Shown here: positions 1 through 64,000 of the stretch, one piece after another
Layout of the letters: each line of letters opens with the position of its first letter
Position numbering within the stretch: position 1 is the first letter of the stretch
Source of the DNA: a virus
Lineage: Duplodnaviria; Heunggongvirae; Uroviricota; Caudoviricetes
Length of the DNA stretch: 64,000 bases
Virus record (IMG/VR): IMGVR_UViG_2648501839_000008
Direction: 5' to 3' (one strand)
Notes under the pieces: generated by a model
The model's database searches: none
Told to the model about the DNA's origin: nothing
The model's input: only the letters and a program-made list of their open reading frames with translations
Program-made: the position numbers and the translations under genes

Positions 1-128
1 GAAAGAGTTGCGGCTGGCGATTGCCAGCCGCCTTTCTCGTTCCATCCTGGAACTGTGTCTTACCGACACATTGTCATCCTGACGCCGATAAGATACATGA
101 TTTAAAATGATAGGTAAACACTTACTTA

Positions 129-719
129 CTATTTGTTATAAACAAAACCAATATCTTTCTTGTGAGGCATATCTGCTGCTGAAAAAGCTGCGATCTTCGC
201 GAGTCGATCACATATTTCATTTTCACGATGCCCGGCGTGACCTTTAACCCACTTCCAGCGAACATTATGTCGACTTGCGGCCTCATCCAGACGCTTCCAC
301 AGATCAACATTCTTTACCGGTTTTTTGTCAGAAGTCATCCATCCATTGCGTTTCCACCATTTCATCCACTGTGTCATGCCGTTTTTCAGATACTGGCTAT
401 CAGAGTGCAAAATAACGTTGCATGGATATTTCAAACGCTCCAGCCCGATAAGTGCCCCCATCATCTCCATGCGGTTATTGGTGGTGCTATGAAAACCATC
501 TGAGAACTCGCGTTCCTCACCACGATACTGGAGAACGATACCGTAACCGCCCTGGCCACCCGGATTTTTAAGGCAAGAGCCATCACTAAAGATTTTCACG
601 GTTTTAAGCTGGGGATTGAACTCTACGACAGGCGTTGTGGGATTGGTGCGGGGAGAATTTTTGTTTTTGTCTTTTTTGCGAGTTTTTGCTTGCGATCGGG
701 CTGGTGTCTTCGTCGTCAT
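129..719 (-). CDS. rnhA: Ribonuclease H (RNase HI-like)
   Basis: Translation aligns by eye along RNase HI ([20 protein letters not shown]...[17 protein letters not shown]). Start placed at internal ATG 719-717 (MTTKT) because AGGAG lies 6 nt upstream; the ORF-track start at 803 adds 28 unsupported residues. Confidence 0.85.
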
Positions 720-1300
720 ATAAACTCCTGAATCAAGCGCCGCGCCGATTTTTCCTCGCGCGTGCGCACACGCGTGCGTGTTAATAATTATTAAAATAAA
801 CAAATTACTTCCCAGAACAGGTTTTTATAAACCTGAACTGAACGAACGAAGTGAGTGAAGTTCACCTCGAACGAAGTGAGAGGTTGTCTTTTCAGGTAAT
901 ACTCTCCCAGGGAGGTGAGTATAAAATTCCTCACCAACCTGGTCGTTTCATAACCTGAAAAGCTATGGTCTAAGTCTACTGCCAGCTTAGACTTGGGAAG
1001 TTATGGATGACAGCACCCCAGAACCGAGATCTTCCCACACTTTATGAAGGGGAGTACTGGATTCAACCTCTCGAAACACCCCAGACTCGACAATCATAAA
1101 GTGACCCTTGTCTCTGCTCACTTTGGTTCCCCCTTCCCCGACACCTATACGGCACCGGTTCTACGCTGGTAGTGAGCTTTTTTAAACCTGACGCCAGTGA
1201 CGCTTACCCCCACCCATCAGGTCGAGCCTCCAGTCTACGACTGGAAACTATCAGATCTTAGCACTTACAATTCACTTTATGAACAGTTTGTACTTATCTA

Positions 1301-1531
1301 TCATTGTGATTGATTATTTTCTCGACCATGTAGTTGAACATTCAAGGCAAACACCTCATTGATCAACTCACCTAAAAGCTGTTCAACAAGTTCGCGATGC
1401 TCGCCAAGATGCAAGCACTTAATTGCCCACTCGTACAAGTTGAAAGCCTGCTCACGATCTTTCATCATTTCACGAGCCTGGGCCAGAAAATCGCTCTCTA
1501 CGAGCGCAACGACATTAGTCGGGTATGACAT
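1301..1531 (-). CDS. Hypothetical small protein
   Basis: ORF 1301..1555; preferred start ATG 1531-1529 is preceded by CCACTTTAAGGAAACCAAC, a variant of the conserved initiation box seen at other genes here. Confidence 0.45.
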   Translation of the reverse strand: MSYPTNVVALVESDFLAQAREMMKDREQAFNLYEWAIKCLHLGEHRELVEQLLGELINEVFALNVQLHGRENNQSQ

Positions 1532-1637
1532 GTTGGTTTCCTTAAAGTGGTTCATAAAATCGATTTTAAAGCGTCTGGGAAGGGGGTCTAGTGGATTCTG
1601 TAGTGATGTTCAGGTCTGGGAGTCTCTGATACAAAAC

Positions 1638-1696
1638 AGCCTGCTTCCGTATATTAATAATTAATATGTAGTTATTTATATATACAGAAGCAGGCT
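1638..1696. terminator. Long hairpin (17-bp arms around an AT-rich loop) downstream of the dam-like gene; near-identical copy at 48172-48230
   Basis: Inverted repeat AGCCTGCTTCCGTATAT ... ATATACAGAAGCAGGCT read directly from sequence. Confidence 0.5.
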
Positions 1697-1717
1697 AATT
1701 ACAGACGCCAGAGCAAA

Positions 1718-2311
1718 CTAAGCAGCCTTCTTTGATGGTCTTTTTTTCCTGATCACATTCGCAGGATCATACCCTCCCAGACTTTTCATGACGTCCAAAG
1801 GGATCTTGCTTATAGAGTGCCCAGCGTCCTGACAAAACCCTCGAAAAACAACGAGCATACTGCCACCGGGGTTGATGTTTACTTCTACCTGACCCAAATT
1901 GACGTCAGGCTCGACAAACGCAACGCGGCCACCAGACAGAATAATCGTCTCATTCGCATACTCTGTTGCACGCTCATACCACTTTGTATCGAGGGATTGA
2001 GGAATTAGCATCACTGTTGTAACTCCGCGAGCCTGCTCACGTATAGCCGCATCAATCCAGGGGGAGATTTTGGAGTAGGGTGGATTGAGGAAGGCAATTG
2101 TACCTGGCTGCCCCCATTCAGATTTCAAAGCATCGCGCTCAACGCCTATGAAAATAGGCAGCTTTGCATTGTCCTTGTTGCAGGCAACGTCAACATCAAA
2201 TGTCACTCCAAGATAACGTTGAATGGCAGAAAACAGCCAATCAGGTGTTCTCCAGAGGTCACGAAGAGAGTTGTCGCGCTTTCGCTGTTTGATTTTTTCG
2301 GCTGCAATCAT
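1718..2311 (-). CDS. dam: DNA N6-adenine methyltransferase (phage Dam-like)
   Basis: WRTPDWLF and NPPYS motifs typical of phage N6-adenine MTases; no restriction endonuclease partner in the window. Confidence 0.8.
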   Translation of the reverse strand: MIAAEKIKQRKRDNSLRDLWRTPDWLFSAIQRYLGVTFDVDVACNKDNAKLPIFIGVERDALKSEWGQPGTIAFLNPPYSKISPWIDAAIREQARGVTTVMLIPQSLDTKWYERATEYANETIILSGGRVAFVEPDVNLGQVEVNINPGGSMLVVFRGFCQDAGHSISKIPLDVMKSLGGYDPANVIRKKRPSKKAA

Positions 2312-2493
2312 CTTCTTTCTCGATAGGTAAGTGATTACCTATTTTTGCATTTGATTTTATGTATGGCAATCAAATAAAACGCGCCAGAAATGCGAACAAG
2401 AAGCTCTCTGGCGCGTTTTTGTGGTGCTGGGTATGGGTTAGCTTACCCAGCACTATAAAGCTCTCTATGGGCTTTATTTTCAGTAGGGGAACG

Positions 2494-3303
2494 TCATCCA
2501 ATAGTGTACTCCGCGACAAACTTCTTAACGATCGGTGATTCTTCGTTCAATGTTAGATTTCCACCGTCTCTAACAGCAATTCCTGTAGCTGGAAATACAG
2601 CCATCATTTGCCCAGCCTGAGTTGACGCAGTGTTAAGCGGATACGGTTTTTCTGGATTGCTCATTAAAGCAATCTTAATACTATTACTTGTAGCCTTCTT
2701 TTCTGTGAGAAGGTGTCTCATGGAAATTACCGTGTAAACACTAATATCTGGACCTCCGCTAAACCAATTAAGAAGGTTTAATATCTTATCCTTTGCTTTG
2801 ACAGGCGCGTTTTCGTAAGCGTCTAAGAAAATATCTTTTTCTAAGCCTGCTTTATTGAAAAACAAATCATCTTTATCACTTAAAGTAAAACGAGGACCTC
2901 TTGCAGTACGAGCTTTTTTATTTGTATTGCTATCATTTGACTGTTGAACTTTTAATTCATCATTAACCTCAACACACTCTTCAACCTCAATAAACCCCAA
3001 TTGTTCTGGCTCGTTTTCGGCAGATTCAACACTTTCAGCCTTAATTACGTTTATAGGCTCATGAGCTAACTCCAACTCATTTAAAGCGGAGCTGAAATCA
3101 CCTGCTTTTTCTTCATTGAACAGTTCTTCGGCAACATCATCAGAACTCATGGCTACGCCAGCATCGAGGCCGAGAAGCAGATCGTCAATATCATCAGTAT
3201 TTTCAACCTGTGCAGCTTTTTTTACTGGTTCATCAAGTGATTGCAACATGGCTGTCAGCTCATCCAGATCATCATTTGTCATTACATTTTCAACCGAACT
3301 CAT
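2494..3303 (-). CDS. Hypothetical protein with highly acidic N-terminal half
   Basis: 269-aa ORF; residues 1-120 are strongly D/E-rich. No recognisable catalytic motif. Confidence 0.6.
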   Translation of the reverse strand: MSSVENVMTNDDLDELTAMLQSLDEPVKKAAQVENTDDIDDLLLGLDAGVAMSSDDVAEELFNEEKAGDFSSALNELELAHEPINVIKAESVESAENEPEQLGFIEVEECVEVNDELKVQQSNDSNTNKKARTARGPRFTLSDKDDLFFNKAGLEKDIFLDAYENAPVKAKDKILNLLNWFSGGPDISVYTVISMRHLLTEKKATSNSIKIALMSNPEKPYPLNTASTQAGQMMAVFPATGIAVRDGGNLTLNEESPIVKKFVAEYTIG

Positions 3304-3463
3304 GTAAGTCTCCTTCTGTTTAGTTGCATTTGCGTTTCGATGGCTACATTTTGACTAAACCTATCAGGCGGAAAAGTATTAAATACAGGCAGGAAATGAT
3401 TGAAAGGCGACTGTTCTTTAAAAGAAAGCCTGCTTCAAACTCTCTTTAAAGCAGGCTTTTGTT

Positions 3464-4021
3464 TTACACAATTTCAGAGGGTAATTTAAAAAATCCGTAT
3501 TTATTACGTGCCTTAAAGAAGCATTGCATCATTAAGTTTGTGTCATATAAGGCACTATGTGCTTTGGCATGATCGTATATAAAGCCAAGAGAGAAGGCCA
3601 ATTCTTCAAGGCGAGGACGTTTACCGTCTTCTGTGGCCCACAATCCCGATAACATAGTATCTATAACGGGAACGTCTGGCAGTCTTACTCCATACCCTGA
3701 AAACTCGTGTCGAATAAATGGTATATCAAACGCTTCGCCGTTATGAGCAATCCACGCACTACATGCCCCCATATAAGCGCCAATTTCGCTGGCATGATTT
3801 GACAACAAAGGTTCAGCTGCGAGCTGTTCTAATGAAATGCCATGAACGGCTTGAGCTTTCGGATCTATGTTTCTGCGAGGGTTAAAACGCATCTCCAGAC
3901 TATCAATATGTCTCTGTGTCTCCAGTTCATAGCGGGTAATTGCGATTTCAATAATTTTATGACCAGCAAGGAAATCCAGTCCCGTAGACTCGATATCGAT
4001 GCCTGCAACAATCGTTGTCAT
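3464..4021 (-). CDS. DEDDh-family 3'-5' exonuclease (DnaQ-like)
   Basis: Exo I GIDIESTG, Exo II HNGEAFDIPF and Exo III HSALYDT motifs in the correct order. Confidence 0.8.
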   Translation of the reverse strand: MTTIVAGIDIESTGLDFLAGHKIIEIAITRYELETQRHIDSLEMRFNPRRNIDPKAQAVHGISLEQLAAEPLLSNHASEIGAYMGACSAWIAHNGEAFDIPFIRHEFSGYGVRLPDVPVIDTMLSGLWATEDGKRPRLEELAFSLGFIYDHAKAHSALYDTNLMMQCFFKARNKYGFFKLPSEIV

Positions 4022-4030
4022 CAGAACTCC

Positions 4031-4450
4031 TTACAACTTCTTAGCGCCCTTAAGTAGTGCGCTACGTACAAATTGAGCCGCTTTTTTCAAAGTTTCTTCA
4101 CTGGTTTCACAGACAATCGGATCTTTCCACTTACCTGACGCAGTGTTGAGAATATTGATTTGGTTGCTATCCAGACAAACAGAGATATAAAGCACCGTGC
4201 CACCAGCCAGCATCAAATGCATAGGAAACAGAGGCTTTTTACTGTCTTCACTGAACTGAGACATGGCGATGTTAATGGCTTCACCTACTTGTGCGCCAAC
4301 AAGCCCCTGCGCAGTTTCGAATATGGCACGAATAGCCAGGCGAGCCTCTCGATCGCTCATAAGCGACCGGGAATGTTCGTCCGCTACACGAATCAAAGCC
4401 TCTGTTGTTTTCCGATCCAGTTCATCTTCAAGCAACATTTCACTAAACAT
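4031..4450 (-). CDS. Hypothetical protein
   Basis: 139-aa ORF in operon context; no motif recognised. Confidence 0.5.
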   Translation of the reverse strand: MFSEMLLEDELDRKTTEALIRVADEHSRSLMSDREARLAIRAIFETAQGLVGAQVGEAINIAMSQFSEDSKKPLFPMHLMLAGGTVLYISVCLDSNQINILNTASGKWKDPIVCETSEETLKKAAQFVRSALLKGAKKL

Positions 4451-4511
4451 TTTTTATCCTTAACCCATTTTGAGAGTTTTATTGTCGCAATGTCGAAGAG
4501 GCGAACAATTT

Positions 4512-5156
4512 CTAATGAACGGTCACTCGGCCACAGAACCGGTTTTCTATCTTTTCTACAGCGTTATCTAGCATTCTCATCACTGATCTGGCTCTTGCTT
4601 CAACCGTGCGATATCGGTTGGAAACGACGAAGGTTTGCAGATCCCCCCTTTGCGGATGCAGGTGAATTTTTGTCAGTTCCCCGCACATCAACGCATCAAT
4701 ACGAGCGACATACAGACGGTCTAATGATGCTCGTTGTGACCGCAAGTAATCTCGCTCTGAGAGAGCGACCCCCGGGCGTAGGCCAGCAATGGCGTTAAAG
4801 TTTGAAATAGCAGTTTTGTGGCAAAACTTTTCGATATCGAGGGCTAACTCAATACATCGATCTTCATTGGTATGGCCGACCAAATCCAACGTGTAGGCCA
4901 TAACATCAGCAGGTGTGCGATCGATAACAAAGCCTTCAACACCACGCGTAAGTAGCTCTATATGCTTTGCTATTTCCATTTGAATCTGAAGCCGCTCATA
5001 TAGAGGCATAGACTCACCTACTCGAACACCGAGTCGGCTCATCAAACTTCCGACACCAGCATCCACGTAAGGGATTCCGTAATGTTTGTCGATATATTTT
5101 GCCAGGGTTGTTTTCCCACTGCCCTGAGCACCAGTGATCCCAATCCGGTAATCCAT
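4512..5156 (-). CDS. P-loop nucleotide kinase, putative deoxynucleoside monophosphate kinase
   Basis: N-terminal Walker A GITGAQGSGKTT; sits between DHFR and exonuclease genes in a nucleotide-metabolism block. Confidence 0.55.
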   Translation of the reverse strand: MDYRIGITGAQGSGKTTLAKYIDKHYGIPYVDAGVGSLMSRLGVRVGESMPLYERLQIQMEIAKHIELLTRGVEGFVIDRTPADVMAYTLDLVGHTNEDRCIELALDIEKFCHKTAISNFNAIAGLRPGVALSERDYLRSQRASLDRLYVARIDALMCGELTKIHLHPQRGDLQTFVVSNRYRTVEARARSVMRMLDNAVEKIENRFCGRVTVH

Positions 5157-5632
5157 TACGACCTTCTGTATACGATCTGCGAAAAGCCAGGCTCTTCCTC
5201 GCTGGCTCGTTGGGTAAAAACTGTTTCAACAGGCACAAAGCCTAAATTACGCATCATGCTTGCCGGGAAGAATGCATCGGCGTTTGGCACATCAACGCCG
5301 ATGTGGGAGAGCCAAATCTCTTCAACATGCGGCATGAATAGCGAGTAAATTTGTTCCCCGCCAATCACCCACACAGGCTCTGGTAATCGCAACACATCAT
5401 CCACACCAGCAGGGTAGAATCCATTTGGTACAAAGCCATGAGAGCGCGTCAAAACGAGGTTATGACGCTCTGGAAGAGGGCGTTTGAGACTTTCCATCGT
5501 TTTACGCCCCATAACGACAGTGGCTTTTTTGGTGAGTCTCTTAAATAGCTTCAGATCGGTAGAACAACGCCAGGGCAGTTCGTTCGCTATGCCGATCTCA
5601 TAGTTACGGCCAACAGCAGCTATCATCTTCAT
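5156..5632 (-). CDS. frd: Dihydrofolate reductase
   Basis: MIAAVGRNYEIG..LPW N-terminus and VIGG motif characteristic of DHFR. Confidence 0.85.
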   Translation of the reverse strand: MKMIAAVGRNYEIGIANELPWRCSTDLKLFKRLTKKATVVMGRKTMESLKRPLPERHNLVLTRSHGFVPNGFYPAGVDDVLRLPEPVWVIGGEQIYSLFMPHVEEIWLSHIGVDVPNADAFFPASMMRNLGFVPVETVFTQRASEEEPGFSQIVYRRS

Positions 5633-6042
5633 TTGCTCACCTCATAGATGACCGGTCTATGATGAGAGTCAGCTAAAGCGGCACGGAGTCGAGGATCGTG
5701 CACCAGCGCAGCGATAAGCAGATCGCCTTTATGCTCCGCTAATGTGCGCTTAATATGCTTCTCATAACTGGTGCCATTCGGTACGAGATGAAGCCAGTCG
5801 TAATCAACGCCAAAATCTTTCAGCCATCGTTTAGTGGGCGCTTCAAGAGTTTCAGAGCGGCTACTGATAAGCACCACTTCAGCCCCTGAGCGAGCAAAAC
5901 CACGCAACATACGGCTGGTGGGGAAAATGAGTTCATCACCGGCAATGAGCTGGCCTGCATCCGCGTCAGATACAGATTTACGATGGCTGGTATTTGCCAG
6001 CACACCTTCAATTTCGCATAAGACATACATACCTCTTGCCAT
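5629..6042 (-). CDS. Hypothetical protein, possibly HAD-like hydrolase
   Basis: ORF 5629..6090; start trimmed to ATG 6042 so it does not overlap the thyA stop. Weak HAD-like pattern (EIEGVL, VVLISSR); function call is tentative. Confidence 0.4.
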   Translation of the reverse strand: MARGMYVLCEIEGVLANTSHRKSVSDADAGQLIAGDELIFPTSRMLRGFARSGAEVVLISSRSETLEAPTKRWLKDFGVDYDWLHLVPNGTSYEKHIKRTLAEHKGDLLIAALVHDPRLRAALADSHHRPVIYEVSK

Positions 6043-6043
6043 A

Positions 6044-7174
6044 TCACACCGCCACTGGAACCTTGATCCACGGTAGAGGGTCATAGCCAAGAATCAGAAT
6101 ATCGTCCCATTTGAAATCATCCAGCTCAGACCATTCATGAGGGAAAATAACGACCGGATCTGAATGCTCTGGAGCCTGTCGTTTCATTAGCTCACACACA
6201 CCTTCCATGTGGTTGTTGTACAAATGCACGTCAAAGCCAAAATGTACAAATGCACCGGCCATGTGACCCGTAATCTTCGCGAGAAAATGAGTGAGAATGC
6301 CATAGCCAGCAATATTGAATGGCATACCAACAAAAGTGTCTACGCTACGCTGTACGAGGCAGGAGTTGAGGATGCGTTTGGGGATTCCAAGTTCATCCAG
6401 TTCAGTTTCAGTAACACTGCCGTCCATCTCCAGATCGTATAGCATCTTGGTGTAGATAGACTCATAACCGAGGCGACTGTGTTGAAGACCAATGTCAGTT
6501 GCCATCGTTAAACGGGTTTCAAAATCAAGCTCACGACTCCACAAAGAGAAGACAAAGTGGCAAGGTGGCAGTTTCATATCCTCAAGCTCGCCTACGTTCC
6601 ATGCGTTAAGCATGATACGACGATCGGTGGGGTTCGTGCGCAGTGTATCGACAATACGCTGTAGCTGATCGATTTCACGGGACAGCACTACGCGATCTTC
6701 ACTGATACCCAGGTATCCCTCGACTTTGTACCCGCGTTCACGGAAAGTATCGATCTTGCTCAGATATTCACTATGGCTCACGATGCGGGTATCTTCCCAT
6801 CGACGCCACTGCTTACCGTAAACCGGCCCCAAATCGCCATTCTCATCGGCCCATGCATCCCAAATCTTAACGCCGTTATCCTTGAGAAATTGGATGTTGC
6901 CCGTGCCTTTCAGATACCACTCAAGTTCGACAAGCAGTGGCTTAAGATTTACCGCCTTTCCAGAAATAAGCGGCACAGTCCCACCAGTAAGCATGTAGTA
7001 AGAGGGAACGTAGCAGGTGCTTAAAGTACCAGTGCCTGTGCGATCATCAGCCTGCACGCCGCTTTTAAGCACCGTCTCAATAACTTTTGCATACGATGCG
7101 TTTGTTACCTGACCGTTCGTATGCTCACGATTCAAAAGGAGTGACACAAAAACCTCACAAAGATAAGTAATCAC
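6044..7174 (-). CDS. thyA: Thymidylate synthase with two internal insertions
   Basis: DRTGTGT, WNV.ELEDM.LPPCH (catalytic Cys) and DVHLYNNH motifs. The 7174 start is GTG with no RBS; an alternative GTG at 7147 has GAGGT upstream. Confidence 0.9.
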   Translation of the reverse strand: MITYLCEVFVSLLLNREHTNGQVTNASYAKVIETVLKSGVQADDRTGTGTLSTCYVPSYYMLTGGTVPLISGKAVNLKPLLVELEWYLKGTGNIQFLKDNGVKIWDAWADENGDLGPVYGKQWRRWEDTRIVSHSEYLSKIDTFRERGYKVEGYLGISEDRVVLSREIDQLQRIVDTLRTNPTDRRIMLNAWNVGELEDMKLPPCHFVFSLWSRELDFETRLTMATDIGLQHSRLGYESIYTKMLYDLEMDGSVTETELDELGIPKRILNSCLVQRSVDTFVGMPFNIAGYGILTHFLAKITGHMAGAFVHFGFDVHLYNNHMEGVCELMKRQAPEHSDPVVIFPHEWSELDDFKWDDILILGYDPLPWIKVPVAV

Positions 7175-7318
7175 TTATTCATTAAGTGAGTTTACATTTA
7201 TTGAGGGAACAAGGCCAGATAGATAAAAAAATGGTGGCCATAGGCCACCAAAAACGAATAGTTGTTTCAGAAATTTAACGCGCCAACGCAATATACACAG
7301 ATAGATAACTACCTACAA

Positions 7319-8188
7319 TTATTTTTTGATCATTCCGTACATTGCTGAGGCTTTAGCTTGCTCAACAAAGGAGGATAAATCGACATCACTATAGGTTGGA
7401 GACTTCAGAATCTTTCCATCGGAAATTCGAAAACCGATCATCTTATCGGTGCCATCAGCATGGCGAAATCCCAGGTCAGAAGAGTCGTATTTGCAGTTGG
7501 CCACAGCATGGCGACGCTCTTCGGCATCTGCAGGCCATAATTTTGTCATGTTGGACCGATGAATTTCGCCAACCAGCTCGACGACATTGATACCGAGGAA
7601 ATCAGCCAGTCGATAGGTCATCATGCACGCCACATAGATTTTGTTCATTACACGGCGCAGTTCCTGAATCAGCTCAGAATCCTTAACAGTCTTGTTCTCA
7701 AGTTTATCTGCCAGCTCTTCGAGCATACATGACGCCTCACGAGCTTCCTGAAATGGCATTGCCATATCATCGAAAACAGTGTTACCAGGCACAAAAATTG
7801 TCTGCATAAAGCGATCAATGCTCTGTTCCTGCGTGTAATAGGTCATGCCGGTAGAAATACCACCTTTGATGGCGACCATCGTACCAACACCAACGTATAA
7901 AAAGTCGGCCATTGCATCCAGCAGTTGCTCAATATCCCCATTCATTGCGGCTGGAATACCTTCCACTACAGCTTCTTCATGAATCAGGCTTGCACGGAGA
8001 CGAAGCAGCTCTGGTGTCGGCATAACGCGTCTCGGATGCTGGAAGAGTTCATGAAACTGATCGACCATCTTGTAAATACTTTCAGTAGCTACACCATGAC
8101 CTTCATGCAACTCATATGGTTCTGGCTTAAATCCAATGAGTCGATCGGTGGCAAGTTTCAGGTGGTCAGTCAGTTTGGTAAAGTTCAT
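7319..8188 (-). CDS. Hypothetical protein, possibly MazG/HisE-like nucleotide pyrophosphohydrolase
   Basis: 289-aa ORF; EE..E...GD...L.D acidic pattern resembles the all-alpha NTP-PPase fold. Function tentative. Confidence 0.5.
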   Translation of the reverse strand: MNFTKLTDHLKLATDRLIGFKPEPYELHEGHGVATESIYKMVDQFHELFQHPRRVMPTPELLRLRASLIHEEAVVEGIPAAMNGDIEQLLDAMADFLYVGVGTMVAIKGGISTGMTYYTQEQSIDRFMQTIFVPGNTVFDDMAMPFQEAREASCMLEELADKLENKTVKDSELIQELRRVMNKIYVACMMTYRLADFLGINVVELVGEIHRSNMTKLWPADAEERRHAVANCKYDSSDLGFRHADGTDKMIGFRISDGKILKSPTYSDVDLSSFVEQAKASAMYGMIKK

Positions 8189-8265
8189 GCTAGTTTTGTT
8201 CCTTCTTAATTCTTGTGATCCATTGTGGCCCAGCGTTGCCAGGCCACATAATGCTTTGTATCGGT

Positions 8266-9408
8266 TTACAGGTCAGCAAACTGGCTTAGAGAAGCCTTAT
8301 CCACGGTAGAATCGATCTGACCTACCAGATATGTGCTTTGCTCTGCCTCTTGTGGTGCAATTTGCAGTGTGTCGGTTAACAACCACTTGTTCATCCAGAC
8401 CAGCGGATCGGTGGTAACCTCTGGAAATAAAGCCTTCAGGCCAAGACGATTCATAGCCAGATTGGTGCGGTATTTTACATAGGTTTTGAGAATATCCGCG
8501 TTTAAACCAATCATCGAACCGTCTTTGAAGAGATAGTCTGCCCAGTTCATTTCTTGTTCGGCGACTGATTTCATGGTGTCGTAAATGACGTTTTCTTCAT
8601 CAGCAGCAATCTCTTTCCACAATAAACCTTCGCGACCGGTACGCATGAAGCGGAGCATGCGTTCAGTTCCTTCGCAATGCAGAGCTTCATCACGGGCAAT
8701 AAAGCGCATAATTTTGGTGTTACCCTCAAGCAACTTCCGTTCGCCAAAGGCAAACGTACATGCAAAACTTACATAGAAACGGATCGCCTCAAGCGCATTA
8801 ATGGACACCAACGTGCGGAAAAGCTGACGGTGCAAAGGGTATGGCTCCCAGCCATATTCATTTACGTACAGACGTTCAAACTCCTTCTGACCTAACGACT
8901 GGCGCTCGCAGGTCATCCCATAAAGCCTGTCATATTCAGCAGAGATACTGATCGCTCGGTTGATGATTTCTTCATCCGTAACAATACCGTCAAAAACAAT
9001 GCTCGGATCGTCCACCATGCCACGAATAATGTGGGTGTAGCTGCGGCTATGGATAGTCTCAGAGAAAGACCATGTTTCAACCCACGTTTCCAGTTCAGGA
9101 ATAGAGATAAGCGGCAGCAACGTTGCATTTGGGCTACGTCCCTGAACTGAATCGAGTAACGTTTGATAACGGAGATTGCTCAGAAAAATGTGACGTTCGT
9201 GGTCCCGCAGCTTCGTGTTGAAGTCGATACGATCGCTCGAAATATCAACTTCTTCCGGCCGCCAGAAGAAAGACAATTGACGTTCAATCAACTTTTCAAA
9301 ATCACGGTATTTTTGCTGATCGTAACGTGCCACGTTGACAGATTGTCCGAGGAACATAGGCTCTTTGGTTGCATCATTAGCACCCAAACGGAACGTTGAA
9401 TATGACAT
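8266..9408 (-). CDS. nrdB: Ribonucleotide reductase class Ia small subunit
   Basis: Near-colinear with E. coli NrdB from MSYSTF onward ([44 protein letters not shown]). Start ATG 9408 is preceded by AAGGAAAAACAC; the ORF-track start at 9444 is rejected. Confidence 0.95.
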
Positions 9409-9513
9409 GTGTTTTTCCTTTTGCTTTTTGATGTGTTTAAACAAGTTGTTATCTTATTTGTTTAAACAAGGCTTACAAATCAAAGAGAAGGTGGGGATAT
9501 ACCCCACCATATG

Positions 9514-11829
9514 TCAGATTTTGCAGGCTCCGTCGCACTCATCTTCTGGCTCGACGGCTACAGCTTGCGTAAGTGGATTCTTCGGTTCGTCGTCATCACG
9601 CTTTCCTGCCCCATCTCTGGTGTTGTGGTAGTAAAGCGTTTTAACTCCCATCTTGTAGGCGAGAAGCAAATCTGACAGTAGCGTCATCATTGGGACTTTA
9701 TCGCCTTCAAAGCGAGAAGGGTCATAGTTGGTATTGGCTGAAATAGCCTGGTCAAAGAACTTCTGGATGATCGCCACCTTTGTCAGATAGCCGCGGTTGT
9801 CCGGCATATTCCACAGGTATTCATACTGCTCCTTCAGTTTTTCAAACTCAGGCACGACCATCTTAACGATGCCGTCCTTAGAAGATTTCACCGACACCGG
9901 TCCACGAGGCGGTTCGATGCCGTTGGTGGAATTAGTGATCTGGCTGGAAGTCTCGCATGGCATTTGTGCCGTCAGTGTGGAGTTGCGAAGGCCGTATTTT
10001 GCAATACGCTCACGCAGTTCTTCCCACGGCATCTTTAACTCAAAGTTGGTTTCGCCGCTTTCGTCTAATGAAGAACGGTAATGGTCGATCGGCAACTGAC
10101 CAATTGCGTATTTGGTCTGCTCAAACCAGTCACACTCACCTTTTGCTTCGGCAAGTCGGCAGCTGGCGTCAAGAAGGTAATACTGGACAGCTTCGAACGT
10201 TTCATGCACCAGTTTATTGCCAGCGGTATCAGAATAACGAACGCCATTCTTTGCCAGGTAATAAGCAAAGTTGGTTACACCGATTCCCAGGCTACGACGA
10301 GCTTTGGCTGGCACTTCGGCTGCCTCCATCGGATAGTCTTGATAATCCAGTAACGAATCCAGTGCAGCAACGGCATAGAATGCCACCTCTTTAAGAGACT
10401 CCAGTGAACGAATGGCTCCGAGGTTAAAAGCGGATAAAGTGCACAGCGCGATCTCACCGTTCGGGTCGTCGGTAAATGTCAGTGGACGAGTAGGTAAAGT
10501 GATCTCCATACACAGGTTTGACTGGCGGACAGGTGCAAGAGCAGGAATGAAAGCGCCATGCTCATTAATATGATCGACGTTCGCAATATAAATTCGGCCC
10601 GTGGACGCTCGTTCCTGCATCAGAGATGAGAACAGCTCAATGGCAGGTACTGACTTCTTGCGAATTGAATCATCGGCTTCGTATTTATGGTACAGCTTTT
10701 CAAACAGATCCTGGTCTGTGAAGAAGGCTTCGTACATATCAGGCACATCATGCGGGCTGAACAGAGTGATGTTCTCGCTTCTGACGAGTCGACGGTACAT
10801 CAGACGGTTACTCATGACGCCGTAATCAAGATGGCGAACGCGGTTTTCATCGATACCACGGTTATTTTTCACCACCAGCAGACTTTCAACTTCAAGATGC
10901 CAAATCGGGTAAAACGCTGTTGCTGCGCCACCACGGACACCACCTTGCGAGCAAGATTTAACAGCAGTCTGGAAATGCTTCAGGAATGGAATAACTCCGG
11001 TATGGGTGGCTTCACCATTGCGGATCTCGCTGCCAAGCGCACGGATACGGCCAAAACCAATACCAATTCCAGCACGACGTGAAACGTAGTCGATAATTGC
11101 GGCTGAAGCTGCACTAATACCTTTCAGACTATCGCCAGACTCAATCAGCACACAACTGGAGAACTGACGGGTTGGAGTACGGACGCCGGCCATGATTGGT
11201 GTGGGCAGAGACAGTTTGAACGTACTTGTAATGTCATAGAAACCTTTGACCATCTCCATACGTGTTTTGCCCGCGCAGTCGTCTTCCCAATTCTGGAACA
11301 GACACATGCCAACCAGCATATAGATATGTTGCGGACCTTCGTGAATCTCACCAGTAACACGGTTTTGTACGAGATATTTGCTTTGCAGCTGCACCGTAGC
11401 CGCATAGCCAAAAAGATCGTCACGTTTAGGCTTAATGTAATTGCCGAGTTCTTCGATCTCTTCAAACGAATAATGTGTCAGCAAATCCTTGTCATAAACG
11501 CCCTTGTTAACGTTCTTGACAATGTGTTGGTAGAAGTTCGGATAGTCGTAACGACCGAAGGCATCTTTGCGGATTTTAAAAATGTTCAGGCGGGCAGCCA
11601 CCTGTGAGTAATTTGGTGCTTCCGGTGAGATCAAATCAGCGGCAGATTTAACCAAAGCCTCATGCAACTGGCTGGTGGTCATCCCATCAAAAATGCTGGC
11701 CGCAGCTCCCATTGCTACAGCGGATGCGCTTACGCCACGAATGCCTTCTACGCCATACATTACGACGCGGTTGTATTTTTCTTCGGATAACGGCTCTGTT
11801 TGGCCGTTACGTTTTACGATGCTTATCAT
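9514..11829 (-). CDS. nrdA: Ribonucleotide reductase class Ia large subunit
   Basis: 771 aa, colinear with E. coli NrdA (YLVQNRVTGEI, PTPIM.GVRTPTRQFSSCVLIE, SNLC.EI, ends GACKI). No intein or intron interruption seen. Confidence 0.95.
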   Translation of the reverse strand: MISIVKRNGQTEPLSEEKYNRVVMYGVEGIRGVSASAVAMGAAASIFDGMTTSQLHEALVKSAADLISPEAPNYSQVAARLNIFKIRKDAFGRYDYPNFYQHIVKNVNKGVYDKDLLTHYSFEEIEELGNYIKPKRDDLFGYAATVQLQSKYLVQNRVTGEIHEGPQHIYMLVGMCLFQNWEDDCAGKTRMEMVKGFYDITSTFKLSLPTPIMAGVRTPTRQFSSCVLIESGDSLKGISAASAAIIDYVSRRAGIGIGFGRIRALGSEIRNGEATHTGVIPFLKHFQTAVKSCSQGGVRGGAATAFYPIWHLEVESLLVVKNNRGIDENRVRHLDYGVMSNRLMYRRLVRSENITLFSPHDVPDMYEAFFTDQDLFEKLYHKYEADDSIRKKSVPAIELFSSLMQERASTGRIYIANVDHINEHGAFIPALAPVRQSNLCMEITLPTRPLTFTDDPNGEIALCTLSAFNLGAIRSLESLKEVAFYAVAALDSLLDYQDYPMEAAEVPAKARRSLGIGVTNFAYYLAKNGVRYSDTAGNKLVHETFEAVQYYLLDASCRLAEAKGECDWFEQTKYAIGQLPIDHYRSSLDESGETNFELKMPWEELRERIAKYGLRNSTLTAQMPCETSSQITNSTNGIEPPRGPVSVKSSKDGIVKMVVPEFEKLKEQYEYLWNMPDNRGYLTKVAIIQKFFDQAISANTNYDPSRFEGDKVPMMTLLSDLLLAYKMGVKTLYYHNTRDGAGKRDDDEPKNPLTQAVAVEPEDECDGACKI

Positions 11830-11846
11830 GTATCACCAAATAAAGA

Positions 11847-11868
11847 GGGCCACTAAATATAGTGGCCC
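11847..11868. other. Perfect 8-bp-stem hairpin in the nrdA 5' leader
   Basis: GGGCCACT-AAATAT-AGTGGCCC palindrome between a palindromic box (11878-11895) and the nrdA start. Confidence 0.4.
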
Positions 11869-11902
11869 ATGTTAATAGATAAGCACTTACCTATCAATGA
11901 AA

Positions 11903-12472
11903 TCAAATGAGAGACTTAAGAACATCGCGCACCTGGCGGAACTGATCTGTTTGCATACCGGTATGGATGGCAGCCACCGCATCAGCCAAATGTTCGTTTT
12001 TGTTCACGAGAACATCCTGTCCAGATTGCTTACGACGCAGCCACGGTGCTTTAGGGTGTTTTTTCGTAGCCCACTGGATAATCTCTTCTTTCGATGTAGT
12101 AAGTTTATTGCCGACAAAATGCTTAATTTCGTTTGGAGTAACCTGGATCAATGGCTTATCCACACACGCAAGTACACCGATACAAATACCGTAAGACGTC
12201 TGCGAACGAGAGTTTTGGCTCCCAACCGGTAGCTCACAAAAAACCATATTTGCCTTATCAATGATTGGTTTCGCAACACGCCATATTTCACTGGCGCGGC
12301 GCAGATCGTCACTGTTCACACGAACGGTCTTTTTGTTACTCCCCGCTTTAGTCTCAACAAGAGTAAGGCCGTGAATCTCAAGTTCGTCCGTTTCAAGGTC
12401 TAAAGTGCCCACAGCAAGCCCAAAGTTGCTCATAGAGGGATCAACACCAACTACGCTGATTTTTTTACTCAT
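11903..12472 (-). CDS. Putative RuvC-like Holliday junction resolvase
   Basis: N-terminal VVGVDPSMSNFGLAV resembles the RuvC-fold first catalytic motif; 189 aa. Confidence 0.55.
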   Translation of the reverse strand: MSKKISVVGVDPSMSNFGLAVGTLDLETDELEIHGLTLVETKAGSNKKTVRVNSDDLRRASEIWRVAKPIIDKANMVFCELPVGSQNSRSQTSYGICIGVLACVDKPLIQVTPNEIKHFVGNKLTTSKEEIIQWATKKHPKAPWLRRKQSGQDVLVNKNEHLADAVAAIHTGMQTDQFRQVRDVLKSLI

Positions 12473-12481
12473 ATAGTCTCC

Positions 12482-13225
12482 TTACCATGTTCCCCATATA
12501 GGGTTTTCCAATAATCTCGCCTCCAACGAATTGGCTACTATTGCCGTTTGCAACGTTGGTTGGGGATAGTTTGCAAAGTCTGAATACTCATTTACCTGCG
12601 TGACACGTTTATCTACAGCATGTTTAACGCCACTTGCTATGAAATGACGCATGATGCCCAACAGCCTCCGACTGTCTGCACTATCGTTTGCTAAAACATG
12701 AGGGAGCTGAAGTTCGATTTCTACCATTTCTCCATACTTACCAACAAACTGTAGTTTGTCCGCACTGTACTTTTTATCCCTCCTTTGGATAAGGAAACCA
12801 GTAAAAGCATCACCTGGCGATGCCAAACTATCCACCCGCTTATTGGCAAGTCGAATAAGGTTCGTGAAAGCCATACAGAGATGCGCATCCATTGCCCCAA
12901 AGAACCCTTCGCTATTAATGTTAAGATCTTCAGTTTCATGGGATGCAATAAACCCAGGCCCGACGTTGGGAAGATATCCCCCCTCAACAAAAGGATTAAT
13001 CAGGATCGGCGCAATACATCCAGGTGGTAGTGATTTCAAACTTTGCATCAATGGTGTCTCGGATATTAGACCAAGCAACGGGGCGAATTGTGCTTTGTCA
13101 ATATTATTGCTGCCCCACAGAATACGTGGAGCCGCACCATTGGAAGTATGCCCATTGATCAGTTTTATCGACTGCATCACCGCAAACACCTGCAAAAACT
13201 GCGAGCGGCTTAATTTAAACGACAT
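12482..13225 (-). CDS. Hypothetical protein
   Basis: 247-aa ORF between the SbcC-like and RuvC-like genes. Confidence 0.6.
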   Translation of the reverse strand: MSFKLSRSQFLQVFAVMQSIKLINGHTSNGAAPRILWGSNNIDKAQFAPLLGLISETPLMQSLKSLPPGCIAPILINPFVEGGYLPNVGPGFIASHETEDLNINSEGFFGAMDAHLCMAFTNLIRLANKRVDSLASPGDAFTGFLIQRRDKKYSADKLQFVGKYGEMVEIELQLPHVLANDSADSRRLLGIMRHFIASGVKHAVDKRVTQVNEYSDFANYPQPTLQTAIVANSLEARLLENPIWGTW

Positions 13226-15131
13226 AGCTGCGCCCCTCTTTAACTTCCAGAGTAATAGTTTCGCGGAACCATGACTTCATCTCTTTATGGGAGATAATCA
13301 GCACAGTGCCCCGTTCGCGAGCTTTGGACTCCAGAATACCCATGAGGCGTTCAAGACCGGCTGTATCGAGTGCATCGTCAATTTCGTCGCCGATAAACAA
13401 ATCGATGTTTTTACTCGCCCGGTTACTGACCAGATCTTGCAATGCCAAAGAACACGCAATGCGAACCTTCCGCTTCTCACCACCAGAGAGGGTCTGGAAC
13501 GACTTACTTGAACCTTTCTTCTGCACACTAATGTTGAATTTGTCGCGATACTCACCTTTTTTAGTGACATCCATCGTCGACCACTCAGCAGTAATATTCC
13601 CGTCAGACAACGTATTGAGATACTCGGCTGTGCGTGTATTCAGGAAAGGCGTAACAGAGGTCAAAATATGAGAACGCACCCCGGCAGGAGAGTAGACCTG
13701 ACGAGCTTTTTCCAATAGCAACGTTTGTTCCTGAATAGCCTTCAACTCATCTTTTAAGGACTTGAAGGTAGACTTACTGGATACCAGGTTATCTTCGTGT
13801 CTGGCGATAAGAGCAATAAACGGATTAATCTCTTTTGATATACGATCGACCTCAGTACGAGCACGAGTAACAAGAGACTCAATAGCAACAACCTCCTTCT
13901 CACGATGACGCAAAGATGAGAGTTGTTTAGTAAGTTCTTCAATCCGGGCAATGATAGCCGTTACATCAGGTGTCGTTTTAACAAGGGCAGACTCAATGCT
14001 TAACGCCTTCTCAAGATTCGTTTTGTGTTTAGCCATTGCCTCTGCAAGTGTCTTCGCCTGACCAATTTCCTGACGTGCTTGTTCAATGAAATTCTCCTTC
14101 ACCGTTGATAGATCTTCTTCGCAGTAGGCTTTGCCACAAGTAGGGCATGGTGATCCTACTTTAGTACCAACCTCTTCTGCTTTGGTCTTAAAATTGCGCG
14201 CGCGGCTCATTGCATCAGCCTGACTATTTTCTGTAGCTTTGATGCTTGCCCGAATATCAGTTATCGCACCACGCACTTTGAGCAACTTGGCGTCATGTTC
14301 TTCTTTTGAGGCTAACTTTTTGCGCTCACTTTCGATTGCCTTCTCGGTATCACGGATCTGTTCGGGAAGAGTGCGGATCTCAAGTTCAACTTCCGTTAAC
14401 TCAACTTCGGCACTTGCCAGCCCGGCCAGGGCATCGTCATAACGTTTAGAACGCTCTTGTTCCCATGATTCAGAGGAGGCTTTCGCGGACTCAATTTCTG
14501 ACTGTGTTGCCTCAATGGTCGAGATTGTCGACTCCAATTTGGTTTTAACCACGTCCATACGTGCGGCAGCTGCGTTAGCTCGTTCACGAGCAATAGCGTA
14601 GGCGCGTGTCAGTCTGTCAACGCCAGCGGCTTCTTCTACGATGGTTTTGAGGTTTTTGTCGGACATTCCAGGTAGATCTGGCATAGCTTCTTGGCTTGCA
14701 TAGATGGAAGCCATGAAAACCTCTTTAGATGCACCGATCAGACGTTCGACGAACTCTTGCGTCAGCGCATCTTTGCCTTTCGTCATATCGCCGTCTTCAC
14801 CACGAACGATAAGCCGATTTTTGAACTCTTTGTGTTTACGGTGACGAATGATCGCATATCTCTTGCCTTCATCCTCGATGGTTACTGCAACACGACAGTT
14901 CTTTTCATGGTCGGTAGACAACACATCGTCACCATTCACACCATGAGCTGTTTCGCCATAAAGACACCACATCAGGCTATTCATTAGCGTTGACTTTCCA
15001 GAGCCATTACTTGATGCGGAGCTATCATCACTATTAACACCCTGAATGAGCACTAAACCACGCTGCTCTAACTCGACCTCCGCGCTGGCGATAGCCATAA
15101 AATTCTCAACCTGGAGCTTTAAAAACTTCAT
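13215..15131 (-). CDS. sbcC: SbcC/Rad50-like recombination ATPase
   Basis: N-terminal Walker A (GSGKSTLMNSLMWCLYG), long central coiled coil with CPTCG zinc hook, C-terminal LSGGEKR signature and D-loop. Confidence 0.85.
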   Translation of the reverse strand: MKFLKLQVENFMAIASAEVELEQRGLVLIQGVNSDDSSASSNGSGKSTLMNSLMWCLYGETAHGVNGDDVLSTDHEKNCRVAVTIEDEGKRYAIIRHRKHKEFKNRLIVRGEDGDMTKGKDALTQEFVERLIGASKEVFMASIYASQEAMPDLPGMSDKNLKTIVEEAAGVDRLTRAYAIARERANAAAARMDVVKTKLESTISTIEATQSEIESAKASSESWEQERSKRYDDALAGLASAEVELTEVELEIRTLPEQIRDTEKAIESERKKLASKEEHDAKLLKVRGAITDIRASIKATENSQADAMSRARNFKTKAEEVGTKVGSPCPTCGKAYCEEDLSTVKENFIEQARQEIGQAKTLAEAMAKHKTNLEKALSIESALVKTTPDVTAIIARIEELTKQLSSLRHREKEVVAIESLVTRARTEVDRISKEINPFIALIARHEDNLVSSKSTFKSLKDELKAIQEQTLLLEKARQVYSPAGVRSHILTSVTPFLNTRTAEYLNTLSDGNITAEWSTMDVTKKGEYRDKFNISVQKKGSSKSFQTLSGGEKRKVRIACSLALQDLVSNRASKNIDLFIGDEIDDALDTAGLERLMGILESKARERGTVLIISHKEMKSWFRETITLEVKEGRSYVV

Positions 15132-15360
15132 ATAACACCTTTGATACCGTGTGTTAGCTTTTGACCTTCTTTCAATCTGAACTCCGTATGCGCCGGGAAG
15201 GATCTGCGCCTCAATATGCCTTTTCTGGTTAACCTTCCAAGATAAAACGCTACGGGATTTCCTTGTGGCGGGTAGGGCTTGTGAAACATCACCGTCTGGC
15301 CTCGTTCAAGTCTTTTCATCGTGATGGCAAAGTCTCGAAAGCTCCCATAACGACTTTGCC

Positions 15361-16446
15361 TCACACAGCCTCCGAACTCTCCGCTTCGGTGAGGATTTCC
15401 TGACACAAAATATCCAACTTGCTCAGATCAAATCCGCCGTCAGTATCGTGGACAATCTTGCAATAAGCGGATACCGACTCTCCCAAGCTATCGATTTTGC
15501 TGGTTTCCGTTGTGCTTGCTGTCCCTTCCATCATTGATGACTTACGGATGAAGTTGCACACGACACCTTTTGCACCCATTGTTTTGAGGATGTTCTGGTA
15601 CTTAATGCCTTCTTCATCGTTCTCAATTACGGCGCGGAAACGCACGTAGTTGCCGCGAATTTGGTCATCGGCAACATAATCTTCCAGGTTAATGAATTTA
15701 GGCGCACTGGTTTCGTAGTGACTGAAACTGCCGTCCGGGTTTACGATCATGTAACCAGCCAGAGATCCAACATCTCCCCAATTTTGATGGGTCAGCGCAC
15801 CGACACTGATAACTCCAGGAATGACCTCTTTGTGGTTGTGGTAATGCCCACTAAGCACGAGACGAAAGCCGATATCCTTTAACTCCTGCGCATCGATACC
15901 GACGTCAGGCATTGTTGGAATGGCTTTGTTAATGGATGTATGGATAACAACGTCATGATTATCACCTTCTACGATCTTACGTAATGCTTTCAGATCGCTG
16001 ATAAGCTCTGCATGATTGTTACGCCAGCTAATCAGGTGGACAGTCACATCACCAATTTTTATTGAATGTGGGCGCTTGCCACATACGATTACCACGCCGA
16101 TAGAACTCAGCGATGCTGCTGCGTTGGCGCTATATACTGAATCGTTGGTTTCAAGATCGTGATTACCGGCCAGCATTACTACTGTCAGATCAAGCTCGTT
16201 GATAATCCACTTGTACGTTTCAGTTACGTAATGCAAAACAGAAGGGGACACAGTCCCTCGGACGTGAAATGTATCACCGGCAACCAACATGTACTTACAA
16301 CCGGCCTTCTTCATGGCGATGGCTGCTTCTTTCGTTGCTTCCAACTGTATTTCAAGTCTGGAGTTAAGCCCCTCAGCGTTCGTCGTGGAGAACGCATCCC
16401 ATTTGTGGTAGTGGCAGTCAGAAATGACGCCGTATGGCAAAGTCAT
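15361..16446 (-). CDS. sbcD: SbcD/Mre11-like nuclease (calcineurin-like phosphoesterase)
   Basis: ISDCHYH, VAGDTFH and LAGNHDLE metallophosphatase motifs; conserved initiation box directly upstream of ATG 16446. Confidence 0.85.
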   Translation of the reverse strand: MTLPYGVISDCHYHKWDAFSTTNAEGLNSRLEIQLEATKEAAIAMKKAGCKYMLVAGDTFHVRGTVSPSVLHYVTETYKWIINELDLTVVMLAGNHDLETNDSVYSANAAASLSSIGVVIVCGKRPHSIKIGDVTVHLISWRNNHAELISDLKALRKIVEGDNHDVVIHTSINKAIPTMPDVGIDAQELKDIGFRLVLSGHYHNHKEVIPGVISVGALTHQNWGDVGSLAGYMIVNPDGSFSHYETSAPKFINLEDYVADDQIRGNYVRFRAVIENDEEGIKYQNILKTMGAKGVVCNFIRKSSMMEGTASTTETSKIDSLGESVSAYCKIVHDTDGGFDLSKLDILCQEILTEAESSEAV

Positions 16447-16661
16447 GTGTTTTTCCTTTGTGGTTATTTTGATACAAATTTTAAGAGCAATGAGAAGGTA
16501 AACAACTATGCATAACGGTATGTTAGGAATGAAACGAGCGACTTAATATACAAAATTTATAAGTAAGTATATACCTATTTATTGTGACGCAACTTTGCTT
16601 GTCTGTATGACTAAAAATAAGACAGGATCACTGTAGAACGCTATGAGAGCTATTTTGAGGA

Positions 16662-16682
16662 GGCGTAGATTCTATCTACGCC
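16662..16682. terminator. Hairpin downstream of gene 16701..17345
   Basis: GGCGTAGAT-TCT-ATCTACGCC inverted repeat. Confidence 0.4.
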
Positions 16683-16700
16683 AATATGCGATCTGGAGGG

Positions 16701-17345
16701 TTACAGCGCGTCAGTGGGCTTTTTACGCGCTGCGTTTATGCTTATGACGCCAGCTTTTGGACGTGGGTCAACAAGGTTAAGCTCTTCTTCACTGTGGTAT
16801 TCGAGGTCGAACTCACGTTTTACATGTCTGATGTAGATTGCGGTGAGCTGGCTATCTTTGGTCAGGAAGTGTCCGTAGGATTTACGGATCACTTCTTCTA
16901 CCTTTTCGAGTTTCTCACCACCCATACAGAGATGATTAAACCGGCTGTGTTTACGCAACATTTCGTCTACTGGACCTGAGTAAATTTTGTCTACTTTCCC
17001 AAAACGGATGATTTTCCCTGTGTCTGCGGATACAAGGCAAATCAGCTTGTCTGGTGATAAACGATCTCGCCACGTCACACCTGAACGGAGTGTGTTGAAG
17101 TAGGGGGCATCCAATCCGATGATCGGTTTACGAAATGCGAGCAATGGAACGTACCTGATGCAACTGTTTAAATGAAAATTCACACCAGCCTTATCAAGTT
17201 TAATTCTGGTTTCGTAGATCGGGCACTTCGCCGCTATACCGCAGATGTCACAAAGCAACTTCTGCTTATTCAGGTTGGAATTTGATTCGATAGTGTAGGA
17301 GCCGTCTTCAAGACGACGAACCCAGCGCGTGCGTTTTAGATCCAT
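16701..17345 (-). CDS. Hypothetical protein
   Basis: 214-aa ORF, Cys-containing; function unknown. Confidence 0.55.
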   Translation of the reverse strand: MDLKRTRWVRRLEDGSYTIESNSNLNKQKLLCDICGIAAKCPIYETRIKLDKAGVNFHLNSCIRYVPLLAFRKPIIGLDAPYFNTLRSGVTWRDRLSPDKLICLVSADTGKIIRFGKVDKIYSGPVDEMLRKHSRFNHLCMGGEKLEKVEEVIRKSYGHFLTKDSQLTAIYIRHVKREFDLEYHSEEELNLVDPRPKAGVISINAARKKPTDAL

Positions 17346-17423
17346 ATGTCATTTTTCTGTGATTGTTAGCCGAGGCAACGATAACCCACTAGGTGCGCCG
17401 AAGGTAGTAAATGCCTGTTTTAA

Positions 17424-17510
17424 TTATTCACATATCCACAGGATAGATCCTAATAAAGAGATCCATAGATAGATCCTTGTATAGATCAAATAAGATCCCC
17501 GATCGCTGTA
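17424..17510. promoter_or_regulatory. Origin-like region: two tandem DnaA boxes followed by a cluster of about six GATC sites
   Basis: TTATTCACA (17424-17432) and ATATCCACA (17432-17440) match the DnaA box TTATNCACA; GATC recurs about six times over the next 70 bp. Confidence 0.6.
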
Positions 17511-17544
17511 AGCCGCGCCACGACTGGTCTGAAGCCATGTTCAT

Positions 17545-17646
17545 GTATGCTGCCAGCGGTAATTGATAGTCTGTCAACGGTTCGCCGTATGCTGCCAACT
17601 GTTTTTGGTATGCTGCCAGCGGCAAATCAAGTATGCTGTCAGCGGT
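17545..17646 (+). repeat. Upstream iteron set: four direct 16-bp repeats
   Basis: Copies of GTATGCTG(C/T)CAGCGGT at 17545, 17587 (degenerate), 17608 and 17631, all in one orientation. Confidence 0.85.
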
Positions 17647-17666
17647 TGAATGACAAAGGTGTCCAC

Positions 17667-18761
17667 ATGTCCACAAAAAATAAAAAAGGTAAAAATAACA
17701 AAGAAGTAGAAGATAATCTCGACAACTTTGAAGAAGGTTCCCTTGAATTGTACACAGGGGAACTTGTCCCTAATAGCAACAATACAGTCCAACCAATTGC
17801 GTTGATGCGGCTGGGGTTGTTCGTGCCCACGCTCAAGGGGACAAAATACAGCAAGCGTAACAAGCCAAATGAGATCGATGCTTCAAAGGAGCTTGTTCAG
17901 CTCGAAGTAGCCCGTTCTGAAGGCTATTCCGATATCAAGATAACCGGTCCTCGTCTCGACATGGATCATGATTTCAAAACGTGGGTGGGCGTTGTGCGTT
18001 CGCTGGCAGAATACGGCGAACCTAACGGTCGTGTCGAGTTAAGCATCACGAAATTTGCGAAGTTTTGTGGCTATCCATCGTCACAGATCCGCAAAACACT
18101 CCGCGACCGGCTTACAAACAGTCTTTTGAAGATCATGCGTACAACTCTGTCTTTCCAGAGAACGTATGAAGAAAAGAACGTCGACGGCTCTAACAAGATC
18201 TCGCTTCTGATGGTGCACCTCATCAATAGCGTGGACTACAACGAGCAGAAAGATACGGTGGTGTTCTATGCAGAACCGAAGCTGGCCGAACTATATCGCT
18301 TTGACCATAAGGTTCTTTTGCAGTTAAAGGTTATCAATAAGCTACCACGCAAAGAAACAGCACAGGCTCTGTACACCTTCATCGAAAGTCTTCCAACCAA
18401 GCCTGCGCCGGTATCGCTTGCTCGATTGCGTGCGCGACTCAATTTGAGTAGCAGGAATGTCAGCTCGCAGAATCAGACTATACGTAACGGCTTAAAAGCT
18501 CTCCAAGATTTGGGCTATCTCGAATACAGCGAGATTAAGCGTGGGCGGTCGATCTATATCCAGATTCACAGCCGCAATCCAAAACTCAAAGTCGCACCGC
18601 CAAAACCTGAAGACATCGAACCCAAAAAACCAGATGAGAAAGCTGGGGAAATTGATGCCAAACAGAACATTATCAACAAGATAACCGAACTTTCGCAGAA
18701 TTTGACGCCTGAAAATATCAAGATGATTGAGATCCTTTCCAATAGTCTCAAACTGCTTTGA
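17667..18761 (+). CDS. repA: Plasmid replication initiator RepA (P1 RepA-like)
   Basis: NNTVQPIALMRLGLFVP, ITGPRLDMDHDFKTW and YTFIESLP match P1 RepA as recalled. Start set at ATG 17667; the ORF-track start at 17547 would translate the iterons. Confidence 0.85.
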   Translation: MSTKNKKGKNNKEVEDNLDNFEEGSLELYTGELVPNSNNTVQPIALMRLGLFVPTLKGTKYSKRNKPNEIDASKELVQLEVARSEGYSDIKITGPRLDMDHDFKTWVGVVRSLAEYGEPNGRVELSITKFAKFCGYPSSQIRKTLRDRLTNSLLKIMRTTLSFQRTYEEKNVDGSNKISLLMVHLINSVDYNEQKDTVVFYAEPKLAELYRFDHKVLLQLKVINKLPRKETAQALYTFIESLPTKPAPVSLARLRARLNLSSRNVSSQNQTIRNGLKALQDLGYLEYSEIKRGRSIYIQIHSRNPKLKVAPPKPEDIEPKKPDEKAGEIDAKQNIINKITELSQNLTPENIKMIEILSNSLKLL

Positions 18762-19293
18762 TATGCTGTCAGCGGTGAAATGTATGCTATCAGCGGCTAT
18801 TTTTCTGAAAAGTATGCTGTGAACGGTTAAAGATATGCTACCAGCGGTATAGTGAGATGAACGTATGCTGTGAGCGGTAAATCATCTATCACCACTCAAT
18901 GCTCTGTCATACCTCCCCAGTGGTTACTAACCTCGAAGAGTGCATTCCATATAGGTTTGCGCTCACTAACATTCTATTGCTATTGCGCTGATTGCTTGTA
19001 GTGAAAGGCATTTATTGCCTGCTACTCCCTGATAGAACGTATGCTGTCAGCGGTGTTTTATTGAGGAATTTTTGTTTGGATATGCTATCAGCGGTAATTA
19101 ATGGCATATGTCAGACATTCGTATGCTGCCAGCGGTAATTTTGTTCTGGTTATACCCATACCGGTACACATTATTCATGCAATGTCTTAAGTATGCTGCC
19201 AGCGGTAAAAAATCGAGTAAAGTATGCTGTGAGCGGTGAGATAGACTCTCGATATGCTATCAGCGGTAGTTGATTGTGTATGCTGTCAGCGGT
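18762..19293 (+). repeat. Downstream iteron sets: two clusters totalling about 12 direct repeats
   Basis: (G/A)TATGCT(G/A)(T/C)(C/G)A(G/A)CGGT at 18762, 18782, 18812, 18834, 18863, 19039, 19080, 19121, 19191, 19222, 19252, 19278; about 150 bp without repeats separates the clusters. Confidence 0.85.
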
Positions 19294-19309
19294 GACGACT
19301 ATGAAATAT

Positions 19310-19331
19310 GACTGCGGAACGTGCCGCAGTC
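19310..19331. terminator. Hairpin after the minus-strand operon ending at 19341
   Basis: GACTGCGG-AACGTG-CCGCAGTC inverted repeat. Confidence 0.45.
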
Positions 19332-19340
19332 AGTTTGCAT

Positions 19341-19553
19341 TTAGTGTATTTTCTTTAACAGACCCCAAAGTGTTCCGGCTTTTGTAGTCAGTTTTCCTGT
19401 TTCTGGATCGTACATACGCCATTCACGCCGCTGGTGGACGATATACCCATCTTCACGTTCCAGACGCTCAAGAATGCCAGGTTGCTTGAAACCCTTAGCA
19501 CGCCAGTAGCCGCTTGTTTTCTCGATTTCCAGACCTGCCAGTGTTAATGCCAT
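19341..19553 (-). CDS. Hypothetical protein
   Basis: 70-aa ORF, translationally coupled to the upstream gene. Confidence 0.5.
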   Translation of the reverse strand: MALTLAGLEIEKTSGYWRAKGFKQPGILERLEREDGYIVHQRREWRMYDPETGKLTTKAGTLWGLLKKIH

Positions 19554-19888
19554 TATCCAACCTCCTTGCAGTCATCGAAAAGGTAGCTTTGCTGAGAAGC
19601 GTGAACGCCATAGAAGCCCTTGTATTTGTTGTATACGAAGTGGTCTTCTCCGACGCCGGTTAATTTGCCATTACGGTTTGTGAGATATGGGGATGACAAT
19701 ACTCGATCGTCACGCACAACATAGAACTGGTCGCCGCTGTCTACGACCATCGCTCCATATGGTGCTTTTATGACGTCGGTAAGAGCGCCATTCTTAACGT
19801 CGGCTACAGACATTTCACACTGATAAACAGTGGTGTCGGCCACAACGATCGAAGAAAGGAACAACAGCGCGAATGGGATGGCCTTCAT
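19553..19888 (-). CDS. Hypothetical secreted protein
   Basis: N-terminal signal peptide (MKAIPFALLFLSSIVVA); 111 aa. Confidence 0.55.
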   Translation of the reverse strand: MKAIPFALLFLSSIVVADTTVYQCEMSVADVKNGALTDVIKAPYGAMVVDSGDQFYVVRDDRVLSSPYLTNRNGKLTGVGEDHFVYNKYKGFYGVHASQQSYLFDDCKEVG

Positions 19889-20064
19889 GCTGCCACCTCT
19901 TTGATTACATCAAATGCTGAATTAAATACGAGCACGATAGCCAAAGCGTTTATGACTACGTCGTTCACCGGGGAAAAGACTTTACGAATGACACCAGTGA
20001 AAATGCAGTCGATGACAAAAGCTATTGACACGATGAGTAACAAGTATTCAATAAAAATCTTCAT
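19885..20064 (-). CDS. Small hydrophobic protein, about 59 aa (below ORF-track cutoff)
   Basis: ATG at 20064-20062 opens a hydrophobic ORF whose stop overlaps the next start (ATGA); translated by hand. Confidence 0.3.
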   Translation of the reverse strand: MKIFIEYLLLIVSIAFVIDCIFTGVIRKVFSPVNDVVINALAIVLVFNSAFDVIKEVAA

Positions 20065-20103
20065 GATAGGTAGATACTAACTTATATAAATTTTACTGTA
20101 AAC

Positions 20104-20379
20104 TCACTCAAAAGTGCTGATGCTTAAAATACGCTCAAGATGTGCGGCATCTTCATCACTGATTTGTTGAGTCTCTTCTACGTACCAACAGTTGCCGTTA
20201 TGCCAACAAACACCATCATCATCAACCATCACTGAATCAGCGTCATGACCTGTATATTCAACGAGAATACGCTGGATCAGTGCGTCAGTTTCTTCGTCGT
20301 TAAGGCCATCGGCTTTGACCATAAAAAGCGGAAACACGTCATAGACAGTGCTGGTAACGATTCGAACTAAAACTCTCAT
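20104..20379 (-). CDS. Hypothetical protein
   Basis: 91-aa acidic ORF with the conserved initiation box upstream of ATG 20379. Confidence 0.55.
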   Translation of the reverse strand: MRVLVRIVTSTVYDVFPLFMVKADGLNDEETDALIQRILVEYTGHDADSVMVDDDGVCWHNGNCWYVEETQQISDEDAAHLERILSISTFE

Positions 20380-20434
20380 GTGTTTTTCCTTTTGTGGTTA
20401 ATGTTTACTTATTTTGTTAGTTATGAATAGGCGA

Positions 20435-20860
20435 TCAATCATCTTGTTTAGGGAAAAACTGTTCAATAACTCTGTCAACGGCTGTGTCTATATGGAGTAG
20501 ATGCCACACAACCATATCTTTGCTCCCCATGCCTTGTGTGAATATCACGTCATACTTACGCCATGCGCAGTGGAACCAATATGCTGAGTCATCAATTGGT
20601 AAATCCTCTCCCGCCTCTTTGAAGTATTTCAGCAGCATTGCTTGCTCTGCCGTTGGCGTTGGACCTATTTCCTGAGCGTACATACGGATAAATCGCTGCC
20701 AGTCTGTCTCGTCGGTGGTCGGATCTGGTGGATTCATTTCGGCGATAGCGTTTCGTAGCTGATGCGCCCAATCAGGTTCAGGAAAGCCTTTTGATACTTC
20801 ATCATCAATAACATCCAGAGCCGCGTTTGCGGCATCGTAGAGTTTCTTAATAGCTGTCAT
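20435..20860 (-). CDS. Hypothetical protein
   Basis: 141-aa ORF; leader contains the AAACAATTTGTTT palindromic box. Confidence 0.55.
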   Translation of the reverse strand: MTAIKKLYDAANAALDVIDDEVSKGFPEPDWAHQLRNAIAEMNPPDPTTDETDWQRFIRMYAQEIGPTPTAEQAMLLKYFKEAGEDLPIDDSAYWFHCAWRKYDVIFTQGMGSKDMVVWHLLHIDTAVDRVIEQFFPKQDD

Positions 20861-20916
20861 ATTTTCTTAACCCTTTAAACAAATTGTTTTCTTAATAAGA
20901 TAATTGCGATAAAAAA

Positions 20917-20934
20917 GGCGTCCAACTGGACGCC
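20917..20934. terminator. Rho-independent-type terminator hairpin
   Basis: GGCGTCCA-AC-TGGACGCC preceded by an A-run (T-run on the coding strand). Confidence 0.55.
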
Positions 20935-20951
20935 TGAACTTTTAAGGGGAG

Positions 20952-21782
20952 TTATTTCACTGTAATGAAAGGAGTGTTAGCCCCTTGAGTCATGTACTGC
21001 GGTAACTGGCCATTCCATTTATTGATGGCTTCCAGCTCCATAACGTTCGGGTTTTGACGCAGAGCTTCACCGCGCAGACGAATGGCGTCGGCTTCTGCTT
21101 GCGCACGAGCACGGATAGCATCAGCTTCACCATTAGCCTGTTCACGTAGCATATTCGCCTCAGCTTTACGCTGTTCAACTTCCTGCTGACGTTGCAGAGT
21201 ACGCTGGTTAGCCGTTACTTTGGCGTTGATAGATTCAATGACGGTTTTTGGGTAATCAGGCTTTCCAACCCATGACAGGCTCAGTACCTCAATACCAACC
21301 GGAGACATCTCTTTCTGAATATCTTTCAGTGCGTTGTCCAGCAATTGCGCCTTACCACCGTCGATAAATGAGTCAGTGGTCATACGGCTGGCCAAACGGT
21401 TTAGAGAGTCGGCAATTTTCTGACGCAGATCTGATTCGGTGATATCGTCTACGCCTTTGCGATAGGTCTGGAACACCGTCGTTACCTTGTCACGATTAAC
21501 CAGATACGCAACGCCAATTTTGTGACCAATAGCAGTACCGTCACTCATCTGGAATGTGAACGGCTCGTCGTAGGTCTTCATTTGTTTGAAGGTCGGGAAT
21601 ACGTAAAGTTCGGTGTTAAGACCTGTCCATTGGCGACCAACGCCAACCACTTCACCGATCCCTTTGTCTTCACCTAATTTGTTTACTTTGATGCCAACGT
21701 ATCCAGGCTCCACGCGATCACAGCCAGTAAGACCCATTGTGCAAATAGCCGCCAGAGCAACTGCAAGTAAACCTTTCTTCAT
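20952..21782 (-). CDS. SPFH/band-7 domain lipoprotein (HflC/prohibitin-like)
   Basis: Lipobox LTGC after the signal peptide; C-terminal Ala/Glu/Arg-rich coiled-coil stretch typical of SPFH proteins. Confidence 0.7.
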   Translation of the reverse strand: MKKGLLAVALAAICTMGLTGCDRVEPGYVGIKVNKLGEDKGIGEVVGVGRQWTGLNTELYVFPTFKQMKTYDEPFTFQMSDGTAIGHKIGVAYLVNRDKVTTVFQTYRKGVDDITESDLRQKIADSLNRLASRMTTDSFIDGGKAQLLDNALKDIQKEMSPVGIEVLSLSWVGKPDYPKTVIESINAKVTANQRTLQRQQEVEQRKAEANMLREQANGEADAIRARAQAEADAIRLRGEALRQNPNVMELEAINKWNGQLPQYMTQGANTPFITVK

Positions 21783-21785
21783 TAC

Positions 21786-21986
21786 TTATTTCCCCTTTGC
21801 TTTGATTAATGAGTTGATAAACTTACGACCAGCAATAAGACCGATTACAGGAGCACCAAAACCAACGATAACTCCAAACATGACGGCTAAATCACTCTTG
21901 GTAGAAATCAGCGACGGAACCAGTAAACCGTAGATGAGAGCCACTGAAAGGCCTGTGGCTACTGCCAATAGATAGATTTTGATCAT
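21786..21986 (-). CDS. Small membrane protein, possible NfeD-like partner of the SPFH protein
   Basis: 66 aa, two predicted TM helices, directly upstream of the SPFH gene; conserved initiation box upstream. Confidence 0.55.
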   Translation of the reverse strand: MIKIYLLAVATGLSVALIYGLLVPSLISTKSDLAVMFGVIVGFGAPVIGLIAGRKFINSLIKAKGK

Positions 21987-22053
21987 GTGTTTTCCTATGT
22001 GGTTGTTATGCGAAAATAATAAGTAAGTACTTATATATTTTCAAGAGATAAAA

Positions 22054-22074
22054 AAGGCGTCCTGTGGACGCCTT
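22054..22074. terminator. Rho-independent-type terminator hairpin followed by a promoter-like element
   Basis: AAGGCGTCC-TGT-GGACGCCTT; on the coding strand it is followed by TTGAAA-17 nt-TATTAT. Confidence 0.55.
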
Positions 22075-22078
22075 GTGT

Positions 22079-23152
22079 TTACTCTTCTACTGACTCGGTG
22101 GGGTTGTCTTTTGCTCTTCGGTCGTCGATTGCCTGCAAAGCCGCAATGATTTCAGCCAGTGGCTTCTCCCGATACATCTCGACGATCTGCGATTTGGTGT
22201 ATTTCTTGTCACCAATTTCAACTCGCCCGCTGGCGTTCTTTGGCAGGTATCCTTCTTCCAGCATGTACTCGACGAGCGATTCGATAACGTCGAGGCCACG
22301 AGTAGGATCGAAGTAGAATTTCCAGGTGCATTTGCCATACGGTGGTGCAACTTTGTTTTTGATGCATTCTGCGCCTACGTCCTGGCCGATCTTCTCTTTA
22401 CCATCCTTCATCACCGATGCACCAAGACGGATACGTACAGAAGCGTAGAACTTCGGTGAATCTCCACCTGGCGACGTAGTAGGGTCGCCAAACATTACAC
22501 CGATTTTTGTGCGAACCTGATTCAAGAAGATGATGCAGGCGTTGTATTTGCGTGCCCACAAAGCCAGAGTAGGGAAGTTCGCACTTGTCGCACGAGCCAG
22601 TGCCGTATTGTCGTTCATGTTTAGCTGATCTTTGTCTTTGGCAGTGCCTTCAGCCATCTTTTCGAACTTCTCGGCTTTGGAGTTCGGAACCATAGACGCA
22701 AGTGAGTCAGCCACGATACAGATAGGTGCTGATTCAGGGATAAGCTCTTCATCACGTACCAATTTAAGTATTGTGCCGATCAACTCTACAGAGTCTTCGA
22801 AGGTGTCAGGCTGCTTGTATACCCACTGACCGTCATCCTCATCTGCGTTCAGGCCATTGGCTACAGCCAGGCCAACGTCAAAACTGTTTTCATGATCGAG
22901 GAATACCGCCAGACCATCTTGTTTTTGAGCGGAGATCATCGCTGCTGTTGCAAGGAACGTTTTCCCTGCACTTGGAGGACCGAATACTTCGACGATACGA
23001 CCACATGGGAAGCCGCCATCGTAACGACCAGAAATAGCTTTGTTTAACGGTGGAAAGCCTGTATCAATCCAATGAGTTACTTTCTGAATTTCGTCGTTGC
23101 TACCGATTTTCTTTTTCAGAGCAAGTGCCAGTGCGGATTTTCCTTTTGCCAT
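22079..23152 (-). CDS. RecA/UvsX-like recombinase
   Basis: Walker A GPPSAGKT in a RecA-fold context (GFPCGRIVEVFGPPSAGKTFLA); AAGGAG RBS. Confidence 0.8.
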   Translation of the reverse strand: MAKGKSALALALKKKIGSNDEIQKVTHWIDTGFPPLNKAISGRYDGGFPCGRIVEVFGPPSAGKTFLATAAMISAQKQDGLAVFLDHENSFDVGLAVANGLNADEDDGQWVYKQPDTFEDSVELIGTILKLVRDEELIPESAPICIVADSLASMVPNSKAEKFEKMAEGTAKDKDQLNMNDNTALARATSANFPTLALWARKYNACIIFLNQVRTKIGVMFGDPTTSPGGDSPKFYASVRIRLGASVMKDGKEKIGQDVGAECIKNKVAPPYGKCTWKFYFDPTRGLDVIESLVEYMLEEGYLPKNASGRVEIGDKKYTKSQIVEMYREKPLAEIIAALQAIDDRRAKDNPTESVEE

Positions 23153-23154
23153 GA

Positions 23155-23427
23155 TCAGGCTCCTTTTGTTTCGTTGATTCGTTTTAAAGCGGCGGATTCA
23201 TCGAATACAATCGCATCGTGGTTAAGGAGTCTGGATACACGAGCGAGGATTTTTACGACCTGCTCGCTGACTAATCCAAACTCGCGATCTGTCGCTTTCA
23301 TTCCGGCAGCGCCTAGAATTGACGGCAGTGCGATGACAGCGTACTCACCGTGATAAAAGACAATCTCTTTTGCCAGTTGGGCAGGGGTGGTTGTAGCGCC
23401 ATTGATAATCGATTTAAGCATTAGCAA
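23155..23427 (-). CDS. Hypothetical protein
   Basis: 90-aa ORF between the FEN and recombinase genes. Confidence 0.5.
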   Translation of the reverse strand: MLMLKSIINGATTTPAQLAKEIVFYHGEYAVIALPSILGAAGMKATDREFGLVSEQVVKILARVSRLLNHDAIVFDESAALKRINETKGA

Positions 23428-24416
23428 TACCTTTCGAATGGAAGAACAAACACTTCAAGGTCTTCAAGGAACGAACGGAAATTCAGCTCGTAGCACAGTT
23501 GCTCGAATGCTTTCACGTCACGATTGCCTTTGATTGTTTCGATTTCGGTAGGCGGAAACTTCGTCTCAATCAGGTTCATTAGCGTGATGTTTCTCTTGAA
23601 CGCTTCGAGCATTCGACAGCCTGTTTTCTCGTTGAAGGCATTCTTCGCTAGTTTGTTGAAGGCGGTCTTATGACGCCCTTTATTAACCACGATTGAGCCG
23701 TCGTTGATGCCGCGTACCATCGTTGCGACACTTCCCCATTCATGCAGCAGCTCTTTCGCACCGCCAGCACCAATGCCACCAACACCGCTAATGTTGTCCG
23801 AGTTATCGCCTTGTAATGCTTTTGCTTCCAAAAATGCGCGAGGCGTGGCGAATCCTGTCAGCTCCGCAAATTGCTCAAAATTAACCTGCTTGTTTTTGGC
23901 GTCTTCACGCAGGCTTACCCAGCTTACGTTTTCGCGAACTAACTGAAGCCAGTCGCTATCGCCTGTTAACAGATAGATGTGTTCAACGGTTGGCTGCGGT
24001 GCCATGCGGGATACCAGCAGCCCGGCCAGATCATCCGCTTCTGCATCTTTTGCAATGATTTGGTTAATACCAAGCGCGGTCATCATTTTGAGGATGTATG
24101 GCTTCTGGATAGCAAAGCCTTCCTTCATCTTTTTCATATCAGGATCGTCGTCGCGATTTGCTTTGTAGTCCGGGTAAAAGTCGCGACGCTTGTCACTAAA
24201 TCCATCCCAAAGAATCATAGGTCGGGCATGGAGGATGGAGGCATAACGACGGACGTTCTTAACAAAGCCGAAAGCAGCCTGTACTTCCATTTCGCCGTTG
24301 TGCAATTTGTCAGATTGTTGGTGGTAATAACCCAGGCTATTGCCATCTACGAAGAGATAATTCACCGGTACATTCCTTCCAAAAAGTAAGGCGTCCGTAG
24401 ACGCCTTACTGGTCAC
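23421..24416 (-). CDS. 5'-3' exonuclease / flap endonuclease (FEN)
   Basis: LFVDGNSLGYY, EADD, GDSDW and GVGGIG motifs. The 24416 GTG start lacks an RBS and would translate a terminator hairpin; the real start may be GTG 24365, which has GGAAGGAA upstream. Confidence 0.85.
   Translation of the reverse strand: MTSKASTDALLFGRNVPVNYLFVDGNSLGYYHQQSDKLHNGEMEVQAAFGFVKNVRRYASILHARPMILWDGFSDKRRDFYPDYKANRDDDPDMKKMKEGFAIQKPYILKMMTALGINQIIAKDAEADDLAGLLVSRMAPQPTVEHIYLLTGDSDWLQLVRENVSWVSLREDAKNKQVNFEQFAELTGFATPRAFLEAKALQGDNSDNISGVGGIGAGGAKELLHEWGSVATMVRGINDGSIVVNKGRHKTAFNKLAKNAFNEKTGCRMLEAFKRNITLMNLIETKFPPTEIETIKGNRDVKAFEQLCYELNFRSFLEDLEVFVLPFERYC
24386..24409. terminator. Hairpin between the SSB-like and FEN genes
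   Basis: GTAAGGCGTC-CGTA-GACGCCTTAC inverted repeat. Confidence 0.45.
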
Positions 24417-24425
24417 GTAATGGGA

Positions 24426-25454
24426 TTACAGAGAGTCCAGCTCTCTCAGTAGGTCATCCAGACCTTCATCTTCCGTCGCAGATGCGGTTGCTACAGATGT
24501 CGCTGCGACTGCTTCAGACTCTTTGACTGATACGGCAACGGCAGCGGAACTTGCCTCTGGTTTAAATTCAGTTTCAACGGCACGGAGGATTTCTTCATCA
24601 ACCAGACTGGTTGGTTCAGAAGCCGGTGTGTGCGCGGTTGCTACAGCCGTCGCTCCTTCTGTATGACCAGTGACAGAGCCAAATCCAGGTAGTGCCGCAG
24701 CCGATGTTTTCGCGGTTGAGGAAATTGCTGGTGCAGATGCTGCGGCAGTTGGTGCAGCGATGCCAATCAGACGACCCATAGTGCGAACTGTCGACAGAAG
24801 ACGAGTTTCATCAGCCTGATTTGCGTATGCGATCAGATCATGCTGGGTGTTCCAGAATTTATCTTCGATATCGCCTTTGTAGACTTTACGCTTAGGCGAG
24901 ACGTCATATTTGGTATCGCGACCAGAGCCAGTACGTTTAATCAGGAATGCGTAGCCTTCCTCTTTGCTCAGTGGATTGCCGATATCATCAGCGATGTCTT
25001 CGGTGATTGCTTTGCAGATATCATCGAATACAGTAGACGGCAGCTCGATTAACTGGCATTTCTCAGCATCTGCGAAATCCTCACGAGCAGAAAGAATGCC
25101 GTTGACCAGGTAGCGAGGAGTGGCACGCATTTGACCGATGCGTTCTTCCATTGCTTTGTTACCCTTGTGACGAGCGCGACCTTCCATCACCATTTCGCAT
25201 AGCTGACAAGCGCGACCGTGAGTATGTTGCTCACAAATATAAGCGTTGGTTGCTTCTTTACCTTCCTCGTTCTGATACTTAACGTAGTGCATACCGAAAG
25301 TCTGGAAGAACTTACCGTTTGGGTCGTCTTTATTCGGGAAGATGCGGATATAGTTGACGCCGTCTTTTAAACGAGTCAGATCAACGTTGTTGCCACGTTT
25401 GGCGGCAATGTCTTCACGAGTTTTGTTAAGCAAATCAAGTAATGTCTTAGACAT
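24426..25454 (-). CDS. Single-stranded DNA-binding protein (T4 gp32-like)
   Basis: Cys/His zinc-binding pattern (CEQHTHGRACQLC), Ala/Ser-rich linker and acidic C-terminal tail (EDEGLDDLLRELDSL). Confidence 0.65.
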   Translation of the reverse strand: MSKTLLDLLNKTREDIAAKRGNNVDLTRLKDGVNYIRIFPNKDDPNGKFFQTFGMHYVKYQNEEGKEATNAYICEQHTHGRACQLCEMVMEGRARHKGNKAMEERIGQMRATPRYLVNGILSAREDFADAEKCQLIELPSTVFDDICKAITEDIADDIGNPLSKEEGYAFLIKRTGSGRDTKYDVSPKRKVYKGDIEDKFWNTQHDLIAYANQADETRLLSTVRTMGRLIGIAAPTAAASAPAISSTAKTSAAALPGFGSVTGHTEGATAVATAHTPASEPTSLVDEEILRAVETEFKPEASSAAVAVSVKESEAVAATSVATASATEDEGLDDLLRELDSL

Positions 25455-25571
25455 GTGTTTCTCCTTGTTGTGATTTGGCCGATGGCGCTATGCGCGTTGG
25501 GCTTTCGTTCATTCGTGGCTCTTTCGAGCTGTTAAATGATAGATCAGTACTTACTTATTATCTATCAAAAA

Positions 25572-26003
25572 TCAACGGGGAGTAATAAAGCGTTCAGAGC
25601 CTAATCGCTCTAATTCAACGATAGCCATCTTCGACGCCTGAACGATCATGTCTCGGCGATGCGAAAAGGCGGCGACAGCATGTTTGTATATGTCTGCGAT
25701 GTGCCGTGCTTCATCCAACTTCTGCCGTTTAGACAGATACTGTGGGTTTGTTTTAACCTTAGCGTCTAGTACAGATTCGTTAAACTTAATGCCGTTCATA
25801 CTCAAGTTTTTACGCTCTGTGTCGTATAGCTTTGCTTCAACAGCTTCAAGGTTAAGTTTTGCCTCTGCGACACTTCTTTCTGCATGGGCGAGCTTTGAAC
25901 CATACTCCATCAACAGGCGAGGTTGTTTACGCCAGACGTCTTCCAGATTGTCTCTGTCAAACTCGAGATCAGACATTATTTTCTCGTAAATATCGGTGTT
26001 CAT
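25572..26003 (-). CDS. Hypothetical coiled-coil protein
   Basis: 143-aa ORF. Confidence 0.55.
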   Translation of the reverse strand: MNTDIYEKIMSDLEFDRDNLEDVWRKQPRLLMEYGSKLAHAERSVAEAKLNLEAVEAKLYDTERKNLSMNGIKFNESVLDAKVKTNPQYLSKRQKLDEARHIADIYKHAVAAFSHRRDMIVQASKMAIVELERLGSERFITPR

Positions 26004-26146
26004 ATTGATATGCTCAAACTTACTTTCGTGTATCTGATTATATCAAACAAATAGAGCTTTACTGTCATGATTGGCGGTAGACAGTATCGGCGCTAAGGTG
26101 CAGAATCAGGAGGCACACCGAGCAAAGCAAATTGAGAATAAAACCA

Positions 26147-27130
26147 ATGGATAAGGCTAACAAACAAGTCAAAGCAACAAAGTCAGTGCCGACTAAAAAA
26201 ACAGCCCTCCCCCCAAAAGCTAAGTCTGTAAAGCCAGCGGCAGAAAAGAATAAAACTGAAGGTATGACATATCCGAAAACCAGTGCGGATGGACACGCTG
26301 GAGAGTACTTGTTTGCCTATTGGATTTCTCGTTATTTCAGATGGCCTTGTCGATTGCTAGATATTGATATGGGATTGGATGCTCAGGTTGAAATATATGA
26401 AAATAATCTTTCGACAGGTTTTTTTATCGGCGTTCAGATAAAAACCACCTCACGCAAAATGAAGAGAAGGTTAAGCGTACAAATACCTTATAAAAATATA
26501 ACCTATTGGGGAAGTTGTGATTTTCCTGTGGTAATTGTTTTGATATGCCTACACGATGATAATGAATTAGACGAACCTGCTATTTATTGGAAGCATTTAG
26601 ATAAAAAAACAATTTCTAAAATAAAGGATAAAGCATTAAGAAGTGACTCTGGATGTGCTCCTGTAACTTTCAATAAGGATGATTATCTGTCTGAATGGGC
26701 AGACAAACAAAAGTGGGTCGACATGTGGCTTACAGAAGAAGATAAAGAGATAATTGAGCTTGCAAAGCGAGTAAACAAGACGTTGCTAGAGATAGGTGTT
26801 CCTCTTGATAAATTCGGAGACGAGTATGACCGCAGCACCTACCTGTGTAGCCCTGAGCGGGTAGTACCAGACTTGAACTCTATGATGAATGAATATGAAA
26901 AAATAAATAACCATATACGTGTAAAGCGTCGATTAGTAGAATTCGATCCTGTAGTGTCGATTTGTTCACAAAATTATGAAAAGTATCTACCTAAAATCCT
27001 TGAATATTTTGAAGATGTGGTCGCACGTAGTGTCGGTTCATACTCGATTGCAGAACATTTCGAACCATACAGTGATCGTAATCATATTCTGAATCGAATA
27101 ATTATAGAGAAAGCCCCTAATTCAAGATAG
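26147..27130 (+). CDS. DUF4365-like (Mrr-like PD-(D/E)xK fold) protein with uncharacterised C-terminal domain
   Basis: Plus-strand, AT-rich gene in a minus-strand backbone. GHAGEYLFAYWISRY..DIDMGLDAQVEI..GVQIKT matches the DUF4365 signature as recalled. First ATG is 26147; the track start 26132 is TTG. Confidence 0.6.
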   Translation: MDKANKQVKATKSVPTKKTALPPKAKSVKPAAEKNKTEGMTYPKTSADGHAGEYLFAYWISRYFRWPCRLLDIDMGLDAQVEIYENNLSTGFFIGVQIKTTSRKMKRRLSVQIPYKNITYWGSCDFPVVIVLICLHDDNELDEPAIYWKHLDKKTISKIKDKALRSDSGCAPVTFNKDDYLSEWADKQKWVDMWLTEEDKEIIELAKRVNKTLLEIGVPLDKFGDEYDRSTYLCSPERVVPDLNSMMNEYEKINNHIRVKRRLVEFDPVVSICSQNYEKYLPKILEYFEDVVARSVGSYSIAEHFEPYSDRNHILNRIIIEKAPNSR

Positions 27131-27136
27131 TCAAAT

Positions 27137-27164
27137 GAAAAGCTCGTCAATTGACGAGCTTTTC
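27137..27164. terminator. Bidirectional terminator hairpin between convergent genes
   Basis: GAAAAGCTCGTCAATTGACGAGCTTTTC perfect palindrome between the plus-strand gene and dnaE. Confidence 0.6.
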
Positions 27165-27303
27165 ATTAGGCGACTTTCTTACCAAAAATATTGGATAGCG
27201 TGACTCTGGTCTGGCGCTTCAGCCTGTACTGTCTCACATCGCCAATCTTGTTTACTTCCATAAACTCTTTGCTCTTTGGCCACCTTCATGGTGTTCGCTT
27301 TGT

Positions 27304-30300
27304 TCATTTGCTAATAGTCTCCGCTACCTCTGCAAGAATTGCTTCCAGCTTTTCGCCTTCCTCTAGGCGAAAGTACAAAATATTCGGGTTAAATCCGTAG
27401 AAAACAGTCACATCCAGCTCCGGCAGATACTCTTTGCGTCCAACCAGGTCGGATGGTTTGCTCTTGTTGTTGAAGAGCGATGTCGCCCGGCTGCCACACG
27501 TCAGCACATAGGTTGGACGCACCAGATTGATCTCTTCACGCATAAAGTCGGTGAACTGGCCGATCTCGTCTTTGGTGTAGTCTTTTTCTTTGTCTTTAAC
27601 CTTCTTGCAAACGCCTGTGACATAGAGATCGCCCATGCGTAAATCTCCAGCCGTCAATAGCTTGGCCTTAAAATCGTCGTATCCGTTCTCCATAAAGTAA
27701 CCGGTTCGAGCATCATTGCCGTTCGCATTGTCCAGAATGATCATGATTTTCGGCTTAATACCAATGCTGGGGCGGATTAGTTCATCACCTAAGCCCATTT
27801 CAGCCGCCATCCGTGTCATGAGCACGTTAATCTCAGCCGAACGTTTGGGGTTCATCTCAAACGGACGTGAGGCTTTAACTGCGTCTATGACAAGGTTTCC
27901 CATCAATTCAGCCTGGTCGCGTAGGCGCTCTGGATCAGTTGCTGGCAGACTACCTGGCTCGATGGATGCAAACGCCCCTACTTTTTGCAGCGATTCGCGC
28001 ACTCGACTATTACAGGCACGTTTCTCGACAGCTTCTTCGAATTGCGCCAGTGACTCGAATTTGCCGCCAACTTTTTCTCGCGCTCTCATGATGGCTTGGC
28101 AGCCATTCTCAGAACACCCCTTCACAGCAGAGAAGGGCGCATACAGCACCTGGCTGCCATCTTCAAGCGTGCGGATCTCGATTCGGTTGGATGACACGTT
28201 AACGTCTGGTGGCAATACGCGAATACCATAGGTCAGCGCATCTTTAACCAGCCCCTGGTGTTTATCTTCGCCAAGAATAGTGAGAGCAGCAGCGAAAAAC
28301 TCTGCGGGATAATGAGTTTTCAACCACATAGATTGATAACTGATCAAGGAGTAAGCAACAGAGTGTGATTTGTTGAACTGGTAGGCACCATTTTTTTCGA
28401 ATGCGGTCCAGATCTCCTTCGCTTTCATCTCTGATAGCCCTGGGTGTGACGCTGTCACGCGTACTGCGTTTATAGGTAGTTTTGCGCCGTGTTCAAGCGC
28501 CTCTTCGACAGTTTTCAGTGTTCCGTCTTCGCATTTAAAATGTTCCGCACGGTGAATGCGCTGTGTAGTGCCATCTTCCAGCTCAACGTCTATCCAGCCA
28601 GCTTGAGCCTGAACGATGAACTTCTCACCCATGCTCTTCATTTTCTCCATGTCTTTTTTGCCGATCGCTTTACGAACGCCGTCAGCTTCAGCCATTGTGA
28701 AGCCCGCAAGCAATCGAGTCGCGTTCATCGTCTGTTCCTGATAAAGAATCACGCCATTTGTTTCTGCGGTAAGTTCATCAAGAACGGGGTGTAATGATTC
28801 CGGCGTCATAAAGCCTTTGGCGACAGAAACATAATCATCCAACATGCCTGACTGAATTGGCCCCGGCCGGAAGAGCGCAGTCGTAGCAACGACCGTTTTA
28901 AAGCTCATTGGCTCAATTCCACCACCTAAATCTTTAAGCAGCTTGCGCATTGGGCCTGATTCAAGCTGGAAAACACCTTGAGTGTACCCAGCAGCAAAAC
29001 CATCCAGCACCTTGCGATCTTCAAGAGAAATGGCATCAAGATTGATATCCTCACCTGTGTTCTCTTTAATGTAGCGTTTTGCACTATCGAGCAAATCGAG
29101 AGTCGCCAGGCCAAGTACGTCCAGCTTAATTAGGCCCATAGCCTCGCAGTAACGCTTGTCAAATGCGATACAACGCGCGTCACCACGTCGTTCAACCGGT
29201 GTTCGTTCTGTCAGAGGAACACCTGCTACGATCATCCCTGCCGCATGTCTACCATAGCCACGCATAAGGCTTTGTAACTTGCAGGCTGCATTGAATGCAT
29301 CAGGATATTTTGTCGCGTATTTGTCGAGGCTTGCCAGTTGTTCGCGCAGCTCTTCCAATGGAAGGCTATCATCCTCGACGTTCTTCAGTTCTTTTGATAC
29401 CGCCATATCTGCGGACTCCACACCATAAATACGAGCGGTGTCACGTAGTGCAGAGGCCGCGCCCAGGTAGGTGAAGTTCGGAATGCCTGCAACGTAATCT
29501 TCGCCGTAGCGTTCATTCAGATACTCGATCACCTCATGGCGACGTGCCTGGCTGAAGTCCAAGTCCGCATCTGGCAAGTCGAGACGCTCAGGGTTGATGA
29601 AACGTTCAAACAGAAGACCGTGACGGATAGGGTCGACGTTGGTTATGCCTATGCACCATGCCACCAAAGAGCCAGCGGAGGAACCACGACCAGGCCCGAC
29701 AGGAATGCCAGTTTCACGGCTGTGATTCATCAGATCGCGTACCATCAGGAAGTAACCACAAAATCCCAGGCGAGTAAGCGTGTCCATTTCGTACTTAAGT
29801 CGCTCAACATAAACCCTGTTCTCAGAAGCCGGTGGTGTGTAGCCAAACTCTTTTGTGGTAAGACGTTTACGCAGCCCAGCAACGGCCAGTTTCATCAGCG
29901 TTGCAGGCTCGTCGTCTGCCATCTTTGGCAGTGCTGGTGGCAATTCATGCCAGCGCCATGTGCAGGCATCGATAATGGTATCCTGCGTTGTTGAGGCCAT
30001 TGCAGCTGTTACCGGCACATCCATGCGAACGGAGAAGGCTTTCAGCGCCTCAAGGAGATGGCGGCGACCATTGACGGCGTTATCTCGCTGGTGGGGGATA
30101 CGCAGACGATGCGGCTGGTCGATTTTGATGTTGTTCGTAACCATGTGCGCAATGTCTTTAATGTCTGCATCGTCGATCGATTCGTAATAAGCGGGATAGA
30201 ACGCTACTGGCTCTATTTTCAGTGCGCTGGCGACTTTCATCGCCCGGACGTTAATCTGGTCGTAGAATGGGGTAGGGTGCGGATAAACCACACTATAGAA

Positions 30301-30822
30301 GTTGTCTTTTCCACCCGCTGTAATCAGTGAGCTTATGATTTTTGCAAAATCGTTGCGTTGGAACACGCTACCGATGTCGGCAGTGAGCAGGATGATGTTG
30401 CCTTTGGCATATGTAGAAACCAACTGTTCGAGCGAGAGACGCGGTACAAAGTAGAACTGTTCTCGTGTGTTGGCCGCCGTCATTAGTTCGCAGATGTCTC
30501 GATATCCCTGCTCATTTTTAATTAGAGCGGTAAAGGAGTAGTTCCGCCCACGCTCTAATGATTCCATACATCCCATAGACTCTTTAGCAAGTTTAGCCCG
30601 GTGCTCGTATGTGGGATCATCAACAATGTTTAGTTTCACACCACAAATAACCGCCATGTCGTCACCAGCGGCACGTTGTAGTGGAATAACACTCGCAATA
30701 TTCATGCTATCTGCCGAAATTACAGCGGTGTAGCCAGCTTCTCTGGCAATCTTCACCGCGTTTTCTGCTTTTAGAGCCGACTCCCCAAGAGAGAAGTCAG
30801 TTCGAACCATCAGAGCCTTCAT
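27304..30822 (-). CDS. dnaE: DNA polymerase III alpha subunit (DnaE-type)
   Basis: 1172 aa; GPGRGSSAGSLVAWCIGIT, LLFERFINPERLDLPDADLDF and other blocks colinear with bacterial DnaE. Confidence 0.95.
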   Translation of the reverse strand: MKALMVRTDFSLGESALKAENAVKIAREAGYTAVISADSMNIASVIPLQRAAGDDMAVICGVKLNIVDDPTYEHRAKLAKESMGCMESLERGRNYSFTALIKNEQGYRDICELMTAANTREQFYFVPRLSLEQLVSTYAKGNIILLTADIGSVFQRNDFAKIISSLITAGGKDNFYSVVYPHPTPFYDQINVRAMKVASALKIEPVAFYPAYYESIDDADIKDIAHMVTNNIKIDQPHRLRIPHQRDNAVNGRRHLLEALKAFSVRMDVPVTAAMASTTQDTIIDACTWRWHELPPALPKMADDEPATLMKLAVAGLRKRLTTKEFGYTPPASENRVYVERLKYEMDTLTRLGFCGYFLMVRDLMNHSRETGIPVGPGRGSSAGSLVAWCIGITNVDPIRHGLLFERFINPERLDLPDADLDFSQARRHEVIEYLNERYGEDYVAGIPNFTYLGAASALRDTARIYGVESADMAVSKELKNVEDDSLPLEELREQLASLDKYATKYPDAFNAACKLQSLMRGYGRHAAGMIVAGVPLTERTPVERRGDARCIAFDKRYCEAMGLIKLDVLGLATLDLLDSAKRYIKENTGEDINLDAISLEDRKVLDGFAAGYTQGVFQLESGPMRKLLKDLGGGIEPMSFKTVVATTALFRPGPIQSGMLDDYVSVAKGFMTPESLHPVLDELTAETNGVILYQEQTMNATRLLAGFTMAEADGVRKAIGKKDMEKMKSMGEKFIVQAQAGWIDVELEDGTTQRIHRAEHFKCEDGTLKTVEEALEHGAKLPINAVRVTASHPGLSEMKAKEIWTAFEKNGAYQFNKSHSVAYSLISYQSMWLKTHYPAEFFAAALTILGEDKHQGLVKDALTYGIRVLPPDVNVSSNRIEIRTLEDGSQVLYAPFSAVKGCSENGCQAIMRAREKVGGKFESLAQFEEAVEKRACNSRVRESLQKVGAFASIEPGSLPATDPERLRDQAELMGNLVIDAVKASRPFEMNPKRSAEINVLMTRMAAEMGLGDELIRPSIGIKPKIMIILDNANGNDARTGYFMENGYDDFKAKLLTAGDLRMGDLYVTGVCKKVKDKEKDYTKDEIGQFTDFMREEINLVRPTYVLTCGSRATSLFNNKSKPSDLVGRKEYLPELDVTVFYGFNPNILYFRLEEGEKLEAILAEVAETISK

Positions 30823-31000
30823 GTGTTTTTACCTTTCTGGTTTTTTTGATTTTGTCATTGGGGAAGCCTACGAACTTCCCATACATCGAAATCGCAACTT
30901 CTTTTGCTGATTGGTGACAATCGGGCTTGTCTGGACACACCAGGCAAGCCTTGCCAGTTTCAGAAGCAGCGATAAGAGAGCCGAAACATCCTTTACGCAC
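30797..31000 (-). CDS. Small Cys-rich hypothetical protein
   Basis: 67-aa ORF with four Cys (possible zinc ribbon), overlapping the dnaE start. Confidence 0.4.
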   Translation of the reverse strand: MRKGCFGSLIAASETGKACLVCPDKPDCHQSAKEVAISMYGKFVGFPNDKIKKTRKVKTHEGSDGSN

Positions 31001-31002
31001 GA

Positions 31003-32238
31003 TTAACCAAATATTTTTTGAACAACTTCACGTGCCGCTTGCGCAGAAGCTGAAGGGAGTTTGTTAATGAAAGAACGCTCAATACCTGTCACAAAGTCGC
31101 CTCGCATCATTCCAATCTTGGCCGACAACAAAAGTTCACGAGGGCCAATCGGCTGACTGATCAGGTGTTCTTCGTATCCATCGCGAACGATACCGGCAAA
31201 CTTAACCATCTTTTCAGCGTATTCATCCACGATGCCAGCATTTATCAACATGCTGATCTCTGCCTCTTTGCTCATGTATTTCACATTCGAAACGATGCCA
31301 AAACGCGAAAAGTTAGCGGCGTTCTGGATGTTTGTACCCTGGTACAAGCCGGTTTCATCACCAGATCCGTTCGTGTTGCCAGTGCCAATGAAAGCAAACC
31401 GTTCATGCGGAGTAATGCGACGCCATTCTGGAGTCGCCTCTTTGATGACCAACGCTTCACCTTCCAGCACTGGCTGATACACGCCAAGAATCTGTGGAAA
31501 CGCAAAGTCGTATTCATCCGCGAGGTAAACCCAGCCATGCTTCATTGCGAGCGCAAGCAAGCCAGGCTCGAAATACGTAGAGCCATCACGCGCCAGAATT
31601 TGTCCCGTAACATGAGCCTCTTCCATTGATGCTGTATGTTGGGCACGGATTAACGGACGATTGAGCAAAGCACATAGTTGTGTAGGCAATGAAGATTTGC
31701 CTGTTCCTGCATGACCCCACAAATAGCCTGGTATGCCAAGTTCAAGCATCATGAAAATGTCTTTGATCAGTTCGAAGTCGCCATATACGTATCCCTTCTT
31801 CACTTCTGGAACGAACTCTGGAAACGGCGTATTGACGTTGACGCTAACCATGAGCGGCGTCCCACGTTTTGTTCCGAGTTCTTTCACCGTTACATTTAGC
31901 AGTTCGTGAGCTGCGACCAGATCTGTCTTGTACTCAACTGTGCCTGTATAGCCTGGGCTATTGGTCACGCCAGATGATTTGGCCATTTCGCTTTTTTGCT
32001 CGGCACGTTTAGCTTGAATTGCATCAAGTGCCTTTTTCGATAGCGTTGGCTCATCTGGAAACTGCGTTGTGTACATTTTCAGTACGGTGTCAGGATCGGC
32101 ATCTTTTACTGACTCAGGAATGCCCTCGCAATTACCATTGGCTACATGGGACTTAAAATAGTGAAATGATTTTCCGCACCACTTGCAAACAAGGTAATCA
32201 GAAGGATTTTTTTCATTTTGCAGTGCAGTAGTAGTCAT
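31003..32238 (-). CDS. AAA+ ATPase, MoxR/CbbQ-like (phage CobS-like)
   Basis: Walker A LWGHAGTGKSS with an N-terminal Cys cluster; paired with a downstream vWA protein. Confidence 0.8.
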   Translation of the reverse strand: MTTTALQNEKNPSDYLVCKWCGKSFHYFKSHVANGNCEGIPESVKDADPDTVLKMYTTQFPDEPTLSKKALDAIQAKRAEQKSEMAKSSGVTNSPGYTGTVEYKTDLVAAHELLNVTVKELGTKRGTPLMVSVNVNTPFPEFVPEVKKGYVYGDFELIKDIFMMLELGIPGYLWGHAGTGKSSLPTQLCALLNRPLIRAQHTASMEEAHVTGQILARDGSTYFEPGLLALAMKHGWVYLADEYDFAFPQILGVYQPVLEGEALVIKEATPEWRRITPHERFAFIGTGNTNGSGDETGLYQGTNIQNAANFSRFGIVSNVKYMSKEAEISMLINAGIVDEYAEKMVKFAGIVRDGYEEHLISQPIGPRELLLSAKIGMMRGDFVTGIERSFINKLPSASAQAAREVVQKIFG

Positions 32239-32333
32239 GCGTTTTTCCTTTGTTTTCTAATGAGCTTTCAACTTCTTATATAAATATACCATCAAATATC
32301 GTAAGTGATTACTTATCATTAAGGCTATTCTAA

Positions 32334-34442
32334 TCACTTCAAAATGATACGAGATAGTTCAGTAACTACAGATGAACCAAGACTATCAACGCTCGTTACT
32401 AGGGCATGGTTTGCGTAAAATCTCTCCGGTGCGTCAGTCATGATGCCAATTGCCATCAAATCAATGTCAGTCTGCGTTTCAATTTGCTTCGCAACCGAAC
32501 GCAAATGAGCGTCAAAACCTCTCCCAACAGCCCACGGCGCGCCATCGCTTAGAACAAGCATGATCTTCTTGTCCTCCATGCGACCAGAAAATAACGATGC
32601 AAGGCTGGCTATGCTTTCACCATCCACGTTATTAAGAAGTGGGAATGTGTAGCCTACGCACCCCATACGTGAGCGAACTTCGCGAGAATTTGCCTTTTCA
32701 TTCCAATTTTTGATGATAGGTAGCATTAAAGATTCAAAGCGAGAGAACTCATACTTGATTGCCTTAAGCTCTCCTGCTGCCATATGACTACCAAATGTTG
32801 TGAAGCCGGTGATAATGTTGGGAACATTTATTCGATCAAGCGCATCGGCGATGGTATATGCACTTGCAAGAGCCAGTTTAATCGTTTCGCCGCTCATTGA
32901 ACCTGATAAATCAATCACTTGTTGAACACAGGCGTTAACGGCCTTAGATTCTTCTTTTTTACGAAACACGCGATCATCATTCATTGCTAATCTGTAGATA
33001 CTAGAACCATGAATGCGCCCCCGACGCTGGCCCGGTATAAACTGAACTCTGTTTCTGCTTGCAATTGCACGCTCCAGGTCTTTTGCCAGCGTCGACGAAA
33101 CACCTGACGAAAGATGCTTTTCAATATATTTGTCGAAGAGTTGGTTGCCTTCAGGAACGATGCGATAACGGCTGATTGGATATCCACCTAAATCAATATC
33201 GGAGAATGTTTTAATAAGCCGTTTGATATGGGCTTCTGCCTGATCAATCGAACCGATGAAGTCGTATGAGCGATTGTATGGCCTGTATTCGCTTTTCGAG
33301 CTTTCTGTTAACTCGCTTTTAATCGTTTCGGATAGTGCATCTTCTGTCATGCCTCCGACTTCATCTTCCATGCTATCAAGCTCCTCTAAAGCCTCTTCCA
33401 GACTCATTTTGGACGGAGTGGGAATGTCTGAAGAGCCGTCTTCTGCCGTTTTTCTTTTTTCGTGATCCGAGGTAGTTGCTTCTGTCGTCGCGCTATTGGA
33501 AGTATCAGAATCTAATACCTCTTTATCATTTTTTGTATCATCGAATATTGTTTCTGATGATTCAGAATTATCTGAATCATCACTATCGTTATCATCATGT
33601 ATGTACTTACCGTGTGACCCATCATCTATAGATATGTGGTTATCTAGCATCTCATGTGTCTTGTGATCTTCATTGTCTTCATTACTTTCTCCAGAGGAAT
33701 CCGCTTGGTCAGCGTCTGAAGGATCGGGAGTTTTTCCCGGAGCTGACTCCTTACCTTTGCTTTCACTTTCTGTGTCTTTGAGGATCTTAGCTATGGTCGC
33801 AGCCACCTTTAAACAATCCTCGGTGCAAGACATGTTACGCACGGCCACATCGATACCATGTTCTTTTAATAATGAAATTGGTTTCTCAATGACAGGCCAG
33901 TATTCATCCATGAAATCTACGAACGGTGCTTGGCCATCCCAGGCTCTTACAACCGGACAGAGAAAGAAGTTTAGAAAAAGCGCGCGCTGATCTTTGCCAC
34001 AATAAGTAATAGCCTCTGAAGCCTTTGGTTTAAAGACTTTTTCGATTATCAGGCGCTGAGTTGCCATCAGATTACGTCTTGTTCCGTTAAAGACCTGCCC
34101 CATTTTTCGCTCGATGAACACGTCTTCTAAGGCATTCCATAGTGACCAGGAAGGGACGTGTCCTTTTTCTCTCATTTTGTTGGACACATGAATATCGGTA
34201 AACAAAATGTGAGCAACTTCATGATCTAGAAATCCGCGTACTGCATTCATCAATGCCGGTGTTGCGTTATCTGGGATTGATGGGATGTTTACGAGAATTG
34301 GCTCTCCATCATCGTTATAGCGTACATAAGCGTCGTCCCCTCGTTCTGCAACAGGGATGTTTTTACCTGAAAGGAGAGCGACTACTCGTTTTACACTGTC
34401 ACGGAAGTCCTGAACCTCTTTGATGGAACGTTTTTTGGACAT
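32334..34442 (-). CDS. von Willebrand factor A domain protein (phage CobT-like) with a long acidic low-complexity insert
   Basis: C-terminal vWA with MIDAS motif DLSGSMSG; a D/E/S-rich disordered stretch of roughly 150 residues in the middle. Confidence 0.75.
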   Translation of the reverse strand: MSKKRSIKEVQDFRDSVKRVVALLSGKNIPVAERGDDAYVRYNDDGEPILVNIPSIPDNATPALMNAVRGFLDHEVAHILFTDIHVSNKMREKGHVPSWSLWNALEDVFIERKMGQVFNGTRRNLMATQRLIIEKVFKPKASEAITYCGKDQRALFLNFFLCPVVRAWDGQAPFVDFMDEYWPVIEKPISLLKEHGIDVAVRNMSCTEDCLKVAATIAKILKDTESESKGKESAPGKTPDPSDADQADSSGESNEDNEDHKTHEMLDNHISIDDGSHGKYIHDDNDSDDSDNSESSETIFDDTKNDKEVLDSDTSNSATTEATTSDHEKRKTAEDGSSDIPTPSKMSLEEALEELDSMEDEVGGMTEDALSETIKSELTESSKSEYRPYNRSYDFIGSIDQAEAHIKRLIKTFSDIDLGGYPISRYRIVPEGNQLFDKYIEKHLSSGVSSTLAKDLERAIASRNRVQFIPGQRRGRIHGSSIYRLAMNDDRVFRKKEESKAVNACVQQVIDLSGSMSGETIKLALASAYTIADALDRINVPNIITGFTTFGSHMAAGELKAIKYEFSRFESLMLPIIKNWNEKANSREVRSRMGCVGYTFPLLNNVDGESIASLASLFSGRMEDKKIMLVLSDGAPWAVGRGFDAHLRSVAKQIETQTDIDLMAIGIMTDAPERFYANHALVTSVDSLGSSVVTELSRIILK

Positions 34443-34540
34443 GGCTAATCCTTTGTTATGAAAACAAATTATTTACTAGTGTGTTTAATGTAGCACTGCG
34501 CGAACAGGGAACTAAGCCATTCGCGCAGGTAGAAGAGGGA

Positions 34541-34753
34541 TTAACAGGTTCTGACGGCTAAAGACCCGGAGCCGGTATTGATAAGCGTGAAGCGTTTGTT
34601 GTTAAGTTCGAATATAAAGCCAGTTGTGTCATTCACACCAACCTCAATCTGCTCATTCGGTAGCTCGGTGAGGATGTCAGCTACACACTCATCAGCTAAT
34701 TTTTGTACGTGTCCGATCTCAAGAGCTATTAGGCTGGAAATAGTGGTGTTCAT
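34541..34753 (-). CDS. Hypothetical protein
   Basis: 70-aa ORF. Confidence 0.45.
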   Translation of the reverse strand: MNTTISSLIALEIGHVQKLADECVADILTELPNEQIEVGVNDTTGFIFELNNKRFTLINTGSGSLAVRTC

Positions 34754-35004
34754 TCAATCAATCCATTCTTACTTATACTATTGTAAGGAATACTACTAAA
34801 ATTTATATCAATACTGAATACATCCATATTAGATGCAAGTTAATTTTCTTACCTATTTGGGGCTAGTTTTTCACCATGCATTGGTCTTCGTCCGGTCTTT
34901 AAAGTGCCTGCCGAAAAAAATGATAATAGCTTTACAACCCTAACCTTTGATGTAATATCGGTAAGCACTTACCAGAGAGAATTGAACGCGCAAAGGTTGT
35001 AACA

Positions 35005-35391
35005 ATGTCTGACAACAAGATTGAATTTATAGAAAGTCGCTACGCTGCTTTTATCGCAGGGTTGATTGAATCCTCACCTATGAGCCAGGCCCAGATAGCC
35101 AAAACAATTGGGTATAAAAACGCCAACAACCTTTCTTTAATTAAAAGCGGCAAAATTCCTTTGCCTATCGATAAGGTTCGTCCGCTGGCGCTGGCACTGG
35201 GTATTGAGCCAAGTCGTCTTATGATGATGGTGCTGGAAGAACGCCAACCCGAACTCGCAGCATTTTTATACAAAGAAGGCACTGCTCCTCTTAACGAGGA
35301 CGAAAAACAGGTTCTTGCTGCATATAACGAGCGATTCGGTAAAGAGAAAGGCGCATCACAAAAGGTTGTTGAGGCCATAAAGTCTCTATGA
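35005..35391 (+). CDS. HTH XRE-family DNA-binding protein
   Basis: SQAQIAKTIGYKNANNLSLIKSGK helix-turn-helix; convergent with and slightly overlapping the tyrosine recombinase gene. Confidence 0.7.
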   Translation: MSDNKIEFIESRYAAFIAGLIESSPMSQAQIAKTIGYKNANNLSLIKSGKIPLPIDKVRPLALALGIEPSRLMMMVLEERQPELAAFLYKEGTAPLNEDEKQVLAAYNERFGKEKGASQKVVEAIKSL

Positions 35392-36489
35392 AAAATTTAC
35401 ACGAATAAGCTCTGTCGATAGACGATCTCCCTTGAATTTGTGGTCAATTTCGTCTAAATCCGGTTGCTCTACGATTGATGCGATGTACGTCGAGAAACTT
35501 TCTAAGGCGTCTCGCATCTCGTCCATATAATCGTGCCGGTCGTAGACCCGATCTATCCCCTCAAGACTGTGGTTCATGATTTTACGTGATACCTCCTGGC
35601 TTATGCCTAATGCTGGGAAGTAACTACGCGCAGTACGACGCAAATCTCGTGGTGTAAATGGCTCAAGCTCCATCAGTTCTGGTCGTTCCAGGATACGGCG
35701 TAATGCCTGGGCTATTGCCACTTTAGACATCGGAAGATCTTTCCCGATTTTTTTATTCGAAGGCACAAGCCACTGGCTGCCTTTACCATATTCGAATAAC
35801 TCTTCAATGCATGTGCGCATTAATGTGCTTAAAGGCAGAGAATGCTCACGGGCTGATTTGTTTCTCTTGCCTTGATTCCAAACCCCACGCTGGAGGTTGA
35901 ACTCACTTTTTTTAGCCCGCAGTACTTCGTCAGGTCGTCTTGCGGATACAAGACATAGCCTGGCCGCCCATTTTGTACCAGCACACACATTGAAGTAGTC
36001 CCATATATTCCAGAACACCCATACCTCTGCGTCGGTTAGCTTCCGCTCGCGAGGTGTGGGCTTTGCGCCACCGGCAACTTTGTTAAGTGACATATCGTTT
36101 AACGGTGACACGTCGATCATCCCCTGGAAGGCGCACCAGCTGAGGAACTGCTTCATCAGAGAGAAAACGCGGCGACCCATAACAATTTTGCCATCCAGTA
36201 TTAGTGGGTTGACCAGTTGGTTCACCATGAACCTATTAATATCACTTACTTTTACATCGGCAATGTGCGGCAAAACATGTATCAAAATACAATGAACAGC
36301 GATCTCTGGCCGACGTCTTGTTATCAGCAGAGATAAGCGAGTGAATAACATGAATGCGTCCGAGAATCTCATGTCATTGCTGACCTGGGAGATCATAACG
36401 GCCTGCATTTGAGATGCTCTTTCGAGATACTCAATCGCCTCTTTTGAGGTGTTCTCCGCAGCGCGTGCTCTGTCAAAGCTATTTTTCAT
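35386..36489 (-). CDS. Tyrosine recombinase / integrase-family protein
   Basis: C-terminal RRTARSY ... MNHSLEGIDRVYDRHDY contains the R..H..R..Y catalytic pattern. Confidence 0.8.
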   Translation of the reverse strand: MKNSFDRARAAENTSKEAIEYLERASQMQAVMISQVSNDMRFSDAFMLFTRLSLLITRRRPEIAVHCILIHVLPHIADVKVSDINRFMVNQLVNPLILDGKIVMGRRVFSLMKQFLSWCAFQGMIDVSPLNDMSLNKVAGGAKPTPRERKLTDAEVWVFWNIWDYFNVCAGTKWAARLCLVSARRPDEVLRAKKSEFNLQRGVWNQGKRNKSAREHSLPLSTLMRTCIEELFEYGKGSQWLVPSNKKIGKDLPMSKVAIAQALRRILERPELMELEPFTPRDLRRTARSYFPALGISQEVSRKIMNHSLEGIDRVYDRHDYMDEMRDALESFSTYIASIVEQPDLDEIDHKFKGDRLSTELIRVNFS

Positions 36490-36699
36490 ATGACAATCAC
36501 CGAGTTACGCCGATGCACTGTATAAGTAAACAGTATATTAGGCATAGATTCTTATAGGATCAAGAGTAAAAGTAACTCATTTTCAGTAATGATTCCATAC
36601 ATAGTAGGTATGGAATCATTTAGACGTTGTTTTTTGAATTTTAAGGGAAACAGGAGTGAGTTTGGTGGGAATAAAAACGGCTCCTGTGAGCCGTTTAAA

Positions 36700-36945
36700 T
36701 CAGAGGGTGCTGACGTATGCAGCCAGTTCTGTGTATCCGCCAATCGGTTGGCCATCGATCAGTACCTGGGGGATAGTCTCTACCGGTTTACCAACAATTT
36801 CACTAAGTTTTTCCTTGTCGATACCGGCAGTGGTGATGTCGATGTACTCATAATCACCGTAGCCATGTCCCTTTAGTTGCTTCGCCAGCTCGACCGCACG
36901 TTTGCAGTATGAGCAGTTATCTCGTCCGTAGATAGTGATCGTCAT
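36700..36945 (-). CDS. Glutaredoxin-like protein
   Basis: MTITIYGRDNCSYCK with CxxC active site; start set at ATG 36945 (GAGGT RBS) rather than track start 37023. Confidence 0.8.
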   Translation of the reverse strand: MTITIYGRDNCSYCKRAVELAKQLKGHGYGDYEYIDITTAGIDKEKLSEIVGKPVETIPQVLIDGQPIGGYTELAAYVSTL

Positions 36946-37119
36946 TGTTACCTCATAGAATTGATATGCAACTTTACTTACAAAGAAGATAGGTATGTGC
37001 ATACTTATCATTGCAGTCTGCATTATAAAGCTATTAAAGCCTCGATCAATCTATTAATTAAGGCATTGTTTGGTTAACATTACCCTAATATTTTATAGTT
37101 AGTAGAGTGAAATACATAC

Positions 37120-38382
37120 ATGCCTTTTTTAATTTTCATTATTATACTACTGCTCACCGTGATTTTTTGGGATTGGGTTGTTTTAAATGGTCAAATTGTT
37201 GGAACATTGGCTACAGCATTTGCTTTTATAGCAACAGCATGGAATGCCTACGAAGCGAGAAAAAGTGCAAAAGCAGCTTTTTCAGCCCTTCAATTAACAA
37301 CAGAATCATTGTTCGAAATGCGAAAGAGTGCATTTAAACAATGGTTTGATTCCTTATTAAATCAACATGATGAGCTATGTCTTCTTGCAAAACAAATTAT
37401 CGATAAACGCAAAGTTAATTTAAACAGCGATGAGTTACATAGACTATATTACCCATTGGTAAAACAGCATGAGGTAATACAGTATGTGAAGCATATTATT
37501 AATATTTTTGAGTATGTGGATAGTTCATTTTATATTGATGGGGAATGTCTAAAGGAAAAAAGAGCGTATGTGTCACAATTAATTTTCAAAATCCCACCTC
37601 AGATGAAGTTGATCATTGCTATCTTTGGATTAAAAATCGATTATTGTGAACATATTAATTCGGGAAAACTGTGTTGTTTATTGAATAAATATGATTTTTT
37701 CAATGATGAAATATTTTTTGATGATGCTTATTCAGATATGCCTTATCTGGATGCATTCATAAACCTTAGATTCAACAAAATATTCAAATCTCGAATGATA
37801 AATTATTTTGATAATATCATTAAAAGTTATTATGTTCCATCGGACGTTAAAAGGGACTGGATGTTTCGAAACCCAAAGCTCGTGCCGTCGGTTCTTATGA
37901 ATTATAAAACTCCTTGTTCTCCTATAATTAATGATTACTTTGAGAAGTTGCCTTTACATGTAAGAAACTACTTTGAGGAACTACTTAAAACCGCGAATGA
38001 TAGAGTTACTCATTTTGACGTTTACATCCCACGCCTTATTGGTTGTTCAATCGTGCAACATTACGAAGATGTGCCTTCCGAAAAAAACAGGTTAAATGAC
38101 AGGAATGATGTAATAGCTATGGCTGAAGATTACATCGAGAAAAGAAAATATAATCAACTGGATTACATACTTGAAGATATATACTTCAAGAGTGACGAAG
38201 ATATAATCCCTGGCCACCATTTGATTGTGGCATTTGATGACTATGAATTTAAATTATCACTCATTAAGATAAATGAGAATAAAGATAGCGATAATCTTTT
38301 AAATCGAATTTATACTGAATCCAGTAGCATGGTTAAAGAATATAAGCGCGAAATATTAAAACTGGGCGACTATGTAAAGTAA
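37120..38382 (+). CDS. Membrane-anchored hypothetical protein, candidate abortive-infection-type accessory gene
   Basis: 420 aa, very AT-rich, two N-terminal TM helices then an alpha-helical soluble region; plus-strand in a minus-strand backbone. Confidence 0.6.
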   Translation: MPFLIFIIILLLTVIFWDWVVLNGQIVGTLATAFAFIATAWNAYEARKSAKAAFSALQLTTESLFEMRKSAFKQWFDSLLNQHDELCLLAKQIIDKRKVNLNSDELHRLYYPLVKQHEVIQYVKHIINIFEYVDSSFYIDGECLKEKRAYVSQLIFKIPPQMKLIIAIFGLKIDYCEHINSGKLCCLLNKYDFFNDEIFFDDAYSDMPYLDAFINLRFNKIFKSRMINYFDNIIKSYYVPSDVKRDWMFRNPKLVPSVLMNYKTPCSPIINDYFEKLPLHVRNYFEELLKTANDRVTHFDVYIPRLIGCSIVQHYEDVPSEKNRLNDRNDVIAMAEDYIEKRKYNQLDYILEDIYFKSDEDIIPGHHLIVAFDDYEFKLSLIKINENKDSDNLLNRIYTESSSMVKEYKREILKLGDYVK

Positions 38383-38400
38383 ATTGCACTGTTCAACAAA

Positions 38401-38420
38401 AAAGGGGCCGAAGCCCCTTT
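38401..38420 (+). terminator. Rho-independent terminator of gene 37120..38382
   Basis: AAAGGGGCCGAAGCCCCTTT followed by a T-rich tract. Confidence 0.65.
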
Positions 38421-38574
38421 GAATTTTGCGCTGAAAAAAGTGTTGCTAGGATGTTAGCAAGCTATGGTTAAGAACGTCTGCCGTAATTATCTATCACAGC
38501 GTTGAGCGGTCTGGTTTATGTTAGCGGAGTCTTAATCGAGTTGATTAAAAGGCCAAACCGCTCAACGCTGTGTC

Positions 38575-38660
38575 TGGCGGAGAGTAATGGAATCGAACCA
38601 TCATCGTTTGCACAATGGGACGGTTTTCAAGACCGCTTGAGCACCATGCTCCCTACTCTC
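38575..38660 (-). tRNA. tRNA-Ser (anticodon UGA), type II with long variable arm
   Basis: Reverse complement folds by eye: acceptor GGAGAGT/ACTCTCC, anticodon loop CUUGAAA, T-loop GGTTCGATTCC, 3' GCCA. Confidence 0.6.
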
Positions 38661-38981
38661 CAGCTATTGTGATGGTCGGTGCTGAACTCCGACACAGGGT
38701 TGTAGCAAGCCCCGCAAAGCGCGCACTACTGTAGTTGCGGCACATCAGCCTGTGCATTCATCACAATGGTAAGATCACTACCTTTCGACCAGTCATTGTG
38801 CACATGAACGACGATTAACCGTAATGATATTATCGTTGTGTTGTGAAGCCAGATGCTTATCTTCTGGTTGCTTCAAAGAGCTGCACTTCCTCACAACGGT
38901 AAGAGCACTGGTCTGACTCTATCGATTTACGGCCTTGTGGGTCAGTATCGCCGATTCGCCCAATGCTCTTACCTGTTGTGT

Positions 38982-39057
38982 TGGTGCCGGTTAACGGACT
39001 TGAACCGCTGGCCATTCGCTTACAAAACGACTGCTCTACCAACTGAGCTAAACCGGC
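38982..39057 (-). tRNA. tRNA-Thr (anticodon UGU), tentative
   Basis: Reverse complement GCCGGTTTAGCTCAGTTGGTAGAGC...GGTTCAAGTCC...AACCGGCACCA; anticodon loop UUUGUAA, with one mismatch in the anticodon stem. Confidence 0.55.
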
Positions 39058-39061
39058 AATT

Positions 39062-39148
39062 TGGTGGGGAGTGATGGAGTCGAACCACCCGAGTCGCCAT
39101 GACAGTAGATTTACAGTCTACACCGCTACCTCTACGGACTAACTCCCC
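39062..39148 (-). tRNA. tRNA-Tyr (anticodon GUA), type II
   Basis: Reverse complement GGGGAGT...GTAGACTGTAAATCTAC...GGTTCGACTCC...ACTCCCCACCA. Confidence 0.6.
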
Positions 39149-39153
39149 TAAAT

Positions 39154-39228
39154 TGGCGATGGTGGGTGGATTCGAACCACCGACCAGTTGGTTAACAGCC
39201 AACTGCTCTACCGCTGAGCTACACCATC
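39154..39228 (-). tRNA. tRNA-Asn (anticodon GUU)
   Basis: Reverse complement GATGGTGTAGCTCAGCGGTAGAGC..GTTGGCTGTTAACCAAC..GGTTCGAATCC..CACCATCGCCA. Confidence 0.65.
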
Positions 39229-48238: not shown

Positions 48239-49942
48239 TTAATTATTAAGCAATCTGCTCACACGTAGTTTGTTAAGACTTGATCTAGAGGCCAGTTTCG
48301 TTAATGCACCTATTGCTTTATTCGTGATTTTTTGCTGTTCTTCTGTTAGTTCTTGCATACTTTTGAATCTGAGCAACCCCTTTCTCACTAAATCCAAAGC
48401 ATCCTGATTGCGGGATAGTATCCACTTTAAATAATCATCTTCAGAGAAACTGTTAAGATATGCTATGTCACTATGATTAAATTTGCCTTCAATTATTTTG
48501 TATAAAACATTCTCTAAATTAGTCTCTTCAGGCTTCTTATCCATCAATTTTTTTTGAATTAGCAGACCTAACTTTTCGTTACCAAATATCTCTACATACA
48601 AATTCCGAAAAGCAGTATAAGCATCATCTTGGCTAACAAAGGCATCTGCATATGCCTCTATATAACTATCACAATCAATCTCCAATCTATTTAAGATATC
48701 AATCAAGCCTATGAAGTGAGCAACAGGTATGTGTGAAAGATTGTCGTTAATTACACATTTTATCTTAGAAATAAACTCAGATTCATTGTCCTTGAATGAG
48801 TCACTAAAAATATCCCAAACATTGTTAACATCACATAAAGCCTTGTGTTCTTTATATTGTTTATTTTTTTCTTCTATTATACCTCGAATATTGCTTTCAG
48901 TAGAAAGATAACCATTCTTGAGATAAAAATCTATGTCATCATCGAAAGCAATTTCCGCTCGTTCATAAATAACATCAAGACTATTAATAAATGAATATAC
49001 AGAATCATCCTTTTTATCATCTAACATGTAATCAAATACATGTATGTTTTTAATTGATTCTTTAAACAAGGCATAATCAACACCTGGAACACCAGAATAG
49101 TAAACCACTGAAAACAGAACCAATCTATTGATAAAACTTTCTCTAACCTTATCCTCTGCCAAGCTTAGCTCATTCCTAAGATTAACCAGAGATGTTTTTA
49201 TTTTATTTAATATACGGATATTTTTAATGCCTAAGTCATTTGCTAAGACTTTTAACAAAAGAAAATCAGAATCAGTTTCATAAAAAACTTTACGTAAGTT
49301 CTTCTCAGGCGTAGGATCGTATTTTATTTCGACATCAATTACTTTTTCTCTGTACTCTAAAAACTGTTTTTTTGCAGTTTCATCATGTAAATTATCTTCA
49401 TTTAAAATTAGAACAACTTTGCAACCTTTTCTTCTTGCTAATTCATCAATTACCCCCATAATTTCTTTAACTTCTAGCGAATTACCTTTTCTTTCAACAT
49501 CATCAATACAAACCAAATAATTATTAACAAATTTATACTCAAGAGATGACAGCAGGTTATCTGTTTTGAACCCAAAAAAATCGTTCTTTCCGAAATGTAT
49601 TAAAAATTTTGACAAGGAGTTGTATTTCAACCATCCCCAAAACCCATTTCTATAACGAATCATAGTTCGATCCGTTTCAGATAAAATTAGTTCTTTATAT
49701 TTCTTTTCATTAATTGGTGTGGCACAATGATAAAGAGCTTTTTTAATATCACCAATAGAGTTAACCCCAAACAAAGAAACATACGAATATGCATTAAAAT
49801 CTAATCCTTCAGAATGCTTAGTATAAAAACTATTCCAATAATGAGTTTTACCAACGCCCCAATCTCCTTTTATGACGGCAACCCGATGATCTGAAACTAG
49901 AAAATTTTTTAGAAATGATTCTATCGATTCCATTAGTATCAA
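48239..49942 (-). CDS. KAP-family P-loop NTPase
   Basis: N-terminal Walker A in VAVIKGDWGVGKTHYW, Walker B VCIDD; 567 aa with markedly lower GC than flanking genes. Confidence 0.75.
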   Translation of the reverse strand: MILMESIESFLKNFLVSDHRVAVIKGDWGVGKTHYWNSFYTKHSEGLDFNAYSYVSLFGVNSIGDIKKALYHCATPINEKKYKELILSETDRTMIRYRNGFWGWLKYNSLSKFLIHFGKNDFFGFKTDNLLSSLEYKFVNNYLVCIDDVERKGNSLEVKEIMGVIDELARRKGCKVVLILNEDNLHDETAKKQFLEYREKVIDVEIKYDPTPEKNLRKVFYETDSDFLLLKVLANDLGIKNIRILNKIKTSLVNLRNELSLAEDKVRESFINRLVLFSVVYYSGVPGVDYALFKESIKNIHVFDYMLDDKKDDSVYSFINSLDVIYERAEIAFDDDIDFYLKNGYLSTESNIRGIIEEKNKQYKEHKALCDVNNVWDIFSDSFKDNESEFISKIKCVINDNLSHIPVAHFIGLIDILNRLEIDCDSYIEAYADAFVSQDDAYTAFRNLYVEIFGNEKLGLLIQKKLMDKKPEETNLENVLYKIIEGKFNHSDIAYLNSFSEDDYLKWILSRNQDALDLVRKGLLRFKSMQELTEEQQKITNKAIGALTKLASRSSLNKLRVSRLLNN

Positions 49943-49956
49943 TCCTTTAATTCATA

Positions 49957-49982
49957 TATTGGGCGTAACAAACGCCCAATAT
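49957..49982. terminator. Hairpin between the par operon and the KAP NTPase gene
   Basis: ATATTGGGCG-TAACAAA-CGCCCAATAT inverted repeat. Confidence 0.5.
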
Positions 49983-49984
49983 AA

Positions 49985-50344
49985 TCAACCTTTCTTCATC
50001 AACTCTCGTTTAATTTCATCGGTACGCATCGTAACGTCGGCAGCTGTGATCGCCTCGTTAAGCTTCACGATGTCCTCGATTTCCTGCGGTGACTTCTCTG
50101 CCAGATGGAAAATGGCTGCTCGAATCACGTCAGAACGAGTGAACTTCTCGAAGCGAGGGATGAACTTCATCATCTCCAGCAGTTCGAAGTATTCGTCTTC
50201 CAGTGACATTGTGCGGCTTTTAATTTTCTCTTTGCCACGAGTCGGGCGTCCCTGTGGTCTGACTGGTTGGCGCAAAGGAGTTGTGTTCTTAGCCGGTGCA
50301 TCAGGCTCTTTGCGCTTTGCTAGGTCACCCATTTTCATGGACAT
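49985..50344 (-). CDS. Putative centromere-binding partition protein (ParG-like ribbon-helix-helix)
   Basis: 119-aa basic protein translationally coupled to ParA; C-terminal region RSDVIRAAIFHL is compatible with an RHH fold. Confidence 0.5.
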   Translation of the reverse strand: MSMKMGDLAKRKEPDAPAKNTTPLRQPVRPQGRPTRGKEKIKSRTMSLEDEYFELLEMMKFIPRFEKFTRSDVIRAAIFHLAEKSPQEIEDIVKLNEAITAADVTMRTDEIKRELMKKG

Positions 50345-51012
50345 TATTCTTCTTCCTCCAGACTCAACAGATAATCTACAAATTCTTCAAACTCGGCTTC
50401 AGCCTTTTTGTCGCGCTCGCTACCGGTCATTTCGAAGATAGAACGACCAGACTCTTCCGCATCATCGTAGACGTTGCGGTTATATAGATTGACTGGCGCA
50501 GACTCGATGCCAAACGTCTCGACAATCTCTTTAGCCGCCAGAATGCGAGACACTTGTGATGGCAAAGCCGGGCACTGGTTCATGACCGCGCGGACCTTCA
50601 CTTTATCGTTTACATTACGAACATTGTCGATAATAGGATCGATGTCACGCAGAGATTTCAAATCACGACGCTTAGGACGAAGCGGGATAATGATAACGTC
50701 GGCCATCAGCATCGCTTGTCGCTGAATTTCGGAGTCAAAGCCACCAGCATCTACCACTACAAACTCAGCTCTACCCTGAAGCGATTTTAGGTGCTTAATG
50801 ATGTCATCCTGGACGTATGCAAAAGGAATCAGCTCAAGGTCTTCGTTCTGTCGACGGTCTTCACACCAGCTCGTTGTCGTGCGCTGAATATCTATATCGG
50901 TAATATAAACCTTCTTCTTCTTTTTGACTTTCAGGCAAACGGCAATTTGCTGGGCAACGGTGGATTTGCCAGGCCCGCCCTTTGTGCCGCCAACCACAAA
51001 GATCTTGGTCAT
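50344..51012 (-). CDS. parA: ParA/ParF-type partition ATPase
   Basis: Deviant Walker A GGTKGGPGKST at the N-terminus; 222 aa (small ParA class). Confidence 0.9.
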   Translation of the reverse strand: MTKIFVVGGTKGGPGKSTVAQQIAVCLKVKKKKKVYITDIDIQRTTTSWCEDRRQNEDLELIPFAYVQDDIIKHLKSLQGRAEFVVVDAGGFDSEIQRQAMLMADVIIIPLRPKRRDLKSLRDIDPIIDNVRNVNDKVKVRAVMNQCPALPSQVSRILAAKEIVETFGIESAPVNLYNRNVYDDAEESGRSIFEMTGSERDKKAEAEFEEFVDYLLSLEEEE

Positions 51013-51188
51013 TAGAGAGTTCCCTTTGCGTATATAATTATCGTCTGAAACAACTTGTTTTCTTATATGTGATATAGCCTAAATGCCTACGGCTGCGGTG
51101 TAAAGGTTAAATGGTAGGTGCTGCCTTAGAATTTTTAGGCGAGAATCAATGGCTGTTAACAAAAAAGGCGACCGAAGTCGCCTAATTG

Positions 51189-51941
51189 TTAATCTTTTAG
51201 ATATAAACCAACTGGGGTTCTTGTTTTGCGGGAGATGATAAGTACGATAAATTTCTCAACGTTAACTTGCACCTTATTTGGAAACCAAGAGCTTAATTCT
51301 GGATCAAGTAACAATCCTCTGTTCCACGGCAAAAAGCCGGTTTCTTTTCCCATCCCATATTCGCCTAACACATCCTCGAACGTCTCAGTTTTTGCGTTGT
51401 AAATTCTTACATCACCTGTTCGCATTAATGGACCGGCCCAGATTTTTGCGCCAGGAATGGTCTGATTGTAATCACAGACAAGATGTTCGTACCAATGAAG
51501 GAGGAAGCGATACGTGAGGTTGCACAGTCCCCTTTGCCTTATTGCTCTTTCTGTCTCAACACCTGCAATCTGATAGCAGTCAATCTCTACCCCATCCTCG
51601 ATGAATGTGTATTCACGCAATGCAATTCTGCCTGCTATCGTGTTTCTGCTCTGATCGAGCATGTCGGAACGCAGAATTGCTTGAATAATGTCCGAATCAG
51701 ACATTCCATCTTCGCCTCTGTCCAGAATGAAGTCCATCAGTTCACCCTGATCTCGTGCTCCAACTTTCTCCATCAGGATATACAGACAGATATCATCATC
51801 AGGCTCGATAATGGTTATTTCGGATATTTTGAAAAGCGATGCTTCGTTGATGAGGTAGCCAAAACGTGAAACGCGAGTTTCCCCACGGTGAGGAAACTCA
51901 TAAAGATTTTTAGAGTATGTGCGTTCTAGTGTAGGTGCCAT
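51189..51941 (-). CDS. Hypothetical protein
   Basis: 250-aa ORF. Confidence 0.6.
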   Translation of the reverse strand: MAPTLERTYSKNLYEFPHRGETRVSRFGYLINEASLFKISEITIIEPDDDICLYILMEKVGARDQGELMDFILDRGEDGMSDSDIIQAILRSDMLDQSRNTIAGRIALREYTFIEDGVEIDCYQIAGVETERAIRQRGLCNLTYRFLLHWYEHLVCDYNQTIPGAKIWAGPLMRTGDVRIYNAKTETFEDVLGEYGMGKETGFLPWNRGLLLDPELSSWFPNKVQVNVEKFIVLIISRKTRTPVGLYLKD

Positions 51942-52309
51942 CTTAGAGCAGTACCATCAGCAGTTGTATTGCTGACAATGCTACCATGAGTATTAAGAAA
52001 GCGGCGAATTGCACTCTCAATAATTTCAGAGAATTGGTCACTAAACCGTGCTAATTCAGGGTATTGTTTTGCTGGCTTCACAATGAAACGAACACGATCG
52101 TTCAGGAAAATCGCTTCAGCCAACGGTTTTACACTGGCACCAGCATTCTCAACATCGTCTTTGAAAGTTACGATGAAGCGAGTGTCTTTTGGCGCAGTCG
52201 CATCGTTGTTAAGTTTACGCACCTCAAGTTTGCGCTTATTCAGCACATGAGTTGCGATAACACTCGTGCAATCGCGAATTGTTTGTATAGAACGTTTTTC
52301 GTTCAGCAT
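51926..52309 (-). CDS. Hypothetical protein
   Basis: 127-aa ORF. Confidence 0.55.
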   Translation of the reverse strand: MLNEKRSIQTIRDCTSVIATHVLNKRKLEVRKLNNDATAPKDTRFIVTFKDDVENAGASVKPLAEAIFLNDRVRFIVKPAKQYPELARFSDQFSEIIESAIRRFLNTHGSIVSNTTADGTALRWHLH

Positions 52310-52486
52310 GTGTCCACCTTAGCCGGTATTAACTTAATGTCATAGCGGCGACCCTTGTCAGGGTTTAGAGGCTACGAGTATGCGTCGCAGCATTAATGCA
52401 AGGGATGATTTACTTGACATCCATGTGCCAAATCTACCTTGTGCTCTAATAATATGCAAATTTTATGTTAGAAAACTCCTCTTCTG

Positions 52487-52717
52487 TTATGGTACTTTTC
52501 TGCCCCATCCACACAATCGCTCCCCTATCATATTGTGAAAAAGTACCTCTCTTTCAGTCTCTTCGGTCATGAGATCATCACGGCTGATGTATAGCGGTGT
52601 AGCCGCATCGCAGAAAAGCACACCAGCGGGTTGAGGCTTAATCACGCAACCACTTATTGTGCAACTCATGATGAACAGTAGAAGCATCCTTGCTCCGTAA
52701 CTCATCAAGTGTTTCAT
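52487..52717 (-). CDS. Putative o-spanin (outer-membrane lipoprotein) embedded in the i-spanin gene
   Basis: Alternate-frame ORF with signal sequence and lipobox (LLLFIMSCTISGC), overlapping the 3' third of the i-spanin ORF. Confidence 0.45.
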   Translation of the reverse strand: MKHLMSYGARMLLLFIMSCTISGCVIKPQPAGVLFCDAATPLYISRDDLMTEETEREVLFHNMIGERLCGWGRKVP

Positions 52718-52889
52718 TTTTGACGTCCAATGTGCTTTGAAGTCGTTTCCTGTCTTCCTGTTTTGCCTTCTCTTCCATTGCTCGTCGCGCCGCATTTCCG
52801 CCCATCGTGTAAGCGCCGACCAGAACGAAAAGAACGGCAGCCAGCGTAATCAAAGCAACTTTTAGCTTTGTCATCAGGCTGCCTAGCAT
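52638..52889 (-). CDS. Putative i-spanin
   Basis: N-terminal TM helix followed by a charged coiled-coil region; 83 aa, short for an i-spanin. Confidence 0.45.
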   Translation of the reverse strand: MLGSLMTKLKVALITLAAVLFVLVGAYTMGGNAARRAMEEKAKQEDRKRLQSTLDVKNETLDELRSKDASTVHHELHNKWLRD

Positions 52890-52890
52890 A

Positions 52891-53583
52891 TTAGACCATC
52901 CCTTTCTGGTGTCTTCTTACCTGCGACCAGGCAATGAATCCGGCCACAACAATAGTGGCAATGCCGAAGATGATGCGTACTGTATCCCCGCTAGAGATAT
53001 GACCTTGTGCCTTATCCATAGCAGCGGAAACCTGCGGCATAACATCGGCCAGCTGCGCCAGACCAATACCTGCTGTAACAGTTGCGCCTGCAGTTTCTTT
53101 AGTTACAGGAACAGCCTTCACGGTTTTCACCGGCTTAACGACGCCAGCTCGACGCAGACCTTCCTCAATAACTTCTGCCGCATACCAGGTGTTCAGCGTT
53201 TTTAGCGGACCTCGCCCATTCTCATGGCGAATGATTGCCTCAACCAAAGGTCGAAGAATGTCGTAATCATGCAGATCGATGATCATGTCTGCGGTTACAC
53301 CAACGGCTTTAGACACCTCATTAATGTAGGCGTCAGTGTTGTTTTCATTCGGCGGTGCCCAACGTTCAATAACTTCACGAATGGTATCGATACTTGAGCC
53401 GTCTTTTGCGCGACGTTTGTCGTGGTAGGTAATTAGAGTCACCGCCAGCGCACGAATCCCCCAAACAGGGTCTTTAAACGTGCAAAAGCGCGGTTCGTCT
53501 GGATTCGCAATCAGACCTTGCCACGGTGATCCTTTATCAAGATTACCGGGGTTATTATTACGAATGCCTCTCGGAGTCTTCAT
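52891..53583 (-). CDS. Conserved phage protein with C-terminal TM anchor, possible lysis-cassette component
   Basis: GIRNNNPGNL motif near the N-terminus and a C-terminal hydrophobic helix; start ATG 53583 has AGGAG upstream. Enzymatic class unresolved. Confidence 0.4.
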   Translation of the reverse strand: MKTPRGIRNNNPGNLDKGSPWQGLIANPDEPRFCTFKDPVWGIRALAVTLITYHDKRRAKDGSSIDTIREVIERWAPPNENNTDAYINEVSKAVGVTADMIIDLHDYDILRPLVEAIIRHENGRGPLKTLNTWYAAEVIEEGLRRAGVVKPVKTVKAVPVTKETAGATVTAGIGLAQLADVMPQVSAAMDKAQGHISSGDTVRIIFGIATIVVAGFIAWSQVRRHQKGMV

Positions 53584-53596
53584 CCTTGATCTCCTG

Positions 53597-53932
53597 TTAT
53601 TGCAGTCCATTTTTTACGCCATACGCGGCTAACCCCAAAAGCAGTGCAGTAATAATGAACGACGTTATTTTAGAAACAATGCCGCCAAAGAACCCACTGG
53701 AGATGGAATCTAACCGGTTAAGGAGTTTGTCCAGGTTGGAGTGTTGAATACTATGTTGCGCCGGGGTCATATCACCAAAGTAGGTTTTCAGCTGATCATT
53801 GACCTCCTGGCCAATTTCTTCACGTAGCTCTTTACCTAATTTGCCAACAACCTCCCGAGCAACGATCGCGGCAATACGCTCAACTTGCTCTGTTGTAACG
53901 CCCGCCATCTCGTTCGACATGTTTTCCTCCAT
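53597..53932 (-). CDS. Putative holin-like membrane protein
   Basis: 111 aa with a single C-terminal TM helix, immediately upstream of the lysis-type genes. Confidence 0.35.
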   Translation of the reverse strand: MEENMSNEMAGVTTEQVERIAAIVAREVVGKLGKELREEIGQEVNDQLKTYFGDMTPAQHSIQHSNLDKLLNRLDSISSGFFGGIVSKITSFIITALLLGLAAYGVKNGLQ

Positions 53933-54001
53933 GAAAAGTCAAATCGGGATGGCGGATTTATATCACATTTCACCTTCTTGTTGTAGGTGTGTACTTACTT
54001 A

Positions 54002-54232
54002 TCATTCAACATTGCAACGGACTGATGAGAAAGCACCTACTCCAACCCATCGCCAGTTATAGATGCTACCCGCTTTGTATAAGGTATAGTCGTTCACTTT
54101 TTTAACAGCATATATGGGTATGACTGTCTCCTGTCCACCAATGATAGCCTCACCATAACATATGGGTGTCGGCAATTTCTGACAGCCAGTAAGAGAGAGA
54201 ACAACAGCTATTGTTAGAAATAATCTTTTCAT
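54002..54232 (-). CDS. Small lipoprotein, candidate receptor-blocking superinfection-exclusion factor
   Basis: 76 aa, lipobox LSLTGC; located immediately downstream of the tail-fibre genes. Confidence 0.45.
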   Translation of the reverse strand: MKRLFLTIAVVLSLTGCQKLPTPICYGEAIIGGQETVIPIYAVKKVNDYTLYKAGSIYNWRWVGVGAFSSVRCNVE

Positions 54233-54242
54233 CGTTTACTCA

Positions 54243-54851
54243 TCAGTTATACAGATTTCTATTTATTACCGGTACTCTGCCATTTACGCTAAAACTATGG
54301 CCGCCATTAAGTTGGTTTACGAATATGGAACTAACAGTATTTCCATATGCCGCATATCCATAAACCATTGTCATGGCCCCGCCCGGTACTGGAACCGCGA
54401 ACACATTTGCATATGTTGGGATTATCGCTGGCGGGTAATCAAAAACATGCCCTCCAGAACTGTTCCACTCCGTATTATTAAGAAAGGTAAATGAAAGTGG
54501 GATATTTGCCGTATTATAGATCTCCTCTCCTCGCGCATTGAAAAAACTCATGCCCCAAGTTTCTTTTTTGGCTATACCTTTCGAAAATACGTATATCGTG
54601 GCACTAGAGTCGCTACCCTGACCTCCGAAACTGTAAATCACCTGGTTGTTACGCACTATTCTGTTGGCTATTAATGAAACAGCTTTCGAATAGGCAACAA
54701 AAATCATCGGTGAACGATCTGGAGATATTTGGGTGTTAAACTCTGTCCCGCCAGACAAAGAAACAACCTGCTTTCTCTGAAAAACGATAGGAGACAAAGA
54801 AGGAGACATCCAGACCTTCCCGTCAGATCGATATATCTTGCTTCCGTACAT
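54243..54851 (-). CDS. Hypothetical protein, tail-fibre associated
   Basis: 202-aa Ser/Gly/Asn-rich ORF, translationally coupled (TAATG) to the upstream 84-aa ORF. Confidence 0.55.
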   Translation of the reverse strand: MYGSKIYRSDGKVWMSPSLSPIVFQRKQVVSLSGGTEFNTQISPDRSPMIFVAYSKAVSLIANRIVRNNQVIYSFGGQGSDSSATIYVFSKGIAKKETWGMSFFNARGEEIYNTANIPLSFTFLNNTEWNSSGGHVFDYPPAIIPTYANVFAVPVPGGAMTMVYGYAAYGNTVSSIFVNQLNGGHSFSVNGRVPVINRNLYN

Positions 54852-55105
54852 TATTTTTGAAAAACCAATATGTTTAAATTGCCACTAGCTCCAGACCATG
54901 AAATGGTATTTCCAGAAACCGTAAGACTTGTGTATTTCCCATTGGTTACGTCCATTATGTAATAGTCGATTCCCAATCCCGCCTCAACCTCATATGTTCT
55001 ACTTCCAGAACCAGAGGGAGTAAAATAATCGAGGTAATAAACAGGGGCCAACGCATCGACCATCTCCTGTCTTGATGGCGACCATACCTGTGCACCATAG
55101 CTCAT
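54851..55105 (-). CDS. Hypothetical protein, tail-fibre associated
   Basis: 84-aa ORF directly downstream of the tail-fibre gene. Confidence 0.5.
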   Translation of the reverse strand: MSYGAQVWSPSRQEMVDALAPVYYLDYFTPSGSGSRTYEVEAGLGIDYYIMDVTNGKYTSLTVSGNTISWSGASGNLNILVFQK

Positions 55106-55165
55106 AAATATATCCTTATACTTTTAAGCAGGGGCTGGTTTAGTTCCAGCCCCGATTGAAGTTGT

Positions 55166-56788
55166 TTATTCTTTAGGTGAATTTAACTTCGTTTCAAGCT
55201 CCTCAACCCTTTTGGTCAATTGCTGAATATGATGAATGAGTGGTACAACCAAACGCTCATACATCACTCCTTCAGCGACCATACCATTTGAGGAAATATC
55301 TTCTGGAGAATCATTATTTGTTGGTTCACGCCAATGGACATATTGCGGGGCAATCTCACCAACCTCTTCAGCAATAAGGCCGTAATACCCCCAATCCTTT
55401 CGGTCACCTCGACAAATTGAACGATACCAAACAGGTCTTAATGACAAAAGTTCATCAGCATATCGATCTTGTAATGTTTCAATATCCTTTTTATAGCGCC
55501 TTGAAGATGTTGAACGCCAAACTGTATTGATACCTGGGTTTGGATCAATGTACATATTGGCACCGCTAGTAGTTGTGCCAATATCCCATATAGCAAACCC
55601 TCCACTACCGCCTGATTTGACAACCAGTGTTTCAGCAATAATATCCAGGTTGCCACTATAGCCTGTCAGTGATGATCTGCTTGCATAGGAACTTAGAAGG
55701 TTTGTTACCTCTGTTTTCGTATAAGCATTAAGGTTAGCCGCAGTCAAAGTAATATCGGCAGAGCCATCAAACGCCACACCAGCAATTTTCCTTGCTGTCT
55801 GCAATTTTGTGGCTGTTGCGGCATTACCAGTAGTATTCTGATTACCGGTTGTATTCACACCAGGGATTGAATCCTTAGCAGTATATACCTGCGCCCACGC
55901 TGACCATGCCGCATCTGTGGTATCTCTTCGTGAGCGAATGAAAACTGGCGCATGTGCACCGCTCGTACCACTCCAGCCAATAAGCAACTCGCCCTCACCA
56001 GCAGCACTCGCACCTTTCATGTGCAATACGTTGCCATACGTGGTCGGGTAGCTATTGTTGTACGCCTCGTACATTTGAATGCCAGCAGTGCCTTGAGTAG
56101 AGCCGCTTAATGCCGTAACTCGGCCACGAGATACCAGTGTATTAATGTTGATATCGCCTGAGCCATCAAACTTAACACCATTGATGTTTCTCGCTGTTTG
56201 CAACTTCGTAGCTGTTGAAGCATTACCGTTCAAACTACCATTTACGCCACCAGTCACATTTAGTCCATTACCAATTGATACCGCACCGCTGGTATTATTA
56301 ATTGTAATAGGTCGCAAACCGTTCCATGAACCTAATGTGTCTCCTGATGCTGTTAGCATGAAATATGTGTTCGATCCATCATTACGGATAAAGAACCCAA
56401 AGCTACCGTAAGCAATGCGGAAACCATTTGCATATTTTGAAATGATCTCGCCAGAAGATGTCAAACCTCCAGATAATGTACCACCGGTAAGAGGTAATGC
56501 ACCGACATCAGAGGCTGTTGGTTTGTTTTTCGTGTTATATACTCTTCGCCATCCCGGAGAATAATCTGTGCCATTAAATACATAGATAAACTCCGCATTA
56601 GTGAGAGCACCAGAGACACTCGTCGTTGTGGCCGTTGTTATACGGATCGTATAATTGTTTGAGCTACTACCGTTATTAAATACCTCTATAACAGCTCCTG
56701 CCAATGGAATAACGCCACAACCAGTTTCACTATTTGGTATGGTTGCACTATTGGCATAGGCCCACGCACTTTGTGTTAAATGCTCCAT
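55166..56788 (-). CDS. Tail fibre protein with C-terminal intramolecular-chaperone (peptidase S74-like) domain
   Basis: Two phage tail-fibre repeat units (GVNTTGNQNTTGNAATATKLQTAR.I.GV.FDGS) and a C-terminal region resembling autoproteolytic chaperone domains (SRRYKKDIETL...YGLIAEEV). Confidence 0.8.
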   Translation of the reverse strand: MEHLTQSAWAYANSATIPNSETGCGVIPLAGAVIEVFNNGSSSNNYTIRITTATTTSVSGALTNAEFIYVFNGTDYSPGWRRVYNTKNKPTASDVGALPLTGGTLSGGLTSSGEIISKYANGFRIAYGSFGFFIRNDGSNTYFMLTASGDTLGSWNGLRPITINNTSGAVSIGNGLNVTGGVNGSLNGNASTATKLQTARNINGVKFDGSGDININTLVSRGRVTALSGSTQGTAGIQMYEAYNNSYPTTYGNVLHMKGASAAGEGELLIGWSGTSGAHAPVFIRSRRDTTDAAWSAWAQVYTAKDSIPGVNTTGNQNTTGNAATATKLQTARKIAGVAFDGSADITLTAANLNAYTKTEVTNLLSSYASRSSLTGYSGNLDIIAETLVVKSGGSGGFAIWDIGTTTSGANMYIDPNPGINTVWRSTSSRRYKKDIETLQDRYADELLSLRPVWYRSICRGDRKDWGYYGLIAEEVGEIAPQYVHWREPTNNDSPEDISSNGMVAEGVMYERLVVPLIHHIQQLTKRVEELETKLNSPKE

Positions 56789-59306
56789 TATTTTGCAATA
56801 ACGTCACTAACTGTGCTGTTGTTATTGCTCCGCCATTACTTCCTGTAGTTAACCAACCAGTAGGAGATGCCGGGCAACCTATATTTGCTGGCGACAAGGA
56901 AATATTTGCCGAGCCGTCAAACGACACCCCATTGATAGTACGCGCAGTCTGCAACTTCGTTGCAGTAGCCGCGTTGCCCGTTGTATTCTGATTACCAGTC
57001 GTATTAACACCTGGCAAATTAATATTCGCAGTACCATCAAAGCTCACGCCGCCGATAGTTCTTGCCGTCTGAAGTTTTGTAGCAGTTGCAGCATTACCAG
57101 TGGTGTTCTGATTACCCGTAGTATTTACACCTGGAAGGTTGATATTTGCAGAACCGTCGAAACCAACTCCACCGATAGATCTTGCCGTCTGCAATTTCGT
57201 TGCTGTACTTGCATTACCATTTAATGTTCCGGTGATCCCACCAGTAACAGACAACGGACCTGAAACTGTTCCTCCGGTTGTTGGCAGTGCTCCAATATCT
57301 AACGGCGTCGGTTTCTGATGTGTGCTATACATCGTATAAACAACACCATCGGTAACGCTGGAAGGCTTACTCGCTGAATATGTTGGCGATGTATAAATAG
57401 AAACTGTCGCATTTGCAGTACAATCCCAATGGATATTTACACTAGTCGCATAATTGCCAATCTCAACGTAAATATCATATGTATCGCCGGATGTGTTGAT
57501 CCAGGCGAAATTCGTTAATCCGACGGCTGTACGCTTCCACAAAGCACCGGTAATCCCTTTGGGGTTTCCATTGCCTGCTCGTAGAACCAGTTCTGAAATG
57601 CCTGCCTGATGTGGGGAGCCGACGTTGTAACCAGCGCCACCAATCAATGCGATGTAAACGATGGAACTCGCTTGTGGCATGGTAACCGTAGCCAGTTTGA
57701 ACCACCCAGCCCCGCCAGAGAAAGACATCGTTACTGAATTTAAAGTACCAATATCTTTCGGCGTTAATGTGATATCCGCAGTCAGTGCTTTACCGTTAAC
57801 TTTTCGGTTAGATGGCACCCTGCTATTCGCATTGTCATTGGCTGCTTTAACTGCTTTTGGCGTTGCGGCCAGCGATTCACTGGTGCTGTCGACAGCACTG
57901 CTAAGTTTCACAACACCTTTGGTGGTAAGGCTTGCGTCTTCCATCGCAACGGCACCGGCAATCTCTTCAGCACGATCAGCGGCAGCTTCTGCACGGGTCG
58001 CAGCGGATTCAGCAGCAGCTTTGCTCTGAGATGCAGCCGTCGCACTGCCTGCCGCCTCTGTTGCTTTCGTGGATGCCGTTGAAGCACTCCCCTTCGCAGC
58101 TGATGCCTGCTTGGTCGCCTCATCTTTTGAAGCGGATGCCGAGGTGGCTGATGCAGACGCAGAACTTGCAGATTCAGCAGCTGCCTCTTTAGAGGAAGCG
58201 GCATTATCTTCAGAAGCCTTTGCATTTGTTTCAGAGGATTTTGCTGCCGATGCTGAATTTTTAGCGGCTGTAGCCTGATTCGTCGCCTCAGTCGCTTTTG
58301 CGGTAGCTGTTGTCGCTGACGACGACGCGCTTTCCGCAGATTTTCCTGCCGCAGTTGCACTTGATGAAGCACTATCCGCACTTGCTGAGGCTGCGCTTGC
58401 TGACGCTTCTGCCGCAGATTTCGAACTGTTTGCAGACGATGCACTCTGCCCGGCTGCCGTTTCAGATGCTTTTGCGTTTGTCTCTGACGCTTTTGCTGCC
58501 TTAGACGAATTTTCAGCTTCTGTTGCAAATGATGCAGCCGCGTTTGCACTCGATGAAGCGTTAGTCTCTGATGCTTTGGCTGCATCCTTAGATGCAGAGG
58601 CACTGGACGCAGATGTTGCTGCCTCCGATGCTTTGGTCGACGCTACAGACGCTGATTCTGCTGCCGCTAGATATGCTGATTCTGCGTTCGTTTCAGATTT
58701 TTTCGCAGCAGTTGCACTCGCACTTGCGGCACTTTGTGAGGATGCCGCAGCGGATGCACTTTGAGACGCTTGAGAGGCTTTTTCTCCAGCGGTATTGGCG
58801 CTTTCTGCTGCTGCGGCAGCACTGGCCGCCGCCTCACGAGCTTTGTCACCAGCGGCATCAATCGCGTCAGTGTTATTTTTATACCACTCAACGTTTTCGT
58901 TGTGCTCGTTGACGATCTGCATCAGCGGCTTAACGGTCACTTCTGTACCGTCTTCACGCTCGATTGTCACCTCATCCAGAGCAGTCAACCAACTACGCAT
59001 GGACTTGGAATCAGCCGACATACGCGACATTAGCGCGGTAAAGCGCGCGCTAAACTGTGTTAAGTCGCCTTCATAGGTAGTAATGATTCGGCACGGAACT
59101 TCAGACTGAGTTTCACCGGTATAAGGTTCTGAGAGAACAATGTTCGTATCGCTTGTTACGCGCTTGATCTCATACAGCTTATTGTCGGGGCCAATGACGA
59201 TCATCCCCGGCAACACACCATTAGCTGTTACGTTCCAGGCTGTCCCAACCCCAACCAGAGTATTACTACCCTGTGTAAATGTGATAGTACCTTCCCTGTA
59301 CCACAT
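56748..59306 (-). CDS. Side tail fibre protein (Stf-like) with Ala/Ser-rich repeats and three tail-fibre repeat units
   Basis: About 320 residues of KASETNA-type Ala/Ser low complexity, then three tandem tail-fibre repeat units; 3' end overlaps the next fibre gene by 41 nt. Confidence 0.8.
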   Translation of the reverse strand: MWYREGTITFTQGSNTLVGVGTAWNVTANGVLPGMIVIGPDNKLYEIKRVTSDTNIVLSEPYTGETQSEVPCRIITTYEGDLTQFSARFTALMSRMSADSKSMRSWLTALDEVTIEREDGTEVTVKPLMQIVNEHNENVEWYKNNTDAIDAAGDKAREAAASAAAAAESANTAGEKASQASQSASAAASSQSAASASATAAKKSETNAESAYLAAAESASVASTKASEAATSASSASASKDAAKASETNASSSANAAASFATEAENSSKAAKASETNAKASETAAGQSASSANSSKSAAEASASAASASADSASSSATAAGKSAESASSSATTATAKATEATNQATAAKNSASAAKSSETNAKASEDNAASSKEAAAESASSASASATSASASKDEATKQASAAKGSASTASTKATEAAGSATAASQSKAAAESAATRAEAAADRAEEIAGAVAMEDASLTTKGVVKLSSAVDSTSESLAATPKAVKAANDNANSRVPSNRKVNGKALTADITLTPKDIGTLNSVTMSFSGGAGWFKLATVTMPQASSIVYIALIGGAGYNVGSPHQAGISELVLRAGNGNPKGITGALWKRTAVGLTNFAWINTSGDTYDIYVEIGNYATSVNIHWDCTANATVSIYTSPTYSASKPSSVTDGVVYTMYSTHQKPTPLDIGALPTTGGTVSGPLSVTGGITGTLNGNASTATKLQTARSIGGVGFDGSANINLPGVNTTGNQNTTGNAATATKLQTARTIGGVSFDGTANINLPGVNTTGNQNTTGNAATATKLQTARTINGVSFDGSANISLSPANIGCPASPTGWLTTGSNGGAITTAQLVTLLQNNGAFNTKCVGLCQ
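56911..57250 (-). repeat. Three tandem DNA repeats of about 117 bp encoding tail-fibre repeat units
   Basis: Units at about 56911-57013, 57028-57133 and 57147-57250 are roughly 75-80 percent identical by eye; related copies at about 55770-55880 and 56160-56250 in the next gene. Confidence 0.7.
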
Positions 59307-59399
59307 GTTGAATATGCTCCTTGATTTGGTGGGCTATCCTTGCCCACCATTAAGTAAGTACATACTTATTTTTACCGATATAAATATTTTTTTCTACCA

Positions 59400-62300
59400 T
59401 CACAGAAGGCCAATTCTTACTCGTAAGACGTTGTTATCGTCATAAACGTCAATCCGCTGACCATTTATAACCAATCGCCCATTGCCGCCGCTATTACCGT
59501 TGATCTCAAGCGTTCCATTTTTGCCGAACCGCCATCCAGATCTACCGCTAACAAAATTGGTAGATTGCAGATCGCCTACTTTTGCATTGGTGATTGTGCC
59601 ATCCTTGATATACGCACCATTCATATAGGCGATACTGTTTTCGATAACAAATGGCGTGGTGATCTTCCCGTTAACAGAGTTGACCAAACCAAATCTGTCC
59701 GCCTGCACCAAAAACTGAGAAAGACCGGTGGTGTCGATACCAAGCGCAATACCGGCAACATACTTCTGCCCTCCGCTCGTTGAAGTCTCCATTTTCAACG
59801 TCCACGCGGTTGAGACTTTTTTGTTGGTATCAGCAATGGCTGTTGCCTGCTGTTGAATTGTCGCGGTATTTCCATCCACCTCTGCTTTCAGAGTATCGAT
59901 TCGCCCACTTAGAGCATTATCTGCCTGCGTTCTCGCTGTCGTTTCAGTTGTGACCGCCGCAGAAATGTTGGCTGCTGTTTGAGACTCTAAGTTTGTGATT
60001 TGAGTCGCCAATGCCGCATCTTGCTCTGTACGCGTTTTCGTTTCGGTTGCTACAGCCGCTTTAATATCCTCTTTGTATTGAGAGGTCAGCTTGGTGATCT
60101 GAGATGACAACGCCGAGTCAGCATCAGTTCGAGCCTGCGTTTCCACTGCAACGGCCGCACTAATATCTTTCGCAGTCTGTGCTTTTAAACTTGAAACCTC
60201 TTTTGTTAAAGCGGTATCGCCATCTGCACGAGCCGTTGTTTCTTTGGCAAGAGACGCCTCGAGATCATTAGCTTTTGCTGTAAGAGATGTAATCTGGCTG
60301 GACAATGCACTATCGGCGTCAGTCCTTGCCTTTGTCTCTACAGCAACGGCTGCGACAATGTCAGTTCCGGTCTGCGCCCGCAGGCTGTTAATTTCTCGTG
60401 AGAGCGCCTCGTCAGCACTTGCTCTAGCCTCCTGCTCCTGAGTGATGGCGGCGGATATATCACCGTCAACCTTTGCTTGAAGCTGGTTTATTTGTTTAGC
60501 TAACGCAGAGTCTCCGCTCGCACGCGCCTCCTGCTCACTGCGTATTGCAGCAGAAATATCATCATCAACTTTTGCCTGAAGTTGGGTGATCTGGCTTGCC
60601 AGAGCCGAATCTTCCGTTGCTCGGGCTTCTTGCTCTTCCTTAATGGCTGCGACAATATCGTTGCTTACTTTCGACTCAAGCTGAGTTATTTGTTTCGTCA
60701 AAGCTTCATCGGCAGATGTACGAGCCTCCTGTTCTGTACTAATCGCCGCGCTGATATCTCCTTCAAACTTAGATTGCAGCTGAGTGACACGCTTTGCCAA
60801 CGCTTCATCGCCATCGGCACGAGCGGTGGACTCTTCCAGAATACTGGCCTTAATGTCTTCGCCAATTTCTACGCGAATTTCCTCAACCTTCGTGGCCATT
60901 GCAGACATATCATCAGCAAAGGTTTTCTGTGTTGTTGCGATCTTCGCGTTATTGACCATCTGCTTGTGCTGGTCTTCATCTTGACGAAGAGCCAGGTCAA
61001 TATTTGTTTTAGCTAACGCCTCAATGTTCGTAGTCAGTTCTGCACTGGCACGATCGACCTCTGCAACCGTCTTTTTCATTTCTTCAACGGCTGCGGAACT
61101 TTCCTCTACCGTCGACTGCAACACTTCCAGTTGTTTAGCGTTTGCGGCATCACCTTCAACACGAGCCTCGCTTTCCTTAGCAATAAGAGCCGCCGCTTCG
61201 TCTCTTGCAGCCTTTATTGCCTCGACTGTATTAGCGAGAGCTTTATCGTGTTCAGATACGGTGTTTTCGATTTCAACAATTGCAGCATCAGTAGCATCAA
61301 TTTTTTCAAACGCTTCATTGACCTTGTCGATCGTTGCCGAAACCTCACCTTTAAGCTCGGTTTGTGCGTTCTCCAAAGCATCGCTACGCTCGTTGAATTT
61401 TATTTCAAAACCCGCGAGGTTATCGCTGAACTGCTTATCTAATTCAGCTATATCTTCCTTAACGTCGTTTACCGCCCCCTCCAAAGATTCGACGCTCTGG
61501 TTGATATGCTCATTTAACTCGTCAACTGCTTCTTGAGAGGCTTTGCTGTTGATGTCCTCAAGCAGAGCCTGACCAAGCTCGGAAGATGTAATTTTGCCAG
61601 CCAGGAACGACAGTACATCGCGAGTTGTCGCCTCTGTACCCAAGTTTGAGTTCGGAGGGCTTAACATACCTCGCTTGTTCGATGCTCGAACCCAGTAATA
61701 CCACGTTTCGCTATCCCCAAGACCAGCATGTGTAAAGGTGGTGCTTGCAGACTCTGCGATCAGTTTCGCCGTATCCAGATTGTTGGTCTGGGATGCGTAA
61801 ACATTAATGTGATCAAGGTCTACCGAATCTGGATTAACCCAATTCAGTATCACATTACGATAGTCTCCAACGGCCGTTAATGACGTTGGTGCATCCGGCG
61901 GTGTCATTGTGCCCAGCACCTGATAAACGGTACTGATAATTTCTGTTTTTTTACCGTTGAATGAAACCGCATACAGTTGGAAGTCGTAGCGTCCATTCTC
62001 CGCGACATTAACGATTTCGTATTGCTCTTCGGTTACACGCGCCGATTGCCAGTTCGATACATTGTTTTCATCAGAACGTCGCCAACTGATCCAATACTCT
62101 GGAGATTTCCCTTCCCATGTTGCAGTCAGTTTTACTGACAGGTTGCCCGGGCTTGAGAGGTAAGTCCCTTCAGTGATTTGCAAATTAGACGGCTTGGAGT
62201 AAGTCGGGTCCAATACCGTCGTATTCTGCGGGATAAGCGTTGCACCATTGTCGATCGCCTCATATTTAGACGGATTGTTTTCAACAGCGGTGATGTCAAA

Positions 62301-64000
62301 GCTACCCGACGTTTCCCCCTGAGCGATGTTAACGATGCGAACGCGCATAGGTTCGAGATCTGGTTCTGTAATTGTCCAGACACCGTTCAAAACAGGCGTT
62401 TCCGCTGACGACAGAGCTTTTGAAAACGTAACCTTTGTTATGTTTTCGCCAGTTTCAAGAACATCGCGCTCAACGATTTTGCCTTCCTGATTCAATATCC
62501 GAATAAAGCTGCCGCTTTTAGCTAACGACACAGGCGCATCGAGAGTGATGCTGTTTTTGGTAAACTCCACAATTCGACCGGAGTTACGTTTACCTGCACG
62601 ATATTTGTTCTGAATCAGAACGGTTTCACCGGGCATCAGAAATGAGGCGTCTAAGCCGGCAGTAAATGTAATTACATCCGACTCCATTCTGGCGGTATAC
62701 AAAAGCCACAAACCAACTCGGTGAGCCTGGCCTCGGCTTGTACATCCAAATGCTACGACTTCTGTTTTACGCTCACCATAACGGCGCATTGCGTCCTGAT
62801 CTTCAACGTACTCGATGTTTTGCTTATAACCGTCCTCCTTGTTGTTGTAGGTTACGAGCGCAACGGATGGGCGATCTTTACGCGCAGAACCTTTATAGGT
62901 AAACAGTCCATCTTTGACGTTGGAGTTGGTAAACATCATTACTGGATCTGATGGGCTATCCTGCATGATGTTAACCATGCCACCAGCCCAAAACACCATG
63001 CCGCGGAATGCACCGGCAATATCCTGAATTAATCGGTATGCGTCTTGTCGACTGGTGATCTGCGTATTGATTGCAAAGCGTTTCTCTTTACCCCCAAAGC
63101 CATCATCGACCTCTTCGTCACAATATCGACCAATCTGGTAGAGCTGGCCGAGGTCAATCATGGATTCCGACACAAATTGCCCAAGACCATACCGAGTATT
63201 GGTAAGCAAATCGTAGAGAATCCACGCAGGGTTTGAAGAAGACAACAGCTTAAAAGTACCGTCCCATACGCCGACATAAGTATTGGTGTATTCGTTGTAG
63301 TTTGACGGCACTCGAATTTTGATACCGCGCACCAAATACGAACGGGAAGGCATTGTGCTACCAAACTGCTCTGAATTGACCTTTAAGCCAACAAGTGCAG
63401 AGTTAGGGTAGTTCATGGGGGTATCTACAATCTCACCGATGGAATCAACCCAAGTATCGTTGTAGAGGTACTGGCTACTGTTATCATCCGTAAGACGAAT
63501 CACCCGAACCTTGTATGCACGGCCAGGTTTAGGCAGTTTCAGCTCATAGCTACGGTAATACACGCCGGTTTTCTTTGCCGTTAGCGTGATATCAACGCTT
63601 TTCTCACCTTCTGCCACTACATCAGAAAATGTTGCGTCTCCGTTGGCGATCTGGAATTTGTACTTCACCGTAGTGCCATTTGTATCGCCAGAGCTTTTAT
63701 CAACGCTACGTAAAGAGGGGAATTTCATGATGACACGAACGCGATCAGCTTCATCGTTATCGATTGAAACCGTAACGTCGTGTGTTTTTTTAAGCTGAAT
63801 ATTTACGGACTTAGGCGTTTCGACAAAATCAAAACCAGCCATTGGCGTCTGGTCTTGTGAGCCGTCACGAAAATCCCATGTAATACCGCTGAAGTTGGAA
63901 GAGCCATCTTCATTCAAGATCGGTAAATCGTCGATGAAGATCGACTTTGCGCCATTTACCAGGCCACCGATAACCCCCTCGCCAAGAAGGTCGAGGATGG
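59400..64000 (-). CDS. Lambda J-like tail tip / host-specificity protein (5'-partial)
   Basis: Colinear with lambda gpJ by eye (YPNSALVGLKVNSEQFGS, FGCTSRGQAHRVGLWLL, KYVAGIALGID..LSQFLVQADRFGLV). The frame stays open upstream of the track start 63917 (a TTG) to the window edge, so the N-terminus lies beyond 64000. Confidence 0.9.
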   Translation of the reverse strand, partial: ILDLLGEGVIGGLVNGAKSIFIDDLPILNEDGSSNFSGITWDFRDGSQDQTPMAGFDFVETPKSVNIQLKKTHDVTVSIDNDEADRVRVIMKFPSLRSVDKSSGDTNGTTVKYKFQIANGDATFSDVVAEGEKSVDITLTAKKTGVYYRSYELKLPKPGRAYKVRVIRLTDDNSSQYLYNDTWVDSIGEIVDTPMNYPNSALVGLKVNSEQFGSTMPSRSYLVRGIKIRVPSNYNEYTNTYVGVWDGTFKLLSSSNPAWILYDLLTNTRYGLGQFVSESMIDLGQLYQIGRYCDEEVDDGFGGKEKRFAINTQITSRQDAYRLIQDIAGAFRGMVFWAGGMVNIMQDSPSDPVMMFTNSNVKDGLFTYKGSARKDRPSVALVTYNNKEDGYKQNIEYVEDQDAMRRYGERKTEVVAFGCTSRGQAHRVGLWLLYTARMESDVITFTAGLDASFLMPGETVLIQNKYRAGKRNSGRIVEFTKNSITLDAPVSLAKSGSFIRILNQEGKIVERDVLETGENITKVTFSKALSSAETPVLNGVWTITEPDLEPMRVRIVNIAQGETSGSFDITAVENNPSKYEAIDNGATLIPQNTTVLDPTYSKPSNLQITEGTYLSSPGNLSVKLTATWEGKSPEYWISWRRSDENNVSNWQSARVTEEQYEIVNVAENGRYDFQLYAVSFNGKKTEIISTVYQVLGTMTPPDAPTSLTAVGDYRNVILNWVNPDSVDLDHINVYASQTNNLDTAKLIAESASTTFTHAGLGDSETWYYWVRASNKRGMLSPPNSNLGTEATTRDVLSFLAGKITSSELGQALLEDINSKASQEAVDELNEHINQSVESLEGAVNDVKEDIAELDKQFSDNLAGFEIKFNERSDALENAQTELKGEVSATIDKVNEAFEKIDATDAAIVEIENTVSEHDKALANTVEAIKAARDEAAALIAKESEARVEGDAANAKQLEVLQSTVEESSAAVEEMKKTVAEVDRASAELTTNIEALAKTNIDLALRQDEDQHKQMVNNAKIATTQKTFADDMSAMATKVEEIRVEIGEDIKASILEESTARADGDEALAKRVTQLQSKFEGDISAAISTEQEARTSADEALTKQITQLESKVSNDIVAAIKEEQEARATEDSALASQITQLQAKVDDDISAAIRSEQEARASGDSALAKQINQLQAKVDGDISAAITQEQEARASADEALSREINSLRAQTGTDIVAAVAVETKARTDADSALSSQITSLTAKANDLEASLAKETTARADGDTALTKEVSSLKAQTAKDISAAVAVETQARTDADSALSSQITKLTSQYKEDIKAAVATETKTRTEQDAALATQITNLESQTAANISAAVTTETTARTQADNALSGRIDTLKAEVDGNTATIQQQATAIADTNKKVSTAWTLKMETSTSGGQKYVAGIALGIDTTGLSQFLVQADRFGLVNSVNGKITTPFVIENSIAYMNGAYIKDGTITNAKVGDLQSTNFVSGRSGWRFGKNGTLEINGNSGGNGRLVINGQRIDVYDDNNVLRVRIGLL
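59800..60900 (-). repeat. About 12 tandem 93-bp (31-codon) repeats inside the J-like gene
   Basis: Protein-level periodicity (EQEARxxADxALxxQIxxLxAKVxxDIxAAI) and matching DNA periodicity. Confidence 0.7.

Follow-up and report, generated by a model that had tools for sequence, protein, structure and literature searches.

A predicted RepFIB/P1-family replicon and a conserved spacer core in an SSU5-like phage-plasmid of Escherichia coli

Iteron-controlled replicons of the RepFIB/P1 family are among the best studied. For P1 (IncY), whose replicon is arranged as oriR/incC-repA-incA, the literature describes the roles of Dam and SeqA at the origin, the activation of RepA by DnaK/DnaJ/GrpE, and a downstream iteron array, incA, that is not needed for replication and lowers copy number by the handcuffing mechanism. 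A related replicon is RepFIB (IncF, F/P307 type). Previous studies showed that the P1 origin is opened by DnaA together with RepA (PMC5043065). In SSU5-type phage-plasmids, the genes for RepA and ParB serve as typing markers. The Klebsiella cousins of these elements were named IncpKPHS1, and four iterons downstream of repA as well as a RepA with no known domain were reported for them (PMC6735626). A 2026 preprint (10.64898/2026.08.19.745698) that deals with copy number and heteroresistance in phage-plasmids mentions RepA 41 times and names SSU5, but iterons do not appear in it. We found no experiments on the replicon described below in the accessible literature.

The window, that is, the whole stretch of 64,000 nucleotides that was analyzed, is an SSU5-like phage-plasmid of E. 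coli. Over 17300-19400 it matches E. coli plasmid pRM13322 (NZ_CP050499.1) at 100% identity. More than 60 Escherichia and Shigella plasmids of ~110 kb, among them p09EL50 of E. coli O104:H4, match this segment at 99%, and Escherichia phage PhiR41_1 does so at 98.6%. The surrounding gene set is also SSU5-like and includes RecA-like, SbcCD-like and gp32-like SSB proteins, Pol III alpha, a DnaB-like helicase, primase and ligase, as well as ribonucleotide reductase, thymidylate synthase, a tyrosine recombinase, a ParA-like ATPase and a tRNA cluster. With a helicase, a primase and Pol III alpha of its own, the element must have a second, lytic origin elsewhere. Upstream of the replicon lies a 214-aa ORF, and downstream of it a 70-aa "Cre-associated" ORF; both are also found in the SSU5 and Klebsiella relatives. 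An Rfam search over the whole window yielded only tRNAs, and a search of 17300-19600 at a permissive threshold gave no match. GC skew across the window showed no switch at the origin and was uninformative because it is dominated by gene orientation.

The product of repA has 364 residues. This start agrees with the annotation of PhiR41_1 and with the alignments; the longer ORF in RefSeq starts at 17547, within iteron 1. Alignment with P1 RepA, which the preliminary description had proposed as a check, gave 46% identity in BLASTP (E value 4e-86, P1 residues 20-284 of 286). Identity was 47% to SSU5 RepA, 85-88% to the Klebsiella and Cronobacter relatives (85% for Klebsiella) and 52% to F-type RepFIB RepA, which is the closest initiator outside the SSU5 group and whose similarity includes the C-terminal tail. 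This tail, ~55 residues long, is common to SSU5 and RepFIB and missing from P1. RepA also matched Pfam Rep3_N at 3.9e-9, above the cut-off, and phrog_775 at 4.6e-133, and relatives were present in at least 5000 plasmid records. Sequence and profile searches of PDB with RepA gave no match, no RepA model was matched in NCBIfam, and a single-sequence AlphaFold model had a pLDDT of 39. The alignments and domain match identify RepA as a predicted initiator homologous to P1 and RepFIB RepA, of the Rep_3 winged-helix class. The present analysis supersedes both the lack of a RepA domain and the count of four iterons given in PMC6735626.

Within 17424-19293, tandem DnaA boxes are followed by a GATC cluster, a G+C-rich box, five iterons, repA and twelve further iterons (Table 1). 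P1 reference features were taken from the annotation in AF234172. The two DnaA boxes noted in the preliminary description were recovered, as 9/9 and 8/9 matches. Single boxes were not enriched in the window (58 found versus 68 expected), so the weight of the pair comes from its tandem position and from the alignment with P1. The number of GATC sites, described earlier as about six, is exactly six; they fall within 59 bp (17446-17504), four of them in WAGATCM heptamers, and form the densest cluster of the window, whereas 300 first-order Markov simulations reached a maximum of 5 per 60 bp. The heptamer region has an AT content of 63% and is probably both the unwinding element and the target of Dam and SeqA. 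DNA identity in the left part of the origin was 66% to P1, 70% to SSU5 and 77-80% to the Salmonella, Cronobacter and Klebsiella relatives.

Iterons were detected by scanning the 64-kb window with the core TATGCTGYCAGCGGT, allowing up to 3 mismatches, with 100 shuffles as a control. The scan returned 19 matches versus 2.4 expected, and none of the 100 shuffles got to 19. Seventeen of these matches were located within 17546-19293, every one on the + strand, and their consensus is RTATGCTGYCAGCGGT. Five of them lie in the origin, and not four as previously counted; the degeneracy of copies 2 and 3 accounts for the lower earlier number. Five origin iterons, in the same positions and register, are also found in the Klebsiella and Cronobacter relatives, and in Klebsiella all have 0-1 mismatch. 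A weak putative repA promoter (7/12), placed by alignment as the positional counterpart of P1 PrepA, shares sequence with iterons 4 and 5. A consensus promoter scan did not detect it and gave no strong repA promoter.

Table 1. Coordinates of the replicon elements and of associated genes in the 64-kb window
Feature	Position	Strand	Basis and details
Phage-type N6-adenine DNA methyltransferase (predicted), 197 aa	1718-2311 (ORF 1721-2311)	-	PF05869, 1.5e-37; TIGR01712 above cut-off
Two tandem DnaA boxes, one base in common	17424-17440	+	Aligned with annotated DnaA-binding site of P1 oriR; TTATTCACA at 17424-17432, ATATCCACA at 17432-17440
GATC-heptamer region, six GATC	17441-17510		Aligned with five annotated Dam sites of P1 oriR; GATC at 17446, 17460, 17472, 17484, 17494, 17501
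G+C-rich box GCCGCGCCACGACTGG	17512-17527		Between GATC repeats and iterons; near-identical in P1 (GCCGCGCCACGTCTGG) and in all aligned relatives
Five origin iterons, incC-like	17546-17646	+	Starts 17546, 17567 (3 mismatches), 17588 (2 mismatches), 17609, 17632; spacing 21, 21, 21, 23 bp
Putative repA promoter, TTGGTA-18 nt-AAGTAT	17605-17634	+	Alignment with P1
repA, iteron-binding initiator (predicted), RepFIB/P1 family	17667-18761	+	Homology and alignments
Proximal control array, five direct iterons	18762-18878	+	Starts 18762, 18783, 18813, 18834, 18864; spacing 21, 30, 21, 30 bp; begins directly after repA stop codon
Conserved non-iteron core, 56 bp	18915-18970	+	Alignment of five lineages
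Distal control array, seven direct iterons	19040-19293	+	Starts 19040, 19081, 19122, 19192, 19223, 19253, 19279; spacing 41, 41, 70, 31, 30, 26 bp
Hairpin, 9-bp stem	19309-19332		Terminator-like in both directions; closes replicon against convergent 70-aa gene (19341-19553)
ParA-like partition ATPase and 119-aa partner	49985-51012	-	ATPase 50344-51012, partner 49985-50344; 31 kb from replicon

The downstream iterons, previously put at about twelve in two clusters, number exactly twelve (5 + 7), and 12/12 are direct and on the + strand. Spacings of 21, 30 and 41 bp correspond to about 2, 3 and 4 helical turns, as in P1. We scored the architecture of 45 loci with enough flanking sequence (44 fetched loci and the window itself), and all 45 showed 4-5 iterons, repA, 5-9 iterons, a conserved core and 0-7 further iterons. 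The arrangement was 5-repA-5-core-7 in 25 Escherichia loci, including the window, 5-repA-8/9-core in 14 Klebsiella loci, 5-repA-6-core-5 in three Cronobacter loci, 4-repA-5-core-6 in two Salmonella loci of the AnCo3 type, and 5-repA-5-core-4 in PhiR41_1. Thus, the core stays constant, and what varies is the distal iteron cluster, whose copy number differs among relatives. In PhiR41_1, a phage record whose host is E. coli K-12 MG1655, three distal iterons were lost by an 87-bp iteron-to-iteron deletion, and in the Klebsiella lineage the 8-9 control iterons are all proximal, before the core. These natural variants with 8 to 12 control copies lend indirect support to a control locus that may be dispensable. 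In the record of Klebsiella phage pJN2-26, two of the iterons are labeled attL and attR.

The replicon is real, looks functional and belongs to an already catalogued type. The homology of its protein and of its origin DNA, the element-by-element correspondence of its architecture, its conservation in relatives and its occurrence as the only typed replicon of many circular plasmids make it highly probable that an SSU5-like phage-plasmid uses it as its plasmid-prophage replicon, and that its origin is of the theta type, controlled by iterons and a member of the RepFIB/P1 family. The individual biochemical steps may be projected from P1 by analogy. Host DnaA would bind the tandem boxes, RepA monomers would occupy the five phased origin iterons, and the two proteins would jointly open the adjoining AT-rich GATC-heptamer region. 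This region would have to be fully methylated and, when hemimethylated, would be sequestered by SeqA. RepA would also repress repA, since the putative promoter lies beneath iterons 4 and 5. The twelve downstream iterons would restrict copy number in two ways, through titration of RepA and through RepA-mediated handcuffing with the origin iterons in cis and in trans. As the behavior of P1 suggests, the downstream array may lower copy number by handcuffing, the origin may depend on Dam and the fragment may replicate autonomously. The dam-like methyltransferase noted in the preliminary description is encoded in the window, with Pfam and TIGR matches, and it is possible that the element itself supplies methylation of the origin GATC sites, as was suggested. 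Such a supply would not be needed, however, because E. coli hosts are Dam+.

An iteron-free spacer within the downstream array had been described as ~150 bp long and was left unexplained. It is indeed free of iterons (18879-19039, 161 bp), but it is not empty, as it holds the conserved 56-bp core. The core is composed of two direct repeats of ~13 bp, approximately AGTGGTYACTAAC, at 18919-18931 and 18958-18970, 39 bp apart. BLAST of the spacer against plasmids matched 127 records, in which distant relatives (Salmonella AnCo3 and Cronobacter) matched only in the central 60 bp, at 78-83%. The alignment of five lineages yielded an island of the form CCCCAGTGGTYACTAACCT ... GCAT ... GGTTNGNGNTYACTAAC, in which ~56 bp could be aligned and the flanks could not. 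Many Klebsiella copies have AGTGGTTACTAAC as their second repeat, which differs from the first by a single base; in E. coli the second repeat is degenerate. The core is kept in Escherichia, Salmonella, Klebsiella and Cronobacter relatives. SSU5 retains it as well (AGTGGTTACAAAC ... AGTGGTCACTGGG), after four proximal iterons, despite unrelated iterons (AACCACTGTAGAGAG); it was missing from P1, P1-like phage JK004 and F-type RepFIB, all three of which were compared. A 17-mer of the core, CCAGTGGTYACTAACCT, occurred in 57 IMG/VR contigs. In 56 of these it marked this replicon, with one copy each and in one orientation, and the remaining contig had a chance match within a coding region. No further copies of the core motif were found in the 64-kb window, where GGTYACTAAC has a single occurrence and TYACTAAC is limited to both core sites and one other place.

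Several known types of element were considered for the core. The absence of further copies in the window argues against a set of phage repressor operators, and a parS function was rejected as no similar repeats were found beside parA. An RNA element is not supported either (RNAalifold -4 kcal/mol, one compensatory pair, no Rfam match). A promoter scan of the spacer found nothing conserved; its single match, on the minus strand at 18910-18881, was outside the conserved part. A Tus-Ter fork barrier did not fit either. The invariant core of Ter sites, which we take to be GTTGTAAC, differs at two positions from repeat 1, GTGGTTAC; in Klebsiella and Cronobacter this repeat reads GTGGTCAC. Repeat 2 reads GCGCTCAC. 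When the core was compared by eye with the consensuses for Tus/Ter, the DnaA box, IHF, CRP, LexA, SlmA and MatP, none fitted all lineages.

Could the replicon be a vestige, with lysogenic maintenance carried out from another origin by the phage-type DnaB-like helicase, primase and Pol III alpha? The complete phage replication set encoded in the window is consistent with this, and the link between repA and maintenance is drawn from sequence. On the other hand, repA is intact, as is every origin element, and they are kept across four genera at 77-88% identity, the replicon (rep_cluster_488) is the only typed one of circular plasmids of 62 kb (E. albertii) and 109 kb, and a vestige would not retain 17 phased iterons. 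We therefore consider this explanation extremely improbable. A different proposal concerns only the distal cluster which, with or without the core, might serve as a second or alternative origin or as a centromere-like pairing site rather than in copy control. Its ~41-bp spacing differs from the 21/30 bp of the proximal cluster, the partition genes are far off and no centromere was identified, and SSU5 shows duplication of whole origin modules. However, the distal cluster has no tandem DnaA boxes, GATC cluster or G+C box, it is missing in the Klebsiella lineage and reduced from 7 to 4 copies in PhiR41_1, and spacings of 31/41 bp are also found in P1 incA. A role of this kind is improbable, and copy control is the reading that we retain for the distal array.

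For the spacer core itself, one explanation is that an older iteron type left it behind as a neutral relic with no function now. Read on the opposite strand, its first repeat, CAGTGGTTA, is identical to the 5' half of the SSU5 iteron, TAACCACTG. This repeat also matches the 3' half of the replicon's own iteron, CAGCGGTAA, at 7/9 positions. By simple arithmetic, ~0.4 9-mers with up to 2 mismatches are expected by chance in 160 bp, which places the half-iteron match near chance. Three observations speak against a relic: ~56 bp can be aligned in five lineages between flanks that cannot, the motif has a single copy and a single orientation in 56/56 replicon-associated IMG/VR contigs that have it, and the core is retained in SSU5 despite a RepA identity of only 47% and a replacement of the iterons. 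We regard a relic as rather unlikely, but worth keeping in mind. The core does not change even where other iterons have taken over, and it is therefore most likely read by something else than the RepA surface that reads the iterons. A more specific and more speculative suggestion, which we offer with considerable doubt, is that the core is an undescribed cis-acting module specific to SSU5-type phage-plasmid replicons. A protein of the host or of the phage, or RepA in a non-iteron mode, might bind this module, which might set the geometry of pairing between array and origin or couple copy control to the phage life cycle.

These data correct the annotation of the repA start, the origin map and the iterons for a very common group of phage-plasmids of ~110 kb in E. 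coli and Shigella, some of which carry CTX-M-15. They also lead to a prediction on incompatibility: elements that share RTATGCTGYCAGCGGT should exclude one another, but not SSU5/pHCM2, P1 or IncFIB plasmids. The control arrays are where copy-up variants could arise, and one natural variant without three distal iterons already exists. In principle, the replicon adds nothing new to the biology of iteron replicons, and the conserved spacer core is the sole loose end.

Comparison with P1 oriR/incC-repA-incA supported much of the P1-type organization proposed in the preliminary description. The order and content of the elements are the same, the control array likewise starts at the repA stop codon, and 87/132 positions are identical in the part of oriR that comprises the DnaA boxes, the GATC heptamers and the box GCCGCGCCACG(A/T)CTGG. 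In the iteron part of the origin, identity drops to 41% and the phasing is kept (21, 21, 21, 22 in P1 incC versus 21, 21, 21, 23 here). The P1 iteron, GATGTGTGCTGGAGGGAAA, is unrelated to that of the present replicon. P1 has 5 GATC sites instead of 6, and its incA contains 9 iterons, 3 direct and 6 inverted as read from the P1 sequence, whereas all 12 are direct here; incA spacings of 31/41 bp resemble those of the distal cluster. The 161-bp spacer with its conserved core distinguishes this replicon from P1, and RepA has ~30 additional N-terminal and ~55 additional C-terminal residues. In P1, parA follows straight after incA and parAB-parS is adjacent, whereas small convergent ORFs are located downstream here and the par genes are 31 kb away. 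Thus, the likeness to P1 holds for RepA, oriR, the 21-bp phasing and the position of the array, but not for iteron orientation and par location, and RepFIB RepA is nearer.

RepFIB shares iterons on either side of repA and GATC sites upstream. Its iteron (ATAAGCTGTAG...) is different, its downstream iterons are mostly inverted and it has no core motif; in addition, RepFIB occurs on conjugative plasmids and the present replicon on a phage. The SSU5/pHCM2-type and Klebsiella IncpKPHS1 replicons have the same flanking genes and the same core element as found here. The Klebsiella replicon also shares the iteron, whereas SSU5 differs by its own iteron, by two tandem origin modules and by inverted distal iterons. 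Because inverted control iterons are absent, par is distant and RepA has a RepFIB-like C-terminal tail, the replicon would best be named a member of the RepFIB/P1 family and not a strict copy of P1.

The control array downstream of repA varies in length among relatives. Compared with the window, PhiR41_1 carries an 87-bp deletion (19192-19278 in window coordinates) that removes exactly three distal iterons, and this loss is natural variation in the length of the array. The record of PhiR41_1 is that of a phage, and it gives E. coli K-12 MG1655 as the host.

Upstream of repA, Salmonella phage SSU5 was found to contain the oriR-like module twice, in tandem, at 755-990 and 1135-1440 of its own sequence. 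Of the two, the distal one remains intact and comprises DnaA boxes, six GATC sites and five iterons. In the proximal copy, most GATC sites are gone (they now read GAACC or GACCC) and one DnaA box has been lost.

Annotation problems affect these replicons. In the GenBank record of Klebsiella phage pJN2-26, RepA iterons on either side of repA (1378-1397 and 2648-2667 of that record) are called attR and attL; these labels are an annotation artefact, which arose because iterons are direct repeats. Others concern RepA itself. RefSeq/PGAP records place its start at 17547, within iteron 1, which yields a product of 404 aa and makes 17547-17666 an extra stretch; homologues agree with a start at 17667 and a protein of 364 aa. 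The P1 RepA family is also wrongly named 'replication helicase' in PHROGs and in RefSeq phage records.

The replicon of the window occurs at 99.2% identity in E. albertii p3RM15116 (62 kb) and in similar circular plasmids of ~62 kb, and no other typed replicon was present in these records. It is possible that the ~62-kb plasmids are deleted derivatives of the 110-kb phage-plasmid, and they may be defective.

Features beside the replicon and elsewhere in the element are listed in the table. The 214-aa ORF, for which a Pfam search gave no match, adjoins the origin divergently in plasmid relatives from Escherichia, Salmonella, Klebsiella and Cronobacter and in SSU5, whereas the P1-like Cronobacter phage JK004 lacks it at this position. 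In phage Cyrano it is annotated as an ASCH-domain protein. The 70-aa ORF is named 'Cre-associated protein' in the SSU5 and pJN2-26 records; the element encodes its tyrosine recombinase at 35386-36489, 16 kb from this ORF. Few ORFs surround the tRNA cluster.

Features of the window and their coordinates
Feature	Position	Strand	Remark
214-aa Cys-containing ORF	16701-17345	-	phrog_2105
Two weak DnaA-box-like octamers (TGTCCACA)	17661-17676		over repA start codon
70-aa ORF	19341-19553	-	phrog_804; convergent on replicon
Four tRNA genes: Ser(tga), Thr(tgt), Tyr(gta), Asn(gtt)	38575-39228	-	clustered

With regard to the octamers, Klebsiella and Salmonella relatives differ from the window in having a better DnaA-box-like sequence, GTATCCACA, at the equivalent position. 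The octamers of the window may correspond to the DnaA boxes on the right-hand side of P1 oriR.

Follow-up and report, generated by a model that had tools for sequence, protein, structure and literature searches.

What does a lone, AT-rich gene between the glutaredoxin gene and the tRNA cluster of a phage-plasmid do, and does it belong among the abortive-infection (Abi) determinants? The gene lies in a window of 64,000 nucleotides, that is, the whole stretch of viral DNA analysed (IMG/VR record IMGVR_UViG_2648501839_000008), which, judging by its sequence, is an SSU5/pHCM2-like E. coli phage-plasmid. The initial annotation described the product as a membrane-bound protein resembling abortive-infection or exclusion proteins, encoded by a gene with its own terminator at a classic insertion hotspot.

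The coding sequence, taken from the list of open reading frames, occupies positions 37120..38382 on the plus strand (stop codon included) and specifies a 420-aa protein that is predicted to be membrane-anchored and AbiC/P-like. From the span first given for the gene, 37024-38420, the strand and the gene itself hold, and positions 37024-37119 are an AT-rich upstream region. Chance does not explain the open frame: at this composition, 420 open codons have a probability of 4e-16, and the best of 500 shuffles of the surrounding cassette reached 142 codons. The gene is indeed very low in GC (0.321, with a GC3 of 0.297; window mean 0.452, z = -3.5), and the window has only two other low-GC islands. 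Comparison of alleles gave dN/dS values of 0.23-0.32; no positive selection between alleles was found, dN/dS being below 1 in all segments and highest (0.4-0.7) in residues 201-295. Among the complete E. coli genomes that carry the reading frame, it is undamaged in 39 out of 40. The 420-aa frame is a real gene on which purifying selection acts. All records seen here annotate it as 'hypothetical protein'.

The gene is the sole open reading frame of a variable cassette of 1439 bp (36958..38396; GC 0.318) and is oriented opposite to its neighbours. The borders were set by blastn of the window against five sister elements (Cyrano, SP15_P2, pCP53-113k, p15ODDR and pLH09-a-C), whose homology ends at 36947-36957 and starts again at 38397-38400. 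On the left, the backbone border is grxA, a glutaredoxin gene on the minus strand (36700..36945; PF00462, E 7e-11), which is annotated as GrxA in sister records. On the right, it is the minus-strand gene for tRNA-Ser(TGA) (38575..38661, detected by ARAGORN and Rfam), the first of four minus-strand tRNA genes (38575-39228) that belong to the element itself. What fills the slot differs between elements. Cyrano, pCP53-113k and p15ODDR hold a gp49-family gene only, and pLH09-a-C (NZ_CP100547), whose backbone ligase is 100 % identical to that of the window, holds an AbiGi gene (PF10899, E 4e-25) and a 403-aa partner. In E. coli, Klebsiella, Enterobacter and Salmonella elements, the slot is filled by alleles that are 30-55 % identical to the 420-aa gene; SP15_P2 has an allele at 30 %. 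A neighbouring slot in Klebsiella and Enterobacter elements contains YafO-type toxin modules.

The distribution of the gene is that of accessory cargo. It was found in 40 of 5426 complete E. coli genomes, of which 241 have the backbone ligase, and all 40 copies reside on plasmids of 106-120 kb. PLSDB has 138 records with a homolog and 759 with the ligase. Across genera, identity is 84-91 % for the ligase and 30-40 % for the 420-aa gene. Being absent from about 80 % of the sister elements, the gene is not needed for the life cycle. The phage collection yielded no match by DNA search or tblastn, and a profile search of genome contigs with the subfamily alignment A1 returned no confirmed relative. 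A moron, in the sense of Hendrix and Juhala, is an additional gene lying among those of the backbone, which close relatives lack, which deviates in composition and which forms its own transcription unit. Absence from relatives, deviant GC and opposite orientation are all observed here; the promoter is a weak candidate, and the terminator is a shared part of the backbone.

This terminator is a GC-rich hairpin with a stem of 8 bp at 38401..38420 (folding z about -2.5), which was recognised by folding, by conservation and by the terminator scan on the minus strand only. It was originally taken to be the gene's own. The hairpin is present as described, but it is kept in sister elements that lack the gene, and it is assigned to the backbone because homology to those elements restarts at 38397. 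The strand with the canonical T-tract (TTTTTTGTTG) is the minus one, where it lies 3' of the minus-strand tRNA genes; on the plus strand the tract reads TTTGAATTTT. For these two reasons, the hairpin is most likely the terminator of the tRNA operon, working in both directions. At the other end of the cassette, the promoter scan found no convincing plus-strand promoter for the gene, and reading by eye gave a weak candidate at 37070..37099 (TTGGTT-18-TATAGT, 8/12), which is under the scan threshold. A sigma-70-like site on the minus strand inside the cassette (37022..37049; TTGATC-16-TATAAT, 10/12) is directed at grxA, but it is to be read as a consensus match only, since the region has five promoter-like sites against a mean of 9.1 in its shuffles.

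How the cassette enters and leaves the element is a separate question. The HTH gene (35005-35391, plus strand), the integrase gene (35386-36489, minus strand) and the tRNA cluster are found at the positions first reported, and the slot is genuinely variable in its cargo. The logic of an integrase/tRNA hotspot fails nevertheless, because the tRNA genes are the phage-plasmid's own and not a chromosomal att target. An island bounded by att sites was accordingly rejected: no att-like direct repeats longer than 10 nt flank the cassette, grxA separates the integrase from it, and the integrase is a conserved backbone gene, the stretch containing it being 97-98 % identical at the nucleotide level in elements with and without the cassette. 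The exchange looks like homologous recombination within the conserved flanks. In this respect the slot resembles the old/tin locus of P2, the gpA-portal defence hotspot of P2-like phages (Rousset et al. 2022, PMC9122126): at a fixed site of a temperate phage, recombination in conserved flanks exchanges one anti-phage gene for another. The two differ in phage family and in flanking genes. No description of a defence hotspot at grxA/tRNA of SSU5-like elements was found in the literature searched.

The architecture of the protein was largely foreseen by the initial annotation, which predicted two N-terminal transmembrane (TM) helices followed by an alpha-helical cytoplasmic region. Hydropathy and AF2 modelling agree on an N-terminal TM hairpin encoded by codons 1-42 (37120..37245), with TM1 at residues 2-22 and TM2 at residues ~24-41. 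TM1 is strongly hydrophobic (Kyte-Doolittle 2.8), whereas TM2 is only moderately so (1.73). In the AF2 model the corresponding helices span residues 2-22 and 24-97, so that the TM2 helix runs on into a long stalk. The remaining ~380 residues are predicted to be cytoplasmic because R47, K48 and K51 immediately follow TM2. In the model, this part consists almost wholly of helices, apart from a small alpha/beta element close to the C-terminus. The model was poor when built on 6 sequences (pLDDT 64) and confident when built on 48 (pLDDT 91). No structural neighbours of the 48-sequence model were found, and a sequence search against solved structures gave no match. Relatives of the protein likewise have one or two N-terminal TM segments.

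Conservation divides the protein into two parts, a conserved one in residues 1-200, comprising the hairpin, the juxtamembrane helix and a putAbiC-like core, and a hypervariable one in residues 200-420. Across the family, conservation peaks in the TM2/juxtamembrane segment with the motif ATAWNAYEARKSAKAA (codons 38-53, 37231..37278), defined by invariant columns of alignment A1. Even alleles with an overall identity of 31 % keep the motif unchanged; a Pantoea homolog reads ATAWSAREARRSAKVA at this position, and the consensus over 48 sequences is ATAWAAxEARxSAxAA. The putAbiC-like helical core (codons ~115-198, 37462..37713) was delimited by mapping PF16872 in relatives, by hhalign and by the conservation profile. 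It contains Y122, F193 and F194, the three columns that are invariant in all 48 homologs. In the C-terminal half (codons 201-420, 37720..38379), which is proposed to be a specificity or sensor region, column information falls to ~0.9-1.0 bits from 2.1-2.6 in the core, relatives are 5-25 % identical compared with ~50 % in residues 1-100, and many tblastn matches end near residue ~311. As had been noted at the outset, there is no recognisable catalytic motif, and the family has no invariant polar residue.

The protein itself has no direct match in Pfam, NCBIfam or PADLOC. It is unmatched by PF16872 (putAbiC; gathering threshold 22 bits) even at E <= 1 and by the PADLOC AbiC and AbiP models at E <= 10, and its sole match in PHROGs is phrog_18168, a group without known function. 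The link to Abi families was found through its relatives. A profile search of 1.84 billion representatives returned 66 matches, and PF16872 matches 37 of the 48 full-length profile hits (E <= 0.01, best 1.4e-11). The allele P0007, 31 % identical to the protein, scores 18 bits on this model (E 0.004). A 'putative phage abortive infection protein' of Pantoea agglomerans (WP_161569778.1), which BLASTP connects to the window protein at E 2e-18, scores 45.4 bits. In both, PF16872 falls on residues equivalent to the core. The PADLOC AbiC model matches 7 of the 48 relatives weakly (best 1.3e-6), and the AbiP model matches 4 of the 48 weakly (E 1e-4) as well as the Pantoea homolog, in each case over the core only. 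The suspicion that the protein could represent a new family is not borne out.

The family was also compared directly with lactococcal AbiC. The genuine AbiC used was the p275A protein (NZ_CP016699, 69553-70569; PADLOC AbiC E 4e-133). With hhalign, family A2 aligned to this single sequence over 59 columns at a probability of 85.9 % (E 5e-6) and to a 16-sequence AbiC alignment over 61 columns at 59 % (E 9e-5); the aligned core of ~60 residues places window residues 117-177 on AbiC 190-250. The profile of the protein's own subfamily, A1, found nothing in AbiC, and tblastn from the distant member P0033 did not reach Lactococcus. Polar residues that are invariant in AbiC, such as H200/R201 and R228 of p275A, are not kept in the window protein, and their loss implies that the function may have drifted. 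By remote sequence homology, the protein is a very divergent relative of the PF16872 putAbiC proteins and, via them, probably of lactococcal AbiC and AbiP. The similarly named Abi_C (PF14355)/AbiJ-SadR HEPN RNases, described with an R-phi-x(3-5)-H motif (PMC13590631), are unrelated; this candidate was rejected, as the protein has no Pfam match and no R.x(3-6)H motif anywhere. A separate weak lead comes from the distant member P0042, which matches PD-T4-4_B at E 3.6e-4.

Gammaproteobacterial PF16872 proteins such as WP_161569778.1, P0033, P0034 and P0044, named 'putative phage abortive infection protein' by PGAP, are clear homologs (profile E 1e-10 to 1e-25). They are 405-470 aa long, share the TM hairpin and the ATAW..EAR.SA motif, and are encoded on plasmids, prophages or toxin-rich islands. 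They differ from the window protein in passing the Pfam threshold, in an overall identity of 17-24 % and in C-terminal halves that are unrelated in sequence. One of these distant homologs, P0044, is flanked by gpA and the portal gene in a P2-like prophage and so occupies the P2 defence hotspot mentioned above; another lies among RelA_SpoT, HEPN_RES/RES and SMEK_N genes in a toxin-rich island. The AbiGi module of pLH09-a-C occupies the identical grxA/tRNA-terminator slot and is also Abi-type cargo, but it consists of two genes, and its proteins are unrelated to the 420-aa protein and have no TM anchor.

Like AbiC (Prf of L. lactis pTN20), the protein is the product of a single gene on a mobile element and has a pair of TM helices at the N-terminus ahead of an all-helical soluble domain; the two probably share a putAbiC core of ~60-80 residues. 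Two N-terminal TM segments are described for AbiC (PMC13064643) and lie at residues 1-29 and 44-73 in the p275A protein. The window protein is longer (420 aa compared with 338-344 aa); its core is ~70 residues nearer to the membrane and is followed by ~220 extra hypervariable residues, its ATAWNAYEARKSAKAA motif has no counterpart in AbiC, and its gene resides on a phage-plasmid in a Gram-negative host. AbiP of L. lactis is also a single membrane-anchored protein with a related soluble core, but with a single TM helix and a model length of 223 it is far smaller, and nucleic-acid binding and a tail-protein trigger are known for AbiP only. Both AbiC and AbiP consist of a membrane anchor and a helical soluble domain without an identifiable fold relative; AbiC leaves DNA replication unaffected, whereas AbiP acts on replication and transcription and is reported to bind nucleic acids, not to damage membranes (PMC13064643). 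In one screen, a lactococcal gene of AbiC-like type with 38 % identity failed to protect (PMC11381338).

On balance, the gene is probably an accessory moron encoding a single-protein anti-phage determinant of the AbiC/AbiP (putAbiC) kind, a reading preferred because the protein is a divergent relative of these proteins. The Abi side of the original guess is backed by this remote homology and by the AbiGi cargo of the same slot. In a lysogen, the protein would be made and inserted into the inner membrane, with its helical domain of ~380 residues in the cytoplasm. Recognition of a product of the infecting phage may fall to the variable C-terminal half, by analogy with AbiP, which is triggered by a major tail protein, and with AbiC, which lowers production of the major capsid protein. 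The conserved N-terminal module would then carry out the block. Tentatively, and with less confidence than for the anti-phage role itself, this execution step can be pictured as oligomerisation via the small-residue-rich TM2 and the invariant ATAWNAYEARKSAKAA, disturbing the membrane or energy state. Infection might thereby be aborted ahead of progeny release, which would protect the phage-plasmid and the clonal hosts. An enzymatic step is not proposed, since the family lacks an invariant polar residue.

The block could also be executed in the manner of AbiP: a phage protein would free the cytoplasmic domain for non-specific binding of RNA or ssDNA, and tethering to the membrane would derail phage replication or the switch from early to late transcription, the hairpin serving as an anchor only. 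AbiP, which is grouped with AbiC, is membrane-anchored, prefers RNA over ssDNA, depends on its TM segment as well as its binding domain, and is triggered by a major tail protein (PMC13064643); the matches of its model to the common core fit this picture. Those matches are weak, however, and the soluble part is net acidic (52 K+R against 57 D+E), which does not suggest a general nucleic-acid binder. Conservation in the family is highest in the TM2/juxtamembrane segment, which one would not expect of a passive anchor, and an AbiP-type mechanism appears rather improbable.

Neither of two further readings involves the abortion of an established infection. A non-defence role, whether as an addiction or toxin-like maintenance factor or in another membrane function such as lysis timing or host physiology, would reduce the putAbiC similarity to a common helical scaffold. 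The missing direct match to a defence model, the lack of a catalytic motif and the orphan fold are compatible with such a role, as are the YafO-type modules of the neighbouring slot and the omission of the gene from DefenseFinder-based surveys of SSU5 elements (bioRxiv 10.1101/2025.09.12.675607). It is nonetheless quite unlikely: the gene stands alone in its cassette, in which neither a partner frame nor a ToxIN-like RNA-antitoxin repeat array was found, most sister elements do without it, an AbiGi module is swapped in at identical borders, and distant homologs occur in established defence hotspots. Superinfection exclusion, in which an inner-membrane prophage product stops the entry of incoming phage DNA as SieA, Imm or HK97 gp15 do, would suit a membrane-anchored protein of a temperate element, a moron-like, AT-rich gene opposite to its neighbours, and a slot with presence/absence variation. 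It is the least probable of these readings, given that the prediction places ~90 % of the protein in the cytoplasm and leaves only a ~3-residue loop in the periplasm, and that its only recognisable relatives are Abi proteins acting after DNA entry (PMC13064643).

The preferred reading, an anti-phage determinant of the AbiC/AbiP kind, bears on the SSU5/pHCM2-like phage-plasmids, a group often met in clinical E. coli, Shigella, Salmonella and Klebsiella, in which current defence screens detect few systems. Recognition of the slot would improve the annotation of roughly one fifth of them, those carrying a homolog, and points to further candidate defence genes. It may also be of practical use in predicting phage-therapy host range in strains with SSU5/pHCM2-like elements, and the gene offers a model for AbiC/AbiP-type proteins that is tractable in E. 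coli. A bolder extension, which for now is doubtful, is that the SSU5-type clade is a distinct one-protein sensor-effector: the C-terminal domain would bind a phage structural protein, the orphan-fold core would pass on the signal, the ATAWNAYEARKSAKAA segment would form a membrane-disrupting oligomer, and the grxA/tRNA-terminator slot would be a new defence hotspot. If true, this would provide the first mechanism for the 30-year-old AbiC/AbiP group and give the SSU5-like phage-plasmids of clinical Enterobacteriaceae a defence hotspot that has not been described before.

At the sequence level, the 5-kb neighbourhood of the AbiC-like gene matches E. coli phage-plasmids of the SSU5/pHCM2-like group. 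The Escherichia phages Cyrano and CMS-2020a are 92-98% identical to it over about 60% of the 5-kb query, and plasmid pG749_2 reaches 99.7% over the gene region 37024-38420 and about 96% over the 7-kb neighbourhood. The backbone comprises an HTH regulator gene (35005-35391, plus strand), a tyrosine integrase gene (35386-36489, minus), grxA (36700-36945, minus) and four tRNA genes (38575-39228, minus), with genes for DNA ligase, CobS/CobT-like proteins and, judging by its translation alone, a DNA polymerase III alpha-like protein as further neighbours.

Between grxA and the tRNA genes lies the AbiC-like gene, a plus-strand frame of 420 codons (37120..38382). The start noted in the initial annotation, 37024, falls within an AT-rich region upstream of it. 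The very low GC content reported there is borne out: the frame has a GC of 0.321 (GC3 0.297; z = -3.5), whereas the window is at 0.452 and its neighbouring genes are at 0.44-0.50. At this base composition, a stop is expected every ~12 codons, the probability of 420 open codons is 4e-16, and 500 shuffles of the cassette gave a longest open frame of 142 codons; the frame is therefore not a chance product. All five alleles compared, from different plasmids, are intact at 420 codons, and their pairwise dN/dS of 0.23-0.32 indicates purifying selection.

The AbiC-like gene is a swappable one-gene cassette between fixed borders. Nucleotide homology to the sister elements Cyrano, pCP53-113k, p15ODDR, SP15_P2 and pLH09-a-C ends at 36947-36957, the left border lying just past the grxA ribosome-binding site, and restarts at 38397-38400. 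The slot holds the AbiC-like gene in the window and in about 40 E. coli plasmids; its sole occupant in Cyrano, pCP53-113k and p15ODDR is a gp49-family gene (PF13876, 116 aa) in the same direction as grxA. In pLH09-a-C (NZ_CP100547, locus L012, 10482-12541), whose ligase is 100% identical to that of the window, it contains three frames: an AbiGi-family gene (PF10899, E 4e-25), one for a partner of 403 aa and a short one of 47 aa. No Pfam family reaches threshold with the partner, which is thus not recognisably AbiGii. SP15_P2 and p20170902CC-1 carry AbiC-like alleles that are 30% and 55% identical, respectively. Alleles of 33-40% identity occupy the syntenic place in Klebsiella, Enterobacter and Salmonella relatives, where they adjoin gp49/phoH or a Tn3 insertion, and the slot is empty in other Klebsiella elements. 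The proximity of integrase and tRNA genes had been taken as the mark of an insertion hotspot, an argument that fails as stated, because both belong to the backbone and the cassette lacks flanking att-like direct repeats. Cassette exchange is most simply explained by homologous recombination in the conserved flanks.

The region's best sigma-70-like site, TTGATC-16-TATAAT at 37022-37049 (minus strand), lies in the cassette and is aimed at grxA, so the cassette that displaced gp49 may also supply a grxA promoter. A separate variable slot between integrase and grxA (36490-36699) is empty in the window. Cyrano and p15ODDR have a 184-aa ORF there and pLH09-a-C one of 307 aa; Klebsiella and Enterobacter elements have a YafO-toxin pair. 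In Salmonella plasmid pZ1322HSL0038-2 (locus L005, 1-4500), a Tn3-type insertion replaces the grxA/integrase side, leaving a Tn3-family transposase, a resolvase and a CPBP protease fragment beside the AbiC-like gene. This agrees with a preprint that notes insertion of Tn3-borne bla_TEM close to the tRNA loci of SSU5 elements (bioRxiv 10.1101/2025.09.12.675607).

The terminator attributed to the gene itself is a real hairpin (38401-38420) with a different owner. Homology to gene-less sister elements restarts immediately ahead of it, which places it in the backbone. Its minus-strand T-tract, TTTTTTGTTG, is canonical and lies downstream of the minus-strand tRNA genes, the plus-strand tract is TTTGAATTTT, and the terminator scan calls it on the minus strand only. 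The most likely role of the hairpin is termination of the tRNA cluster and, from the other side, of the convergent AbiC-like gene. Between it and tRNA-Ser, just 3' of the latter on the minus strand, the backbone contains a 20-nt inverted repeat (38495-38514/38553-38572; 95% complementary, 38-nt spacer); this stretch is conserved in Cyrano and matches no Rfam family at threshold. The cluster itself comprises Ser-TGA, Thr-TGT, Tyr-GTA and Asn-GTT, of which Cyrano has three, without Tyr. Within the 320-bp Ser-Thr gap (38662-38981), positions 38844-38961 differ even from pG749_2, the closest plasmid.

Other candidate cargo lies elsewhere in the window. Its lowest-GC stretch (48001-50100, GC 0.285) contains a 567-aa KAP-family P-loop NTPase gene (48239-49942, minus; PF07693, E 1.5e-5; P-loop GDWGVGKT) adjoining a ParA-like partition gene (50344-51012); the NTPase gene has the look of further accessory cargo, possibly for defence. 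A secreted-looking 345-aa protein with five Sel1 repeats (43639-44676, plus; PF08238, E 1e-37) is encoded opposite to its neighbours. Its place is taken by a TPR protein in pLH09-a-C and by none in pCP53-113k and p15ODDR, and looks like a further variable slot between primase and ligase-side genes.

Among 5426 complete E. coli genomes, 40 carry the window's allele, always on plasmids of 106-120 kb and never on chromosomes, and 241 carry the backbone ligase, so that about 17% of the E. coli elements possess this allele. In PLSDB, any AbiC-like homolog occurs in 138 records versus 759 for the ligase; DNA and tblastn searches of the INPHARED phage collection found it in no record. Between genera, the ligase remains 84-91% identical, the AbiC-like protein only 30-40%.

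Hydropathy and AlphaFold2 agree with the proposed architecture of two N-terminal TM helices and a helical cytoplasmic region. TM1 (residues 2-22) is strongly hydrophobic and is joined by a very short loop to the moderately hydrophobic TM2 (~24-41). R47, K48 and K51 directly follow, which predicts a cytoplasmic location for the other ~380 residues. The confident model (pLDDT 91.3, pTM 0.80; 48-sequence family alignment as input) has a TM hairpin whose TM2 runs on as a stalk helix up to residue 97, then a helical core (106-290) and, at the C-terminus, a small alpha/beta part. Conservation across the 48 homologs declines along the protein. Residues 1-100, the hairpin and juxtamembrane stalk, show ~50% identity in the closer set and include 16 consecutive residues, ATAWNAYEARKSAKAA, invariant even at 31% overall identity. 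The core is conserved at 115-200 and contains the only columns invariant in 48/48 sequences (Y122, F193 and F194), and residues 200-420 are close to unalignable (5-25% identity). None of the polar residues is invariant in the family, which argues against an enzyme. A conserved membrane-proximal module with a hypervariable distal half is what one would expect if an effector were coupled to a domain for specificity or sensing.

The window protein has no direct match in Pfam, NCBIfam or PADLOC, its PHROGs match (phrog_18168) is functionally unannotated, and a profile search yielded only 66 proteins among 1.84 billion cluster representatives. The initial annotation, largely right in its description, had made a good guess at an Abi protein, which remote homology supports. 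Its suggestion of a new family does not stand. Of the 48 full-length homologs, 37 match PF16872 'putAbiC' (best E 1.4e-11), and hhalign suggests a link between the family and lactococcal AbiC. The PADLOC AbiC model matches seven of the 48, weakly, and the AbiP model four, always within the same ~60-100-residue core. A Pantoea plasmid protein, named 'putative phage abortive infection protein' by PGAP, scores 45 bits on PF16872; its alignment to the window protein (E 2e-18) takes in the motif ATAWSAREARRSAKVA, and the Pantoea protein's true N-terminus, too, encodes a TM hairpin. Genuine lactococcal AbiC was taken from plasmid p275A, found via a plasmidome paper (PMC6458302); it fits the full-length PADLOC AbiC model (E 4e-133), and PF16872 is present in all of its homologs. 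The 48-sequence family aligns with this AbiC at a probability of 86% (E 5e-6, 59 columns) and with a 16-sequence AbiC alignment at 59% (E 9e-5, 61 columns), pairing window residues 117-177 with AbiC 190-250; the window's own narrow subfamily by itself did not detect AbiC. AbiC of Lactococcus shares with the window protein a pair of N-terminal TM segments. Despite their similar name, the Pfam Abi_C/AbiJ/SadR HEPN RNases form a different family, whose HEPN motif is absent from the window protein. The gene thus belongs to a known kind, AbiC/P (putAbiC), of which it is a divergent variant. A distant family member, P0042, matches PADLOC PD-T4-4_B (profile 34-205 of 206, E 3.6e-4), a hint that a related domain may be part of an experimentally validated E. 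coli system.

An anti-phage role is the best-supported inference on function, as suggested by the context of distant homologs together with the AbiGi alternative in the SSU5 slot. Homolog P0044 (PF16872) sits in a P2-like prophage, flanked by gpA and the portal gene, at the P2 defence hotspot defined by Rousset et al. (PMC9122126), and homolog P0034 neighbours RelA_SpoT, HEPN_RES/RES, SMEK_N and integrase genes. A non-defence accessory or addiction role is less likely. Within defence, the C-terminal half may sense a phage product, whereupon the small-residue-rich TM2 and the juxtamembrane motif would drive oligomerisation that harms membrane function and aborts infection. Such membrane damage has its main rival in an AbiP-like mechanism, in which nucleic acids would be bound at the membrane; exclusion of superinfecting phages at DNA entry is less likely.

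The AbiC-like gene is missed by current models and appears to occupy a defence slot not previously described in SSU5-like phage-plasmids. A survey of 1,377 SSU5-type elements, based on DefenseFinder, names other systems and not this gene (bioRxiv 10.1101/2025.09.12.675607). Not surprising in kind, it is of use in annotation and as an E. coli model for AbiC/P.

Follow-up and report, generated by a model that had tools for sequence, protein, structure and literature searches.

The gene at positions 54002–54232 of the phage DNA analysed here, a stretch of 64,000 nucleotides from IMG/VR record IMGVR_UViG_2648501839_000008 (the window), raises the question of whether a small lipoprotein encoded between tail and lysis genes serves to block the receptor of its own phage and, if so, which receptor is concerned. 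The surrounding 4.4 kb shows 97–99.7% identity to non-mobilisable E. coli plasmids of ~110 kb (99.7% to pRM13322), and its kinship with Salmonella phage SSU5 and the coliphages Cyrano and PhiR41_1 is more distant. Based on the likeness to pRM13322-type plasmids and to SSU5, the window is assigned to an SSU5-like E. coli phage-plasmid, a ~110-kb element that is unlike the classical phages in which Cor exclusion proteins are known. In this element, the tail-tip gene J, the lateral fibre gene, two small genes, the gene in question, and the holin, endolysin, and Rz/Rz1 genes form one uninterrupted block on the minus strand.

Identification of the cor Gene

The open reading frame on the minus strand (54002..54232, stop codon included) starts with ATG and encodes a 76-aa precursor, MKRLFLTIAVVLSLTGCQKLPTPICYGEAIIGGQETVIPIYAVKKVNDYTLYKAGSIYNWRWVGVGAFSSVRCNVE, with exactly the coordinates first noted for it in the ORF listing of the window. 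In a profile search, residues 1–74 of the product matched PHROG 1119, “Cor superinfection exclusion protein” (E = 3.6e-30), and the same residues aligned with positions 1–77 of the 78 positions of the NCBIfam equivalog model NF047972, “phage exclusion lipoprotein Cor”, with a score of 80.5 bits where the curated cutoff is 31. RefSeq lists an identical ORF (WP_033803601.1) as cor, “phage exclusion lipoprotein Cor”, for pAVS0968-B as well as for numerous further plasmids of E. coli; the PLSDB gene table, which is older, has no entry at the cor position in E. coli plasmids. The gene is an ordinary feature of SSU5-like phage-plasmids that is already annotated in RefSeq and in the type phage SSU5, and it is not new.

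A tblastn search with Cor against 50,697 phage records returned 194 records, most of which are annotated as Cor or superinfection exclusion protein. The identity is 59% to the “Cor-like protein” SSU5_025, 58% to the homologues of Sepvirinae Stx podophages, ~47% to Cor of the lambdoid HK/mEp phages, 42–43% to Cor encoded by N15 gene 24, and 28–34% to the proteins of small lytic coliphages in the tblastn list, which are mostly named Cor or super-infection exclusion protein. A single-sequence search of a database of 5.8 billion proteins yielded only three truncated copies of Cor, and a profile search was needed to gather the wider set of 316 relatives. No PADLOC family model was matched by Cor at E ≤ 0.001. 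Among related E. coli plasmids, the differences between cor alleles are mostly synonymous (dN/dS of 0–0.3, on small counts), which indicates that the gene is under purifying selection; the possibility of a chance ORF was rejected on the basis of the HMM scores and the dN/dS values. Because curated HMMs, conserved motifs, and gene context all agree, there is very little doubt that the product belongs to the Cor family of exclusion lipoproteins.

Lipoprotein Signal and Predicted Fold of Cor

In the N-terminus of Cor, MKRLFLTIAVVLSLTGC, a basic n-region (K2, R3) is followed by a hydrophobic core of 11 residues and by the lipobox L14-T15-G16-C17. The signal peptide (residues 1–16) and lipobox are encoded at 54182..54232 on the minus strand, and cleavage is predicted between MKRLFLTIAVVLSLTG and Cys17 (codon 54182–54184), the invariant cysteine that is the predicted lipidated residue 1 of mature Cor. 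The PROSITE pattern PS00013, read by eye, fits this region, and the Pfam lipid-attachment model LPAM_1 matches residues 1–18 with E = 0.0065, a score below its gathering threshold. Under the Lol sorting rule, a lipoprotein with Gln rather than Asp at position +2 is delivered to the outer membrane. Since the +2 residue of Cor is Gln, an outer-membrane location is predicted, and we infer both the lipidation and the localisation of Cor from this textbook type II signal. The small lipoprotein gene proposed by the initial annotation is thus confirmed by the ORF, the lipobox, and the family profiles, and lipoprotein signal prediction agrees with it through the lipobox Cys17 and the LPAM_1 match.

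An alignment of ten diverse Cor proteins contains 20 invariant columns, all of which are kept in the window protein; they include the lipobox Cys, Cys25, Cys73, and the motifs GG, IY, Y-x-AG, and NW-x-WVG. Cor proteins of N15, phi80, HK022, mEp167, and T1 have the same size, the same lipobox position, the same three cysteines, and the same four motifs. In contrast to these classical proteins, the linker that follows the lipidated Cys is three residues shorter in the window protein. The mature domain between the invariant residues Cys25 (54158–54160) and Cys73 (54014–54016) occupies 54014..54160 on the minus strand. An AF2 model of the mature 60-residue protein, computed on an alignment of 92 sequences, is all-beta with a pLDDT of 89.8; it predicts a small SH3-like beta barrel in which Cys25 and Cys73 probably form an intramolecular disulphide. 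When this model was compared with predicted viral structures, the best matches were exclusion proteins and lipoproteins from phages of the T1-like (TM-score 0.81) and T5-like (0.70) kinds. A separate Foldseek comparison was weaker and placed Llp of T5 at rank 31 (TM-score 0.55).

The relationship to Llp (PDB 8A60, 7QJF) is one of architecture. Like Cor of the window, Llp is of similar length, carries a lipidated N-terminal Cys, and is encoded beside receptor-recognition genes. A Cys11–Cys58 disulphide ties the two ends of Llp together (PMC9586334), and the corresponding cysteines of the window protein lie at mature positions 9 and 57, so that the Llp fold, a small beta barrel with disulphide-tied termini, is also predicted by the Cor model. 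No sequence homology between Llp and Cor was detected: the identity in the structural alignment is 14%, and a Cor profile searched against the PDB did not retrieve Llp at E ≤ 10. A common fold of Cor and Llp has been described (bioRxiv 10.64898/2026.03.26.714494); two papers find the fold equivalence for other Cor proteins, one of which states that the mechanism of Cor is yet to be shown experimentally (PMC13164509; bioRxiv 10.64898/2026.03.26.714494). The earlier assignment of the product to receptor-blocking lipoproteins of the Llp or Cor kind is supported by the curated HMMs, the conserved motifs, the gene context, and a predicted fold closest to that of T5 Llp.

The Three-Gene Cassette

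The initial annotation placed cor immediately downstream of the tail-fibre genes. This point must be corrected, as two small genes on the same strand, encoding proteins of 84 and 202 aa, stand between them. The 84-aa protein, encoded by the first gene of the cassette (54851..55105, minus strand), is equivalent to N15 gp22, to which it shows 28% identity, and matches PHROG 557, “outer membrane protein” (E = 1.3e-24). The 202-aa protein, encoded by the middle gene of the cassette (54243..54851, minus strand), is equivalent to N15 gp23 (23% identity), matches PHROG 425, “membrane associated protein” (E = 5.5e-49), and shows 31.6% identity over 100% coverage to its counterpart in coliphage tonijn. 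A sequence check found no signal peptide or transmembrane segment in either protein, and AF2 modelling of the 202-aa protein on a six-sequence alignment gave no usable fold (pLDDT 32.8). Both products are probably receptor-binding or accessory proteins of the tail tip, the role of the 202-aa protein being taken from the literature. The stop codon of the 84-aa gene overlaps the start codon of the 202-aa gene as TAATG, and 10 bp separate the latter gene from cor. The 202-aa gene is annotated as 188 aa in RefSeq and in SSU5; because homology with SSU5 DNA and N15 gp23 spans all 202 residues and because of the TAATG overlap, the annotation probably omits the first 14 codons.

The same trio order is found in N15, where genes 22 and 23 directly precede cor (gene 24), and also in SSU5. 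Cor proteins of N15 and the lambdoid phages, with 42–47% identity to that of the window, are encoded directly downstream of the same two partner genes. In 38 of the 45 IMG/VR viral loci, the gp22-like/gp23-like pair stands immediately before cor; the other seven belong to Stx phages, with the pair ~3.2 kb downstream of cor in five and two loci too short to show it. Among bacterial loci with a full-length cor, the order gp22-like, gp23-like, cor is conserved in 21 of 24, across Enterobacterales. In the literature, this trio is termed the “cor cassette”, and the full cassette occurs in ten BASEL phages, all of which are FhuA-dependent (PMC13164509). Furthermore, the variable locus downstream of gpJ has been proposed to encode a detachable receptor-binding protein together with its cognate exclusion protein (PMC8594841; bioRxiv 10.64898/2026.04.02.716166).

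In the Sepvirinae Stx podophages, which have the closest Cor apart from that of SSU5 and its relatives (58%), cor follows a fibre gene and a gp38-like adhesin gene, and the gp22-like/gp23-like pair lies 3.2 kb beyond cor, adjoining lom (positions 6986–7213 and 10454–11355 of vB_EcoP_phi367, L053; also L028–L033). The cassette is therefore split in these phages.

Two Versions of the Slot between Fibre and Holin

The cassette of the window lies between the lateral fibre gene and the holin gene, which it adjoins, whereas that of N15 follows gpJ directly. The slot of the window, in the order fibre, 84 aa, ~200 aa, cor, and holin, is identical in SSU5 (SSU5_025) and in plasmid relatives from Enterobacter, Citrobacter, and Kluyvera; SSU5 differs in an extra gp38-like adhesin gene, which is absent from the window, and in its Cor, which is only 59% identical. 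Between the window and SSU5, the identity is 95% for the holin but 59% for Cor, 69% for the 84-aa gene, and 75% for the 202-aa gene. The contrast between cor and holin indicates that the cassette is a divergent and exchangeable module. Two host-recognition versions of the slot can be distinguished in E. coli SSU5-like elements. The version with the cassette (window 53933–59306) consists of J, an S74-chaperone fibre of 1385 aa, the genes for the 84-aa and 202-aa proteins, cor, and holin, and the version without it consists of J, a P1 S-like fibre of 1342 aa, and holin, as in Cyrano (L002) and the plasmids NZ_CP062814.1 (L051) and NZ_CP017847.1 (L052). The cor region is present in 68 of the 170 complete E. 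coli genomes that match a probe for the cor–holin junction (53930–54250), and among the 311 PLSDB plasmids of Escherichia with a match to the region, tblastn detects Cor in 73. The window and the cassette-less Cyrano have 98.4% identity over the last 450 aa of J; co-variation of the J C-terminus with cassette presence was rejected on this ground, a result that counts against the explanation favoured below.

The lateral fibre gene upstream of the cassette (55166..59306, minus strand; Pfam Gp34_trimer and a C-terminal Peptidase_S74 chaperone domain) carries a 17-bp deletion, GTCATGGATTGCTCGAT, near 56769 (56748–56788) when compared with pAVS0968-B and pRM13322. As a result, the 1385-aa ORF, which is single in pAVS0968-B, is broken into overlapping ORFs of 852 and 540 aa, and the window copy may therefore make no intact side fibre. 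The same 17-bp deletion occurs in the record IMGVR_UViG_2645727510_000006, which shows 100% identity throughout the region. In pAVS0968-B (L005; 14488–17776), the IS66-family element ISEc23 interrupts the tail-tip gene J, and this plasmid is therefore probably a defective phage, in which cor and the cassette are intact.

Downstream of cor, the lysis cassette (52487..53932, minus strand) was identified by PHROG 873, 1026, and 1275 and by the annotations of Cyrano and SSU5. It comprises a holin-like gene (53597–53920 if the RefSeq start is used), an endolysin gene (52891–53610), Rz (52638–52889), and an embedded gene for an Rz1-like lipoprotein (within 52487–52795), all on the minus strand. The proximity of cor, which lies on the strand of these genes and is separated from them by a spacer of 81 nt in which no terminator was found, could suggest that Cor is itself a lysis component, for instance a spanin subunit of the outer membrane or a regulator of lysis. 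However, a complete Rz/Rz1 pair is already encoded at 52487–52889 (PHROG 1026, 1275), on account of which the spanin reading was rejected, and Cor matches no lysis or spanin family, only Cor. The neighbours of cor and its partner genes are tail rather than lysis genes in N15, lambdoid phages, and bacterial prophages, and relatives without the cassette, such as Cyrano, keep the same lysis genes in the absence of cor. A lysis function is consequently hardly credible, and Cor is taken to be an exclusion lipoprotein whose gene adjoins the lysis genes. The ~74 nt upstream of holin (53930–54003) show 86–96% identity even in plasmids that do not possess the cor cassette, and this segment may have a regulatory function in the expression of the lysis genes.

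Expression of cor

A consensus scan of the flanks of cor, which a weak or internal promoter could escape, found no sigma-70-like promoter and no terminator above background, and RNA folding of the 81-nt spacer between cor and holin revealed no terminator hairpin (z-score 0.75). In contrast, a promoter-like site is present ~115 nt upstream of N15 cor and a strong terminator downstream of it. In N15 and phi80, cor is expressed from the prophage and brings about lysogenic conversion, and the promoter-like site and terminator of N15 fit this known expression in lysogens. Because neither a promoter nor a terminator of its own was found for cor of the window, the classical role in lysogenic conversion is unsupported for it. 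On the simplest reading of the sequence, cor appears to share a transcript with the late genes for the fibre and for lysis. T5, in which llp is expressed early, is strictly lytic and differs in this respect from the window element. With late co-transcription, protection of released virions and of the infected cell is better supported than the protection of lysogens that the initial annotation also had in mind.

The apparent lack of a dedicated promoter, the frameshifting 17-bp deletion in the adjoining fibre gene, and the presence of cor in only a minority of E. coli SSU5-like plasmids could also be reconciled with a decaying or silent passenger gene. The state of the locus makes this very improbable: the ORF is intact and keeps all invariant family residues, the allele changes are mostly synonymous, and the cassette is intact and tightly packed, with overlaps suited to translational coupling.

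Proposed Mechanism and Target Receptor

The mechanism best supported for Cor, put together from these data and from what is known of its homologues and of Llp, is that of a periplasmic plug, held by its lipid anchor, on the receptor of its own phage. The 76-aa precursor would be exported, lipidated at Cys17, and cut by signal peptidase II, giving a mature barrel of 60 residues that is probably clamped by the Cys25–Cys73 disulphide. By analogy with Cor of N15, phi80, HK022, and T1 and with Llp of T5, the barrel most likely binds the periplasmic face of the terminal outer-membrane receptor of the phage, which is most probably the TonB-dependent transporter FhuA. Binding would lock the receptor in a state that the receptor-binding proteins of the phage cannot use, whereby superinfection would be prevented and progeny virions would not be wasted on cell debris. 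The mobile cassette would thus pair a key, the 84-aa and 202-aa proteins, with a device that disables its lock, Cor. Upon late co-expression, Cor would shield the infected cell as well as the progeny virions, which is also the case in T1 and T5. Taken as a whole, the likely explanation of the locus is that cor, the last gene of the cassette, encodes a receptor-blocking exclusion lipoprotein that is probably directed at FhuA.

Several published observations bear on this proposal. In AF3 predictions, a T1-like Cor sits on FhuA at the periplasmic face (PMC13164509), and Llp, which has its disulphide in common with Cor, works from the periplasm by reverse allostery (PMC9586334). Rtp45 and related lipoproteins of LptD-targeting siphophages follow the same logic, in that a small periplasmic lipoprotein encoded beside the receptor-binding protein blocks the receptor of its own phage (PMC12685063). 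Contrary to the action proposed for Cor, the mechanism of Rtp45, whose receptor is LptDE, is steric rather than allosteric.

The identity of the receptor is less secure than the function. For the Sepvirinae Stx podophages, which possess a gp38-like adhesin, the reported receptor is BamA, not FhuA. The receptor of SSU5 was reported to be the LPS core, reached through the fibre, and not FhuA (cited in PMC12312913). A literature search found no paper on cor or on FhuA use in any SSU5-like element or phage-plasmid. On account of these three points, FhuA as the target of Cor, which is argued by analogy with the family, is favoured with only moderate confidence.

On the other hand, the protein could be a genuine Cor of an SSU5/Sepvirinae-type subfamily whose target is not FhuA but, for example, BamA, a different TonB-dependent transporter, or a porin to which a gp38-like adhesin binds. 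The closest relatives of the window protein, those of SSU5 (59%) and the Sepvirinae Stx podophages (58%), are both encoded after a fibre and a gp38-like adhesin, and this subgroup has in common the linker shortened by three residues after the lipid-anchored Cys; the identity to Cor of small lytic coliphages is only 28–34%. In addition, Cor-like proteins of T5-like and Tempevirinae phages have been reported in phages that use BtuB (PMC13164509), and SSU5 is not reported to require FhuA. These points are opposed by the presence of the full three-gene cassette, which in BASEL phages occurs only with FhuA users (PMC13164509), by the full-length similarity of the 202-aa protein to its tonijn counterpart (31.6% identity), and by the score far above the cutoff of NF047972, which is an equivalog model. 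A target other than FhuA is therefore considered rather unlikely, and FhuA is retained as the preferred one.

Implications for SSU5-like Phage-Plasmids

Annotation of cor in this element is routine, and its value is mainly predictive. The cassette suggests that FhuA or a similar outer-membrane protein serves as the terminal receptor for between roughly one quarter and 40% of the SSU5-like phage-plasmids of E. coli, a range derived from the 73 of 311 PLSDB plasmids and the 68 of 170 complete genomes. The presence of cor also suggests that induced host cells become refractory to phages of the T1, T5, and phi80 types, and such predicted exclusion bears on phage-therapy cocktails and on competition among phage-plasmids. 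If the target were a protein other than FhuA, the family would comprise two interchangeable types of host recognition, one with the fibre alone and the other with the S74-chaperone fibre and the receptor-binding/exclusion cassette, and the cassette would point directly to a new receptor for a widespread family of phage-plasmids.

Variable Genes Flanking parA

Beyond the lysis genes, the window encodes a 567-aa KAP-family P-loop NTPase (48239–49942, minus strand) that matches the PADLOC candidate system PDC-S49 (E = 2.8e-22). A gene for a LEM-3-like GIY-YIG nuclease is located between the helicase genes and parA in pAVS0968-B, and Cyrano has a KacT toxin-antitoxin pair across parA, adjoining the lysis genes. 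Based on these varied genes, the flanks of parA look like a variable accessory or defence hotspot. Two overlapping ORFs of 250 and 127 aa between the lysis genes and parA (51189–52309, minus strand) gave no match to Pfam, NCBIfam, or PADLOC, and their slot is filled by different genes in other members of the family.
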